Shown here in pieces: positions 1 to 64,000 of a DNA stretch of 64,000 nt (position 1 is the stretch's first letter; each line of letters opens with the position of its first letter). The notes beneath the pieces are model-generated. The model had not been told where the DNA came from. It searched no databases and was given only the letters and a program-made list of their open reading frames with translations. The position numbers and the translations under genes were made by a program. The stretch is from Planctomycetota bacterium. GTDB taxonomy: Bacteria > Planctomycetota > UBA1135 > UBA2386. Location: contig OZ245006.1 in assembly GCA_965223545.1 (NCBI GenBank), positions 160,001 through 224,000 on the forward strand. The letters are read 5' to 3'.

Positions 1-29
1 CGGCTATCGCTGACAGCCATCGTGCCCGC

Positions 30-746
30 TCACCGCGGCGCCCGCTCCTTGGCCTGCTTGCGCGCTCGCTCGAGGAACGCCTCGTAGTAGCGCCGGTACT
101 TGTCCGGAATGCGCGGCGGCCCGCCCCGGGTCTTCAACATCTGCTCGTACATCTGCAGCCGACCCCAGGCACTGGCGTCCGCGTCGCGCTCGACCTGCTC
201 GGTGTCGCTCGCCTCGGGAGTCGCGTTCTCCCTGTTCGTGCCCGGCTCGTCCTGCCTCTGCGGGCCATCCGCGTCGTCCAACTGTTCGCCTTCACCCGGC
301 CGTTGGTCCACCGCTTCCGACGTGTCGCTCTGCTGCCGCTGGCCTGGTTGTCGCTGTGGCTGCTGTTCGCCCTGCTGCTGTTGCCGATCCTGCGAGCTGC
401 CACCGCCACCCCCGCCCTGGCCGGCCATCTTCTGGATCGTCGTGATCAGCTCGTCGATCCGATCGACGACGCCTTGCTGGGACTCGGTGGTCTGGTCCAA
501 GAGCTCGCCGATCTTCTCGGCCGAGTTGCGCAACGCCGCGCTCGCCGCCGCCGGGTCCTCGGATCCCCTCTGCAGCAGCAGACGATCGATCTCTTCCATC
601 TGTCGAGCGACGTCCTCGGCGAGCTCGCGGACCTTGGTCGCGGGATCTTCGAACTGGGCCGTCGCGGCCGCGCTGCACAACACCGCGCCGGTCGCGAACG
701 ACAACGCCAACGATTGGACGGAAGACAAGACGCGGACCCACTTCAT
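30..746 (-). CDS. Secreted coiled-coil hypothetical protein, last gene of the MoxR cluster
   Basis: Signal-peptide-like N-terminus, helical E/Q-rich body, Gly/Gln linker and a C-terminal WGRL...P.KYRRYYEAF motif. Its start overlaps the stop of the upstream gene (ATGA). Confidence 0.7.
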   Translation of the reverse strand: MKWVRVLSSVQSLALSFATGAVLCSAAATAQFEDPATKVRELAEDVARQMEEIDRLLLQRGSEDPAAASAALRNSAEKIGELLDQTTESQQGVVDRIDELITTIQKMAGQGGGGGGSSQDRQQQQGEQQPQRQPGQRQQSDTSEAVDQRPGEGEQLDDADGPQRQDEPGTNRENATPEASDTEQVERDADASAWGRLQMYEQMLKTRGGPPRIPDKYRRYYEAFLERARKQAKERAPR

Positions 747-3622
747 CGACCACCTCCGGTTCCCGGGCGCGGTGCCTCGCCGGGCTCTTCGCCACCCTCC
801 GCCGAGCCGCCCTCGGCGGCGAGAGCCGCCTCGAGCTGTGCCTTCAGCGCCAGAAAGATCGCCGTCACCTCATGGTGGCGGTTGGCCAAGCGCTCGAGCA
901 AGGCCGACTCCAGCTCGCCGACATCGTCGCCGCCGCGCCCTTCGAGCAACGTCTGCATGTGCTGCGTGCGGGCCAGCATGTCCTCTTCCATCCGCTTGAG
1001 CATTTCCAGCTCGGCGATGAGGGTCACCAGCCGCTCGCGCTGGGCGGCTTGGTTGCCACCCGGCGACTGGCCACCACCGCCCTGGTTGCCTCCCTGGCGC
1101 TCCTGGGCCGCTTCACGCCGGCGCTCCTGCTCCCGCGCCAAGGCGGCGAGCAGCTGGCGCGTGCGCTCCTCGACGTCCCGCTGCAGTAGGACCGTCATCT
1201 CACCGGGGTCGGGGGCGCGACCGGACAACCGCGCCGCGATGTCGCGCAGGTCCTCCTCGGTCGACTTCAACGCGTAGCTGAACACCAAGACCTGCTCCTC
1301 CTGCAGCGCCTCCCGCAGGTACTCGGCCTTGGCCGCCAATTCGCCTTCGCGGGTGCCGAGCTCGTTGAGGTCGAGCCGCAGCCGGCGCGTCATCCGCCCG
1401 TTCTGCAGGCGCGCATCGGCGTCGACCGTGCTCTGGGTGATCGGCTCTTGCGCGGCGAGGAAGGCCTCCAGCTCGTCCCTCATCCGGAACAGCAGCTCCT
1501 CCTGCCGCAGGTCGCGGTAGCGGTCGCGTTCCTCCTCCAGGGCCTGCTGCGCCTGCTCCAGCTCCTCGGCGGCCTCGCGCTGGGCCTCGTCGGCGTCCTC
1601 GGCCTCGCCGTCGCGCATCGAGCGCTGCGCCCGATCCGCGGCGGCGGCGGCCCGCTGCACCGCCTGCCGCGCGGTGTGGTTCTCGCGTTCCTCGAGCAGC
1701 TGCGCCAACCGCAGAATCTCATCGCGCAGCTCCTCTTGCCGTTCGGCCATGTCGGCAAGCTGGCTGCGCTGCTCTTCGCTCAATGGACGTGCGTCTTGCA
1801 ACGCCTCCGACGCCTCGCGCAACGCCTCGGCGGCGCGCTGCTGCCGGTCGGCGGCGGTCGACTGCTGGCCGTCGCGCAACGCCTGCTCGGCGGCTTCCAT
1901 CTCGTCGGCCGCGCGTTGCATGGGCGCGGCCGCCGCCTGCTCCTGCTCGGCGGTGACGCCGGCACTCGCCACTGCGCCACGCGCGCGGGCCGCGTCCTCG
2001 GTCAGCTGGCGCTGCCGCTCGCCAGCGCGCTGCATCTCGGCCGCGGCGTCGCCGCGCTCCGCGCGCAAGGCCTGCTGCAAGTCTTCGCGCGCCGCCTCGA
2101 GCTCACTGCGCGCGCGCTCCATCGACGCGGTCGCTTGCTGGCCTTGCGCCGGATCGGTGGCACCTTCACCCAGCGCCGTGCTCGCGGCCCGCAGCTCCTG
2201 TTCCACCTGCTCGAGCCGATCGGCGATCTGCTCGGTGGTGGGGGCGTCGCCACCGCGCTCGGGCGGCGGCGCCTGCCGCAGGCTTTGGCCGACCTGCCGG
2301 CTCTCGCTCGCCATCTCGGCCGCCGTCTGCCGGGCATCGGGATTGGCGCGCCGGTTGCGGTCGCGCGCCGCGCTGAGTTGGCGCGCGGTTTCCGCCATCT
2401 TCGCCATGGCCTCGCCGCGGTGCCCTTCGCGGTCCAGGCGGTCCGCCTCGGTCAAGGCCTCGGCCGCCGCCCGCAACGCCTCGGCGGTGGCCGCGTTGCC
2501 GTCGGCCTCCGCCGCGAGCTCGTCCGCCGCGGTGGCCAGGTCTTGCGCCAGCGCACCGCGTTCGGCCGCCATCTGCCCGACCTCGGCCGCGGCGCCGGCG
2601 CGCACGGCTTCGGCCAGCTCACCGGCGTGGGTCGCATCCAGACTCTCCCCGTCGAGGGCGGCGCGGACGTCGTCGAGGGCATCGCCATCCACGACCGCTG
2701 CATCGGGCTCGGTCGCGGGCCGGGCCTCGGCGAGCTGCTGCCGCAGCTGTTCTTGCGCGGTCCGCGCAGCCTCGGCGTCGTCGCTGGCCAACGCGCGCTG
2801 CAAGCGGTCGGCGCTCTCGACCGCGCGCCGCAGGGCGCGCTCGCGGGCGGCGCGCGCCAGCAGATCGCGCTGGCGCTGCTCGAGCCCGCCGATGCGGAAG
2901 GCCCGCTCCCGATCGGCGGAGTCGACGTTGCCGGCGCGCTCGTCGGCCGCTCGCTTCTCCAGCGCGTCTTGCTGCTGAAGGAGGCCTCGCACCCGGCGCA
3001 GCGCGTCTTCCAAGAAGGGGGCCAGCAGGCCGGCGGCGCTGGCGTTGCGCCGGCTCTCTTCCGCCTGGCGGCGGGCCAAGTCCTCGAGCTGCGCCTGCAG
3101 CTGGCGCTCGGCCTCGGTCGGCTCGGCACGGGTGCCGGCTCGCGTCGCATCGCGCAGCTCGCGCTGGCGCCGGGCAAGCTCACCGGCGTCGGCGGCGAGG
3201 CGCTCCGCGGTCTTGATCTCCTCGTCGAGCTCTTCGACCGACTGGCGCTCGAGCAGGATGCCGAGCAGCCGCTCGACATCTTCGACCACCGCTTGCTGGC
3301 GCCGCAGCGCATCGGCGAGCGCATCGGCGGCCAAGCTCTCGCCGGCACCGGCGAGATCGCGCAGCACGTCGCTCGCTTCGAGGTGGCGCAAACCGGCCTC
3401 CAGCAGGGCGACCTGCTGATCGCGGCCCTCGCCCCGGTAGCGCTCGAGGAGCTGTTCCATGAGCGTGCGCAGCCGCTCGGTCTGGCCCAACAGGTCGTTC
3501 TGGTCTTGTTGCAGCTCGGCCATCGAAGGGCCCTCACCGCCGCCCTGGCCGGGCAGCGGCGACAGGATGAGCAATGCGAGTGCCGGCGCGGCGGGCGACA
3601 AACAACGGACCGTGTGCCTCAT
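743..3622 (-). CDS. Large exported coiled-coil protein (DUF4175-like)
   Basis: ORF 743..3733. The likely start is ATG 3622 (MRHTVRCL...), preceded by GAGG and followed by a hydrophobic signal. The protein is about 950 aa of A/E/Q/R heptad-rich sequence with repeated 'Q..AA..L' units. Confidence 0.7.
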   Translation of the reverse strand: MRHTVRCLSPAAPALALLILSPLPGQGGGEGPSMAELQQDQNDLLGQTERLRTLMEQLLERYRGEGRDQQVALLEAGLRHLEASDVLRDLAGAGESLAADALADALRRQQAVVEDVERLLGILLERQSVEELDEEIKTAERLAADAGELARRQRELRDATRAGTRAEPTEAERQLQAQLEDLARRQAEESRRNASAAGLLAPFLEDALRRVRGLLQQQDALEKRAADERAGNVDSADRERAFRIGGLEQRQRDLLARAARERALRRAVESADRLQRALASDDAEAARTAQEQLRQQLAEARPATEPDAAVVDGDALDDVRAALDGESLDATHAGELAEAVRAGAAAEVGQMAAERGALAQDLATAADELAAEADGNAATAEALRAAAEALTEADRLDREGHRGEAMAKMAETARQLSAARDRNRRANPDARQTAAEMASESRQVGQSLRQAPPPERGGDAPTTEQIADRLEQVEQELRAASTALGEGATDPAQGQQATASMERARSELEAAREDLQQALRAERGDAAAEMQRAGERQRQLTEDAARARGAVASAGVTAEQEQAAAAPMQRAADEMEAAEQALRDGQQSTAADRQQRAAEALREASEALQDARPLSEEQRSQLADMAERQEELRDEILRLAQLLEERENHTARQAVQRAAAAADRAQRSMRDGEAEDADEAQREAAEELEQAQQALEEERDRYRDLRQEELLFRMRDELEAFLAAQEPITQSTVDADARLQNGRMTRRLRLDLNELGTREGELAAKAEYLREALQEEQVLVFSYALKSTEEDLRDIAARLSGRAPDPGEMTVLLQRDVEERTRQLLAALAREQERRREAAQERQGGNQGGGGQSPGGNQAAQRERLVTLIAELEMLKRMEEDMLARTQHMQTLLEGRGGDDVGELESALLERLANRHHEVTAIFLALKAQLEAALAAEGGSAEGGEEPGEAPRPGTGGGR

Positions 3623-3734
3623 GACAACCTCATACGCTCGATCGACACGACTGCGGCAAACCAGCGGCGAAACGCCCGCATTGGCAACCCCTCGGCCCGG
3701 CCGGGCCGGGCGGGCCGGATCTGTCGCGCCCACG

Positions 3735-6083
3735 TCATCGGCCTCGCTCCGCCGAGGCCTTCTCGTCCAGGCGCTCGCGCGTGCGCACCTCGAGCTCGCG
3801 CTGTTTGTCGAGCACGCTGCGGGTCTGAATGATCACATCCTGGAACTCGTTCCACTGCCCCAGCTGCTCCCGGAGCTGCTCGAGAAGGGCGGAGATCCGC
3901 TGCTGGTGGGCGAGCGCCTCGGTCACCGCCGCGCCGGCGGCGCCGGCGCTGGCGGCGACGGCGGCCTCGTCGAGCGCGCGGAGCAGCTGCGGCGACACAT
4001 CGGCATGCGCGGCGTCGCAGACCACGGTCATGGCGAGGATCGGATCCAGGACCTTGGGCATCGCGCCGAGGCGGCCCTCGCGGCGGGCCTCGGCGAGGCC
4101 GCGGTAATAGCCAGCGGCGTGCGCGACGGCCTGCGGCTCGCGCCGGTGATAGTCCTCGTACATCCGCAGCGCCTCGGCGGCGTGCGGGGAGTCTTCGAGG
4201 CGGTTGAACAAGTGCAGATCGAACGCCCGCATCAGCTGATGGTGCTGCCGCGCGATCCGGCCCATCAACGCGGTCTGCCCGACGTGGATCACGGTGAGGT
4301 CGCCGCGCACGGCGCGCACCGCGGCACCGTCGGCGAGCGCGGCGCGGACGTCGTCGAGCTGACCGGTCAGCTTCTGCTGCCGGCTGGACAGGGCATCGAT
4401 GGCCTCGCGGATGCGGCGGAAGTGGCCCGCGACGCGGCGCGCCAGGTCGGCTGTGTCGACGACGTAGGTGAGGCGCTTGGGCAGCTCGGTGGCGTGCGCC
4501 TCCGGTTCGCGGTTGTCCTCCAACACCGCCCCGAACTCGATGGTCTCGCCGACACTCAGCGCAGCCCCGGGGGAGCCCAGCGCGGCGAGGTCCAGGATCG
4601 CGGTGACCACGACTTCGCCGGCCGCCGGCGGATCGCCGGCCAACAAAGTGGTCTGAAACGCCTGATCGGCCTTGGCGATGCGGGCGACCCCGCGCACGCT
4701 CCGCAGCCCGAAGTCGTCGCGCGCCGCGATGCGCACTGGCAGCAAGCCATCCGGCAGCATGACGCCGATGCCGCCGTCGTCCGGCAAGAGCACGCGCCCC
4801 GCCGGCCTCTGGTCGACCAACGCGACGACCGGATAGGTGCCCGGATGCGGCGTGCGCAGCTGCTCTTCGCTGGTCAGCTCGATCTGATATCGCTCGCTGC
4901 GCTCCACCGTGAACGAGGCGATCCACACCGTGCGCTGGCCGCCGTCGTCGACCACTGTCTCGCTGCGCAGCGGCACCTCGGCGCCGGTGTCGAGGAACAG
5001 CAGGTGGCCGCGCAGCACGGGTGCAGTGGTCGAGACCTGCAGGTCCACTTCGGTGCCGGCGAGTGCTTCGACGCCGCCACCGGCCACTGTCCGCGGCGGC
5101 AGGCCGGTGTACTCTGGGTAGGTCAGGGCGGCGACGACCGACGCGACCCGCGGCGGGCGGACGGTGACGATGTCGACCCGCAGATCGCCGCGGTCGTCGT
5201 CTCCGCCCGTCGCGTGGAACGAGAAGTCGCTGCTGATGCGCCGGAACACGTAGCGGAAACGGTCGTCCGGCCGCGCGGTCATCGACGCGCGCGGCGGCAG
5301 ACCCCGGCCGCCGGAGATCGCCAGGAACACCTCGCGCGGCACGACGCCCTCGGCGCGCACCAGCACCGGTAGATCGGCGCCCGCCGACAGCGTCACCGTC
5401 GCGGCGCCCGGCGTGCGCTCGACGCGCAGATCGAGGTCGCTCTCGGGGAGCTCGACGTGCAGGGTCGTGCGGCGTGGGTAGGCGGCGTCCGCCCCGGCGA
5501 TGCGGGCCAGATAGACCGAGAAGGCCTCGGGATTGCCCAGCGCTGCCGTGCCGGTGGCCAAGATCGCGGCGCCGGCAATCCCCCAGACGCGCAGCGTGCG
5601 GCGCGGGTCGAGAATCTCGTCGCACGACACCTGCTCCACCGCCGCCGCCGCGTCGACGACCACCCGCTCGATCATCGCCGCCGACTGGTCGCGCAGCGCC
5701 TGCCCCGCCTGCGCAGCGCGCCCGAGCTGCAGGGCCGAGATCAGCCGCTCGCGCAGCTCCGGAAAGCGCCGCTCGATGACCACCGCCAAGTCGTCGCCAC
5801 CGATCGCCTTGCGCAGCGGATACAGCAGTCGGCGGCGCAGCCCGAGGACCAGAAACGCCACCAAGCCCAAGCTGAGCAACAGGCGCACCGGCAGCGGCAA
5901 CACCAGAGCGCGGTCGAGCGCATAGTACGCGCCGACGCCGATCGCCAACGCGGCGACCAACCAGCCGAGGCCGTGCACCGCGAACCGGCGCCGCAAGCGA
6001 CGGCGCTGCCGTTCGACGACGCCTTCGAGCCGTTGTTGCGCCTGCTGTTGGCCGAGCTCGGTGCTGCTCATCTGCGGCTCCAT
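3735..6083 (-). CDS. Membrane-anchored protein with Ig-like repeats and C-terminal helical region (DUF4175-like)
   Basis: Two N-terminal TM helices, an 'IERRFPELRERLISALQL' motif, a third TM, beta-rich 'YPEYTGLP' and 'DDFGL' segments, then coiled coil. Confidence 0.75.
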   Translation of the reverse strand: MEPQMSSTELGQQQAQQRLEGVVERQRRRLRRRFAVHGLGWLVAALAIGVGAYYALDRALVLPLPVRLLLSLGLVAFLVLGLRRRLLYPLRKAIGGDDLAVVIERRFPELRERLISALQLGRAAQAGQALRDQSAAMIERVVVDAAAAVEQVSCDEILDPRRTLRVWGIAGAAILATGTAALGNPEAFSVYLARIAGADAAYPRRTTLHVELPESDLDLRVERTPGAATVTLSAGADLPVLVRAEGVVPREVFLAISGGRGLPPRASMTARPDDRFRYVFRRISSDFSFHATGGDDDRGDLRVDIVTVRPPRVASVVAALTYPEYTGLPPRTVAGGGVEALAGTEVDLQVSTTAPVLRGHLLFLDTGAEVPLRSETVVDDGGQRTVWIASFTVERSERYQIELTSEEQLRTPHPGTYPVVALVDQRPAGRVLLPDDGGIGVMLPDGLLPVRIAARDDFGLRSVRGVARIAKADQAFQTTLLAGDPPAAGEVVVTAILDLAALGSPGAALSVGETIEFGAVLEDNREPEAHATELPKRLTYVVDTADLARRVAGHFRRIREAIDALSSRQQKLTGQLDDVRAALADGAAVRAVRGDLTVIHVGQTALMGRIARQHHQLMRAFDLHLFNRLEDSPHAAEALRMYEDYHRREPQAVAHAAGYYRGLAEARREGRLGAMPKVLDPILAMTVVCDAAHADVSPQLLRALDEAAVAASAGAAGAAVTEALAHQQRISALLEQLREQLGQWNEFQDVIIQTRSVLDKQRELEVRTRERLDEKASAERGR

Positions 6084-6141
6084 CTACGGCGTGCGGCCGC
6101 ACTCGATCCGGTGCTCGAACACCCTTTGGCCCAAACCCTCA

Positions 6142-9100
6142 TCAGCGACCACCCTCCGTGGATTGGCTGCCGTCGTCGCCGAGCACGTACAGCGAGTCGC
6201 CGGCGCTCAACAAGACCATGTCCGCGGCGCGGTGCAGCCGGTAGGGGGGCGGGGGCTGGGGGCGGAGGCGCAGCGTTCCCCCGCCGCGCAGCAAGCTGCG
6301 GCGCGTGTCCGCGGCCAGCACCAGCACGTCGAGCCGGCCCTCCTCGCGCAGCGTCGGCACCGCCAGGAACTCGCGGGTCAGCACCGGCGACGGCCGGAAG
6401 TCGGTGCGGCGCGGCAGCGTGTAGCGGAAGGAGTCGATGGCGGGGTCGAGCGAGAAGCAGATCAAATTGCGGGTGACGTTCGCGCGCCGGTCCTCGAGCA
6501 GCAACACCGGCGGCGCCGGCTCACTGCGGCTGCCGCGGCGCCAGTTGCGCACCGTCACGTCGTGGCCGAGCGTGGCCTTGCGCACCGTGTCGCCGCGCAG
6601 CGGGTCGATCAGCACGACGTTGCCGCCGACCGGACCGGCCTCGACCAGCAGGATTCGGTCCCCGGCGGTCGCACACATCAGCACCTCGTGGTTGGCGCTG
6701 CCGGTCCACGGCGGCCAGCGCAGCTTGCCATCGAAGCCGACCGCGACCAGGCGGCTGGGCTCGCGGTCGTCGCCGTCGACCGGGAAGTACAGGGCGCGCG
6801 AGTCGGCGAACACCGATCGGTGCAACAGCGGGAACCGCCAGGCCCGGCGCAGCCGGTCGGTCAGCCGCAGCTTGTCCAGCACCTGCGGGCCGAGGACGAC
6901 GGGCTCGAGGTCCCGGCCGGTGAGCGGGTCCATGCGCCGGGCCACCGCCCGATCGGGCTCGCCCGGCTCCAGGATCCACAGCGAATCGCCACTCGAGATC
7001 GGCGGCACGCTGGCGCCGTCCTTGCCGAACGCGCGCCGGAACACCACGGTGCCGGTGAGGGGCTCGAGGCCGAGCAGCGCACCGGCATCCATGCTGTCGC
7101 GGTGCTCGGAGAAGACGTGCAGCAGGCCCGCCCGACAGCCGAGCGGCTCGAGCAATCTGCTGCTGTCGACCTCGTGCTGCCAGCGCGGTGCGCCGTCGTT
7201 GACGTCGTACGCTCTGACCTGGTGGCCGTCGAGGAGGACCAAGGTGTCCCCGAAGACGTAGAGCGGATCGATCTCCAGGCCGCGGTACGGCAGCGTGTAG
7301 ATCGGCTCGTCGAACATGCCGGCGCCGCGGCTCGGATCGTAGGCCTGCAGCACCTCGCCGTGCACGCTGACCAGCAGGGGCGCCGCCGCCCGGGCGTCGA
7401 ACCCCGGCACCATCACGGGGACGCAGGGCCGCAGGCCCGAGCCGCGCTGCGGCTGCGCCAAGCGGGCGACGACGCCCACCGGCACCGGCGGCGTGCGCGC
7501 CGGCGGCCGCGGCAGCGCCTTGATCGTGACGACGTCGGCCAGGGCGGCGCCGCGGTCCTTGGCGTAGTCCGAACGCTCCTCGCCGTAGCGCGCGAGTATG
7601 CGCGCGGCGGTCGACGCGGCCAGGGCGTGGTTGCCCCGTTCGCCGGCCGCGATCTGCAGCCGGCGCAGGATGTTGCCGGTCTCGGCGCCCTCCTCGATCG
7701 AAACCGCGGTGGCCTCCAGGGCGCGGCCGAGGTCGCCGCGCGCCACCGCCATGTCGAGCAGTCGGTTGCGCGCTTCGCGCGCCGCCGCGCTGACCGGGAA
7801 GCGCACCGTCACCGCGCGCACCAAGGCCGCGTCCTCGCCGGCCTCGCGCAGCGCCCGCGCGGCGCGTTCTTCGGTGGTGGAGTACACCCTGACCCCGTGC
7901 GCGGCGATGGTGTCCGCCTGCAGCGCGCGGCCGAGGACAGCGCCGCGCTCGCCGGCCAGGGTGACTTCGCCAAAGCGCTCGATCAGCTCCTGCGCCAGCC
8001 GCACGCGCTCCAAGGGGTCGTCCGCGTGCCGGGCGCGCTGCCAGGTGACGTAGGCGTTGATCGGCACGGTGCCGGCATCGCCGAACTCGAACTCGCTGTC
8101 GCCATGGCGATCGGCCATCACCAGCAGCTCGGCGTCCTGCGCCTCGCGGTCGTCCGCCAGCCAGCCCAGGATGTAGCGCTGCGCCGTCAACCACTGGCGC
8201 GGCTCCAGGCTGCCGTCGCGCGCCGCGCGCATCGTGCGCAAGGCCACGTCGGGCGACCGCGATCGCAGCGCCAGGGCGCGGTCCTTGGTCAGCTCGAACA
8301 GGTCGCCCGCCAGTCGCCGGTAGACCGGCGCCTCGGTGCTCATGCCGCGCCGCTCGGCCAGCGCCAGGCCCCGCCGGTACAGCTCCTCGGCGCGCTCGTG
8401 CGCGCGGGCCTGCGCGCTGCCGGCGGCGTCGGCGCGGATCAGCGCGGCCAGCTTGAGCAGGGCGGCGGGGTCGGTGTCGTCGCCGCGCGCGTCTTGCTCG
8501 GCGGCGCGCACCAGGGCGTCGGTGTCGTAGTAGAACTCGACCTGGCCATTGCGCACCGCGGTGAGCACACCGTCCGCCAGCATGAGGTTGCCGATCGCCG
8601 CGCCGCCGACCAGCTGCACGCGCCGGCTGTCCCCGTTCAGGCCGAACACCCGCAGCCCGGCGGGCGAGGCGAAGTAGATCGAGTCGCCGGCAAGCGCGCC
8701 GCGCGGCACGCTCTCGGCGACGAAGTAGATCTCGCCGTGCACGCCGAGCTGGGCGGGGCTGCGCACCTCATCCACCTTCGGCTCGAGCGGCTGGCGGCCG
8801 CGGCCCCGCGCCTTGACCTTGACCACGCTGAGTCCGCTGAAGACGAACTCGTCGCCGACCGCACCGAGCAGCCAGCGCAAGTCGCTCTGCTGGCGGCGCG
8901 GATCGCGATAGCGCAACATCCAGAGCAACTCGCCGGTTTCGCCATCGAAGCCCAGGGCGTTGGCGGAGTCGAGCGGTGTGCACGCCATCACTCCATCCGC
9001 CACGACCACGGGGTTGTTGGCGAACACCACGCGCCGGTCCTGCTGGTCGGTGAGCCGCGTTTCCGGCATGCGCACCACCGGGTAGGCGTTGACCCAGCGG

Positions 9101-10572
9101 AGGTTGCCGTCGGCCGCGTCGGCAGCGAAACAAACACCGAGATTGGTCGCGCCGTAGACCACCCCCTGGTCGATCGCCAGCGGTGCTCCGGCGTACTCGC
9201 GGCGCGCGTTGCCGAAGATGTTGACCTCGCCCTGGCTGCTGCAGACGAGCTGGCGCCAGCGCAGCGCGCCGGTGTGCAGGTCGTAGGCGGAGAGGTAGTA
9301 GGCGATGGTGCCGGAGCGGTCATGCGCGCCGATGTAGACCGTGTCGCCGTCGATCAGCGGCGGGGTGGCGGCGTCGTGCCCGGCGAACCGGCGACTGCGG
9401 GCACCACCGGGCTGGTCCCAGTGCGACCAGCGCACCGCGCCGGTCTCGCGATCGAAGGCGAACAGCCGCCGGCGGGGAATGTGACGGATGACCTCGATGC
9501 TGCGGTACCAGGTGCTCTGCCCCTCATCCGGCACCTGCAGCGCGGCTACGACCAGATCCGCGGAGCACGCCGCCGACAAGACGTAGTCGCGGTTGATCGA
9601 CTCCTCGTAGTCGCGCGGATCGATGTCCGCGGCGTGCACCATCGGGCCGTCGGCCTGCCAGATCGTGCGGCGGCGCAGCGGGTCGACGGCGATCACGCTC
9701 TGGCCGTCGTTGACGTAGATGCCGGTGGCGGAACCCGCGGCGTGCATCGGGAAGTGCGGGAAGCCGCGCGCCTGCACGTCGAACTCACAGCGCTTCTCCG
9801 GCCGCCCCAAGACCTCGTCCATCACGCGGTTGCCGGCCGCGCCGCCGCCGTAGGCCGGCCAACCCGCCAGCAGGCGCGAGGCGCCCGGTCCCGCCGCGTC
9901 CAGCAGCGCGCGCTGTTCGCCGCGCAGCGGCGGCAGGGTCTGCGCCGCGGCGCCGGCGAGGATCGCCGCCGCGCGCAGCCGGGCCAGCACCGCGTCGCGC
10001 GACCCGCCGGTCGACGGCATCGCGTCCAGCGCAGCGCGCAGGTGGTGGGCGGCGCGCTGCGCATCGCCGCGCTCGAGCGCGAGGTCACCCAGCAGGATGC
10101 GCGCCCTGCGCCCTGGCGCCGACGTCGGAAACTCCTCCGCCACCCGGGCGAGATCGTCGCGGTCGCGGCCGTCGAACGCGCGGTCGATCAGGCTGCCGAG
10201 CTGGCGCGCAGCCATCGCGTCGTATTCGGCCTGCGCGGGGGCGGGGAGGTCGGCCAACGCGAACAGCGCCGCCCGCCGCAAGCCGAGATAGTGCGCGCTC
10301 TGGTCGTCCACCGGCACCACCCCGGCGTCGACGCGGTGCAGCAGGTCGTGCAGCAGCACCACCGCCCGCGGCGCGTCGCCCGCCGCGATCCACTGCTCGG
10401 CGAGGCGGAAATCGTGAATGTTGTCCTGCGACCGGTAGAGGCTGAACAGCCGGCCGCGCGGCCCGTCCTGCGCCGCCGCCGCACCGAGCAGGACGGCCAC
10501 GACGCCGCCGCCGAGCGCGGCGCGCAGCCGATTCCCGAAACCGCTACCAAGTTGTCGCATCATCGTTGTCAC
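6142..10572 (-). CDS. PQQ/BamB-like beta-propeller repeat protein with TPR-like helical segments
   Basis: Signal peptide, WPAYGG motif, repeated 'A.D..TG..RW' propeller blades in two blocks and intervening helical repeats (e.g. LLGDLALERGD). Confidence 0.8.
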   Translation of the reverse strand: MTTMMRQLGSGFGNRLRAALGGGVVAVLLGAAAAQDGPRGRLFSLYRSQDNIHDFRLAEQWIAAGDAPRAVVLLHDLLHRVDAGVVPVDDQSAHYLGLRRAALFALADLPAPAQAEYDAMAARQLGSLIDRAFDGRDRDDLARVAEEFPTSAPGRRARILLGDLALERGDAQRAAHHLRAALDAMPSTGGSRDAVLARLRAAAILAGAAAQTLPPLRGEQRALLDAAGPGASRLLAGWPAYGGGAAGNRVMDEVLGRPEKRCEFDVQARGFPHFPMHAAGSATGIYVNDGQSVIAVDPLRRRTIWQADGPMVHAADIDPRDYEESINRDYVLSAACSADLVVAALQVPDEGQSTWYRSIEVIRHIPRRRLFAFDRETGAVRWSHWDQPGGARSRRFAGHDAATPPLIDGDTVYIGAHDRSGTIAYYLSAYDLHTGALRWRQLVCSSQGEVNIFGNARREYAGAPLAIDQGVVYGATNLGVCFAADAADGNLRWVNAYPVVRMPETRLTDQQDRRVVFANNPVVVADGVMACTPLDSANALGFDGETGELLWMLRYRDPRRQQSDLRWLLGAVGDEFVFSGLSVVKVKARGRGRQPLEPKVDEVRSPAQLGVHGEIYFVAESVPRGALAGDSIYFASPAGLRVFGLNGDSRRVQLVGGAAIGNLMLADGVLTAVRNGQVEFYYDTDALVRAAEQDARGDDTDPAALLKLAALIRADAAGSAQARAHERAEELYRRGLALAERRGMSTEAPVYRRLAGDLFELTKDRALALRSRSPDVALRTMRAARDGSLEPRQWLTAQRYILGWLADDREAQDAELLVMADRHGDSEFEFGDAGTVPINAYVTWQRARHADDPLERVRLAQELIERFGEVTLAGERGAVLGRALQADTIAAHGVRVYSTTEERAARALREAGEDAALVRAVTVRFPVSAAAREARNRLLDMAVARGDLGRALEATAVSIEEGAETGNILRRLQIAAGERGNHALAASTAARILARYGEERSDYAKDRGAALADVVTIKALPRPPARTPPVPVGVVARLAQPQRGSGLRPCVPVMVPGFDARAAAPLLVSVHGEVLQAYDPSRGAGMFDEPIYTLPYRGLEIDPLYVFGDTLVLLDGHQVRAYDVNDGAPRWQHEVDSSRLLEPLGCRAGLLHVFSEHRDSMDAGALLGLEPLTGTVVFRRAFGKDGASVPPISSGDSLWILEPGEPDRAVARRMDPLTGRDLEPVVLGPQVLDKLRLTDRLRRAWRFPLLHRSVFADSRALYFPVDGDDREPSRLVAVGFDGKLRWPPWTGSANHEVLMCATAGDRILLVEAGPVGGNVVLIDPLRGDTVRKATLGHDVTVRNWRRGSRSEPAPPVLLLEDRRANVTRNLICFSLDPAIDSFRYTLPRRTDFRPSPVLTREFLAVPTLREEGRLDVLVLAADTRRSLLRGGGTLRLRPQPPPPYRLHRAADMVLLSAGDSLYVLGDDGSQSTEGGR

Positions 10573-10671
10573 GGACGGCAGCCGGGATGCTTCCGGGGCC
10601 CGCCCCCGGCTGCATTATCGTCCATCCAGAGCTCGTAGCCTGCGCCTTGCATTGTCTCACCAACCGGGCTG

Positions 10672-13065
10672 TCACACCAACCGCGCCCGTTTGCGCAGCG
10701 TCCACTCGACCGCCAGGATCGCCAGCACGAGCAGCAGGGTCCACCAGGTGTCCCACAGCGGGCGCGTCTTGCGGTCGACCTCGCGCTCGAACGGAACCAC
10801 CTTGGCGAAGTCGTCGACCAGCGAATCGGCCTCGGCAAGGAAAACGTAGCGCCCGCCCTTGCTCGCCCGCGCGATCGCCTCCAGCGTCTCCCGATCCTGG
10901 CTCGAGTGCGCCAGCTCGCGATCGGGGATTTTGACCAGCACGTCCTCGCGGGCGAGGACTTCGCCTTCGGGGCGATCACCGCCCAGGACCAGCACCGACA
11001 CCGCGCCCGGCTCCTCGAGCACGAACGAGCCCTGGAACGACCCGGGCTCGGTCGGCACCGGCCGCAGCGTGCGCTTTTCGGCGCCCCCCTCGGGGCGCCG
11101 CAAGAACACCGCCGCCTCGGGCGCGCGGCTGGGCTGTAGCTCGTCGTCGCGCAGCTCGAGACGCACGCGCACCTGATCGCCGCTCTCGACGATGACCCGG
11201 TCGAGCGTCAGCGCGACGTTCTCGTCTTGGTGCTGCAGGCGGCCGCCGGCCAGATAGCGCACCGTGTTGCGCCAAAACGGGTCCATGTAGCGCTCGCCGT
11301 AGGGCTTGCGCCACCGCCACGTCTCGTCCGAGGCCAGCACGAAGGTCCGGCCCCGCGGGTAGTGGCTGGCCGCCGCCAGCACGCGGTTGCCGTAGGCGTT
11401 GCGATCCCTTGGATGCCGGAGCAAGACCTCGGCGCCGGCCTTGGCCTTGCGCACCGGAAAGTAGGTCGTCCAAGGTGCCAGCTTGCGCTCCCACAGGAGG
11501 GCGTTGGCCTCCGGGTCGCGGCGCAAGAGCGTGATCTCGTGCGGCTGGTGCGGTAGCTCCAGCTGCGGAGTGAAGCTGCCGCGGCGGTCCAACACCAGCG
11601 TCGCCAGCTCGGCGGGGTCCTCGAGCACGACCGGCAGCAGGTCCTCGAGCGCGGAGCGGCGGTAGTCGTGGGGCATGGCGTTCTCGCCGAACAGGAAGCC
11701 GACGCCGCCGCCCAGCTCGACGAACTCGACCAGCAGATCCAGCCACGCGGTGCGCTCCTGCTCGGTGCGCCCGAGCCGCTCCTTCGGCACGTCGCCGAGC
11801 AGAATCACGTCGTAGGCGAACAGCTCCTCGCGGGTGCTGGGCAGCGCCCGCAACGGCGGCAAGCCCTCGGTGCTCCAGTGCACGAAGTCGCGGCTCGCGT
11901 CGCACTGGTAGACCTGCGCTTCGATGCTGGTCGTGTCGACCCGGAGCAGCAGGTTCTTGACGTAGCGGTACTCCCAGCGCGGCAGATCCTCGACGTACAG
12001 CACGCGGATCCGCTGGTCCTCGACGCGCAGGAAGCGCGTGTCGACGTTGTCCTCGTGGCTGGTCTCCTCGGGGAGCGGATCGGCCGAGAAGCGCAGCGTG
12101 TAGTCCCCCGGCTCGGAGAACGCGTGGTACATCCGGAGCTTGACCGGGGCGCCGTCTTCGGCCAACACCGCGGTCGCCGTCGCGCGCGGCAGGTAGGGGC
12201 CTCCGTCGGCTTCGGCCGCCGACAGGGTCACGGTCACCGACGTGCCCTCGAGCCCCTCGGCGCTGAGCGTGACGTCGAACGCGACCTCTTCGTTCTTCAG
12301 CGCCTCCTTGGGACCGGCCGGGCCGACCAAGCGCAGATTGCGCGGTGGATTGGGATCACCGACACCGACCGTGTAGATCGGGATGTCGTCGTCGCCGTAG
12401 CGCTGGGCGATCTCGACCGGCGACAGGCCGCCGTTGTTGCGCCCATCCGACACCAGCACGACCGCGTCGAGGTTGGCGGCGGCGGCGTCGCCGCGCAGCA
12501 GATCGAGCGCCACGCCGAGCTGCGACTGCCGGCCCTTGGCCGTGAGCTCGTCGAAATCGCGGATCAACCGCGGCTCGCGGCTGAAGCGAAACAGGCGCAG
12601 GTCGTGCTTCTCGGCCAGCCGCTGCCACAGGCCGTCCGGTCGACCCAAGACCTGCGCCACCAACTCGGTGCGGGACAGCTGCGCCACCGGCTGGCCCACC
12701 AAGGTCGTCAGCGCCTCGTTCTGGGTGGCGTCGGGATAGGTGTCGCGCCGCTGCATGCTGGCGCTGTCGTCGATCAGCACCTGGACCTGAGTGCGGACGG
12801 TGGCGCGGCGGATCTCCTCGATGGACGGCTGGAACAGCGCCAGCAGCAGGATGGCGATCGCGGCGCCGCGCAGGCACGCCAGGACGATGCGGGTCGACGC
12901 CTCGAGGCGGCGCAGGCCGCCGTAGCACCACCAGGCGAACAGCACCACGACCGGCGCGATGAGCAGCGTCAGTTGCCACAGCTCCGGCAGGGCCAGAAAG
13001 CGAAACGTCTCCTCGGTGTGCACCGCGTCGCCGTCTTGCGCGATGGCGATCAAAGCCGGGATCAC
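10672..13065 (-). CDS. Membrane protein with vWA domain and glutamine-amidotransferase-like (DUF1355-type) domain
   Basis: MIDAS DDSASM, VLVSDG, RVLYVEDLPRWEYRY, YDVILLGDV, DETWRWR and a C-terminal TM ending EWTLRKRARLV. The GTG start at 13065 overlaps the upstream TGA. Confidence 0.85.
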   Translation of the reverse strand: MIPALIAIAQDGDAVHTEETFRFLALPELWQLTLLIAPVVVLFAWWCYGGLRRLEASTRIVLACLRGAAIAILLLALFQPSIEEIRRATVRTQVQVLIDDSASMQRRDTYPDATQNEALTTLVGQPVAQLSRTELVAQVLGRPDGLWQRLAEKHDLRLFRFSREPRLIRDFDELTAKGRQSQLGVALDLLRGDAAAANLDAVVLVSDGRNNGGLSPVEIAQRYGDDDIPIYTVGVGDPNPPRNLRLVGPAGPKEALKNEEVAFDVTLSAEGLEGTSVTVTLSAAEADGGPYLPRATATAVLAEDGAPVKLRMYHAFSEPGDYTLRFSADPLPEETSHEDNVDTRFLRVEDQRIRVLYVEDLPRWEYRYVKNLLLRVDTTSIEAQVYQCDASRDFVHWSTEGLPPLRALPSTREELFAYDVILLGDVPKERLGRTEQERTAWLDLLVEFVELGGGVGFLFGENAMPHDYRRSALEDLLPVVLEDPAELATLVLDRRGSFTPQLELPHQPHEITLLRRDPEANALLWERKLAPWTTYFPVRKAKAGAEVLLRHPRDRNAYGNRVLAAASHYPRGRTFVLASDETWRWRKPYGERYMDPFWRNTVRYLAGGRLQHQDENVALTLDRVIVESGDQVRVRLELRDDELQPSRAPEAAVFLRRPEGGAEKRTLRPVPTEPGSFQGSFVLEEPGAVSVLVLGGDRPEGEVLAREDVLVKIPDRELAHSSQDRETLEAIARASKGGRYVFLAEADSLVDDFAKVVPFEREVDRKTRPLWDTWWTLLLVLAILAVEWTLRKRARLV

Positions 13066-15329
13066 GCGCGCCTCCGCTGGACGAAGCGGGCCATCAACGC
13101 CTCGCCAATCAGCACCGCGAGCGCGACCCACAGGAGCAGGATGCCGAAGTCGTGGTTGCCGGAGTGCAGGACATCTCCCCGGTCGCTGGGCAGATCGCGC
13201 AGGATGGTCTGCACGCCGAGCCGCTCGCGCGCGGCGGCGTGGGAGAGAAAGACGAGGTCGCCCTCGGCGGGGTCGACGTCGACGGCGAAGTACAGTCGCT
13301 CGGCTTCGGCGACCCCGTCGCGTTCGACGTCGAGCTCGACGGTGTAGACCCCGGCATGGCGGGTGTCGCGGAACGCCGGCAGGGCAAAGCGGCCGCCCTC
13401 GAGCGTGCGGCTCTCGGTCGCCAGCGACACCTTGCCGCCGCCGGCGCGCTCGGGAGGCAGCACGAACGCGTTGGCCGGCTTGCCGTCGATCACACAGCCG
13501 AGCGCGGCGCCGACCGACACGTTGAACGGGTCACCGGATGGCAGCACGAGCCATTTGGCGGTCTCGTGAAACAGCGGAAACGCCATCACCCCGAGGTCGA
13601 ACCGGTTCCACGGTGGCTGCCGGCGGCTGACGGGGCTGGTCCAGAACAGCGCCTTGCCACCGCCCAAGCCGGCCGCGACGACCAGCGGCGTGCGCGCGTC
13701 GTCGTGCAGGCGCGCGAGGATCTGGCCGGCCTCGGCGTCGAAGTGCGTCGACGCCAGACACCGGTACACCGGGGTCAGCTCGAACAGCGAGTAGTAGACG
13801 TCCTCGATGAACCCCTCGGCGAAGATCGGGTGGTCCGGCTGCGCGATCTCGGCGGTGTAGTAGCTGTCGCCGCCGGGGGTGTAGCCGTGCACGCCGGTCA
13901 GCTCCATCGGCATCAAGCCGCGGCCGTGCAAGTGCAGGTTGTAGCTGGCGGGATCGACCGCATCGCCCAACATCACCCACAGCGCGCCGCCGCCGGCGAC
14001 CATCGCGGCGAGGCGATCGGCCGCCGCCTCGTTCAGCCGCTCGACGTTGGCGAGCACGACGACGTCGTAGTCTTCGAGCTCGAGCCGGTCGGCGAGCAGG
14101 TCCAGCGGCGTCGCCACCTCGACCGCGAACATCGCGGTGGTCGCGTCGCCCTCGCCCTGCGTCGGGTCGAGCACCTGCCACAGGTGGCCGCCGTCCATCA
14201 GGTCCGGATCGCGCTCGGCCGAGCCCTCGACCAACAGCACCCGGATCCGCTCGCGCACGCGGATGACCAGGTGCCGGGCGTTGTCGGCGGCCAGCGCGTC
14301 GTCCTCCAGCCGGGCGCGCAGATGGTGCTCACCCGCGGTGCGGAACGCCGCGGTGAACTCGACCTCGCCCTCGGCGCCCGCCTCGAGCCGTAGACCGCGA
14401 ACGCTGGGCTGCTCGCCCTCGAGCTCCAGGGTGACCTGCACGGTGCGGGTCACGTCACAGCGGTTGCGTACGCGGGCCACCACGGGCACCGCGCTGTTGG
14501 CCAGCGCGACTGGCACCCCCAGCCGCAGATCCGTCAGCTGCACGTTGTCGACGCGCGCCGGTTGCTGCTCGTGGGCGACGCCGCCCGCGTCCAGCACGAT
14601 GAGCTCGGCGCGGTCGCGGATGCGCAGCAAGTGGTCGTCGAGCGTGTCGCGGAAGCCGTCGGCCGGCGCGGCATCCGGCTGGGCTTCATCGGGATCGGCA
14701 TCGGCCTCGCTGCCGAACGCCCGGTGTTGCAGGTCGGTCAGCAAGTAGACGACGGCCTCGCCCTCGCTGCGCTCGAGCAGCTCGGCCACCTGGCCAAGCG
14801 CCTCGGACAGATCCCCGGCACTGTCCGGCGGCGCGGTCTCGGCGGCCAGCCGGGCCTTGACGCGGCCGAGGTCGAGCACCTCCTGCAGCGGGATCCGCGG
14901 CCGCACGCCGGCCAAGACCAGGGTGACGCGATTGCCGGCCGGCTCCTCCAGGCGGTCGACCAGCTCGGTCGCCAAATCCCGCATCCGCGCAAACGGACTC
15001 TGCGCGCTGTCGGGGTGCATGCCGGTGCTGTAGCTCGCGTCCAGCACCAGGACGTGGTGCGCCGTGCTCGCGGCCAGCGGGCTGGAGGCCGCGTCGAGCA
15101 TCGGCCGGGCGATCGCGAACGCGACGACCACCGGGATCAGGCAGCGCAGCAGGAGCAGGAGGATGTTCTCGGTGCGCAGCCGGCGCCGCTGCTTCTTGTA
15201 GGCGCGCAGCAGAAAGTCCATCGCCGCCCACTCGCGGCGCTTGTAGCGCTGCCGGTTGAGCAGGTGGATGATGAGCGGCACCGCGAACAGCAGCGCACCG
15301 AACAGCAGCGTGGGGTGTAGGAACGACAT
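13062..15329 (-). CDS. BatA-domain / vWA membrane protein
   Basis: N-terminal 'PLIIHLLNR...WAAMDFL' BatA motif, DASYS MIDAS-like motif, LTDLQ and a C-terminal TM. Confidence 0.9.
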   Translation of the reverse strand: MSFLHPTLLFGALLFAVPLIIHLLNRQRYKRREWAAMDFLLRAYKKQRRRLRTENILLLLLRCLIPVVVAFAIARPMLDAASSPLAASTAHHVLVLDASYSTGMHPDSAQSPFARMRDLATELVDRLEEPAGNRVTLVLAGVRPRIPLQEVLDLGRVKARLAAETAPPDSAGDLSEALGQVAELLERSEGEAVVYLLTDLQHRAFGSEADADPDEAQPDAAPADGFRDTLDDHLLRIRDRAELIVLDAGGVAHEQQPARVDNVQLTDLRLGVPVALANSAVPVVARVRNRCDVTRTVQVTLELEGEQPSVRGLRLEAGAEGEVEFTAAFRTAGEHHLRARLEDDALAADNARHLVIRVRERIRVLLVEGSAERDPDLMDGGHLWQVLDPTQGEGDATTAMFAVEVATPLDLLADRLELEDYDVVVLANVERLNEAAADRLAAMVAGGGALWVMLGDAVDPASYNLHLHGRGLMPMELTGVHGYTPGGDSYYTAEIAQPDHPIFAEGFIEDVYYSLFELTPVYRCLASTHFDAEAGQILARLHDDARTPLVVAAGLGGGKALFWTSPVSRRQPPWNRFDLGVMAFPLFHETAKWLVLPSGDPFNVSVGAALGCVIDGKPANAFVLPPERAGGGKVSLATESRTLEGGRFALPAFRDTRHAGVYTVELDVERDGVAEAERLYFAVDVDPAEGDLVFLSHAAARERLGVQTILRDLPSDRGDVLHSGNHDFGILLLWVALAVLIGEALMARFVQRRRA

Positions 15330-15335
15330 CGTCCG

Positions 15336-16247
15336 CTACTTCCGCCGTTTCGCGCGCGCCGCGCGCGCCGCCAGGTAGCTCGACAGCACGACGTCCAGCG
15401 GCTGGTTGTTGACGACGCGCACGTAGTCGAAGCCCTGCGCCAGGCAGCCCTTGCGCATCCGCTTCTGGAAGTCGGTGATCTCGGCCAGGTAGGCGTCCTT
15501 CAGCGAGCGCGGGTCGACGAGCAGCTCGGGCAGCTCCTCCATCCCGTCGAACAGCGTCATGCGCTCGAACGGGAACTCGACCTCGTCGCGATCCAAGACG
15601 TGGAACACGACCACGTCGTGGCCGCGGCGGCCGAGCTCCTGCAGCCCGCGCAAGACGGTGTCGGGCTCGTCGAACAGGTCGGAGAACACCATTGCCATGC
15701 CGCGCTGGGAGAGGCGGGATGCCAGCTCGTGCAACGCCGCACCGACCCGGGTCTTGGCGGTCGGCTCGGCCTCCTCGAGGGCGGCGAAGACGTTGCCGAG
15801 GTTGGCGCGCGTGTTGCTCGGCGGCACGGTCTTGGTCACCGCCTCGTGGAACAGGCTCAGACCGACGGCATCCGACTGCTGCTGGATCAAGTACGAGAGC
15901 GCGGCGACGCCGGTGGCGGCGTAGTCGAACTTCGACATGCCCTCCTCGTGCGCGTACGCCATCGACTCGCTCTGGTCGACGAAGAGGTGAGCCCGCAGGT
16001 TGGTCTCCTCTTCGAACTCCTTGATGTAGAAGCGGTCCGACTTGCCCAGCAGCTTCCAATCCAAGAAGCGGATGTCGTCGCCGGGCACGTACTCGCGGTG
16101 CTGGGCGAACTCCACCGAGAAGCCGCGGTACGGCGAGCGGTGCATGCCGCTGACGAAGCCCTCGACGACCAACCGCGCGCGCAGCTCGAGCTTGGTGACC
16201 TTGTTGAGGACCGCCGGGTCCAGGTAGTTGGTCGTGGTTTCCGCCAT
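15336..16247 (-). CDS. DUF58 domain protein
   Basis: GMHRSPYRGFSVEFAQHREYVPGDDIRFLDWK...IKEFEEETN is the DUF58 signature. Confidence 0.95.
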   Translation of the reverse strand: MAETTTNYLDPAVLNKVTKLELRARLVVEGFVSGMHRSPYRGFSVEFAQHREYVPGDDIRFLDWKLLGKSDRFYIKEFEEETNLRAHLFVDQSESMAYAHEEGMSKFDYAATGVAALSYLIQQQSDAVGLSLFHEAVTKTVPPSNTRANLGNVFAALEEAEPTAKTRVGAALHELASRLSQRGMAMVFSDLFDEPDTVLRGLQELGRRGHDVVVFHVLDRDEVEFPFERMTLFDGMEELPELLVDPRSLKDAYLAEITDFQKRMRKGCLAQGFDYVRVVNNQPLDVVLSSYLAARAARAKRRK

Positions 16248-16290
16248 GTCGTCCCCAACGCCGCCGCGCGCGGCTCAGCCCGGCGCGGCG

Positions 16291-17352
<1,062 letters not shown>

Positions 17353-17737
17353 GAGTCTCTACAGCCACCGCCGAGGGTGGCGCTTGGGGTGGACAGGTGC
17401 CCGCCGACGGCGGGGCTCCTGCGGGCCGATTCGGGATACGGGCGTGACCGTCCCACCGAGAACGCCTTTTCTGACCGGCCGTTCAGAAAGTCCTCCCCGC
17501 CCTGGCCGGCAGCCGGCCGGCGGCGCGCTGGCCCGGCCGCCGCGATTCCGCGGGCGGCCAACGTCGGCCAACGGGTCGGAGGGGTTTCTCAAACTGCCTC
17601 GGCGAGCGGCGCGGAGCTCGACAACCGGGCGCCGCAGGAACGTGTCACGGAGTACGAATACAGACAGTAGCTTCCGGCGGGGGCGAAGATAACTCTCCCC
17701 GTCGGGCGGCCGCCCAAGATTCTTCTCGCGGGTCGCG

Positions 17738-18063
17738 TCAGCGCCACGACTCGGGGCCCGGCTCCGCTTGCTCCGGCGTGGCCTCGGGATACCGCGCGAG
17801 CAGCTCGTCGGGGGTCATCCCCAGGCGGTCGATCTCGACCAGCAAGGTCTGCGGGTCGTAGCGCAGGCCGAGCTCGGTGTCGCGGAGCGCCGCATTGCGC
17901 CCGGCGAGCTGCTCGAGCAGCCGCTCCCGCTGGCGCTCGATGTCGCCCAGCTGGCGCTCCTCTGCCGCGGCGGGCACCATCGCGGTGAAGAACACCACCG
18001 CCGCCAGCAGCGCACAGAACGCCGACAGCAGGAGCGGAAACCGCATCGGGGGAGAGCTGCTCA

Positions 18064-18064
<1 letters not shown>
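17738..18064 (-). CDS. Small bitopic coiled-coil membrane protein, FtsB/DivIC-like
   Basis: 108-aa ORF (MSSSPPMRFPLLL...) whose ATG overlaps the eno stop (TGATG). It has one TM, a leucine heptad coil and 'L.YDP..L...I..LGM'. It sits in the position ftsB occupies after eno in many bacteria. Confidence 0.6.
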
Positions 18065-21887
<3,823 letters not shown>

Positions 21888-22197
21888 GGGCCGCCACGTG
21901 CGCTCGGGGAACCTAGCCAGCGCGTCACCCTGTCGCCGGCGCGAATGACGGGCCACGACCTCGAACCTCCGGCGCGACGAGTCGTCGATCGGCGACAACG
22001 GGTCAAGGTGGAGAGGAGGAGACCTGGTTGCGGCAAGCACGTTGCAAGCAACCAAAACCCCGCCTCCCGCGCCTTCCCCCTGAGCGATCCGTGAAACCGC
22101 GCAGCGAGCGGGCACATGGTGACGCACCGACGACGGTCTGGGCGATGCCAAGTGTTTACACCGCGAAAGCCGGCACTCATTCAGCGGGATCGTCCGA

Positions 22198-23823
22198 TTA
22201 CGGCTGTGTGGCAAGGAAGCGATTCAGCAACTTTCCCATCTCTGCGGGACTCATACGCCTGCTTTTGGGAAGAAGCAACCCCATGAGCTTCTTGCGGATC
22301 GCACCTGACCATACGACCGGCGTTGTCCCGCCGCTTGCGGTCGTGCTAGCGAAACTGCTAGACGGCATCGTGGGATCGAACAATCGACCAGTGTCCGGCG
22401 CGTAGAAAGCCGTATCTCGAATCATGAAGCTGGCTATGTCCGAGACAGCCACAAGACCCGAGGGGAGTCCAACCCACCACTGCGTCGAAATTAGTCCGCC
22501 GGCCAAGTTCGGGTCGCTAGGAATAGGAAGCCGAACATAGCCGATGCCAGGTTTGGCGGTACTCCACACTACCAGCTCTGAGGAAATGGCGGTTGCGCTG
22601 TTCAGATAAGGCTTTCCGCCTGATGGATACACGATATCGTCGGGTGTACCTATCACGCATGCCGCAGCGTAATTCGATATCGTAACCTGGCCAGGGACAT
22701 CATGATCCGCGAACACATGAAGAGAGAAGCCCGGATTCCCAACATAGGCTTGCTTCGCGAGAGGAGCCAAAGGCCGCAACACGCTCCCTGCATCGATTCT
22801 CGAGACGCATCCAACGCTCTCGATCGGAGAAACAAACGGCGGTCCGGGCACGGGCATGCTTGCAGTTTGCGCCGCTAGAACATCTCCAAACGCGAGCTGT
22901 TGCAGAGGGGCCGATCCCGAACCAGTCCCGTCGGTGGTTCCTGCGGCGAAATTGGTCCAGGAGCCCGATTGCCATTTCTTGACAATCACCACCGTGTTAG
23001 GGGGGCCAGTGAAAGATACGCTGGAGTTATTGATGCGAAGCCCCTTCTGGAGAGAGGCCCAGCTCTCGGTACCGATTACTTCTGTCGCAACACCTCCCTG
23101 AGTGTCGATCCAGAAGTATCTCTCGTGCATTCCCAAGTTGTAGTTGAGGGCCAACAGCTTCTGGCCACTCGGATCAGCGCTCAGGCTGTAGTCGAGTATG
23201 TTGGGCCACGCTAGCTGACTGATGGTCGACGAATCGGCAAAGAGGTTCCACACAGGTGGCAGTGCGCCGGAAACGTAAGGCGCCGATAAGATCTCACATC
23301 CCGAGGCGTCCCACTTCATGACATACAGAGTCGGGCCAGCTCCTCCCGTCGCGTGCGCCACTCCGATAATATCGGCGCCATCCCAAGACACACGGCTAGA
23401 TTCCGCGATCACGCCCAAGGTGTTTTCCGAGTAGCGGAGCAACACTCCCTTGTCGCTCGTATTATCCCGCCCGCAAACGATGGCGGAGTAATCGCTTGAG
23501 ACTATCGCGTCACCGTAGATTTCAGGTAAGGCTGAGCCCAAGCCACTGGCCAAGCCGATATCCCACCGAAACACCCTCGCAGAGCTCGCTGTTGCTGTCT
23601 CGATAAGGTTCAGGTGCTCGGTTCTGGGTGCGCGGATCCCTCGACTCTCTCTGGGCCAGGGCTGCGCTCCCTTCACTGAGTCAGCAAGAGGGAGGAGCAA
23701 GAGGACAAGCAGGATGTGGGCGCGAAGCCGCCACCCTCTGCGCACCTGAGCGCAACCATTCCGGCCAAGACTATCCATCAGCAGAAACCTTGTTGCAGAA
23801 CTCATGTGACTAGAAACCACCAA
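22198..23823 (-). CDS. Secreted beta-rich hypothetical protein (AT-richer island), with a C-terminal PIP..P.L.G...Q domain
   Basis: 541-aa ORF with atypical codon usage and S/T/G/W-rich beta character. The true start is uncertain, and it may be the 3' half of a split gene. Confidence 0.6.
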   Translation of the reverse strand: MVVSSHMSSATRFLLMDSLGRNGCAQVRRGWRLRAHILLVLLLLPLADSVKGAQPWPRESRGIRAPRTEHLNLIETATASSARVFRWDIGLASGLGSALPEIYGDAIVSSDYSAIVCGRDNTSDKGVLLRYSENTLGVIAESSRVSWDGADIIGVAHATGGAGPTLYVMKWDASGCEILSAPYVSGALPPVWNLFADSSTISQLAWPNILDYSLSADPSGQKLLALNYNLGMHERYFWIDTQGGVATEVIGTESWASLQKGLRINNSSVSFTGPPNTVVIVKKWQSGSWTNFAAGTTDGTGSGSAPLQQLAFGDVLAAQTASMPVPGPPFVSPIESVGCVSRIDAGSVLRPLAPLAKQAYVGNPGFSLHVFADHDVPGQVTISNYAAACVIGTPDDIVYPSGGKPYLNSATAISSELVVWSTAKPGIGYVRLPIPSDPNLAGGLISTQWWVGLPSGLVAVSDIASFMIRDTAFYAPDTGRLFDPTMPSSSFASTTASGGTTPVVWSGAIRKKLMGLLLPKSRRMSPAEMGKLLNRFLATQP

Positions 23824-24473
23824 TCAATCATTTCGTGAAGGAAGGCGCAGAGGTCATCAATCTCTTGGCATAAGGCATCATGCATCGGACTACCCGGCAC
23901 ATTGTAGCATGGGTCGTTAACTTTCATGCTGTTCATCATGTCTTTTTCGCACTCAATAGCGCCAATCTCCCAGCATGCTTCTTGTCCGCCAACCGGGTTG
24001 AATCCACCTGGCCCGGAGTCAGAATCGGCATGTTTCACCTCGTGGAGGAATGTCAGCACCGTGATATCGCATTGCAGCTTCGCCTGCTGTTCCGGCGTCA
24101 GATGCGGATACTCGTTCTTGAGGGGTTGGAAGTTCTTAGCAAAGAACTCCGGATGAATGAAGATGTACACAGTGTCCTCTGTCCCAGGCTGCGGATCTTC
24201 AGGTTCGCGGTGCTTTGTTTGCCCGCGTATCGCACCCCCAAGGCCTTCCGGCGGCGTCGCCGCAAACACATCGCCGTCCTCGACCAACTCTTCCGCTGCT
24301 TGCCTGAGACTTTCGTGCTCCGCCTTCTGCGAAGAGCTGGGCATCTGTTCTATCAGCTCCTGCCACCGAGTGCTGATTGGCTCGAATTGGTTCTCTGTTA
24401 TCGGCGTAAACTGTGCCGCCACAGAACACGGCAGCGCCAAGAACACTAACACACCGAAAGCTATGATCTTCAT
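23802..24473 (-). CDS. Secreted hypothetical protein with HExxH (zincin-like) motif and Cys-rich tail
   Basis: Signal peptide MKIIAFGVLVFLALPCSVAAQ, TFLHEVKH, a downstream 'CWEIGA' and several Cys. Confidence 0.6.
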   Translation of the reverse strand: MKIIAFGVLVFLALPCSVAAQFTPITENQFEPISTRWQELIEQMPSSSQKAEHESLRQAAEELVEDGDVFAATPPEGLGGAIRGQTKHREPEDPQPGTEDTVYIFIHPEFFAKNFQPLKNEYPHLTPEQQAKLQCDITVLTFLHEVKHADSDSGPGGFNPVGGQEACWEIGAIECEKDMMNSMKVNDPCYNVPGSPMHDALCQEIDDLCAFLHEMIDWWFLVT

Positions 24474-24799
24474 GTCAGACACTCTGCGAAAGTCGGAAGG
24501 GGCACTGGCACTACACGTGGGGCAGAGTGAGGGGAAATGGCCAGAGATGGTCTCCCCATCGGAACGCTCTGCGATGTGGATCAAAGTTCAAGTAAGCGAT
24601 AGCGCACACCCGCCTCAATACAGCTCTCTCAGAGCTGGGTGCAGCGGGGCGGTTGATCATGTCGAGTTGCTGGAAGCAGTAACTAATGAGGGGCGGCCGG
24701 TGGCCCAACTTTCGCAGTTATTTTTCTTCCCGCCATCAGCGAGTCAGGCGTCGCTCGCGGAGGCGCCCCGTACAGGAGTTGTTGGTGTTCTCAGCGTTG

Positions 24800-25479
24800 C
24801 TTGATCGGGGGATAGCGCCCGGTTTGCCACACCAGCTACCGACCACGAGACCAAGACGTCATCGGGCATCTGAGGCATCACGTCCGGGGGGCCTCCGCGT
24901 CGTGATCTCGCTGGCCGGTGACCGAAGCTGCGACTTCGATTCCGGCGATCGGCGCTCCGTTGTGATCCCGGCAGATCACTCGTTGCTCGTGCCGCGTGCG
25001 AGTTGGACCAACCTCCGCTCCCCGGGCCGTCGACTGGCAACCCGCGCGGGGAGATGGGAATCCGTGACAACCGAGATCTTCGCGGCGGCGGACGGCGCAA
25101 GGCGAGCCCCCCCGCGGTGGTTTGCGTTCGCCAAGGCGTCGGCCTTCCTCACTGTCGAGGCGGCGGAGTAGCGATACACCCTCGCTCCTGCCCCTGGGGA
25201 TCCATCCGACAGAACGATCACAATCGTCGTAGCATTCTCTCCATCCTCATCGGCCTCAGCCCCGTCTTGCACGTGAGGGACGGGCAGCCGCTCCCTTGCC
25301 GATGGACGCCCCTCTCGGTCGACTGCCGCAAGCTCCGGAGAGGTTCGCGCCACAGCGGGTGCCGCCGCATCCCCGACAGGGTTCAAGAGAAACCACCAGA
25401 TCACGACGATCGCGACGGTTGCGACAAGAACGGCGACTGCAAGGCGAGGGCGCACGACTCCGCTCGAGCACCTGGACAT
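24800..25479 (-). pseudogene. Frameshifted or truncated membrane-anchored protein with carboxypeptidase-regulatory-like (CnaB-type) repeats
   Basis: The ATG overlaps the upp stop. The ORF has a TM and 'LSDGSPGAGARV' and stops at 24976. A shifted frame continues 'VICRDHNGAPIAGIEVAAS' and stops again near a G-run at about 24885. The 3' end is approximate. Confidence 0.45.
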
Positions 25480-26255
25480 CAAACCCAAGAGTTGGTCAAG
25501 AGCTCACCCATCCCACCGGCCCCCGGCACGATGTACTGGATGTCGGTCAACCCGCGCTCGCGATCCGCGTGCGTTCCCGGAATGGTGCGCAACACCTCCG
25601 GCGGCGACAACCCGCGATCCAAACGCCCGCTGTACACCTCGACCGTCGGCGCGTCCTTCGCCAACCGCCGGATCGCCTCCGGCGTGACCATCAAATGGGC
25701 CGCCACCATCGCCCGCGGCGCCGCGCCCTCGAGCGCATGATAGATCTCGTGCACCTGCGCCAGCGTGCCCCCGGTCGCGCCCATGGGGTCCGGCACCACG
25801 ACCACGGCGTCGTCGACCGGCCCGCCGATCTTGGTGCCGGCACATTCGACCCCGGTGACCTGGCCGTGCTCGTCGACGGCGCGTGACAGGTTGACGAAGT
25901 CCAGGCGCACGTGGCTCGGGGGGAGGACCGCGCAGGCCAGCTCGTAGAGCGTCTGCGCCGGCAGGATCCCGGCGCGGATCACCGCGCAGATCACCAACTT
26001 TGTGTTGCGGCACAGCAGCTCTCCCTGCCAGAACGCGCGCGGCTCGGTCGCCGCCATGCGCGTCTTGACCCGGTCCTCGACCACCGGGAACTCGCGGCTG
26101 AGCACCTCGGCGCCGATGCGCCGGTAGGCGGCCCGCACCAGCGCGGGGAGCTCCGCCGCGCCGGTGTCGGGCGAGCCGATGCGGGCGAGCAGAGAGGACA
26201 GGTAGGGGTCGCCCAGCAGGTGTACGCGTGGGCCGTAACGGTGCTCCAGCTCCAT
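25479..26255 (-). CDS. upp: Uracil phosphoribosyltransferase (divergent)
   Basis: VIRAG, PRPP loop VPDPMGATGGT and C-terminal YIVPGAGGMGE (canonical YIVPGLGDAGD). Confidence 0.75.
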   Translation of the reverse strand: MELEHRYGPRVHLLGDPYLSSLLARIGSPDTGAAELPALVRAAYRRIGAEVLSREFPVVEDRVKTRMAATEPRAFWQGELLCRNTKLVICAVIRAGILPAQTLYELACAVLPPSHVRLDFVNLSRAVDEHGQVTGVECAGTKIGGPVDDAVVVVPDPMGATGGTLAQVHEIYHALEGAAPRAMVAAHLMVTPEAIRRLAKDAPTVEVYSGRLDRGLSPPEVLRTIPGTHADRERGLTDIQYIVPGAGGMGELLTNSWV

Positions 26256-26329
26256 GCCGGGAGAGGGTAGCCGATGCGGGCGACAAAAGACCTGATCGCG
26301 GCCAGGGCTGGCGCTACCGTGCCGGGCCT

Positions 26330-28582
26330 ATGCGCATCGTGTCGATCGGCGGAGGGCCCGCCGGCCTGTTCTTCGCGATCTTGATGAAGAAGGCGCGGCC
26401 GGACTGCGCGATCACCGTCTACGAGCGCAACCGCGCCGACGACACGTTTGGCTGGGGCGTGGTGTTCTCGGACGAGACGCTGGGCAACATCGAGCGCGCC
26501 GACCCGGAGAGCTTCGCCGCGATCCGCCGCGAGTTTGCCTACTGGGACGACATCGACACGTTCTACGCCGGCACCTGCGTGACCTCGACCGGGCACGGCT
26601 TCTGCGGCCTGGCCCGCAAGCGGCTGCTGATGATCCTGCACGCGCGCTGCCGGGATCTCGGCGTCGAGCTGTGCTTCGAGACCGAGATCGACGACCCGAA
26701 GAGCCTCACGGACGCCGACCTCATCCTGGCCGCCGACGGCGTCAACAGCGCGGTGCGCGAGCGCTACGCGGCGCACTTCAAGCCGAGCCTCGATTGGCGC
26801 AAGTGCAAGTTCGCGTGGTTCGGCACCGACAAGCCGCTGCGCGCCTTCACCTTCGTCTTCGAACGCAACGAGCACGGCCTGTTCCAGGTGCACGCCTATC
26901 CGTTCGAGGAAGGCGTCGGCACGTGGATCGTCGAGTGCCGCGAAGAGACCTGGCGGCGCGCCGGGCTCGACAAGATGGACGAGGCCGCGTCGATCGACTA
27001 CTGCCAGGAGCTGTTTCGGCCGTATCTCGGCGAGTATCGCCTGCTCGCCAACCGCTCCTTGTGGCGCACCTTTCCCACGGTCCGCAACGAGCGCTGGCAT
27101 CACGAGAACGTCGTCTTGCTCGGCGACGCCGCGCACACCGCGCACTTCTCGATCGGCTCGGGCACCAAGCTGGCGATGGAGGACGCGATCGCCCTGGCCG
27201 ACGCGTTTGCCCTGCACCCGCGCGCGCCGGTGCCGGACGTGCTCGCCGCCTATCAGGAGGCGCGCTACGTCGAGGTGCTGAAGACGCAGAAGGCCGCGCA
27301 GACCAGCCTCGAGTGGTTCGAGAACTCCGAGCGCTACATGCAGCAGCACCCGCTGGCGCTGTCGTTCAATCTGATGACGCGCTCCAAGCGCATCACCTAC
27401 GACAACCTCGCGCTGCGCGACCCCGACCTGGTGGCGCGGGTGACCGAGCTGTTCGCGACCGAGGCCGGTGCATCCCCAGCCGACGACGGCCGGCCACCGG
27501 TGCCGATGTTCACGCCATACCGGCTGCGCGACCTCGAGCTGGCCAACCGCGTGGTGGTCTCGCCGATGTGCCAGTACTCGGCGCACGACGGCGTCCCCGA
27601 CGACTGGCATCTGGTCCACCTCGGCAGCCGCGCGGTCGGCGGCGCGGGGCTGGTGATGACCGAGATGACCAACGTGAGCGCGGACGGGCGCATTACCGAG
27701 GGCTGCACCGGCATCTACGACGAGGCGCAGGTCGAGGCCTGGCGACGCATCGTCGACTTCGTCCACCAGAACTCCGAGAGCGCGATTGGCCTGCAGCTCG
27801 CGCACGCCGGGCGCAAGGGCTCGTGCGCACACCCTTGGCAGGGCGACGACGTGCCGCTCACCTCCGGCGGTTGGCAGACCATCGGCCCCTCGGCCGTGCC
27901 GTTTCGGCCCGAGTGGCCGGCACCCGTGGCCATGGAGCGCAGCCACATGGACGCGGTGCGCGACGCCTTCGTGCGCTGCACGCACAACGCGGAGCGCGCC
28001 GGCTTCGACGTCCTCGAGCTGCACATGGCGCACGGCTACTTGCTCTCCAGCTTTCTGTCACCGTGCTCCAACCTGCGCGAGGACGACTACGGCGGCAGCC
28101 TGGGGAACCGCATGCGCTACCCGCTCGAGGTCTTCGACGCGGTGCGCGCGGCATGGCCGCACAAGCCCTTGGCCGTGCGCATCAGCGCCACCGACTGGCT
28201 GCCCGAGGGTGGCATGACGGTGGACCACGCGGTCGCCCTCTCGCGCGCGCTCGCCGAGCGCGGCTGCGATCTCATCGACGTGTCCAGCGCCGGCAACACG
28301 CCGGAATCGGAGCCGGTCTACGGACGGATGTATCAGGTGCCGTTCGCCGAGCGCATCCGCTATGAAGTCGATGTCCCGGTGATGGCGGTGGGGGCGATCC
28401 TCGGCGCCGATCACTGCAACACGATTCTCGCGGCCGGCCGCGCCGACCTGTGCGCGATGGCGCGCCCGCACTTGCGCGATGCGTACCTGACCCTGCACGC
28501 AGCCGAGCGCTACGGTCACGACCGGCAGGCATGGCCAGGTCAATACCTCCCCGGCAAGCCGCGGAGCGATCGCGATCGTTAG
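26330..28582 (+). CDS. Bifunctional anthraniloyl-/salicylyl-CoA monooxygenase-oxidoreductase (FAD monooxygenase fused to OYE-like domain)
   Basis: GGGPAGL, DDTFGWGVVFSD, GDAAHTAHFSIGSGTKLAMED, then NRVVVSPMCQYSA, QLAHAGRKGS and HMAHGYLLSSFLSP. Confidence 0.93.
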   Translation: MRIVSIGGGPAGLFFAILMKKARPDCAITVYERNRADDTFGWGVVFSDETLGNIERADPESFAAIRREFAYWDDIDTFYAGTCVTSTGHGFCGLARKRLLMILHARCRDLGVELCFETEIDDPKSLTDADLILAADGVNSAVRERYAAHFKPSLDWRKCKFAWFGTDKPLRAFTFVFERNEHGLFQVHAYPFEEGVGTWIVECREETWRRAGLDKMDEAASIDYCQELFRPYLGEYRLLANRSLWRTFPTVRNERWHHENVVLLGDAAHTAHFSIGSGTKLAMEDAIALADAFALHPRAPVPDVLAAYQEARYVEVLKTQKAAQTSLEWFENSERYMQQHPLALSFNLMTRSKRITYDNLALRDPDLVARVTELFATEAGASPADDGRPPVPMFTPYRLRDLELANRVVVSPMCQYSAHDGVPDDWHLVHLGSRAVGGAGLVMTEMTNVSADGRITEGCTGIYDEAQVEAWRRIVDFVHQNSESAIGLQLAHAGRKGSCAHPWQGDDVPLTSGGWQTIGPSAVPFRPEWPAPVAMERSHMDAVRDAFVRCTHNAERAGFDVLELHMAHGYLLSSFLSPCSNLREDDYGGSLGNRMRYPLEVFDAVRAAWPHKPLAVRISATDWLPEGGMTVDHAVALSRALAERGCDLIDVSSAGNTPESEPVYGRMYQVPFAERIRYEVDVPVMAVGAILGADHCNTILAAGRADLCAMARPHLRDAYLTLHAAERYGHDRQAWPGQYLPGKPRSDRDR

Positions 28583-28591
28583 AGTTTCGCT

Positions 28592-29395
28592 GTGAGATCG
28601 TCGCCTGCTCACCGCATTTTCGTCGATTGCACTCCAAGCGAACAAGTCGGTGACAAGCGCGAGGGCGAGTCCATCACGATGGCATCGTTCATTCCCGGAA
28701 CCTGGAGCCCCCCAGACGATCTCCGTGATTTCAAGGACACTATCGGTGGGCACGGACAGCCCTCCTCCTATGGGGCGAAGATCGACACGGCGTCTCGAAT
28801 TGCGAGCCTGCTCCAGGACAACGAACCTCCGGCCCTTGTCGGCTGGACCGCGCCGGCTCGGGATTGGAAGCAGGTTGGCCGCAACTTCCTCGATTCATGG
28901 GAAGCAGCCTCCCCCAAGAGACACGAATCGCGGTGGAGCATCGGCACGACGAAGCTGTCTGCGTCTGTAGCTCAGGCAATGTTCGGCTACTTGACCGGAG
29001 TTCTGCTGTCCATGGGCGCCGCCCGGAAGTGGTTCGTCCCGAAGGGAGTACCTGTCGAGGTGATCTTGGACCGGGGTCCAGGGGATGCGAAGGCAACTCA
29101 GCGATTCCTCGATGCCATGTTGAAGGCGCCGTCGTCCAGTGAGCTGTGGTCCGAACTACAAAGCCTTGGCGCCACCCAGCTCAGCTGGAGCGATGGCGTC
29201 CAATCCACCGGAAGTGCGATGGCAGACTGGCTTGCGCACAGCATGTCCGCAGGCCAGTGTCCCAAGGAGTGGGTCGGGCAGGCCCCATCACGAGACGAGC
29301 GACTTCGCGAGGCTGTTGCACGGCCCGCGGCGATTCTCGCCGAGCGCGGTCGTCGGGTTCTGTTCGACAACATCCTCGGCCATCTCCGGCCGTAG
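28592..29395 (+). CDS. Hypothetical protein, possibly DUF3800/RNase H-like, with atypical composition
   Basis: 267-aa ORF in an AT-richer patch with acidic motifs IFVD, VILDR and MADWLAH. Confidence 0.5.
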   Translation: MRSSPAHRIFVDCTPSEQVGDKREGESITMASFIPGTWSPPDDLRDFKDTIGGHGQPSSYGAKIDTASRIASLLQDNEPPALVGWTAPARDWKQVGRNFLDSWEAASPKRHESRWSIGTTKLSASVAQAMFGYLTGVLLSMGAARKWFVPKGVPVEVILDRGPGDAKATQRFLDAMLKAPSSSELWSELQSLGATQLSWSDGVQSTGSAMADWLAHSMSAGQCPKEWVGQAPSRDERLREAVARPAAILAERGRRVLFDNILGHLRP

Positions 29396-29421
29396 AGCGC
29401 CCAGAACTCAGCGCCAGCTCG

Positions 29422-30345
29422 CTACTGCAACCAGTCTTCCCAGGCGCCGAGCGGCTGCTTCTGCCCCTCGTCGTTGCTGCGCGCGCTCTCCAGCAGCAAC
29501 GTCGTCATGTCCAGGTTGACGTGGATCTCGGGGTTGCTGTCGATGTCCTCGTAGAACGCGAACTGCGCATCACGCTGGGCGAACAGGCGGCGGAAGAGCA
29601 GCTGCACCTGCTCCTCGAGGGCCGAGTGCAGATCCTCGACGGCCACGATCTGCTCCTCTTCGAGCATGGTGCCCAGATGCACGCCTTCGGCCCGGCTGCG
29701 CTCGAGCAGGTCGGTGAGCTGCTCGGCGCCGAGGACGCCGCGCTTCAAGAGCAGGCTTCCCAGGCGCTCGTCCAGGGGGGTCGAGTCGCTGATCGCGTGG
29801 ATCACGTGGCCGCGCTGCAGCTGCACGGTGAAGCGCTCGTCGGCGGTCGCGACGCAGAGCATGCCGCTCTTCGCCTCCGAGCTGAGGAACTGCAGCAGGG
29901 TGGAGATCGGCAGGTTGGGCGACACGCCGCGCAGGGTGCAGCCCTCGTCGTCGATGGCGCCGCGGGCGGCGCTGTCGTCGAGGTCGTGCATCAACGACCC
30001 GATCTGGGTGGCGGCGCCGTTCGAGGCGGAGGGCGGGGACGGGGTGCTGTCGGGCGCATCCGCGTCCGCCGCGGACACCGCTGCCGCGGCGGGCGCGGGC
30101 GTCGCCACGACCGCGCTGCCGTCTCGCTGGCGGCCGAGGTGCATCGACAGCTCGCGCACCAAGTCGTCCAGCTCGAGAACCCCCGGCGTCAACGCCGCGA
30201 CGGGGTCCATCGCCGCGTCCGCCGCCTTGGCATGGATCAGCAGCCGGGCGAGGTAGGGGCTCAGCTTGCGAAGAAGCCGCGCGCAGGCCTCGAGGCCTTC
30301 GCACGTTCGTCGGGTGCCGTTCTCAATCTCTTGCCGCTGCGTCAT
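29422..30345 (-). CDS. DUF4388 (PatA-N-like) domain protein
   Basis: LRG......ISTLLQFLSSEAKSGML, G.VIHA, RLGSLLLKRG, HLGTMLEE and LLLESARSNDE. Confidence 0.8.
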   Translation of the reverse strand: MTQRQEIENGTRRTCEGLEACARLLRKLSPYLARLLIHAKAADAAMDPVAALTPGVLELDDLVRELSMHLGRQRDGSAVVATPAPAAAAVSAADADAPDSTPSPPSASNGAATQIGSLMHDLDDSAARGAIDDEGCTLRGVSPNLPISTLLQFLSSEAKSGMLCVATADERFTVQLQRGHVIHAISDSTPLDERLGSLLLKRGVLGAEQLTDLLERSRAEGVHLGTMLEEEQIVAVEDLHSALEEQVQLLFRRLFAQRDAQFAFYEDIDSNPEIHVNLDMTTLLLESARSNDEGQKQPLGAWEDWLQ

Positions 30346-31318
30346 CCGCGGTCCCTGGGTCCAAGGGACTATCGACGCCGGCCCGCGCGCGACTGGAGGA
30401 GGATCTCGAGGGCACCTTCGTGCCGTGCGGGTGGGCGCGGTCGTAGACTTGGCGCAGGCGGCGGATGGAGACGTGGGTGTAGATTTCCGTCGTCGCCAGG
30501 CGGCGGTGCCCGAGCAGCTCCTGGACCGCGCGCAGGTCGGCACCGCGGTCGAGCAGGTGGGTGGCGAACGAGTGCCGCAGGCCGTGCGGCGTCAGCCGGC
30601 TCGGGATGCCGGCGCGGACGGCGTGGCGCACCACGCTCTCGAAGATCCAGCGGGACGACAGCCGGCCGCCGAAGCGGTTGAGGCACAGCGCGGGCTCGCG
30701 GCACCGCTGCGACGCCAACCGCGCGCTGCGGTGGGGCAGGTAGGCCTTGATCGCCGCCACCGCGGCGCCGCCGAGCATCGTCAGCCGCTCGACCCGGCCC
30801 TTGCCCAGCACGCGCGCGGTCCGCTCGTCGAGGTCGACGTCGCGCAGATCGAGGCGGTGCAGCTCGGCGACGCGGCAGCCCGTCGAGTACAGCAGCTCGA
30901 GAATCGCGCGGTCGCGGGTGCCGACGAAATCGCCGCCAAACGGCTGCTCGAGCAGAAGGTCCACCTCGCGCACCGACAGCACGCGCGGCAGCTGGCGGGC
31001 GACCCGAGGTCCGCGCACCAACCGGGCCGGGTCCTGCGTCATTCGGCGGTGCTCACGCAGGTAGCGAAACCAGGTGCGCAGCGCGGCGAGCTTGCGCTGC
31101 ACGGTGGCCGGCTTGAGACCGGCGCGGCCCAGACTGGCGACGAAACGCCGCACGTCGGCCCGGTCGGGCTGCGCGGTCTCCACCGGCAGCCAGGCGAGGA
31201 AGCCGCGCAGGTCGGTCCGGTATGCCCGCACCGTGGCCGGCGACGCGTCGCGCACTTCCCGCAGGTGGACCAAGAACTCCGACAAGGCGGGGGTCAGGGG
31301 ATGCGCTGGGGTGGCCAC
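30323..31318 (-). CDS. xerC: Tyrosine recombinase XerC/XerD
   Basis: RDRAILELLYSTGCRVAEL, GKGRVER, HGLRHSFATHLLDRGADLRAVQELLGH, TTEIYTHV, YDRAHP. Confidence 0.9.
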   Translation of the reverse strand: MATPAHPLTPALSEFLVHLREVRDASPATVRAYRTDLRGFLAWLPVETAQPDRADVRRFVASLGRAGLKPATVQRKLAALRTWFRYLREHRRMTQDPARLVRGPRVARQLPRVLSVREVDLLLEQPFGGDFVGTRDRAILELLYSTGCRVAELHRLDLRDVDLDERTARVLGKGRVERLTMLGGAAVAAIKAYLPHRSARLASQRCREPALCLNRFGGRLSSRWIFESVVRHAVRAGIPSRLTPHGLRHSFATHLLDRGADLRAVQELLGHRRLATTEIYTHVSIRRLRQVYDRAHPHGTKVPSRSSSSRARAGVDSPLDPGTADDAAARD

Positions 31319-31354
31319 GGGCGCCGTTGTTGGGGGGAAGTGTCGGCGGATCGA

Positions 31355-32581
31355 TCAGGCGATGTCGTGCACGAACAGGCCGCTGCGCAGCTTGGGCTCG
31401 AACCAGGTGCTCTTCGGCGGCATCACCGCGCCGGCGTCGGCGACGCGCAACAGCTGGTCGACCGTGGTCGCGTGCATCGACACGGCCAGAGCCCAGTCCC
31501 CGCCATCGACCCGCCGCCGCAGCTCCTCGACGCCCCGACTGCCGCCGACGAAGTCGAGCCGCGGATCGGTGCGCGGATCGCCGATGCCGAGCAGCGGCGC
31601 GAGCACCCGTTCCTGCAGCAGGTGAGCGTCGAGGCTGGCGATCGGATCCGCGGCCTCGCCCGCATCGAGCGAAAGCTCGAGCAGCTGCCACTCGCCGCCG
31701 CCCGCGTACAGCGCGAACGACGCCGGCCGCGGCGCATGCGGAGCGGCATCGGCGGTCACGCGGCCGACCGCGCCGAGCGCGTCGGCCAGCGACGCGGGGG
31801 TGTGCGACCCGAGATCGCGCACCAGCCGGTGGTAGGGAAGAATGCGAAGCTGCGAGGCGGGGAACAACACCGCCGGAAACCACTGCCACGGCGCGGCATC
31901 GTCTCCGGTACGAACCCCGCGGCGCTCGGTGCCCGCCCGCCACGCGCTCGCGCATCGGTGATGCCCGTCGGCGACATAGCAGCACTCGACAGCGGCAAAT
32001 GCTTCGACCACGGCCGGCGGCGCGGGCAGCGGCCAGACCTGGTGGCGGACGCCATCGTCAGCGGTGAAGTCGTACAGCGGGGTACTCGAGGTCGCAGCAG
32101 CCACCAGCGCGTCGATGGCGCCATCGTCGCGATAGGTCAGCAACACCGGCTCGGCGTCCGCGTCCAGCTCGAGGATGTGCCGGGTGCGGTCGTCCTCCTT
32201 CTGCGGCCGCGTCTTCTCGTGCTTCTTGATGACGTCGCCTTCGTAGTCGTCGATGTGCACGCCGCCCACGACCCCGGTCTGCGCGTGCTCGCCCTGCGTC
32301 AGCCGGTAGGCGTACAGCTGCGGCTCCTCGTCGCGGCGCAGCACGCCGTCCGTCCGCAGCGCATCGAGGTTCCGGCGCGCGCGCGCGTAGACCGCGGCGT
32401 CGTACGGATCGTGCTCCGGCGGCAGCTCCAGCTCGGCGCGCACGACGCGCAGGAAGCTCAGCGGGTTGCCGGCCGCCAGCTCCGCCGCCTCATCGCGGTC
32501 GACGACGTCGTAGGGGACGCTGGCGACGGCGGCCGCGTGGATCGGGTCCGGCCGCCAAAAGCGCAGGGGGGACAGTCGCAT
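31355..32581 (-). CDS. DUF1015 family protein (ParB/Srx-like)
   Basis: PYDV, IKKHEKTR..KEDDR, YVADGHHR, MPPKSTWFEPKLRSGL. Confidence 0.93.
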   Translation of the reverse strand: MRLSPLRFWRPDPIHAAAVASVPYDVVDRDEAAELAAGNPLSFLRVVRAELELPPEHDPYDAAVYARARRNLDALRTDGVLRRDEEPQLYAYRLTQGEHAQTGVVGGVHIDDYEGDVIKKHEKTRPQKEDDRTRHILELDADAEPVLLTYRDDGAIDALVAAATSSTPLYDFTADDGVRHQVWPLPAPPAVVEAFAAVECCYVADGHHRCASAWRAGTERRGVRTGDDAAPWQWFPAVLFPASQLRILPYHRLVRDLGSHTPASLADALGAVGRVTADAAPHAPRPASFALYAGGGEWQLLELSLDAGEAADPIASLDAHLLQERVLAPLLGIGDPRTDPRLDFVGGSRGVEELRRRVDGGDWALAVSMHATTVDQLLRVADAGAVMPPKSTWFEPKLRSGLFVHDIA

Positions 32582-32587
32582 GTTGGT

Positions 32588-33658
32588 TCAGTCGAGCGCT
32601 GTGAGCAGCGCGTGCAAGCTGGGAAGCGTGTGATCTCCCATGTGGCCGATGCGGAAGGTCTCGGTCTTGATCTTGCCGTAGCCCTTGCCGAGCGTGAAAC
32701 CGGCGTCCGTCGCGCGGGCGGCGAGCGCCGCGGGATCGCGGCCGCCGAGCCGCAGGGCGCTGACCGTCGGCGACCGGCAGTCGCGGTCAGGGAAGAACTC
32801 GATGCCGCGCGCGTCCGCCCAAGCCTCGACCGCGTCCCGCATCGACAGGTGCCGCTGCCAACGCGCCTCGAGCCCCTCCGCGGCGATCGCATCCAGCTGT
32901 TGGCGCAGCGCGAACACCAGCGGCACGCACGGCGTGGCGACCGTGCGGCCGGCGGCCAGGCCGGCCGCCGCGCGCTCGAAGTCGAGCAGAAAGCCCCGAC
33001 CGGGCATCTGTCGCGCGCGTTCCATCGCCCGCGCCGACACCGCGTACACACACAGCCCCGGTGGCAGCGCCAGGCACTTCTGCGTGCCGGCGAAGGCGAG
33101 GTCCAGGCCCCATTCGTCGAACTGCAAAGCGGCGCCGCCGAGGCTGCTGACCGCATCGACCAGGACCAGCGTCTCGGGCGCGCACTCGCGCACCGCGGCG
33201 GCGAGCTCGGCCAGCGGGTTGAGCACCCCCGTCGAGGTCTCGTTGTGGGTGATCGCGACCGCGTCGAACGGCCCGTCGCGCCGCAGCGCATCGCGCAACC
33301 CCTCGACGTCGTTGGCCTGACCCCACGGCACCGACACCTGCACCGCGTCGCGGCCGCACGCGAGGCTGACCTTGTACCAACGCTCACTGAACGCGCCACA
33401 CGTGAGGTGCAGCACGCGGCCCGCCACCAGATTGCGGATCCCGGCCTCCATCAGCGCGGTGGCCGGGCAGTTCTCGAACAAGGCGTAGTCCTTGGTGCCG
33501 AACAGCGGCTGCAGCCCGTCGCAAACGGCGCGGACCTCGTCGAGGAAGCGCGGGGCGCGGTGGCCGATGAGCGGCATGCTCATCGTCGCCCGCAGCGCCG
33601 CCCGCACCTCGACGGGGCCCGGGTTGAACAGCAGGGGGTGGTCGGACTCGGACATCAT
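32588..33658 (-). CDS. Class V PLP aminotransferase (serine-pyruvate / alanine-glyoxylate type; probable SerC substitute)
   Basis: LFNPGP, HNETSTG, VDAVSS, GTQKCLALPPG (PLP Lys), FRIGHMG. Confidence 0.9.
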   Translation of the reverse strand: MMSESDHPLLFNPGPVEVRAALRATMSMPLIGHRAPRFLDEVRAVCDGLQPLFGTKDYALFENCPATALMEAGIRNLVAGRVLHLTCGAFSERWYKVSLACGRDAVQVSVPWGQANDVEGLRDALRRDGPFDAVAITHNETSTGVLNPLAELAAAVRECAPETLVLVDAVSSLGGAALQFDEWGLDLAFAGTQKCLALPPGLCVYAVSARAMERARQMPGRGFLLDFERAAAGLAAGRTVATPCVPLVFALRQQLDAIAAEGLEARWQRHLSMRDAVEAWADARGIEFFPDRDCRSPTVSALRLGGRDPAALAARATDAGFTLGKGYGKIKTETFRIGHMGDHTLPSLHALLTALD

Positions 33659-33701
33659 CGCCTCATCAGTGTTCGCACAAGACGCCGTTGGCGGTACTTC
33701 G

Positions 33702-35285
33702 TCAGTCGACCCGGTGGCACCGCTCGACCGCCGACTCCGCGCTGACCTGCGCCAGCGCCGATTCTCCGATCGGCGAATCGAGGTTCCAAAGGCCCAGGGC
33801 GATTCCCGGTCGAGTCTCCGCCGTGCCGAGCTGCAGCCGGGCGACGTTGAGGTCGTGCCCGCCGAGGATGCTGCCGATCCGCCCGACCACGCCAGGCGTG
33901 TCGCGGTGGAAGGTGACCAGCAGCGGCCCCTCGGGGATCGCGTCCAGCATGAAGTCGTCCAGCTCGATCATCCGCCCGTGCCGGTGGCCCAGGACGGTGC
34001 CGGTGACGAAGTGGCGTTCGCCGCCGATGGTGGCCTCGACGCGCAGCAGGTTGACGAAGTCGCGCTTCAGCGAAGAGCGCTCGGTGTGCACCCGCACACC
34101 CATCGCCCCGGCGACGCGCTCGGCGTTGACCTGCGTCACCGGACCCTCGGCGCGGTGGGCGAGCGCGCCGGCGAGGGCGGCGATGGTCAGCGGCTCGCTG
34201 GCCGCGGTCGCCAGCTCGCCCTGCACGGTGACCCGCAGCGACTCGATCGGCCCGTCGAACAGCTGCATCAACAGCGAGCTCAGGTTCTGCGCCAAGGCCA
34301 AGAACGGCGAGACCCGCGCCGCCTCGCTCGGGGCGATGGTCGGCACGTTGATGCCGTTGAGCGCGACGCCGCCCTTGAGGCAGGTGACCACCTGACGGGC
34401 GACGTCGAGTGAGACGTTGCGGGCGGCTTCGACCGTGCTGGCGCCGAGGTGCGGGGTGAGCACCAGGTTGGCCGTGCGCAGCAGTCGATGGTCCGGCGCC
34501 AGCGGCTCGCGCTCGAACACGTCGAGCGCCGCACCGGCGAGATGCCCGCGGTCGAGGGCGTCGCACAGTGCCTCTTCGTCGACGATGCCGCCCCGCGCCG
34601 CGTGGATCAGCCGCGCCCCCGGCTTCATCGCCGCGATCCGCTCGGCGTCGAGCAGGTGCCGGGTCTGCTCCATCAGCGGCACGTGCACGCTGACGAAGTC
34701 GGCTTCGGCCAGCACTTCTTCCAGCGACCCCATCCGGATCCACGCCGGTGCCGCGCTCTGGTCGACGAAGGGGTCGTAGGCGACGACCTGCATGTGCAGG
34801 CCCTTGGCGCGCTCGGCGACGACGCGGCCGATGCGGCCGAGCCCCAGCACCGCCAGCACCTTGTGGTCGAGCTCGGTGCCGACGAAAGCCTTCTTGTTCC
34901 ATTTACCAGCCTTCATCGACGCGTCGGCGGCGGCGATGTTGCGGGCCAGGCTGACCAGCAGCGCGATCGCCAGCTCACCGGTCGTGGTCGCACTGGCCTC
35001 CGGGGTGTTCATCACCACGATGCCGCGCTCGGTCGCGGCCTCGACGTCGATGTTGTCGACGCCGATGCCGGCGCGCGCGATCAACGCCAGATTGTCGGCG
35101 AGCTCGAGGCTGCGCCGGGTCACCACCGTGGCCGAGCGCACGACCAGCGCGTGGTACGGCCGCAGCGCCTCGCGCAGCGCGTCCTCGTCCATGCCGGTGC
35201 GCAGCTCGACGTCGCCGCCGCGCGCCAGCAGCTCCATGCCCTCCGCCGACAGCTCGTCGGCGACCAAGATCCGGCGGGGCTTCAC
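33702..35285 (-). CDS. serA: D-3-phosphoglycerate dehydrogenase with ASB/ACT domains
   Basis: RAGIGVDNID, GLGRIG, ARGGIVDE, LDVFEREP, TPHLGAST and ACT 'HRDTPGVVGRIG'. The GTG start overlaps the upstream stop. Confidence 0.95.
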   Translation of the reverse strand: MKPRRILVADELSAEGMELLARGGDVELRTGMDEDALREALRPYHALVVRSATVVTRRSLELADNLALIARAGIGVDNIDVEAATERGIVVMNTPEASATTTGELAIALLVSLARNIAAADASMKAGKWNKKAFVGTELDHKVLAVLGLGRIGRVVAERAKGLHMQVVAYDPFVDQSAAPAWIRMGSLEEVLAEADFVSVHVPLMEQTRHLLDAERIAAMKPGARLIHAARGGIVDEEALCDALDRGHLAGAALDVFEREPLAPDHRLLRTANLVLTPHLGASTVEAARNVSLDVARQVVTCLKGGVALNGINVPTIAPSEAARVSPFLALAQNLSSLLMQLFDGPIESLRVTVQGELATAASEPLTIAALAGALAHRAEGPVTQVNAERVAGAMGVRVHTERSSLKRDFVNLLRVEATIGGERHFVTGTVLGHRHGRMIELDDFMLDAIPEGPLLVTFHRDTPGVVGRIGSILGGHDLNVARLQLGTAETRPGIALGLWNLDSPIGESALAQVSAESAVERCHRVD

Positions 35286-36712
35286 CGCGCCCCCTTGCCG
35301 AACAGCACGACGCCGACGGTGCGCAAGATGATGTTGAAATCGAACACGGTGCTCATGTTCTTGATGTAGTAGAGGTCGTAGCGCAGCTTCTCCAGCGCAT
35401 CCTCGACCGAAGCGCCGTAGGGGTAGCGGACCTGCGCCCAGCCGGTGAGCCCCGGCTTGACGGTGTGCCGCAGGGTGTAGAAGGGGTTGGCCTGCGCCAG
35501 CTCCTCGACGAAGTACGGCCGCTCCGGCCGCGGGCCGACGAACGACATGTGGCCGGCGAGGACGTTGAACATCTGCGGCAGCTCGTCGATGCGCAGCAGC
35601 CGCAGCCACTTGCCGACCCGGGTCACGCGCGCGTCGTTGGTCTTCGCCCACACCGGGCCGGTCTCCTTCTCGGCGTCCTGCCGCATGGTGCGGAACTTTA
35701 CGATCTGGAACACGCGGCCGTCCTGGCCGATGCGGTCCTGCCGGAAGAACACCGGAAAGCCGCTCTCGAGCAGGAGCAGCGGCACCACCAAGGCGCACAG
35801 CGGCAGCGCCAGGGTCAGGCCGGCCAACGCCGCCAGGATGTCCGTCGTGCGCTTGATCGCCACCGCGAGCGGCGGCTTGGTGAAACCCCGGCCGAAGATC
35901 AGGTAGCTGGGGCGCAGGCTCTCGACCGCGATCTTGCCGGTCACCCGCTCGTACATGCTCTCCTGCTCCTCGACCAGCACGCCGTCCATCCGGCACTGCA
36001 GCAGCTCGGGCACCGGCAGCGTGTTGCGGCGCTCCTCGTAGGCGGCGACGATGCGCGCGACGCGCTCGCGGCGGGCGACGGTGGGCAGCTCGCGCTCGCT
36101 GCCGACCACCCGCAGGTGGCCGGGCCGGCGCTCGCCGCCGGGATCGTCACCGATCAGGCCCACGGCCTCGAAGCCGGCCATCGGGTTGTCGTGGATCAAG
36201 GTGGCGATCTGCTCGGCGTGCTCGCCGGTGCCCAAGATCAGCACGTGTTCGCCGAAGTTCCACTTGTAGAAGAACCAGTGGAAGCCGGCGCGCCAGGCGT
36301 AGATCGCACCGAACGCGAGCGACAGCAGCAGGATCAGCTTCCAGGTGTCGCGGCCGACGTCGCGCAGGCCCGGAAAGACGAACAGCTGCGGCGCGATGAA
36401 CACCAACGCCGCCAGCATCACCAACGCGTAGCCGAGCGAGTGGATCAGCCGATTCGGCAGCTCCGCGCGGTTTTGCGACACCTTCCAGTCGTACAGGTCG
36501 TTGTACGACAGCGAGGCCTGGCTCAGCACCGCGATCGTCGCACACGACAACAGTCCGCGCAGGGTGACGCTGTTGAGCGCGAGCTCGAAATCGTGCGTGC
36601 GCAGCGGCGGCAGCGAGGTCCCCAGCAGCAGCAACACCGAGAAGATCACCGTCTCGGAGGCGATCAGCAGGAGCTTGCGGCGCGGGATGATCTGCTCGAG
36701 CAGCGTCGGCAT
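35282..36712 (-). CDS. Polyprenyl-phosphate sugar transferase (TIGR03013/WcaJ-like priming glycosyltransferase)
   Basis: N-terminal TMs, a CoA-binding-like segment, KFRTM, RIDELPQ, MSFVGPRPERP, KPGLTGWAQV and YDLYYIKN. Confidence 0.93.
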   Translation of the reverse strand: MPTLLEQIIPRRKLLLIASETVIFSVLLLLGTSLPPLRTHDFELALNSVTLRGLLSCATIAVLSQASLSYNDLYDWKVSQNRAELPNRLIHSLGYALVMLAALVFIAPQLFVFPGLRDVGRDTWKLILLLSLAFGAIYAWRAGFHWFFYKWNFGEHVLILGTGEHAEQIATLIHDNPMAGFEAVGLIGDDPGGERRPGHLRVVGSERELPTVARRERVARIVAAYEERRNTLPVPELLQCRMDGVLVEEQESMYERVTGKIAVESLRPSYLIFGRGFTKPPLAVAIKRTTDILAALAGLTLALPLCALVVPLLLLESGFPVFFRQDRIGQDGRVFQIVKFRTMRQDAEKETGPVWAKTNDARVTRVGKWLRLLRIDELPQMFNVLAGHMSFVGPRPERPYFVEELAQANPFYTLRHTVKPGLTGWAQVRYPYGASVEDALEKLRYDLYYIKNMSTVFDFNIILRTVGVVLFGKGAR

Positions 36713-36867
36713 TCGACGGTGGGTGGGGGGGACTGCGACCGGGGGCGCTCGGCGCCCGTCTCGCTCATCGGCCGCCCGGGGTGCGGCGGCGCAGGAAACG
36801 TCGCCCTTTCATAGCTGTCGGGCGCGGCGTTGGTAGACGCTTCTGCTTCTCGGAATCGTCGCGCACC

Positions 36868-37278
36868 TCAGCGCGGCAGCAGCAGCGGTTCGCCGACGAA
36901 GTGGCGCACCTCGACGACGGCGAGCGCGCGGTCGATCCGCACGGCGACGACGTCGACGCGCAGCTGACGGGGGACGGGCCGCAGCTGCGGAGCCAGCGCC
37001 AGGAGCGCCGCCGCCAGGCGCTGCCGGTCGTCCTCGGTGACGGCCGCCTCGGGTGCCGCGCAACGGGTGCGTGTCTTGACCTCGACGGCCACGAAGGTGC
37101 GCCAACGCCGCACCAGCAGGTCGATCTCGTGCTGCCGCGTGCGCAGATTGGCCGCCTCGATGCGGTAGCCGCGGCGGCGCAGGTAGCGCGCCGCCGCGGC
37201 CTCGCCGGCCGCGCCGCGCTGCCGGGTCCCCGGTGGCCGGGCAGCCCCGCCGCCGTCAGGCGGACGCCGCGGCGTCAT
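36868..37278 (-). CDS. YraN family (UPF0102) PD-(D/E)xK nuclease
   Basis: G..GE..A..YL...GY.I...N, EIDL, VEVKTR, RVDVVAV. Confidence 0.88.
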   Translation of the reverse strand: MTPRRPPDGGGAARPPGTRQRGAAGEAAAARYLRRRGYRIEAANLRTRQHEIDLLVRRWRTFVAVEVKTRTRCAAPEAAVTEDDRQRLAAALLALAPQLRPVPRQLRVDVVAVRIDRALAVVEVRHFVGEPLLLPR

Positions 37279-37693
37279 CGCGGCTGGTCACGCGCGCCAC
37301 GTTGGCGCGGTCGAACACCATCCTCACCTTGTCGACCGTGAGGGTCACGGTGTCGCTGTCCAGCTTGGCGATCGTGCCGTGCAGCCCGCCGCTGGTGACG
37401 ACGTGGTCGCCGGCCTTCAGCGCGCTGATCATCTCGCGCCGCTGTTTCTCCTGCTTCTGCTGTGGCCGCAGCAACAAGAAGTAGAACACCAGCGCCAGCG
37501 CGCCGAACATCAGCAGCTGCTGCATGCACTGCTCGTTGACTCCCGCCGGCGGCCCCTGCGTGCCGGTCGGGTCGGTCGGGGTGCCGACCCCGGGCGTCGG
37601 CGGCGGCGCCTCGGCGGGCGAGTGCACCAGCGGCGCCTCGGCATTCGGGTCTTGGAAGACGGCGAGCACGGAGCGATTGAGGAGGAGGTTCAT
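37256..37693 (-). CDS. yajC: Preprotein translocase subunit YajC
   Basis: FYFLLLRPQQKQEK...L..GD.VVTSGGLHG. Confidence 0.92.
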   Translation of the reverse strand: MNLLLNRSVLAVFQDPNAEAPLVHSPAEAPPPTPGVGTPTDPTGTQGPPAGVNEQCMQQLLMFGALALVFYFLLLRPQQKQEKQRREMISALKAGDHVVTSGGLHGTIAKLDSDTVTLTVDKVRMVFDRANVARVTSRDDAAASA

Positions 37694-37773
37694 GGGCCAG
37701 CTCGAAGGCGGTGGAATATAGAATCCGCGGCCCGCGATCCCAGCCGCGCTCCAGCTTTGCCGCTCTTGCCCCG

Positions 37774-38889
37774 ATGAACCGTTCCTCCTCCTCACCGGCC
37801 CCCGGCGCGCGCAGGCCCCGGCCGCGGGTGCTGCTGGCGATGTCGGGCGGCGTCGACAGCAGCGTGGCGGCGCTGCTGCTGCGCGAGCAGGGCTGCGAGG
37901 TGGTCGGTGTGTTCATGCGCAACGGCGTCGAGAGCCCGGCTGCGGCGGTCAAGTCCTGCTGCTCGGCCTCGGACGCGCGCGACGCCGCCGCGGTCGCCGA
38001 CGCGCTGGACATCCCGTTCTACTCGGTCGACTACGCGGCGGAGTTCGGCGCGCTGATCGACCACTTCGCGGCGGAGTACCGGCGCGGCCGCACGCCGAAC
38101 CCCTGTGTGCTGTGCAACCAGCAGCTCAAGTTCGGGCACCTTTTTTCGCTCGCCGACGACGTCGGCGCCGAGGCGGTGGCGACCGGCCACTACGCCAGGA
38201 TCGACGCCGGCCGGTTGTGCCGGGCGGTCGACCGGGCGAAGGATCAGACCTACTACCTGTTCGGCATCGACCGCGAGGCGCTGCCGCGGGTGCGTTTCCC
38301 GCTCGGCGCGCTGACCAAGGCCGAGGTCCGCGCCCGCGCCCGCGCCGCGGGGCTGCGCACCGCGGCCAAGCACGAGTCGATGGAGATCTGCTTCGTCACC
38401 AGTGGCAGCTACCGCGACGTCGTCCGCCGGCACGGCGGCGGTGGCCGCGCCGGCCGCTTCGTCGACCGCGCCGGGCGCGAGCTCGGCCGCCACGACGGCA
38501 TCGACGCCTTTACGGTGGGCCAGCGCCGCGGCCTGCCGGCGCTGGGCACGCCGCACTTCGTCGCCGAGATCCGCGCGGCGAGCGGCGACGTGGTGCTCAC
38601 CGAGCGCGCTGGTCTCGGCACCAGCCAAGCCCTACTGAGCGGCGTCCACTGGCTGATCGATCCACCGGACGGCGGGCCGGTGCGCGCCGCGGTGCAGGTG
38701 CGCGCCCGCAGCCAGCCGGTCGCCGCCCGCATCGTCGCAGGCGGCGGCGAAGGAGCCGCAGATGCAGCCGTGGTCACCTTCGACACCCGGGTCGACGCGG
38801 TCGCCCCCGGCCAAGCAGCCGTGTTCTACGACGGCGACACGGTGCTCGGCGGTGGCTGGATCGACAGTGGCTGGACCGACGGTGGCTGA
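37774..38889 (+). CDS. mnmA: tRNA 2-thiouridine(34) synthase
   Basis: AMSGGVDSS, TPNPCVLCN, ATGHYA, KDQTYYL, ESMEICF, FTVGQRRG, PGQAAVFY. Confidence 0.97.
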   Translation: MNRSSSSPAPGARRPRPRVLLAMSGGVDSSVAALLLREQGCEVVGVFMRNGVESPAAAVKSCCSASDARDAAAVADALDIPFYSVDYAAEFGALIDHFAAEYRRGRTPNPCVLCNQQLKFGHLFSLADDVGAEAVATGHYARIDAGRLCRAVDRAKDQTYYLFGIDREALPRVRFPLGALTKAEVRARARAAGLRTAAKHESMEICFVTSGSYRDVVRRHGGGGRAGRFVDRAGRELGRHDGIDAFTVGQRRGLPALGTPHFVAEIRAASGDVVLTERAGLGTSQALLSGVHWLIDPPDGGPVRAAVQVRARSQPVAARIVAGGGEGAADAAVVTFDTRVDAVAPGQAAVFYDGDTVLGGGWIDSGWTDGG

Positions 38890-38909
38890 ACCGGCGGTGC
38901 GACCCCCGA

Positions 38910-39185
38910 TTAGAGGTTGCCCTTCAGCCCCGCGCCGGCCTTGAAGCCGACCGTCGTGCTCGGCCCGACCTCCATCATCTCACCGGTGCGCGGGTTGCGG
39001 TAGGTGCGCGGCGGCCGCTGCTTGACCTGGAAGGTCCCGAAGCCGACCAGCTGCACCGTGTTGTCCTTGCGCAGCCCGGCGCCGATCGAAAGCAGCACCG
39101 AGTTGACCGCGCGCTCGGCGTGCGCCTTGGAGCACTGGGTACCCAGCGAGCGCCGTACCTCTTCCACCAAATCGGCCTTGTTCAT
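38910..39185 (-). CDS. HU/IHF family DNA-binding protein
   Basis: MNKADLV...VQLVGFGTF...R..RNPRTGE...F.AG..LK (91 aa). Confidence 0.93.
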   Translation of the reverse strand: MNKADLVEEVRRSLGTQCSKAHAERAVNSVLLSIGAGLRKDNTVQLVGFGTFQVKQRPPRTYRNPRTGEMMEVGPSTTVGFKAGAGLKGNL

Positions 39186-39486
39186 CGTCGAAATCCCTCG
39201 GATCGGAGCTACGTGTCCCATTCGCCGACACACCGCCCAGAACCGCGGCGCTGCGCCGGCGCCCAACCGCCCGGTCAGGCCGAAAGGGATGATAGCAGAT
39301 CGGGGGCAGCCAGCAGCCAGCGATGCGCCGCGGTTCGCGCGCCGGGGGAAAAAGGTTGGCGGGAGCGAAGATTTGCAGCCGCGACGCCTCAAGCCGGTCT
39401 CCGGCGAATTCCGATAGCAGCGGTCGAATCGCCAGGGGCAACGAGACGGCGTCTGGCAAAGGATCAACGCAGGAGTGATTGCTCTG

Positions 39487-40728
39487 ATGAGGTGCCTGGC
39501 CTGTTCGCTGCTCACACTCGCCCTCGTCGGCTGCGCCACGCAGGCACCGACGACGGCGCGCTTCGCCGAGCCCAACGCGCTGATGGGCGAGGAGATCCGC
39601 TCGCGCATCGCGGAGATCCCCTTCCAGCATCGCGAGGAGCTCTACCTGAATCTCGTGTGGTTGTCGCAGCGCGGCGAGCATGCGATTCCCAGCCTGATCG
39701 AGGCGCTGCACCACGCCGAGCCGAAGGTGCGCTCCAACGCCAGCTGGGTGTTGGGCCAGATCGGTGACCGCCGGGTGATCCCGGACCTGCAGCCGCTGGC
39801 CGAAGACCGCGACCGGACGGTGCGGCTCGAGGTCGCGCGCACCCTGCTGGTGCTGGGCGACATGCGCTACGCCCCCGAGCTGATCGGCGCGCTCGACTCG
39901 GACAAGCCGCAGGTGCGCTACCTCTGCCACGAGGCTCTCAAGCAGGCCACGGGGCAGGACTTCGGCTACGACCACCTGAGCGACGACGGCCGCAACCGCC
40001 AGCTGGCGGTGTTGGCGTGGCGCGAGTGGTGGGGCGGGATGTCCGGCGATGAAGGCTTTGCCACGCAATACGCCGCGGCCCACAACCTCGACGCCGAGCC
40101 CGCCGACCCGTGGGCCGGCCAGATCGACCCGGCGGATCCGCTGGCGACCCCGGCGACGCCGAACCCGGCGCCGATGACCGAGATCGCGCCGCAGCCGCAG
40201 GCCGACATCCAGCCGCAGAGCGAGGCGCAGCCGCAGGTGCAGACCCAGCCAGTCGAAACGGCGCCGCAACCGCAGGCCACCGCGCCCGAGACCGCGCAGC
40301 CGCAGCGGCCAGTGCGCCCCGACCCACTGGCGACCCCGCCGCAGCCGGAGGCCACCCAGCCCGCGCAGACCCAGGCGACGACCGACCCCGCGCCGCCGCA
40401 GGCCGCGTTGACCGCGCCGCAGCAGCAGATGGAGGCGCCGCAGACCCAGCCCGCCCCCGAGGTCCAGCCGGTGCAGCCGGAGACGACGACGCCGGAAGCG
40501 GTCCAGCCGGAGGCGGTCCAGCCGCAGGCGACGCAGCCTCAGACCCAGCAGCCGCAGCCGCAGCCGACCCAGACCCAGCCGGCACAGCCGCAGGCCACCC
40601 AGCCACCGGCGGCCCAGCCGCAGGCAGAGCCGGAGTCGCACGCCGTGTTCGAGTTCGAGTGGAGCGAGCCGGCCAAACCGAGCAGCACGCCAGCGCCGAA
40701 CAGCCCCGGCCAAAACAAGGGCAGCTGA
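39487..40728 (+). CDS. HEAT-repeat lipoprotein with long Gln/Pro/Thr-rich tail
   Basis: Lipobox LVGC, HEAT repeats (VRSNASWVLGQIG, VRLEVARTL, VRYLCHEAL) and TGQDFGYD, followed by about 200 aa of low-complexity Q/P/T/A. Confidence 0.85.
   Translation: MRCLACSLLTLALVGCATQAPTTARFAEPNALMGEEIRSRIAEIPFQHREELYLNLVWLSQRGEHAIPSLIEALHHAEPKVRSNASWVLGQIGDRRVIPDLQPLAEDRDRTVRLEVARTLLVLGDMRYAPELIGALDSDKPQVRYLCHEALKQATGQDFGYDHLSDDGRNRQLAVLAWREWWGGMSGDEGFATQYAAAHNLDAEPADPWAGQIDPADPLATPATPNPAPMTEIAPQPQADIQPQSEAQPQVQTQPVETAPQPQATAPETAQPQRPVRPDPLATPPQPEATQPAQTQATTDPAPPQAALTAPQQQMEAPQTQPAPEVQPVQPETTTPEAVQPEAVQPQATQPQTQQPQPQPTQTQPAQPQATQPPAAQPQAEPESHAVFEFEWSEPAKPSSTPAPNSPGQNKGS
40190..40630 (+). repeat. Degenerate coding repeats (xxQPQ/AVQPE units, ~15 bp)
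   Basis: GCGGTCCAGCCG(G/C)AG occurs in tandem at about 40498-40527, with many CAGCCG units, and the peptide DPLATP appears twice. Confidence 0.6.
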
Positions 40729-40908
40729 GCGCGCATCTGCGCGCAACCGCGCGCCGCCACGGCCCCTAGCGGCCGCCGGCGCAGCGCGCTCTTCGCCGCG
40801 ATTCACCGCGGCGCCAACGGCAGAAGCGCCGCCCGATCGGGTTACTTGTGCGCGCGCTGCGGTAGGATTCTCTGGAATCCCGCCCCCAACCCTCCTACCT
40901 GAGGCACC

Positions 40909-41541
40909 ATGCGAAGCAAGCGCGCCGGCTTCACGCTGATCGAGCTCCTGGTCGTCATCACCATCCTCGGCATCCTCGCCGCCACCCTGCTGCCCGACGT
41001 GTTGTCCGCCGGCAACACCGCCAACGTCGCCGCCGACGGCTTCAACCTGCGGCAGCACCACAAGTGGCAGTTCGACTACTACAAGAACAAGAAGATGAGC
41101 AACCCGCCGCGCGGCGGGCACGCCTTCGTCCTGGCCCCCTGGGTCAAGGGCATCATCACCAAGTCCGAGGAGAACCGGGACCGCTTCTTCACTCCGGGCC
41201 AGGAGCAGGATCCGAACTGGCAGGACCTCAAGGCAGAGGACGTCAATCAGATCTGGCGCTCGTTCGACGAGATCGACTCGACCGACACGCACTACGCCGG
41301 CCGCGCGCGCAAGCACTTCCGCGGGATGTGGGACGGCGAGGAGGCGCTGATGGCGAACGACAACGAGGAGGTCCCCGCCTTTGCCGACGGCACCATCAAC
41401 GTGCTGATGGCGAGCGGCGCGGTGCGTCCGCTGCTGCGCGGCGAAGACTTGGCCGAGTGGTGGGACGAGGACGACCCGGGCTACATCTTCCCGGTCGGTC
41501 AGGAGTCACCGATCGAGATGCTGCAGAAGCTCGAGCACTGA
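40909..41541 (+). CDS. Prepilin-type N-terminal cleavage/methylation domain protein (type II/IV pseudopilin)
   Basis: MRSKRAG|FTLIELLVVITILGIL and a degenerate H-X9-DG-like C-terminal motif (FADGTINVLMASGAV). Confidence 0.9.
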   Translation: MRSKRAGFTLIELLVVITILGILAATLLPDVLSAGNTANVAADGFNLRQHHKWQFDYYKNKKMSNPPRGGHAFVLAPWVKGIITKSEENRDRFFTPGQEQDPNWQDLKAEDVNQIWRSFDEIDSTDTHYAGRARKHFRGMWDGEEALMANDNEEVPAFADGTINVLMASGAVRPLLRGEDLAEWWDEDDPGYIFPVGQESPIEMLQKLEH

Positions 41542-41559
41542 GCGGCGGCGGACCCGCTC

Positions 41560-43863
41560 TCACCACGACGTGCGCCGCGGCTGCCCCAGCCGCTGGCGCC
41601 AGTAGACGAACGTCATCGCCGCGTCGTAGTCGTCGCTGCCGATGGCGTCGGCGTAGTCGACGTAGCGGAAGGCCACGCCGGCCTCGCCGCCGCGCCACAC
41701 CTCGACCGAGAGTTCGGTCTGCCAGTCCCACAGGCGGACGTCGAAGCTGCCGTCGGTATCGCTGTAGCCGCTCTGCAGCAGCCAACGCACCTTGCGGCTC
41801 GGGCGGGTGGTCACCGCGGCGAAGGCGTGGTGCGTCTCGCCGTCGAAGGTCACCAGGGTCGGCACCGGGTTGGGGTCGGGGTCGAAGTAGAAGTTGGTGA
41901 GCGTGCGACTCTCGACGTCGCTGAACACGTAGCTCAGGCTGAGGTCGAAGTCGTCGTCCCGCGACCAAGACGTGCTGAGCCCGGCGCTGCGCACCTCGGC
42001 CAGCGTCTGCGAGACGTCGTTCTCCCGCTGGCGCTCGCGGGCGAAGCTCGAGACCGACCACTGCTCGCGGCGGTAGCGCACGCCGAACTCGGTGGCGCGC
42101 GCCCGGTCCTCGGTGATCTCGTGCAGCTGCACCGCGTTCTGGCCGAACTGACGGTGCTCGGCCGAAAAGGTCCAGTGCGCATCCGGCCGCCAGTCGACCG
42201 AGGCGAGCCCGCCGTGGTTGCGCAGCGTGCCGCGGCGGAAGTCGCCGTCACCGGCCTCCAGATCCGGCACCGCCAGCTGCTCGCGCGCGCCGCCATAGCC
42301 GGCGGCGAGCCGCAGCCCACTGAGCGGTTCGACTTCCAGCTGCAGCGAGCCCTCGAGCTGGCGCTGCGCGGTGTGCTGGTCGAGCGTGGTCTGCACGGTG
42401 CTGCTGCCGCCGAGGCCGGTGTAGGTCACGGTCTCGGTCTGGTCGATGCGCATCTCCTCGCGGTGGTCGACCCAACGGGCGTCGAGCAACAGCGCGGTGC
42501 GGTCGCCGAGCTCCAGCGTCGCGGTGGCATCCAGGAGCCACGTGCGGCCGTCACCCTCGGCGAACGAGGTGATGCCGCTCTGGAACGCGCCGATGTCGAA
42601 GCCGGTGCCGGTGCCATCGCCGATCACCCGGCGCTCGAGATCGAGCACCCGGCCGCTGACCTCGAGGGTCAGCGGCGCGAGCGCGGCGGTCCACACCGCG
42701 CGGGCGCCCGGCCCGCGCAGCGCACTGCGGGCGGTGAAGTCCTCGCTCTCGATGAACGCGCTGTTGACCGGTGACGGCCGCGCGTAGACCCAGCGGTCGT
42801 GCTGCTGCTCCTCGCGGTACTCGACCGCGAGGAGCAGCGAAGTCGGTCCCAGCGGCGTGCGCACACCGACCTCGCTGCGATCGGTGTCGAGCTGGCGTGG
42901 ACTGGCGACGCCGGCCACCGCGGTCTGCGGCGTGAGATTGAGGTTGCCGATGCGGTTGGTCAGCCAAAACCCGTCGTCGTTGCTGCGCCGGAAGGAGGCA
43001 AACACCTCGACGTCGGCGAGCGGCTCGACACTGAGGCTGTAGTCGTGGCTCTGCTTCTTCTGCTGGACGCGGTGGTAGTCGCCCTCGGCGCGGTAGTGGA
43101 TGGCCGCCTTGTCGAAGCCCGCCGCGGCGCGGTAGGCCTGCTGCTTGGACATCTCGCCGCGCACGCTCTGGTAGGGGTCGCCGATGTCGCGCGCGCGCAG
43201 AGACAGCGCATCCAGCCAGGTGGGCTCGCCGGTGGCGAACAGCTCGAGCTCCGCCTCGCGCAGCAGGAACCCCCGGTCCAGATTGAGGTCGGTCTTGTAG
43301 CGGTCGCGCGAGCCATCGCGGTCGAGGAAGCGGTAGCCCGCCGCCAGCATCGCCGACCACTGCAGCGCTCCGTGCTCCGCCTCGACGTCGGGGACGGCCA
43401 CCGCCGGTTCACCGGTAACGGGCTGTCCGAGCCGCGCTCCCGCGGCCGCGCCGAGGCCGGCCCGGGGACGCAGGGGGTGCGCGCCCAGCGCCACGTCGAG
43501 CGGCGTGTCGTGACAGGCGGCACACGCCTGCGCGCGCACCGCCGGCACCTCGGGCCCGCGCTCGCCGGCGGCGCGCGCCGCGGTGTGGGCGGAGAGATCG
43601 CCGTGGCAGGCGGTGCAGGCGGTCTCGGCCGCCGTTTCGAGCAGGCCGGCGTGCGCCGAACGGCGCAGTGCCACCGTCGCGCCCGGATGGCACACGCGGC
43701 AGCTGGCGTCGTCCCGCCAGCCGCTGCCGTGCCATGCCGTCCCCGCCGTCGCGTGCCCGGACTCGGGCGCGCGGCCGCCGAGCACCCCCGCCAACGCCGA
43801 CCAGCCCAATAGCGCCAGTGCCCCAGAAAGCGCCCCCGCCCGACCCCAACGGCCACTGCTCAT
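41560..43863 (-). CDS. MtrB/PioB-like outer-membrane beta-barrel fused to an N-terminal triheme c-type domain
   Basis: Signal peptide, CRVCH, CTACH and CAACH, an Ala/Pro linker, then about 600 aa of alternating amphipathic strands. Its start overlaps the cytochrome stop (ATGA). Confidence 0.8.
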   Translation of the reverse strand: MSSGRWGRAGALSGALALLGWSALAGVLGGRAPESGHATAGTAWHGSGWRDDASCRVCHPGATVALRRSAHAGLLETAAETACTACHGDLSAHTAARAAGERGPEVPAVRAQACAACHDTPLDVALGAHPLRPRAGLGAAAGARLGQPVTGEPAVAVPDVEAEHGALQWSAMLAAGYRFLDRDGSRDRYKTDLNLDRGFLLREAELELFATGEPTWLDALSLRARDIGDPYQSVRGEMSKQQAYRAAAGFDKAAIHYRAEGDYHRVQQKKQSHDYSLSVEPLADVEVFASFRRSNDDGFWLTNRIGNLNLTPQTAVAGVASPRQLDTDRSEVGVRTPLGPTSLLLAVEYREEQQHDRWVYARPSPVNSAFIESEDFTARSALRGPGARAVWTAALAPLTLEVSGRVLDLERRVIGDGTGTGFDIGAFQSGITSFAEGDGRTWLLDATATLELGDRTALLLDARWVDHREEMRIDQTETVTYTGLGGSSTVQTTLDQHTAQRQLEGSLQLEVEPLSGLRLAAGYGGAREQLAVPDLEAGDGDFRRGTLRNHGGLASVDWRPDAHWTFSAEHRQFGQNAVQLHEITEDRARATEFGVRYRREQWSVSSFARERQRENDVSQTLAEVRSAGLSTSWSRDDDFDLSLSYVFSDVESRTLTNFYFDPDPNPVPTLVTFDGETHHAFAAVTTRPSRKVRWLLQSGYSDTDGSFDVRLWDWQTELSVEVWRGGEAGVAFRYVDYADAIGSDDYDAAMTFVYWRQRLGQPRRTSW

Positions 43864-45542
43864 CGGAACAGGAACCTCGAGTGGTTGCTGCCGTGCACCT
43901 CGGTGTGACACTGCAGGCAGTTGGTGAACACCGCGCCGCTGGTCTGATCGTGGAACGACGGGAAGTCCGCGTGGCACTGCAGACACAGCTGCTGGGTGCG
44001 GTGGTGGGTCAGCATGCGCTGGTTGGTGCTGCCGTGCGGAGCGTGGCAGATCGTGCAGCCGTCGCTGCGCGAGGCCTGGTGGGCGAACACGAACGGCCCG
44101 CGGTACTCGGTGTGACAGCGCACGCAGGACTCGGTGCGCAACGCGCGGTCGCGCAGCTTGGGGCGGGCCGAGTGCGGGTTGTGGCAGTCACTGCACGCCA
44201 TGTGCCCCTCGGGCACGGGGTGGTGGTTGGGCTTGTGAAACTCGGCGGCAACGTCGGTGTGGCACTTCGTGCAGCGCTCTTCCGCCTGCCGGCGGGTCTG
44301 CCCCGCCGGCGCCGCCGGCGAATGGCACGTCAGACAGGTGACCTCGTGCCGCTGGTGCGCCCCCAGCCGGACGTGCGCCAGGTGCGGGGTGTCATCGTGG
44401 CAGCGGCCGCAGGCCTGCAGCTGGTGGGCGCCGCTGGTGTCGCGCAGCGAATCCACCAACCGCGCCACGCCGCCGGAGCGGGCGTGCGCTTCGGCATTGT
44501 CGTGGCAACCGCCGCAGCCCTGTGCCAGCGGCAGGTCCAGGCCGCCCAACGAGGCGTGGATGGTACCGTGCAGGACCTCGAACGCGGGCGCGTGGCACTG
44601 CGCGCACAAGCGGTTGGTGGCGGCGGGCGCCCGGTACTCGCCCGTCTGCTGGTCGAGCCGCTGCTGGTCGGGCGATCGGGGGGCAACTGATTGGGGATCG
44701 AACCCACCCGCCCGCTCCGGCGCCGTCGGCTCGCGGTGCACGGTGTGGCAGCTGGTGCAGGTCAGACCATCCGACAGCAGCGGCTTGTCGCCCTCGCGCC
44801 AGTGGAAGTCCACCGGATCGACCCCCGCGTGGCACTCGCGGCAGGTCACGGCGCCGTCGGCGGCGTGGTCGGGACGCGTGATCAGCCGCGCCAGCCCGCC
44901 GGTCTCGACGTGCAGCGAACCGTTGCCGTGACAGCTCTCGCAGCCCTGCGCGTCGCGCCCGGCGCGCAGACTCGCGTGGCCGCCGTGGGCAAGCAGCTCG
45001 TCGCGGCGCGGATGGCACTGCAAGCACGTCGCGGCGCCCACCGGCTCGGCACTGCGGTCGAGCAGCGCCCGCCGCTCGAACCCGAGTCCCTCGTGCGGCA
45101 CGGCACCGGGCTCCTCGTGCACGGTATGACAGTCGGTGCAGCCCTTGCCCGCCTGCGCGAACCCCTCGGGGTCGCCGCCGTGCACCGCCATCTGGTCGGC
45201 GTGGCACTGCTGGCAGACAGCTCCCTGGACCTTCGCCGGCAGCTTCTGCGGATGGGTGATCAGCCGGGGCTCGTTGTCCTCGTGGTCACCGTGCGCCTGG
45301 CCCGGACCGTGGCAAGTCTCGCAGCCGCGCAGGCCGTCGACCGCCAGCACGCCGGCGTGCACCGAGGCGGCCAGCACCTCCCATTGGTCCTCGTGACAGT
45401 CTTTGCAGACCGCCTTGCCCAAGTACTCGCCGTGGCGGGGAAACGGCGCGGTGGGGTCCTGCGGCCGCGGCGCCAGGCCGGTGGCCAGCGCCGCCGCGAT
45501 CAAGTAGAGCGAAAGCCACGTTGCCGTGTGCCGGACGCGCAT
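43860..45542 (-). CDS. MtrA/DmsE-like multiheme cytochrome c with 18 CxxCH motifs
   Basis: Signal peptide and 18 CxxCH counted in the translation. It carries the MtrA/DmsE hallmarks HHPV.EG...CSDCHNPH, RGPFVFAH, CTICHAPHGS and C..CHTEVHGSNH. Confidence 0.92.
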   Translation of the reverse strand: MRVRHTATWLSLYLIAAALATGLAPRPQDPTAPFPRHGEYLGKAVCKDCHEDQWEVLAASVHAGVLAVDGLRGCETCHGPGQAHGDHEDNEPRLITHPQKLPAKVQGAVCQQCHADQMAVHGGDPEGFAQAGKGCTDCHTVHEEPGAVPHEGLGFERRALLDRSAEPVGAATCLQCHPRRDELLAHGGHASLRAGRDAQGCESCHGNGSLHVETGGLARLITRPDHAADGAVTCRECHAGVDPVDFHWREGDKPLLSDGLTCTSCHTVHREPTAPERAGGFDPQSVAPRSPDQQRLDQQTGEYRAPAATNRLCAQCHAPAFEVLHGTIHASLGGLDLPLAQGCGGCHDNAEAHARSGGVARLVDSLRDTSGAHQLQACGRCHDDTPHLAHVRLGAHQRHEVTCLTCHSPAAPAGQTRRQAEERCTKCHTDVAAEFHKPNHHPVPEGHMACSDCHNPHSARPKLRDRALRTESCVRCHTEYRGPFVFAHQASRSDGCTICHAPHGSTNQRMLTHHRTQQLCLQCHADFPSFHDQTSGAVFTNCLQCHTEVHGSNHSRFLFR

Positions 45543-45663
45543 GCCGTCGTTCTCGCGGGAAGGGGGTGTGGGGCACCGCGTCGACGCGACGCGCCGCTGG
45601 CACGGCGGTTACGGCTTTTGCGCGGTCTAAAAGCGGCATTCGACACTACAATCTCCAGGCTCG

Positions 45664-47034
45664 ATGCAACAGGGCCGGAAGTACTTCCTGCACAGCTACG
45701 GCTGCCAGATGAACAAGCTCGATTCCGAGCTGGTGGAGGCGCGCCTGCGCGACGCCGGCTACACCGCCGCCGACCGCGAGACCGAGGCCGACGTCGTCCT
45801 GCTGAACACCTGCTCGGTGCGCGAGCACGCCGAGGACAAGGTCTGGAGTCGCCTGGGCCGGCTGCGGCTGCAAAAGCAGCAGCGCCCCGACCTGGTGGTC
45901 GGCGTCCTCGGCTGCATGGCGCAGGAGCACCGCCGCAAGCTGCAGGCCCGCATGCCACACGTCGATCTGGTCGTCGGCCCCTCCGCCTTCGGCGACATCG
46001 AGGCCAAGGTGGCGCAGGCCCGTGCGGCGCGCCGGCCGGACACGCGGCGCGGCGCGGGCGTCCTGGCGGTGGACGACGGTGTCAGCGGCGACCGGATCCG
46101 CCGCGACCCGCGCGTGCGCCCACACCGCAGCCAGGCCTACGTCAGCGTGATGCGCGGCTGCAACATGCCGTGCAGCTACTGCATCGTCCCGGCGACGCGC
46201 GGCGCCGAGATCAGCCGTCCGATCGAGGTCATCGCCGAGGAAACCGAGCGGCTGATCGACGACGGCGTCACCGAGATCACCCTGCTCGGCCAGACCGTCA
46301 ACGCCTACGGCCGCGACCTCGGCCGCGACGTCACCCTGACCCGACTCCTGCACCGCCTGCACGAGATCGACGGGCTGCGCCGACTGGCGTTCATCACCTC
46401 GCACCCCAACTTCTTGTCGGCGGAGCTGATCGACGCGCTGGCGACCCTGCCGAAGGTGGCGCGCTTCCTACACCTGCCGGCACAGTCCGGCAGCAACGAC
46501 GTGCTGCGCGCGATGCGCCGGGGCTACACCGTCGAGCGCTACCTGCGCCGCGTCGACGCGCTGCTGGAACGGGTGCCCGACATGGAGCTGCACTCGGACT
46601 TCATCGTCGGCTACCCCGGCGAGACCGAGGCCGACGTCGCTGCCACCGTCGCCTTGATGGAACGCGTCCGCTTCGCGCAGAGCTACGTCTTCAAGTACTC
46701 CCCGCGCCCCGGCACGCTGGCGGCCGATCTCGCCGACGACGTCGAGCAGGCGGAGAAGGAGCGGCGCAACCAGCTGCTGCTGCAAGTGCAGGAGCGGCAC
46801 GGCATGCAGCGCAATCGGGCACTGGTCGGCACCGTCCAGGAGGTGCTGGTGGAGGGGCCGAGCCCGCGCGTGGCGGGTCGCATGGCCGGCCGCACGGCGC
46901 AGCATCGGATCGTGCACTTCGCCGGCGATGATGCGGGCCTGGTGGGGAGCTACGTACCGGTGCGCATCGACGAGGCGTTGCCGCACTCGCTGGTCGGCGA
47001 GTGCCTCGCGCTGGAGGCCGGGACCCGACCGTGA
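45664..47034 (+). CDS. miaB: tRNA-2-methylthio-N6-dimethylallyladenosine synthase
   Basis: SYGCQMNKLDSE, NTCSVRE, GCMAQ, radical SAM CNMPCSYC, LLGQTVNAYG, FKYSPRPGT and a TRAM domain. Confidence 0.96.
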   Translation: MQQGRKYFLHSYGCQMNKLDSELVEARLRDAGYTAADRETEADVVLLNTCSVREHAEDKVWSRLGRLRLQKQQRPDLVVGVLGCMAQEHRRKLQARMPHVDLVVGPSAFGDIEAKVAQARAARRPDTRRGAGVLAVDDGVSGDRIRRDPRVRPHRSQAYVSVMRGCNMPCSYCIVPATRGAEISRPIEVIAEETERLIDDGVTEITLLGQTVNAYGRDLGRDVTLTRLLHRLHEIDGLRRLAFITSHPNFLSAELIDALATLPKVARFLHLPAQSGSNDVLRAMRRGYTVERYLRRVDALLERVPDMELHSDFIVGYPGETEADVAATVALMERVRFAQSYVFKYSPRPGTLAADLADDVEQAEKERRNQLLLQVQERHGMQRNRALVGTVQEVLVEGPSPRVAGRMAGRTAQHRIVHFAGDDAGLVGSYVPVRIDEALPHSLVGECLALEAGTRP

Positions 47035-48146
47035 GCGCCGGCGCCGAGCGCTGGATGCGCGAGGCCATCGAGCTGGCGCTGCGCGGTCGCGGCGAGGTCG
47101 AGCCCAACCCCAGGGTCGGCGCGCTGGCGATCGCCGACGGCGCCATCGTCGGCCGCGGCTGGCACCGGCACTGGGGCGGCCGCCACGCCGAAGTCGAGGC
47201 GCTCGCCGATGCCGCCGCGAACCGCGCGCGGCCGGACACGCTGGTGGTCACCCTCGAGCCGTGTTCGACGCCGGCCGGCGTCGACGGCAAGGTCAATCCA
47301 CCGTGCGTCGATGCGATCCGCAACAGCCCGGTGCGCACGGTGATCGCCGGCGCCAAGGATCCCGCGCCGCGCCACCGCGGCCGCGGCTTCGCCGCCCTCG
47401 CCGAAGCCGGCATCCGGGTGCAGACCGGCGTGCTGGCGGACGAGTGCACCGCGATCAACGGGCCGTTCCACCGCTGGCTCGGGCTCGATCGGCCGTGGAC
47501 CATCGCCAAGTGGGCGATGAGCCTCGACGGCAAGACCGCCGCCCACACCGGCGACGCCCGCTGGATCTCCGGCGAGTCGGCGCGCCAGCGCAGCCATCTG
47601 TTGCGCGCCCGCGTCGACGCCGTCGCCGTCGGCTACCGCACCGTCGCCGCCGACGACCCCGCGCTCACCGTGCGCCACGTCGAAGGCGCCCAGCCGATCC
47701 GGCTGGTGATCGACCCCGAGGCCGCGCTGCCGGCGCGCGGACGCATGCTGGAAACCGCCGCGGCCGGGCCGATCTGGCTGCTGGTCGGCGAGGCCCACGC
47801 CGAGCGCGCCGCGGAGGCGTGGGGCGTGGCCGGTGCCGAGGTCCTCGCCGTGCCGGCCGCCGGCCCGCACCGCCTGGACCTCGCCGCCGCCTGGCGCGCG
47901 CTGCGCGGCCGCGGGCTGCGCCGGCTGCTGGTCGAGGGCGGCGGCGGTCTCTGCGCGGAGCTATTGGCCGGCGACCTGATCGACCAGACCCTCTGCTTCG
48001 TCGCCCCCCGCCTGATCGGCGGAGCGGCCGCGCCGACGCCGGTGGGGGGGGCCGGCCAGCCCACCGTGGCGCAGGCATGGCGGCTTGCCGAGATGACTTG
48101 GCAGGCGTGCGGAGAAGACCTCGCCATCGTCGCCTTCCGCGCCTGA
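47031..48146 (+). CDS. ribD: Riboflavin biosynthesis deaminase/reductase
   Basis: PNPRVG, HAE, TLEPC...PPC, KWAMSLDGK, WISG, LLVEGG. The GTG start overlaps the miaB stop. Confidence 0.95.
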   Translation: MSAGAERWMREAIELALRGRGEVEPNPRVGALAIADGAIVGRGWHRHWGGRHAEVEALADAAANRARPDTLVVTLEPCSTPAGVDGKVNPPCVDAIRNSPVRTVIAGAKDPAPRHRGRGFAALAEAGIRVQTGVLADECTAINGPFHRWLGLDRPWTIAKWAMSLDGKTAAHTGDARWISGESARQRSHLLRARVDAVAVGYRTVAADDPALTVRHVEGAQPIRLVIDPEAALPARGRMLETAAAGPIWLLVGEAHAERAAEAWGVAGAEVLAVPAAGPHRLDLAAAWRALRGRGLRRLLVEGGGGLCAELLAGDLIDQTLCFVAPRLIGGAAAPTPVGGAGQPTVAQAWRLAEMTWQACGEDLAIVAFRA

Positions 48147-48202
48147 GCGCAGCGCCGCCGGGCGCGACCTCTCGATTGCTATGCTCGGCTCTGGTTGACG
48201 CC

Positions 48203-48732
48203 ATGACGACCGAGCGAGCAGAAGACGGCCCCCAGGTCACCAGCGAGGTCTACTCCCAGCTCAAAGACATCGCCCGCCGCTTGTTCGCCGACGAGCGCAC
48301 CGCGCACACCCTGCAGCCGACCGCGATCGTGCACGAGGCCTTCCTCAAGCTGGTCCGCGGGCGCTCGGTCGACTGGAGCAGCCGCGCCGCGTTCCTCGCG
48401 CAGGCCGCGACGGCGATGCGGCACTTGCTGGTGGATCACGCACGGGCGCGACGCACGGCCAAACGCGGGCACGGGGCGCGACCGGTGACGCTCGACGAGC
48501 GACTGGCTTCGGGCGAGAACCGGCCACTCGATCTCTTGGCGCTGGACGAAGCTCTGCAGCGGCTCGCGCGCTTGCACGCGCGGCAACACCGGGTGGTCGA
48601 GCTGCGCTTCTTCGGCGGCCTGACGATTGTCGAGACCGCACACGTGCTGGGCGTCGGCACGACCACCGTCGAGGACGACTGGGCCATGGCGCGCGCCTGG
48701 CTGACGCGCCAGCTCGGCGAGGCAGAAGCGCG

Positions 48733-48736
<4 letters not shown>
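48203..48736 (+). CDS. ECF-type sigma factor (TIGR02999-like, kinase-associated)
   Basis: HTLQPTAIVHEAFLKL, AMRHLLVDHAR, LDEALQRL, VVELRFFGGLT, DW..ARAWL. Confidence 0.92.
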
Positions 48737-51504
<2,768 letters not shown>

Positions 51505-51549
51505 GAGCGGGGAGGTGCTGGCGGAGCCGGATTCTCCGACCCGGACACC

Positions 51550-52929
51550 TCACAACACCGTCACCGTTGCCCCGTCGCTGGCTTGGATCGAGGAGCTGGT
51601 GACGAACAGCGCCTGGACGTGGAACGTCGCTCCGACGAGGCTCCCGTTCGCCGGAATCGGTAGCGGCAGATCGCCGGAAGCGGTCAACGGCGCCCCGCCG
51701 ACGAGCAGCTGGCCCGGGGCGGGATCGACCAGCAAGCGCAGCCCCTGGAAGGGGATGCTGGCGCGGCCCTTGCTGGCGAACCAGACCCCCGGCGCCGGCG
51801 GCCCGGCGGCGGGGACGGCGCGCAGGCCGAACTGGAGGTTGCCGACGAGCGGCAAGCCGCCCGGGTTGGGGGCGAGCCGCCACCGGTAGTCCGCGCCCCC
51901 GCTGGGCGTCGGGTCCCCGTACGCCGAGGGGTTGGGATGGACGTCGATGCCCGATACGACGCCCCATCCCGCGGCCGGGCCGAACGTCAAGGCCTGCGTC
52001 GGCCCCGACGGCGTCGTCCAGGAGACTCCCGCGGTGTAGGGGTTGCTGAACACCGACTCGACCACGACGTAGCTGCCGGTGGCGCGCTCCACCGCGACGG
52101 CGTTGCGCACGCTGCGTCCAACCGGCACCGCGGTCACCTGACCGCTCGAGGGATCGACCTCGAACAGATTCGGCGACGCACCCAGGGGTGTGCCGCCGAA
52201 CGTGCCGACCAGCAGCCGGCCGTCGGCGAGGACGTCCAGACCAACGACGCCTCCGTTGAGCGTCGCGACCCACTGCGCCGCTCCACCGCCGGGGACCGGG
52301 ACCTTCCACACCTGGCCTACAGCGCTTGGCGAGGAGAAGCCCAAGTAGGCCACCTGCCCCGCAGGATCGACCGCGACGGCGTTCGGCGTGACGCCCGTGA
52401 TCCCCGACACCGGCACCGGGGTCGCCAACCCGGTGCTCGTCGACAACACCAGCAGCCCACTCGGCGTGGCCAGCGCGCCGGACGCCGTGCGGCCGGCGAC
52501 GAGCAGGTCGCCGTTCGGCAGCAGCGCGAGACCGTTGACGCCGCTGGCACCACCGCCGGCGGTGCCGACCACGTGGACCGTGCTCGCGGTCGGGACCACC
52601 GTGTCGCCCTGCAGCGTCAGCACGTGCACCGACACCGGGCCAGACTCCGCCAGCTCGCCGACGAGGAGCGCGCCGTCGGACGGGCGCCAGACGACCGAGT
52701 CGGCGCCGCAGGATCCGCAGCCGATCCCGGCGCCGGTCAGCGTTGCGGGCAACCCCTGCACCGCGACAGTGGCTCCGGTTCTCGGGTGCACGAAGAAGAG
52801 ACCGCCGGTCGCGCCGGTGAAGTTCGGGTCCCTGAACGTCGAGACGACGCACCATCCGGCCGGCACCTGAGTCGGAGCGGTGCCGGCGAGGGCGAGCACC
52901 GCGGCGAGAGCGAGGGTTCGATGAGCCAT
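51550..52929 (-). CDS. Secreted beta-propeller protein with C-terminal PIP...L.G...Q domain
   Basis: GGAG RBS, signal peptide MAHRTLALAAVLALAG, repeated 'GLA..P.G.LLV' blades and C-terminal LPIPANGSLVGATFHVQ. Confidence 0.75.
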   Translation of the reverse strand: MAHRTLALAAVLALAGTAPTQVPAGWCVVSTFRDPNFTGATGGLFFVHPRTGATVAVQGLPATLTGAGIGCGSCGADSVVWRPSDGALLVGELAESGPVSVHVLTLQGDTVVPTASTVHVVGTAGGGASGVNGLALLPNGDLLVAGRTASGALATPSGLLVLSTSTGLATPVPVSGITGVTPNAVAVDPAGQVAYLGFSSPSAVGQVWKVPVPGGGAAQWVATLNGGVVGLDVLADGRLLVGTFGGTPLGASPNLFEVDPSSGQVTAVPVGRSVRNAVAVERATGSYVVVESVFSNPYTAGVSWTTPSGPTQALTFGPAAGWGVVSGIDVHPNPSAYGDPTPSGGADYRWRLAPNPGGLPLVGNLQFGLRAVPAAGPPAPGVWFASKGRASIPFQGLRLLVDPAPGQLLVGGAPLTASGDLPLPIPANGSLVGATFHVQALFVTSSSIQASDGATVTVL

Positions 52930-53085
52930 GGGTTCTCCTGTTGTGGCGCGGACACTGCGCCCGCAACTACCGGGGCGAGAAAGCACCGCCCGGTCCCCGG
53001 CCGAGTGCGCGTTTTTTTCGGGCCCACCTGCACCGCACGACCCCGTTACCGTGACGATCTCCACAACCTCAAACGGAGACGAACG

Positions 53086-53367
53086 ATGAAGCTGTTGGTC
53101 ACCTGGACGATGCACGAAGGCAAGCTGCACGAGACCCTGGAGCAGTTCGCGAGCATGACCGACGCCGACGAGCAAGCGATGATGGGCAACGTGCGCCGGA
53201 TCGGGCGCTGGCACGACGTGGCCCGCGGTCGCGGCGCCGCGGTCTACGAGGTCGAGGACGCCGCCGCGTTCTCCAGCTATGCACTGCGTTGGAACCACGC
53301 CATGGACATCGACGTCTCGGTCGTGCTCGACGACGACGAAACGCGCGCCCTCGGACAGAAGGGGTAG
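53086..53367 (+). CDS. DUF3303 family small protein
   Basis: GGAG RBS and MKLLVTW...GRWHDV..GRG..V.E......W......V..VLDD (93 aa). Confidence 0.8.
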   Translation: MKLLVTWTMHEGKLHETLEQFASMTDADEQAMMGNVRRIGRWHDVARGRGAAVYEVEDAAAFSSYALRWNHAMDIDVSVVLDDDETRALGQKG

Positions 53368-53375
53368 CCAGGCCC

Positions 53376-54107
53376 ATGCAACGGCTCGTCGAGTGCGCCT
53401 CCGCGCTCAGCGCCGCGGTCGACGCCCTGTCGTTCGCGGCGCCGATCACCCACGTCTACAACCCCCTCGACTACGCGTGGGAGCCACACCGCGCCTACCT
53501 GCGCCGGTTTGCCAAGCGCGGGGTGCGCGCGCTGCTGCTCGGCATGAACCCCGGCCCGTGGGGGATGGCGCAGACCGGCGTCCCGTTCGGCGAGGTGGAG
53601 ATGGTGCGCGACTGGCTCGGCATCGAGGCGCCGGTGCACAAACCGGCGGTCGAGCACCCGCGCCGACCGATCCAGGGGTTCGAATGCGGCCGGAGCGAGG
53701 TCAGCGGCCAGCGGCTGTGGGGTTGGGCCCGCGCGCGGTGGGGCACCCCCGAACGCTTCTTCGCCGACCACTTCGTCTACAACTACTGCCCACTCGTCTT
53801 CATGGAGGAGAGCGGCCGCAACTTCACGCCGGACAAGCTGCCGCGCGACGAGCGCAGCGCGCTGGAGGACGTGTGCGACGCGGCGCTGCGCCGCGTCGTC
53901 GGCGCCATCCAACCGGCGATGGTGGTCGGGGTCGGCGCGTTCGCCGAGCGCCGCGCGCACGCCGCGCTCGGCACCGCGGCACCGACGATCGGCCGGCTGC
54001 TGCACCCGAGCCCGGCGAGTCCGGCGGCGAATCGGGGTTGGGCCGAAGCGGCGGATCGCGACTGGCAACGGCTCGGTTTGGCGGGAGGCGGTGTGGGGGG
54101 CGACTAG
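53376..54107 (+). CDS. SMUG1-type (family 3) uracil-DNA glycosylase
   Basis: YNPLDYAW, GMNPGPWGMAQTGVPFG, RSEVSG.RLW, NYCPL.F, LHPSPASP.AN. Confidence 0.93.
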   Translation: MQRLVECASALSAAVDALSFAAPITHVYNPLDYAWEPHRAYLRRFAKRGVRALLLGMNPGPWGMAQTGVPFGEVEMVRDWLGIEAPVHKPAVEHPRRPIQGFECGRSEVSGQRLWGWARARWGTPERFFADHFVYNYCPLVFMEESGRNFTPDKLPRDERSALEDVCDAALRRVVGAIQPAMVVGVGAFAERRAHAALGTAAPTIGRLLHPSPASPAANRGWAEAADRDWQRLGLAGGGVGGD

Positions 54108-54114
54108 GCTCAAA

Positions 54115-54133
54115 AACTGCAGCCCTTCCGTGG
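54115..54133 (+). repeat. Left inverted repeat AACTGCAGCCCTTCCGTGG
   Basis: Exact reverse complement of 55336-55354. Confidence 0.9.
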
Positions 54134-54261
54134 GCCTGCTAGCTGAGAGACGCTGACCGAGACGTAACCGGAGCCCTCTTCCGAGTCACTGGAAGTGACG
54201 CAGGGCCAGCTGCGCAAACGGTGCCCTTTGGTCCCCCCGCGTTGTGTCCCGGAGGTCGCCG

Positions 54262-55314
54262 ATGTTCGTTCCCCCGCGTTGCCCCAACTCAGCTTGCCCG
54301 CACAACCGCAGCCCGCGGCCCGGCTTCTTCGTACGCCGTGGCTACTACTACCCCAAGTGCCGCGCCCAAGGCGTGCCGCGCTTCCGCTGCCGCCATTGCC
54401 GGCAAGGCTTCTCGCGGCAGACGTTCCGCATGGATTACCGCGACCACAAGCCCGACCGCAACGCCTGGATCGTCATGTTGCTCTGCTCTGGCCTGGGCCT
54501 GCGACAGACCGCACGCCTGGCCGGGCTCACGGCGCGCAACACCGAGATGAAGTTCCGCAAGATCGGTCGTCACGTCCGCCGCCTGAACAACAACTTACGG
54601 GGTGACCTGCCGGTCGGCTCGAGCTTGCAGTTCGACGAACTCGAGAGCTACGAGGGCCGCCGCAACACGCGGCCCCTGACGCTGCCTGTCCTGATCGAGC
54701 GCGGGAGCCGCTTCATCCTCGCAGCGCGGTCGGCCCCGATCCGCCCAGGTGGCCCCAAACCGGCTGCGCGCCGGCGAGCGATAGAGGCCGACGCGCGGCG
54801 GTTTGGCCGGCGGCCGTCGCGGTCGCGCGCGGCAACGCGCAATGCGCTGTGCCGGGGCGCGCGCGCTTGCACTCGGTTGACCACCGTGTTGCTCGAAACG
54901 GACGAGAAAACGACCTACTCAGGACTCGCGAGGGGCATTTTCGGCGCGCGGCTCGAGCACCGGCGAACACCGAGCACGCTGCCGCGCGAGACCTGGAACC
55001 CGCTGTTCGCGATCAACCATACCGAGGCAATGGCGCGCGACCTCAACGGTCGTCTGCGGCGCGAGTCCTGGCTGGTCAGCAAGAAGCGCTGTTTCCTCAA
55101 CCTGCAGCTGCACATCTACACCGCGTACCGCAACTTCACGCGACCGCGCTTCAACTTCGACCGAGACACGCCGGCGATGCTGGTTGGCTGGCTCCCCCAG
55201 AAGTTGCGGCTGAACCAGGTGCTATCCTGGCGCCAGGACTGGGGCACGCGCAGCGGCCATCCGCTGGATCGAAACGCAAAACCGATCGAGAACTTCCTGA
55301 AGAGCTCTGCCTGA
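54262..55314 (+). CDS. IS1-family-like transposase (Zn ribbon + HTH + RNase H-like core in a single ORF)
   Basis: GGAGG RBS, CPNSAC...CRHC zinc ribbon, GLRQTARL HTH, FDELES, TDEK..Y and RLRRESWLVSK. Confidence 0.82.
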   Translation: MFVPPRCPNSACPHNRSPRPGFFVRRGYYYPKCRAQGVPRFRCRHCRQGFSRQTFRMDYRDHKPDRNAWIVMLLCSGLGLRQTARLAGLTARNTEMKFRKIGRHVRRLNNNLRGDLPVGSSLQFDELESYEGRRNTRPLTLPVLIERGSRFILAARSAPIRPGGPKPAARRRAIEADARRFGRRPSRSRAATRNALCRGARACTRLTTVLLETDEKTTYSGLARGIFGARLEHRRTPSTLPRETWNPLFAINHTEAMARDLNGRLRRESWLVSKKRCFLNLQLHIYTAYRNFTRPRFNFDRDTPAMLVGWLPQKLRLNQVLSWRQDWGTRSGHPLDRNAKPIENFLKSSA

Positions 55315-55335
55315 CTTTCTTGCGGCCGTGCCGGA

Positions 55336-55354
55336 CCACGGAAGGGCTGCAGTT
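55336..55354 (-). repeat. Right inverted repeat
   Basis: CCACGGAAGGGCTGCAGTT on the + strand. Confidence 0.9.
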
Positions 55355-55415
55355 CGTAATGCGCCCGTAGCAATCGAAGTACCCATGGCATGGGGAACTC
55401 CGCCTAGCCGCCGCC

Positions 55416-55509
55416 GCGACCCCCAAGCTCCGTCATCTTCCTGGCCGCCGGTCGGGTTGACGGCTCTCAGGGGCGGGGTAGGCTGATTCAGACTCCCGCG
55501 CGGGGTCGC
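55416..55509. other. Potential structured leader or ncRNA upstream of wbaP
   Basis: Nested complementary segments GCGACCCC (55416-23) / GGGGTCGC (55502-09) and CCGTCA (55430-35) / TGACGG (55458-63). Confidence 0.3.
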
Positions 55510-55585
55510 TCCCTTCCACCACCCATCCACCACCCTCGTCGCCCGCCCGTCCGCGGCCGCCGCCGCCGGCGTGGCGACGCGCCCC

Positions 55586-57097
55586 ATGCCGCACACCGCA
55601 GTTCCCGCTGGGCTTCACCGGGCCTCGCGCGCCCCGACGCGTGAAGGTTTGGCCGGCACCGGCACCGCGATCAACCCGTGCCGGCCACGGACGACGACCG
55701 GCATCTTGATGGTGACCGACGTGCTGATGGTGGTGACGGCGTCGGTGGTGGCCTACCTCGCAGCAAGCCAACTGCACGAGCTGCAGGTGGAGCGCTACTT
55801 GCCGATGCTGCTGGTCGCGCTGCTGTTCCCGCCGGCGTTCGTCGGCGCCGGGCTGTATCGCGGCCCGAGCTTCGCCGAGGAGCTGCGCGCGGTGTGCTTC
55901 CGCACCTCGATGATTTGGGCCGGCCTGATGGCGCTCACTTTCATCGTGCACGACCTGCCACTGGCCGAGCAGCTGCCGTTCTCGCGCTGGGTGTTCGGGT
56001 TCGCCTGGGCGAGCTCGATCGTGCTGCTGCTGATCGCGCGGCTCACCCTGCGCATCCTGTTCGCGGACGCCAGCTGGTGGGGCTCGGGGGCGCTGGTCAT
56101 CGGCACCGAGCCGGCGGCCGAAGAGGTGATCCGCCGCCTGCAGGCGCACCCGAGCCGCGGCGTCAAGCCGGTGGCCGTACTGATCGCCGGCGGCGACGAC
56201 GACACCACGATCGAGGCCGTGCGCGGCGTTCCGGTGCTCGGCACGAGTCGAGAGCTGGCCGAGATCGGTGCCGCGTTGGGGATCGAGCGCGCCATCCTCA
56301 CCACCAAGGGAATGGAGGCGCACACCCAGTCGGTGCTCACCGACCGCGTCTCCCGCATGTTCGCGCGGCTCGCCGTGATCCCCGACCTGCACGGCTTCTC
56401 CCACCTCTGGTGCGACGCGCGCGACTACGGCGGCCTGCTGGGACTCGACGTCAAGCCGGCCCTGTTCCGGCCGTGGCCCAAGTTCTGCAAGCGCTTCTGG
56501 GACATCGCGCTGGCGACCACGGGGATGGCGCTGCTTGCGCCGGTGTTCCTCGCAATCGCGGTGGCGATCAAGCTGACTTCGCCGGGGCCGGTCTTCTATT
56601 CGCAGCGACGGCTCGGCCTGAACGGCGAGTTCTTCCGGATGTGGAAGTTCCGCTCGATGGTGATGGACGCCGACCGCCGCCTACAGGAGCACCTCGAGAC
56701 GCATCCCGAGGCGCGCACCGAGTGGGAATCCATGCAAAAGCTCGCCGACGATCCGCGCGTCACCAGCGTCGGCAAGCTGCTGCGCATCAGCAGCCTCGAT
56801 GAGCTGCCGCAGCTCTGGAACGTGCTGAACGGGACGATGAGCTTGGTCGGCCCACGGCCGGTCCCCGACGACGGTGTGGACAAGCTGTACAGCTACGGCC
56901 CGCGCTACGTCGAGTACTACACCAGCGTGCGGCCCGGCATGTCCGGCCTATGGCAGGTCGAAGGGCGCTCGGCCGTCAGCTACGACACCCGCGTCGAGCT
57001 GGACATGACCTACATCCGCACGTGGAACGTGTGGCTCGACTGGGAGATCCTGGTCAAGACCGCCCGCGCGGTGTTCAGCGGCACGGGGGCCTGCTGA
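55586..57097 (+). CDS. wbaP: Undecaprenyl-phosphate galactose phosphotransferase-like priming glycosyltransferase
   Basis: Four N-terminal TMs, KRFWD, WKFRSM, EW....KL.DDPRVT, SLDELPQLWNVL.G.MSLVGPRP, PGMSGLWQV and RVELD..Y. The start is uncertain (55571 or 55586). Confidence 0.88.
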   Translation: MPHTAVPAGLHRASRAPTREGLAGTGTAINPCRPRTTTGILMVTDVLMVVTASVVAYLAASQLHELQVERYLPMLLVALLFPPAFVGAGLYRGPSFAEELRAVCFRTSMIWAGLMALTFIVHDLPLAEQLPFSRWVFGFAWASSIVLLLIARLTLRILFADASWWGSGALVIGTEPAAEEVIRRLQAHPSRGVKPVAVLIAGGDDDTTIEAVRGVPVLGTSRELAEIGAALGIERAILTTKGMEAHTQSVLTDRVSRMFARLAVIPDLHGFSHLWCDARDYGGLLGLDVKPALFRPWPKFCKRFWDIALATTGMALLAPVFLAIAVAIKLTSPGPVFYSQRRLGLNGEFFRMWKFRSMVMDADRRLQEHLETHPEARTEWESMQKLADDPRVTSVGKLLRISSLDELPQLWNVLNGTMSLVGPRPVPDDGVDKLYSYGPRYVEYYTSVRPGMSGLWQVEGRSAVSYDTRVELDMTYIRTWNVWLDWEILVKTARAVFSGTGAC

Positions 57098-57294
57098 GCC
57101 CCGACGCTGGCCCGGGGCGCGCGCAACAGCTGCGGAATCCGGGGGTGTGACCGCCCCTCCCGAGGGCTTTAGGATGCCGGGGAATCGCGCGGCGCGGGTC
57201 TGCCCTTGTCCCCCGCTGCGCGGTCGGTGCACCCGTGGCAAAACGGGTTGCAACATCCTCGAATCTTTCAACTCTTGCGACGCAGGGAGCCGCA

Positions 57295-60200
57295 ATGAGG
57301 GATCTTCGTCTCGGGCGGACGGCGGCTTTGGCGGCCGCGCTCACGCTCCTCACCAACCACACCGCAACCGCCCAAGCAACGCGCCGCGCCGACGAAGACT
57401 TCGCCGTCGCCATGGGGCTGTTGCGGCGCGATCTGCACGAGGAGGCGGCGGCGCAGCTGCGGCGCTTGCTACAGCGCGACCCGGACTTCCCGCGCGCGGC
57501 CGAAGCGCTCTACCGCCTCGGCACGTGCTACGAGGCGATGGGCGAGCCACCCCGCGCCATCGATGCGCTCGAGCAGAGCCTCGGCGCGGCGCGGGCCGAC
57601 TTCACCCTGCGTCCCGAATGTCGCTATCGCCTCGGCAACCTGCTGCGGGCCGAGGGCCGCGGCCCCGCGGCACGCCGCCAGTACCAGGCGCTGGTCGCCG
57701 AAGTCGGGGCGGACCACTACTTGCGGCGCGCGGCGTCCTACGCCGCCGGTGAGTGCGCGCGCGACGACGGCGATGACGAGGGCGCGCTCGACGACTTCCT
57801 CGCCGCCGCCGAAGAGGGCGGTGAGGACGATGGGCGCTACGCGGTGCCCGCGCTCTACCAGGCCGGGTCCGCGCTGTTCCGTCTCGAGCGCTTCGCCGAC
57901 GCGGCCGCGACCTTCGGCCGTGCCGCCGACCGCCAACCGCGCGGCAACCTGGTCGCCGAGTGCCGCTACATGCAGGGACAGTCCGCCGCCAACGCGGGCG
58001 ATCACGCCACCGCCGAACGCGCCTACTCCGCCGCGGTCGAAGCCGGCGGCGAGTGGGCCGACGACGCGCAGCTCGGCCTGGCGCTGTGCGCGGTGCAGAC
58101 CGGCAGCCCACAAGATGCTCTACGCCGGTTCCAACAGCTGCTGAGCGCGCACTCGGACTCGCCGCTGGCGCCGCGCGCCACGGTGGAGATCGGCCGTCTC
58201 CTGCACCAAGCCGGCAACCACGAGGCTGCCCGCGACGTGCTCGGCGCGCTGCTGGACGAACTCGGCGACGACCACGCGATCCGCGCCGAGGCCCTCGAGC
58301 TGCGCGGTCTCGCCCAGCTCGACGGCGGCGCCGCCGAGCCCGCGGCGCGCTCGTTCGAGGCGGCGCTGGCCGCCGGACCCGACGAGGACGCGATTGCGCG
58401 GCTGTGGCACGCGCTGGGTGAGGCCCGCAGCGAGGCGACCCAGTGGCAGGCGGCCGCGGATGCGTACGAGCGCGCGCGGCAGCGGGCACAGGGCGCCCTG
58501 CGCGGTGACGCCTGGTACGGATCGGTGCTCGCCCTGCACAAGCTCGGCTCCGTCGACCAATCGATCGAGGCGGCCCGCGCACTGTTGCGCGAGCATCCCG
58601 ACCACCGCCTGGCGCAGCACGCGCGGTTCGCGATCGGCGAGAACCTGTTCGCGGCGCGCGACTACGCCGGGGCCGACGAGGCCTACGCCGAGGTCGACGC
58701 CGAGCACGAACTCGCCGGCAAGGCGGCTTGGAAGCGGGCGTGGTGCGCGTTCTTGGCGGAGAACGCGGCGCTGGCGGCGCAGCGGTTCGCCGCGCTGACC
58801 GGGGCCGACGACTTCGGCGAAGAAGCGCTGTCGATGACCGCGCTCGCCACCTTCAACGCCGGCGACGACGACCGCGCCCTGCAGCTGGCCGACACCTACC
58901 GCGCGCGCTATCCGGAAGGCGCGCACCTGGCGCGCACCGAGCGGGTCGCCGCCCGCGTACTGACGCGGCGCAACGAGCTGCGCGCAGCGGCGCAGCGCAT
59001 CGCCAACGCCGCCCGCGCCGAGGGCGACGGCGGGCAGGCCGCCGAGGACGAGCTGGAGCGCGCCAGCCTGCTCTACAAGCAGGGCGACTACGCCGCCGCG
59101 GCCGACGTCTACCAGCAGCTGGCGCGGGACGAGACCCTGCGCGGCCGTGCCCTGGAGGGAATGGCGTGGTGCGCATTCGAGATCGGCGACGATGCGGCGT
59201 GCCTCGAGCACATCCAGGCGGCGCTCGCTCAGCCCGATGGCCGCGGCCGCGCCGCCGAGCTACTCGAGCTGCGCATCGCCAGTCTGTCGCGCACCGAGAG
59301 CTGGGACGAGGTCGAGCAAACGGCCGCCGAGTTCCTGCGGCAGCTGCCCGACCACGCGCGCGCACCGGAGGCGGCGTTCGCCATGGGGCTGGCGCAGTCC
59401 AAGGCCGGCCGGCACGGCGACGCGATCGCCACCTTCGGCGCGTTGGCCGATCACGGCGGCTTGCAGGATCCCGCCAAGCTCTACTACGAGTGGGCGTGGG
59501 CGTGCCGCAACAACGGCGACGAGCCGGGCGCGTTGCGCGCCTTCGCGCAGGTCGCCAGCCACAGCGAGGACCCCGACACCAACGGAGAGGCTCGGCTGCA
59601 TCTCGGGCTGGCCGCGTTGGCCGCTGAAGATGCCGAGAACGCGCGCCAGCACTTCGCCGCCGTGCAGGGCCGCTACCGCGGTCAGGCGCTGTACCGCGCC
59701 GGCTTCACCTGGCTCGACGCCGACGACGCCGAGCGCGCGCAGCCGCTGTTCCAAGAGCTGCTCGACCTGGGCGCGGAGCACCCACTGCACCACGAAGCGC
59801 GCTTCTTGGTCGGCGAGTGCGCGTTCTTGCGCGGCGACCACGAGTCCGCCGCGGAACAGCTCGGCGCGCTGCTCGAGGCGGCGCCCGAGCACGACCGCGC
59901 GCAGCGCGCGCGGCTGCGCTACGGCCGCAGCCTGCTGGCGCTGTCCCGCGCCAACGACGCGATCGCCCAGCTCGAGACCATGCTGCAGCGCGGCGCTGCG
60001 GGTGTCGACGAGATGGAGGGCTACCTCTTCCTGGGGCGGGCACGCGCGGCGGCCGGCCAGCACGAGCGCGCCGAGCAAGACCTCTTGCGGGTCACCGAGC
60101 TGTCGACCGGCGAGCTCGCCGCCGAGGCGCAGTACCGCATCGGCGAGGTGCGCCAGGCGCAGCGCGATCTCAACGGCGCCATCGACGCGTTCGTCAAGCT

Positions 60201-60384
60201 GTCCTTCGTCTATGCCCACGAGGAGTGGGTGCGGCGCGGGCTGCTGCAGGCCGGGCTGTGCTATGCCGAGCTGTCGCAGCCGAGCAAGGCGGCGAAGTTC
60301 TTGGCCGAGCTCGTCGAGCGGTTCCCGGACAGCGAAGAGGGCCGCCGCGCCCGCTCGGAGCTCGAGGACCTGAAGGGGCAGTGA
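57295..60384 (+). CDS. Secreted multi-TPR protein (CpoB/BamD-like repeats)
   Basis: Signal peptide and about 1000 aa of 'A.Y.LG...P' TPR repeats, ending 'LVERFPDS'. Confidence 0.88.
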   Translation: MRDLRLGRTAALAAALTLLTNHTATAQATRRADEDFAVAMGLLRRDLHEEAAAQLRRLLQRDPDFPRAAEALYRLGTCYEAMGEPPRAIDALEQSLGAARADFTLRPECRYRLGNLLRAEGRGPAARRQYQALVAEVGADHYLRRAASYAAGECARDDGDDEGALDDFLAAAEEGGEDDGRYAVPALYQAGSALFRLERFADAAATFGRAADRQPRGNLVAECRYMQGQSAANAGDHATAERAYSAAVEAGGEWADDAQLGLALCAVQTGSPQDALRRFQQLLSAHSDSPLAPRATVEIGRLLHQAGNHEAARDVLGALLDELGDDHAIRAEALELRGLAQLDGGAAEPAARSFEAALAAGPDEDAIARLWHALGEARSEATQWQAAADAYERARQRAQGALRGDAWYGSVLALHKLGSVDQSIEAARALLREHPDHRLAQHARFAIGENLFAARDYAGADEAYAEVDAEHELAGKAAWKRAWCAFLAENAALAAQRFAALTGADDFGEEALSMTALATFNAGDDDRALQLADTYRARYPEGAHLARTERVAARVLTRRNELRAAAQRIANAARAEGDGGQAAEDELERASLLYKQGDYAAAADVYQQLARDETLRGRALEGMAWCAFEIGDDAACLEHIQAALAQPDGRGRAAELLELRIASLSRTESWDEVEQTAAEFLRQLPDHARAPEAAFAMGLAQSKAGRHGDAIATFGALADHGGLQDPAKLYYEWAWACRNNGDEPGALRAFAQVASHSEDPDTNGEARLHLGLAALAAEDAENARQHFAAVQGRYRGQALYRAGFTWLDADDAERAQPLFQELLDLGAEHPLHHEARFLVGECAFLRGDHESAAEQLGALLEAAPEHDRAQRARLRYGRSLLALSRANDAIAQLETMLQRGAAGVDEMEGYLFLGRARAAAGQHERAEQDLLRVTELSTGELAAEAQYRIGEVRQAQRDLNGAIDAFVKLSFVYAHEEWVRRGLLQAGLCYAELSQPSKAAKFLAELVERFPDSEEGRRARSELEDLKGQ

Positions 60385-60416
60385 CCTGAACAGGCAGTGA
60401 ACAGCGGACCGCCATC

Positions 60417-61112
60417 ATGATCGAACACCACCCTCTGACCATAACGCTCACCGCCCCACAGGGCACCGAGGTCGTCACCACCCAGACGCTCTGGGAGTAC
60501 CTGCAGTCCGGCGGACCGGTAATGGTCCCCCTCGTACTGTGCTCGGTGGTGGCGATGGCGTTCGCCATGGAGCGCTACCTGCGCCTGCGGCGCCGCGTCG
60601 TCTGCCCGACGGGAGTCGCCGATGCAGTCCAGCTGGTGCACGACGGCCGCGTCGACGAGGCGATCCACGCCGCCGAGGCGGCGTCCTCGCCGGGCGGCCG
60701 GATCCTCCTCGCCGGGCTGCGGCGCAGCGGGTTCTCGATCGAGGACATCGAACGCGCCATCGAGGACCAAGGCCAGAAGGAGATGCAGCGACTGCAGGCG
60801 CCGGTGCGCGGGCTGTCGTTGATCGCCAACGTGTCGCCGCTCCTCGGCCTGCTGGGCACCGTCATCGGCATCGCCGAAGCGTTCCACCGCGTCGTCGACT
60901 CGGGCCTCGGCAAGCCCGAACACCTGGCCGTGGGCATCGAGCAGGCGTTGACCACGACGGTGGTCGGGCTGGTGATCGCCATCCCCGCCATGCTGGTCGC
61001 AGCACACCTGCACGCCAAGGTGCGCCGCCTGATGCTGCACACCGACGAGACCATCGCACCCGTGGTCGAGCCTCTCGCGCGCCTGCGCGACGAGGAGAGC
61101 CATGCGGCTTGA
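60417..61112 (+). CDS. MotA/TolQ/ExbB proton channel family protein
   Basis: GGPVM.PL, PLLGLLGTVIG, GIEQALTTTVVGLVIAIP. Confidence 0.95.
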   Translation: MIEHHPLTITLTAPQGTEVVTTQTLWEYLQSGGPVMVPLVLCSVVAMAFAMERYLRLRRRVVCPTGVADAVQLVHDGRVDEAIHAAEAASSPGGRILLAGLRRSGFSIEDIERAIEDQGQKEMQRLQAPVRGLSLIANVSPLLGLLGTVIGIAEAFHRVVDSGLGKPEHLAVGIEQALTTTVVGLVIAIPAMLVAAHLHAKVRRLMLHTDETIAPVVEPLARLRDEESHAA

Positions 61113-61521
61113 CCCCGGGCCCGCCGACGAGGGCACCGTCAACCTGACGCCGTTGATCGACGTCGTCTTCCTGTTGCTCGTGTTCTTCTTGGTCGCGACC
61201 ACGTTCGCCAAGGACGAGGTCGAGCTCGATCTCACCCTGCCGGACGCGACCACGGGCGCGCAGGGTGAAGGCGGACATCTGCTGGTGATCAACGTCAAGC
61301 GGGACGGCACGCTGGTCGTCGACGGCCGCACCATGACCCTCGAGGGGTTGCGGCAGCGGCTGCGGGCGGCGGCCGCGGCGAAGAAGGACCAGGAGGTCCT
61401 GATCCGCGGCGACACCCAGGTCCAATTCGGTGTGGTCGCGCAGGCGTTCGACGCGTGCCTGGCCGCGCAGCTGCGCCGCGTCGCCGTCGCCGCTCAACCC
61501 GAGACCGGGGGTGGTCCGTGA
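61102..61521 (+). CDS. ExbD/TolR family protein
   Basis: NLTPLIDVVFLLLVFF, LP.A, VLIRGD. Confidence 0.95.
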   Translation: MRLDPGPADEGTVNLTPLIDVVFLLLVFFLVATTFAKDEVELDLTLPDATTGAQGEGGHLLVINVKRDGTLVVDGRTMTLEGLRQRLRAAAAAKKDQEVLIRGDTQVQFGVVAQAFDACLAAQLRRVAVAAQPETGGGP

Positions 61522-64000
61522 ATCGGCGCGTGCGGCGGGTCCTGTTCTGGAGCGTGTTCGTGGTCGCGGTCACCGCCGCGGTGTCGCTCTGGATGCTGCG
61601 CTCCGGCCGGCCGCTGTACTACACCGATGGCGAGCAGCAGTACTCGGCGCGCGAGCTCAGCGACGCCTCGATGCTGATCTGGGACCCTCCGCTGCCCGAA
61701 TACGAGCTGCCCGGCCCGGTGGTGGGGCGGGTCGCCGCGATGCCCGACGGGCGCCTGCTCTACGGCCGTGGCAGCAGCGCGGAGCGCACCGATTTGGTGC
61801 TGTTCGACCCCGCGCGGCCGAACGCGGTGCCGGAACGCGCGGTCGGCCTCAACAGCCGCGGCCACGACCTCGCGCCCGTGCTGCTCGCCGACGGCTGGCT
61901 GTACTTCAGCTCGGACCGGCGCGGCGGAGTGGGGGGCTTCGATCTCTACCGCGCCCGCCTGCGCGGCGGCGCGTTCGGCGCGGTCGAGGCGCTGCCCGAC
62001 TGGATCAACACCGGGCTGGACGAGGCCGACCCCGCGCCCGCGCCCGACGGCACCACGCTGGTCTTCACCCGGCGTGACCCCGGCCTGCGCGACGGCGCCA
62101 ACAGCACGCTGATGCTGGCCTCGCTGTCGGACGCGACGGCGGCGGTGCCGCTGTACGAGCCCGATCCGGAACGCGTCGACCAAGACCGCGATCCGGCGTG
62201 GTCGCCGGACGGGGTCTGCCTGTGGTTCGTGCGACAGACCGATGGTGGCCCGCTGCTGCTGCGCACTTGGCGGTTGGAAGGCACCTTCGCGCCGCCGCAC
62301 GCGCCCGCGGCGCTGCGCGCCGGCGGTCCGTTTCGCGGACCAGCACCGGACGAGTCCGGCTTCGGCCTCCGCCTGCTCAAGCCGGCCGCCGACGACTCCG
62401 CCCTGACCTATTTCGCCACCGCGCGCGAGCTCTACCCGTGGTGGGCCGGGCAAGCATGGCTCGAGCTGTTGCTGCTGATCGTCCTGCTGATCGCCCTGCT
62501 GCTGCTGTTGCTGCTGTGGCTCGGCGAGCGCTGGCGTCAGCTCGACGTGATCACCTGGTGTCTGCTGCTGTCGCTGTTCTTGCACTTCCTGGCGATGCTG
62601 TGGCTCGCCGACGTGCAGATCGTGCGGCGCTTCTTCGCCCCGGACCGCGACGACGGGGGTCTGCAGGTCGAGCTATTGGCCGACGCCGGCGCGGCGGCCG
62701 GCGGCGGACTCGAGATCCGGCAAGCGCAGCGGCAGCTGCACCGCGAGGCGCGGTTTGCCGAGCAGGCCGAGGCGCTGTCGGCAGCGGCGCCCGCCGCGGT
62801 GGTCGCCGCCACCGAGCCCCAGCCGACCGCGACGCCGGCGACGACGGCCAACCAAGAGCTGACGGCGCCGGCGGTGGAGACCGCTGCCAGCGCACTCGCC
62901 GACGCTGCCAGCGAGGAACCGCGCCACGATGGTCGCGACGAGAGCGCCGCGCTGGCCGCGCGCGCGCAGCGCGCCGAGCAGAGCGCCCACGAGGTCCAGG
63001 TCGCCCGCGCGCAGGCCGCCGCGCAGCCGCTGGCCGCGGCGCAGCCATCGGCGACGCCGGAGGCCGGCCCGTCGGCGGCGCGTGCACCGGACGGCGCCGC
63101 GCCGAGCGCGCTGCTCGAGACTCCGACCGAGACCGCGGTCGCCCAAAGCCAGGTGAGCGATACGCCCACTTCCGCTCCGCTGCGCACGGGAACCGACGGC
63201 CCGGCCGCCGCGGCGGCCGCCGTCGATCCCGGCGCCCTCGCGGCGTCCAGCGACGCGGTGCAACCGGCGCCCCGCACCCTGCCCGGCCCGCGGGCGCTGG
63301 CGGCGCAACACCGGGACGCACAGGGCCTGGCGCGGGCGACCGACACCGGCGAGGCGCCGCCCAGCACGCACGTCGCCAACTTGCCGTCGGCACCCACGGC
63401 GGCCGCCGCGCCGATGGAGGACGCGCCCCGCGAGGCGGCGCGGCACGCCGGCAGCGACGCCGCCACACCTCTCGTCGCAGGCTCCAGCCCGGCTCCGGCG
63501 CAACAATCCGCCCTGCCGCGGGCCGAGCGCGCCGCCGCGCAAACCGGCCTCCAGAGCGCCGGGCGGACCGGCGCCGCCGCACCGCAGACCGCGCTGGCCG
63601 GCGGTGCGCCGCGGGCGCGTCCAAAGCCGGAGGGGCCGGCACCGAGCGACGCCGTGCCGGTGGCGGCAGCCCCCGCGCAGCCGACCGCACTCGCCGATGC
63701 CCCGCAGGCGCAGACCGCGTCTCGCAGCGCCGACGACCGCGGCCGCGGCGCGGCACTGGCGGCCGCGCCGACCACGGTGGGGCCGCGGGCTTCGGCGTTG
63801 CCGCGGGTGAACCGGCCGGCCACGGCCGATCCCGGCGGCGCCGCGCCGGCGGCGACGGCCACGCCCCGGCCCACGGACGACCTGGCACGCGCCGGTGCGC
63901 CGCGCGCAGCGGCGGGTCCCCAGAGCACTCCACACGCGCCGGACGCCCGCCGCACGGCCCTGGTCGCGGCCGCTCCGGAACTCGCCGATGAGCTGCCAGG
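61518..64000 (+). CDS. Partial gene: TolB-like (PD40) propeller, TonB-like TM anchor and Ala/Pro-rich linker; runs off the window
   Basis: Not in the ORF track because there is no stop in the window. The GTG overlaps the exbD stop. My translation gives an N-terminal TM, LYFSSDRRGGVGGFDLY, INT...E..P...PDG and DPAWSPDG, then two TMs including LSLFLH, then a long A/P/E-rich stretch. Confidence 0.8.
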   Translation, partial: MNRRVRRVLFWSVFVVAVTAAVSLWMLRSGRPLYYTDGEQQYSARELSDASMLIWDPPLPEYELPGPVVGRVAAMPDGRLLYGRGSSAERTDLVLFDPARPNAVPERAVGLNSRGHDLAPVLLADGWLYFSSDRRGGVGGFDLYRARLRGGAFGAVEALPDWINTGLDEADPAPAPDGTTLVFTRRDPGLRDGANSTLMLASLSDATAAVPLYEPDPERVDQDRDPAWSPDGVCLWFVRQTDGGPLLLRTWRLEGTFAPPHAPAALRAGGPFRGPAPDESGFGLRLLKPAADDSALTYFATARELYPWWAGQAWLELLLLIVLLIALLLLLLLWLGERWRQLDVITWCLLLSLFLHFLAMLWLADVQIVRRFFAPDRDDGGLQVELLADAGAAAGGGLEIRQAQRQLHREARFAEQAEALSAAAPAAVVAATEPQPTATPATTANQELTAPAVETAASALADAASEEPRHDGRDESAALAARAQRAEQSAHEVQVARAQAAAQPLAAAQPSATPEAGPSAARAPDGAAPSALLETPTETAVAQSQVSDTPTSAPLRTGTDGPAAAAAAVDPGALAASSDAVQPAPRTLPGPRALAAQHRDAQGLARATDTGEAPPSTHVANLPSAPTAAAAPMEDAPREAARHAGSDAATPLVAGSSPAPAQQSALPRAERAAAQTGLQSAGRTGAAAPQTALAGGAPRARPKPEGPAPSDAVPVAAAPAQPTALADAPQAQTASRSADDRGRGAALAAAPTTVGPRASALPRVNRPATADPGGAAPAATATPRPTDDLARAGAPRAAAGPQSTPHAPDARRTALVAAAPELADELP

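Follow-up and report, generated by a model that had tools for sequence, protein, structure and literature searches.

An 18-heme MtrA-type cytochrome and its heme-bearing porin suggest that these Planctomycetota extend their electron route into the envelope through added modules

In descriptions so far, MtrA-type conduits are decahemes and depend on soluble shuttles to bridge a periplasm of ~235 Å; bis-His wires need one distal His per heme. The MtrA chain spans 80 Å, with heme A1 lying ~20 Å inside the periplasm (PMC7198977), and in Shewanella the gap from MtrA to CymA is too wide, so that shuttles are required (PMC5971433); the N-terminus of MtrB is only short and bears a CxxC motif (PMC5971433, PMC12175506). 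Among related arrangements, Geobacter OmcK/OmcL (GSU2203/GSU2204; families NF041028 and NF041027) likewise form a two-gene pair of decaheme and porin (PMC10553843); the GSU2203 family is decaheme by its own name, and the available portion of the description mentions no module expansion. MtoAB/PioAB are MtrAB-type pairs without a linked surface cytochrome, carrying ten hemes and, in PioA, an N-terminal extension that has no heme motif (PMC10654088). PCC3 joins a porin to periplasmic cytochromes that are very rich in heme, and Cyc2 fuses heme to a porin (PMC5566968).

Here we analyse a two-gene unit within a window of 64,000 nucleotides from a Planctomycetota bacterium (contig OZ245006.1, positions 160,001 to 224,000). 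We put it slightly above an even chance that the two genes form an MtrAB-type porin–cytochrome conduit across the outer membrane, with extra modules projecting into the periplasm. Of the PCC3/PCC4 clusters, PCC3 also encodes an inner-membrane protein and a cytochrome at the cell surface, whereas this locus consists of the two genes only; Cyc2, unlike the pair here, is a single-heme fusion with a smaller barrel and no separate MtrA partner. To our knowledge no experiment has been done on any family member, and our literature search found no published description of an extended MtrA-type/heme-porin pair. The features of the cytochrome gene are as follows.

43860..45542, minus strand: 18-heme MtrA/DmsE-type cytochrome c, 560 aa
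45459..45542, minus strand: N-terminal hydrophobic leader, probable Sec signal peptide, about residues 1–28, without lipobox
45117..45407, minus strand: added tetraheme module 1, hemes 1–4, residues 46–142, with conserved non-motif His at 62, 84, 121 and 142
44736..45026, minus strand: added tetraheme module 2, hemes 5–8, residues 173–269, with conserved non-motif His at 189, 211, 247 and 269
44607..44735, minus strand: linker from module 2 to the decaheme core, length-variable and of low confidence
44322..44606, minus strand: ancestral module 3, hemes 9–12, equivalent to MtrA hemes 1–4, without the CxxCHxxH His after the fourth heme
43860..44273, minus strand: six C-terminal hemes 13–18, equivalent to MtrA hemes 5–10, predicted to lie inside the barrel from the 6R2Q structure (PMC7198977)

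The open reading frame holds exactly 18 CXXCH motifs, the number claimed by the first-pass annotation, and all 36 Cys sit inside them. The leader has a hydropathy of 1.95 across 15 residues, by which the Sec signal peptide is putative; a lipoprotein anchor was rejected, a lipobox being present in 2 of 99 family members. The same annotation had likened hemes 9–18 to the decaheme MtrA/DmsE pattern, and here the family comparison agrees: TIGR03508 (DmsE decaheme) scores 255.9 bits as the sum of three matched stretches, above its cut-off of 192.2, with the best stretch at residues 311–555, and S. baltica MtrA (6R2Q chain A) matches residues 295–555 (E 9e-31). The predicted model (apo; mean pLDDT 85.5) has 6r2q_A as its top fold match (E 6e-9; Z 10.9, rmsd 3.9, 232 residues aligned over residues 307–559). 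The C-terminal 250 residues align with MtrA/DmsE heme for heme in the same fold and with a barrel gene adjacent, but the cytochrome has 18 motifs rather than the ten of a TIGR03508-type protein, by way of two extra copies of hemes 1–4.

That the N-terminal tetraheme module had been triplicated was proposed from the sequence alone, and self-comparison, scored against shuffles in which CXXCH positions were held fixed, bears this out. Hemes 1–4 and 5–8 are identical at 44 of 101 positions (z 8.2) and hemes 5–8 and 9–12 at 41 of 99 (z 5.6); hemes 1–4 and 9–12 share 26 of 105 (z only 2.1), and comparisons of the modules with hemes 13–16 give z 0.9–1.3. At family level (80 proteins) the module profiles cross-score 38–64 bits, against 11–16 for shuffles and 16–17 for hemes 13–16, and the proposed common linker is present as RLIT/RLIT/RLV. 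The cytochrome is confirmed as three homologous tetraheme modules, each equivalent to MtrA hemes 1–4, followed by the six C-terminal hemes of MtrA/DmsE. In a tree, module 3 clusters with hemes 1–4 of ordinary decahemes (support 97/87, starred), for which reason modules 1 and 2 are regarded as the added copies; the branch that unites these two, which bears on the order of their duplication, is supported at 65/99 on an alignment of 105 columns. A duplicated segment produced by assembly is refuted, in keeping with the earlier argument from divergence: the repeats are merely 25–44% identical, 98 of 119 listed homologues independently carry the same 18 motifs, and Logan contigs from two samples agree base for base, one from run X1 covering the whole 4.4-kb stretch and one from run X4 covering 43596–45470 with all 18 motifs, each with zero differences. 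Since both runs belong to one study, possibly the source of the assembly, the homologues are the stronger argument.

With respect to distal ligands, 17 non-motif His recur in 98 or more of the 99 members aligned, and one heme of the 18-heme family lacks an invariant sixth His; candidates for the eighteenth are H390 (58 of 96), H440 (66 of 96) and H554 (77 of 96). In 129/129 extended forms core heme 4 is not followed by the CxxCHxxH His that 23/23 decahemes examined retain, and the 22-heme subfamily, with 22 invariant non-motif His in 15/15 members, has a replacement within its own chain.

Immediately downstream lies the partner gene, which the first-pass annotation overlooked together with the further module copy that it encodes.

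41560..43863, minus strand: heme-bearing MtrB-like porin, 767 aa, whose start and the cytochrome's stop codon overlap as ATGA
43477..43701, minus strand: porin N-terminal triheme domain, a truncated copy of the cytochrome module, with CXXCH at 55, 83 and 114 and three conserved non-motif His
41584..43365, minus strand: predicted 26-strand beta-barrel, residues 167–760, best structural match MtrB (6r2q_B)

The porin model has 26 strands and a clear top match in MtrB (6R2Q chain B; E 3.1e-13, Z 24.5, rmsd 4.0, 535 aligned), the next entry reaching Z 18.3 and TonB-dependent receptors 15–18. Like MtrB/PioB, it is encoded right after the cytochrome; unlike them, it has an N-terminal domain with three CXXCH (0–8 in relatives), its barrel is 12–13% identical to MtrB, and TIGR03509 (MtrB/PioB) gives no match even at E 1. 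A porin profile run against the PDB by sequence returned heme-domain matches only and not MtrB, and ESM Atlas leads all fall below 0.9 (best 0.87; one cluster at 0.86 has PF11854 MtrB_PioB in 31% of its members). The GSU2204 family is called CXXCH-containing by NCBIfam, in likeness to the heme-bearing porin here, but the pair stays below both OmcK/OmcL cut-offs (cytochrome 274 bits against 325 for NF041028; porin 10.2 bits, E 0.23, against 350 for NF041027, to which relatives score up to 41 bits). We consider it quite improbable that the system lies outside respiratory extracellular electron transfer, with a heme-plugged barrel acting as transporter or pore and the cytochrome working in reductive metal uptake or some other periplasmic function. 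The missing MtrB family match, the annotation of homologue P0134 as a TonB-dependent receptor and the housekeeping neighbourhood would fit such a role; it is opposed by the 26 strands with MtrB as clear top match, by a weak TIGR03509 match (E 1.2e-5) in the distant member P0194, and by an invariable pairing with the MtrA-type cytochrome, a porin homologue lying directly after it in 30/30 loci examined.

In relatives bearing the Planctomycetota label, heme counts are 10, 14, 18 or 22 for the cytochrome and 0, 3, 4 or 8 for the porin, giving up to 30 per pair: 14-heme cytochromes occur with 0 or 4 porin motifs, 18-heme ones with 0, 3 or 4, and 22-heme ones with 4 or 8. At the 22 loci with an 18-heme cytochrome, the window's genome included, the porin has three motifs in 19, four in two and none in one. 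Many 14-heme and two 18-heme cytochromes are paired with heme-less porins (13/30 loci), and the porin arm is thus dispensable. As an obligate supplier of the missing core-heme-4 His the arm was not adopted, these 13 loci combining a His-less core with a heme-less porin and the 22-heme subfamily carrying its own replacement. A pattern scan of genome contigs gave three close loci; a metagenome scan with the 22-heme alignment, which speaks only to ordinary forms, found 10–11 hemes at 77 of 80 loci and heme-less porins in 63 of 63 detected, in both cases among the matches listed.

The first-pass annotation further held that wire length has been tuned by adding modules. Module number does vary, and has been lowered by deletion as well: the 14-heme form P0095/L039, an in-frame hybrid of modules 1 and 2 nested among 18-heme forms, is the remnant of one. 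Adaptive tuning of wire length is conjectural, the spacing between hemes 8 and 9 ranging from 20 to 102 aa among 18-heme homologues with a pLDDT of 48–55 at residues 271–290; since this linker varies so widely and is poorly predicted, the chain may not be straight. It is possible, though we hold it doubtful, that the conduit is as proposed but gains no path length from its extra modules, which would fold beside the barrel mouth and, together with the porin's heme arm, form a hub with several entries or a store of electrons, module number drifting by repeat recombination. The variable linker, the P0095/L039 hybrid, porin arms of 0 to 8 hemes and at least eight heme-number changes on a quick core tree, where the minimum possible is three, are consistent with this. 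Against it, 18 motifs and no other number occur in 98 of the top 106 homologues, at identities as low as ~34%, and the spacing of hemes 4 and 5 is nearly fixed (36–41 in most homologues), a pattern suggestive of selection on architecture. Porin arms also tend to be longer where the cytochrome is longer, although kin are non-independent points in this trend.

The unit is flanked by miaB and a pilin-like gene; in the lineage of the window, housekeeping genes surround the pair and no inner-membrane redox partner lies nearby. A search of 41300–45900 for sigma-70 promoter and terminator patterns was negative, no RNA sample with the sequence was listed, and a linked MtrC/OmcA surface decaheme is absent from the window's 17-kb region and from loci of the same order. 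Two MtrC-like genes lie unlinked in the genome, scoring 206 and 208 bits against a cut-off of 209.3; a dependence on such genes was tested and none was seen, 13/25 genomes with the system having them versus 12/25 same-family genomes without it. The genome also encodes an NrfH-like protein (50% identical), an ACIII-like cluster and CcsB. In four of 17 relatives' loci fetched, an 18–22-heme cytochrome adjoins quinol-linked genes: an NrfH-like pentaheme in L195 and probably in L201 (five motifs, by motif count only), and Rieske/cytochrome b genes in L198 and, judged by gene layout, in L199.

These data bear on the direction of electron flow, for which we consider export probable and uptake quite possible. 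Uptake through Fe(II), humic or sulfur oxidation in the manner of MtoAB/PioAB, feeding Rieske/cytochrome b or ACIII, is a tentative reading that concerns direction only and overlaps the other conduit readings; it is in line with the absence of MtrC at the locus, the presence of MtrC-like genes in only 13/25 genomes with the system and in 12/25 without it, and the Rieske/cytochrome b neighbours in L198. MtrAB without MtrC is able to reduce soluble Fe(III) chelates (PMC7198977), which speaks against uptake. The conserved candidate ligands in the 18- and 22-heme family alignments are all His, with no Met substitutes, whereas PioA-type oxidases use His/Met hemes; this argument against uptake is weak because MtoA is all bis-His (both from the available part of bioRxiv 10.64898/2026.01.22.701106).

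Returning to the MtrAB-type conduit with periplasmic modules, we suggest that the C-terminal decaheme would, by analogy with MtrA in MtrB, be sheathed by the 26-strand barrel, and that the two added modules (eight hemes) would prolong the chain inward into the periplasm, because the MtrA N-terminus faces that side. If the hemes were collinear, simple arithmetic at ~9 Å per heme would extend MtrA's 80 Å chain to roughly 150 Å, ~90 Å of it periplasmic. The porin's periplasmic triheme arm may run alongside as a brace or side entry, and the extension may collect electrons near inner-membrane quinol oxidoreductases (NapC/NrfH-like, Rieske/cytochrome b, ACIII), lessening the need for soluble shuttles. 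Since the locus lacks MtrC, the exposed terminal heme would give electrons to, or take them from, an unlinked surface cytochrome or soluble partners outside the cell. A bolder version, which we think unlikely, is that such pairs are fixed, shuttle-free wires across most of the periplasm, one tetraheme block lengthening the cytochrome (14, 18, 22) and a parallel porin arm (3, 4, 8), up to 30 hemes per pair, docked straight onto quinol oxidoreductases of the inner membrane, the number of modules in the various Planctomycetota being fitted to the width of their envelopes.

Finally, the natural series of 10, 14, 18 and 22 hemes, together with porins bearing hemes of the same module, offers a ready test of how electrons cross the periplasm, informs how multiheme wires grow by module duplication, and puts length-graded parts on offer for engineered electron conduits. 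In addition, several uncultured-looking lineages of Planctomycetota, overlooked by MtrB HMMs, become candidates for extracellular electron transfer.

The open reading frame that the first-pass annotation had read as an 18-heme MtrA-like cytochrome, built by triplication of a tetraheme module and completed by a decaheme MtrA/DmsE pattern, directly precedes a porin gene, the two forming the following pair.

43860-45542, minus strand: cytochrome of 560 aa, with 18 CXXCH motifs counted from the translation.
41560-43863, minus strand: partner porin gene, whose start codon lies within the cytochrome stop (ATGA overlap).

We find that CXXCH spacing matches between module 1 (hemes 1–4; 28/36/25), module 2 (hemes 5–8; 28/33/28) and module 3 (hemes 9–12; 30/35/25). 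Within the single protein, against shuffles in which motif positions were fixed, likeness is clear between modules 1 and 2 (z 8.2) and modules 2 and 3 (z 5.6) but weak between modules 1 and 3 (z 2.1), and no module resembles hemes 13–16. Family profiles (80 proteins) bear out the triplication more evenly, the three modules cross-scoring 38–64 bits against 11–16 for shuffles. In an HMM search, residues 311–555 exceed the cut-off of the DmsE model, and they correspond, both by sequence and by predicted fold, to MtrA of the Shewanella baltica Mtr complex (PDB 6R2Q). The cytochrome has a modular build.

An assembly artefact, against which the first-pass annotation had argued, is excluded. Among the 119 homologues listed besides the query, 98 carry 18 motifs, 13 carry 10, five carry 14 (two of them apparently N-terminal fragments), two carry 17 (both truncated) and one carries 12; those 18-heme homologues that bear names are mostly labelled Planctomycetota. 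Contigs of two samples of one study, which may be the window's source, are base-for-base identical to it across all motifs. The distribution of the system is patchy, with a match at E 1e-40 or better in 28/201 genomes of a class sample and a match to the 22/18-heme alignment in 28/401 of a phylum sample, and absence has limited meaning where a genome is incomplete.

The porin matches the fold of MtrB but not its HMM: no match was detected to NCBIfam at E 0.001 or to the MtrB/PioB HMM at E 1, whereas the predicted model has 26 strands and finds MtrB as its best structural match (E 3.1e-13; Z 24.5, rmsd 4.0 over 535 residues; runner-up entry 18.3). Its N-terminus carries three CXXCH motifs which, by profile comparison, are a copy of the cytochrome module (96.7% profile–profile probability for the triheme domain against module 3). 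Scored on the module profiles, 31 porin heme domains reach a median of 31–35 bits (shuffles mean 13–15, maximum 29–35), as against 12 bits on the profile of the six-heme core (hemes 13–18). A porin homologue directly follows the cytochrome in 30/30 loci, and porins paired there with 18-heme cytochromes bear three motifs in 19 cases, four in two and none in one. The 131 porin-retrieved proteins of at least 600 aa include two cytochromes; the others carry no motif (58), one (8), two (1), three (38), four (16), five (1) or eight (7). Four porins (P0134, P0136, P0137 and P0138) are down to a single CXXCH, behind which stands a conserved additional Cys (GGC); this form may connect them with the GSU2204 type, which has one motif and belongs to a family named CXXCH-containing in NCBIfam, and, as a speculation, with the CxxC found in MtrB.

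The pair belongs to a modular series, which extends to 22-heme cytochromes with four modules and the core (15 proteins). A census of 30 loci taken from the phylum search gave, as cytochrome plus porin hemes, 10+0 (2), 10 with no porin detected (3), 14+0 (11), 14+4 (2), 18+0 (2), 18+3 (1, the window), 18+4 (2), 22+4 (2), 22+8 (3), a cut 21+8 (1) and an interrupted gene +8 (1). Locus L166/L201 (G508:C48) has a 22-heme-type gene broken by one in-frame TAG beside an 8-heme porin, and loci L080 and L081 have shortened 8-heme cytochromes with heme-less porins. In a tree of the modules (106 rows and 105 columns, with bootstrap values that had not fully converged), the porin heme domains form a single clade (support 98/98) and module 3 clusters with decaheme hemes 1–4 (97/87); modules 1 and 2 are therefore the added copies. 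Protein P0095 (locus L039) follows module 1 through the third heme and module 2 beyond, and reads as the product of in-frame loss of one module. The His three residues past the fourth heme is kept in 23/23 decahemes and 268/268 added modules; its loss after core heme 4 in 129/129 extended proteins suggests a single origin of the extended family, with which the core tree agrees weakly (support 78). A different invariant His has been acquired by the 22-heme group; the window's 18-heme group has no invariant replacement, and one of its hemes thus has no invariant His as sixth ligand. A different four-heme repeat (spacing 27/19/24/38; P0343, P0354, P0365, P0368, P0380, P0361, P0371, P0382, P0384, P0388 and P0396) sits after heme 4, giving MtrA forms with 14, 18, 22 and 26 hemes, apparently by a second, independent route of extension. 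A family of ~1050-aa proteins, to which many rows among P0322–P0397 belong, has 42 CXXCH motifs and does not match the MtrA core profile; its members bear the labels FCB group, Krumholzibacteria, Latescibacterota and Gemmatimonadaceae.

Long-wire relatives often have other multiheme genes and quinol-linked partners nearby: at locus L195 an NrfH-like gene, a fusion of cytochrome b561 with a multiheme, and a c554-like tetraheme; at L198 Rieske/cytochrome b with a nonaheme. Neither kind of neighbour was seen among the genes scanned at 14+0 loci. The window pair is flanked by miaB–ribD on one side and by a pilin-like gene, a HEAT protein, HU, mnmA and yajC on the other, an order conserved in many same-family genomes. 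Elsewhere the genome encodes CcsB, an ACIII-like cluster, NapA with Rieske/cytochrome b, an NrfH-like protein and two MtrC-like decahemes scoring slightly below cut-off. Labels such as ACIII, yajC, mnmA and HU are presumptive, given from the look of the sequences and from partial HMM matches short of the cut-off standard. MtrC-like genes show no association with the system, their counts being nearly equal in carriers (13/25) and non-carriers (12/25).

On the organism's contig G000:C1, L048:6297-17465 (~6.212-6.223 Mb) is likely a second conduit: two MtrC/OmcA-like decahemes flank an NrfH-like pentaheme, a 584-aa protein without family assignment and a frame with 13 motifs. L050:6145-15822 (~4.761-4.771 Mb) encodes cytochromes with 11, 7 and 23 hemes, a 571-aa protein without family assignment and a ferredoxin/flavoprotein fusion, and at L052:6737-12896 (~5.00 Mb) NapA adjoins a tetraheme, an octaheme cytochrome, cytochrome b and a Rieske protein. 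In relatives L031, L032, L033, L040 and L041, the gene for the 18-heme cytochrome is directly preceded, in the same orientation, by one for a conserved protein of 830 aa; the one of these five that was scanned has two cytochrome c domains of planctomycete type (PF07635). Within the window, an ORF at 54244-55314 (minus strand), upstream of a sugar-transferase gene, resembles by eye an insertion-sequence transposase.

There are precedents: duplication has been proposed for MtrA itself (PMC7198977), modules are grafted and pruned as multiheme cytochromes evolve (PMC9250108), OmcK/OmcL form a cytochrome–porin pair (PMC10553843), and Cyc2 and PCC3 are further cases (PMC5566968). Peat bacteria have divergent Mtr-like clusters with 8–13 hemes (bioRxiv 10.64898/2026.05.27.727921), a paper whose supplements could list higher counts, and the main text of an MtrCAB survey does not mention Planctomycetes (PMC8805035). 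In literature mostly outside subscription journals, we found no account of an MtrA protein with 14, 18 or 22 hemes, nor of a multiheme arm on an MtrB-like porin.

The pair probably works in the manner of MtrAB, MtoAB and PioAB, although its cytochrome departs from their ten-heme feature. Since MtrB encloses the C-terminal half of MtrA, and heme A1 lies ~20 Å into the periplasm on a chain spanning 80 Å (PMC7198977), the added N-terminal modules should by analogy point inward, to the periplasm. By our estimate, eight extra hemes at the MtrA rise would add ~70 Å if collinear; the heme 8–9 linker, variable in length among homologues and predicted with poor confidence, counts against a rigid wire. 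The Shewanella periplasm measures 235 ± 37 Å, and shuttles are needed across the CymA–MtrAB gap (PMC5971433). From these considerations we infer that the planctomycete pair would act as a conduit reaching into the periplasm. The 18-heme cytochrome with its heme-bearing porin is real and conserved, and is apparently an undescribed variant of the MtrAB type.
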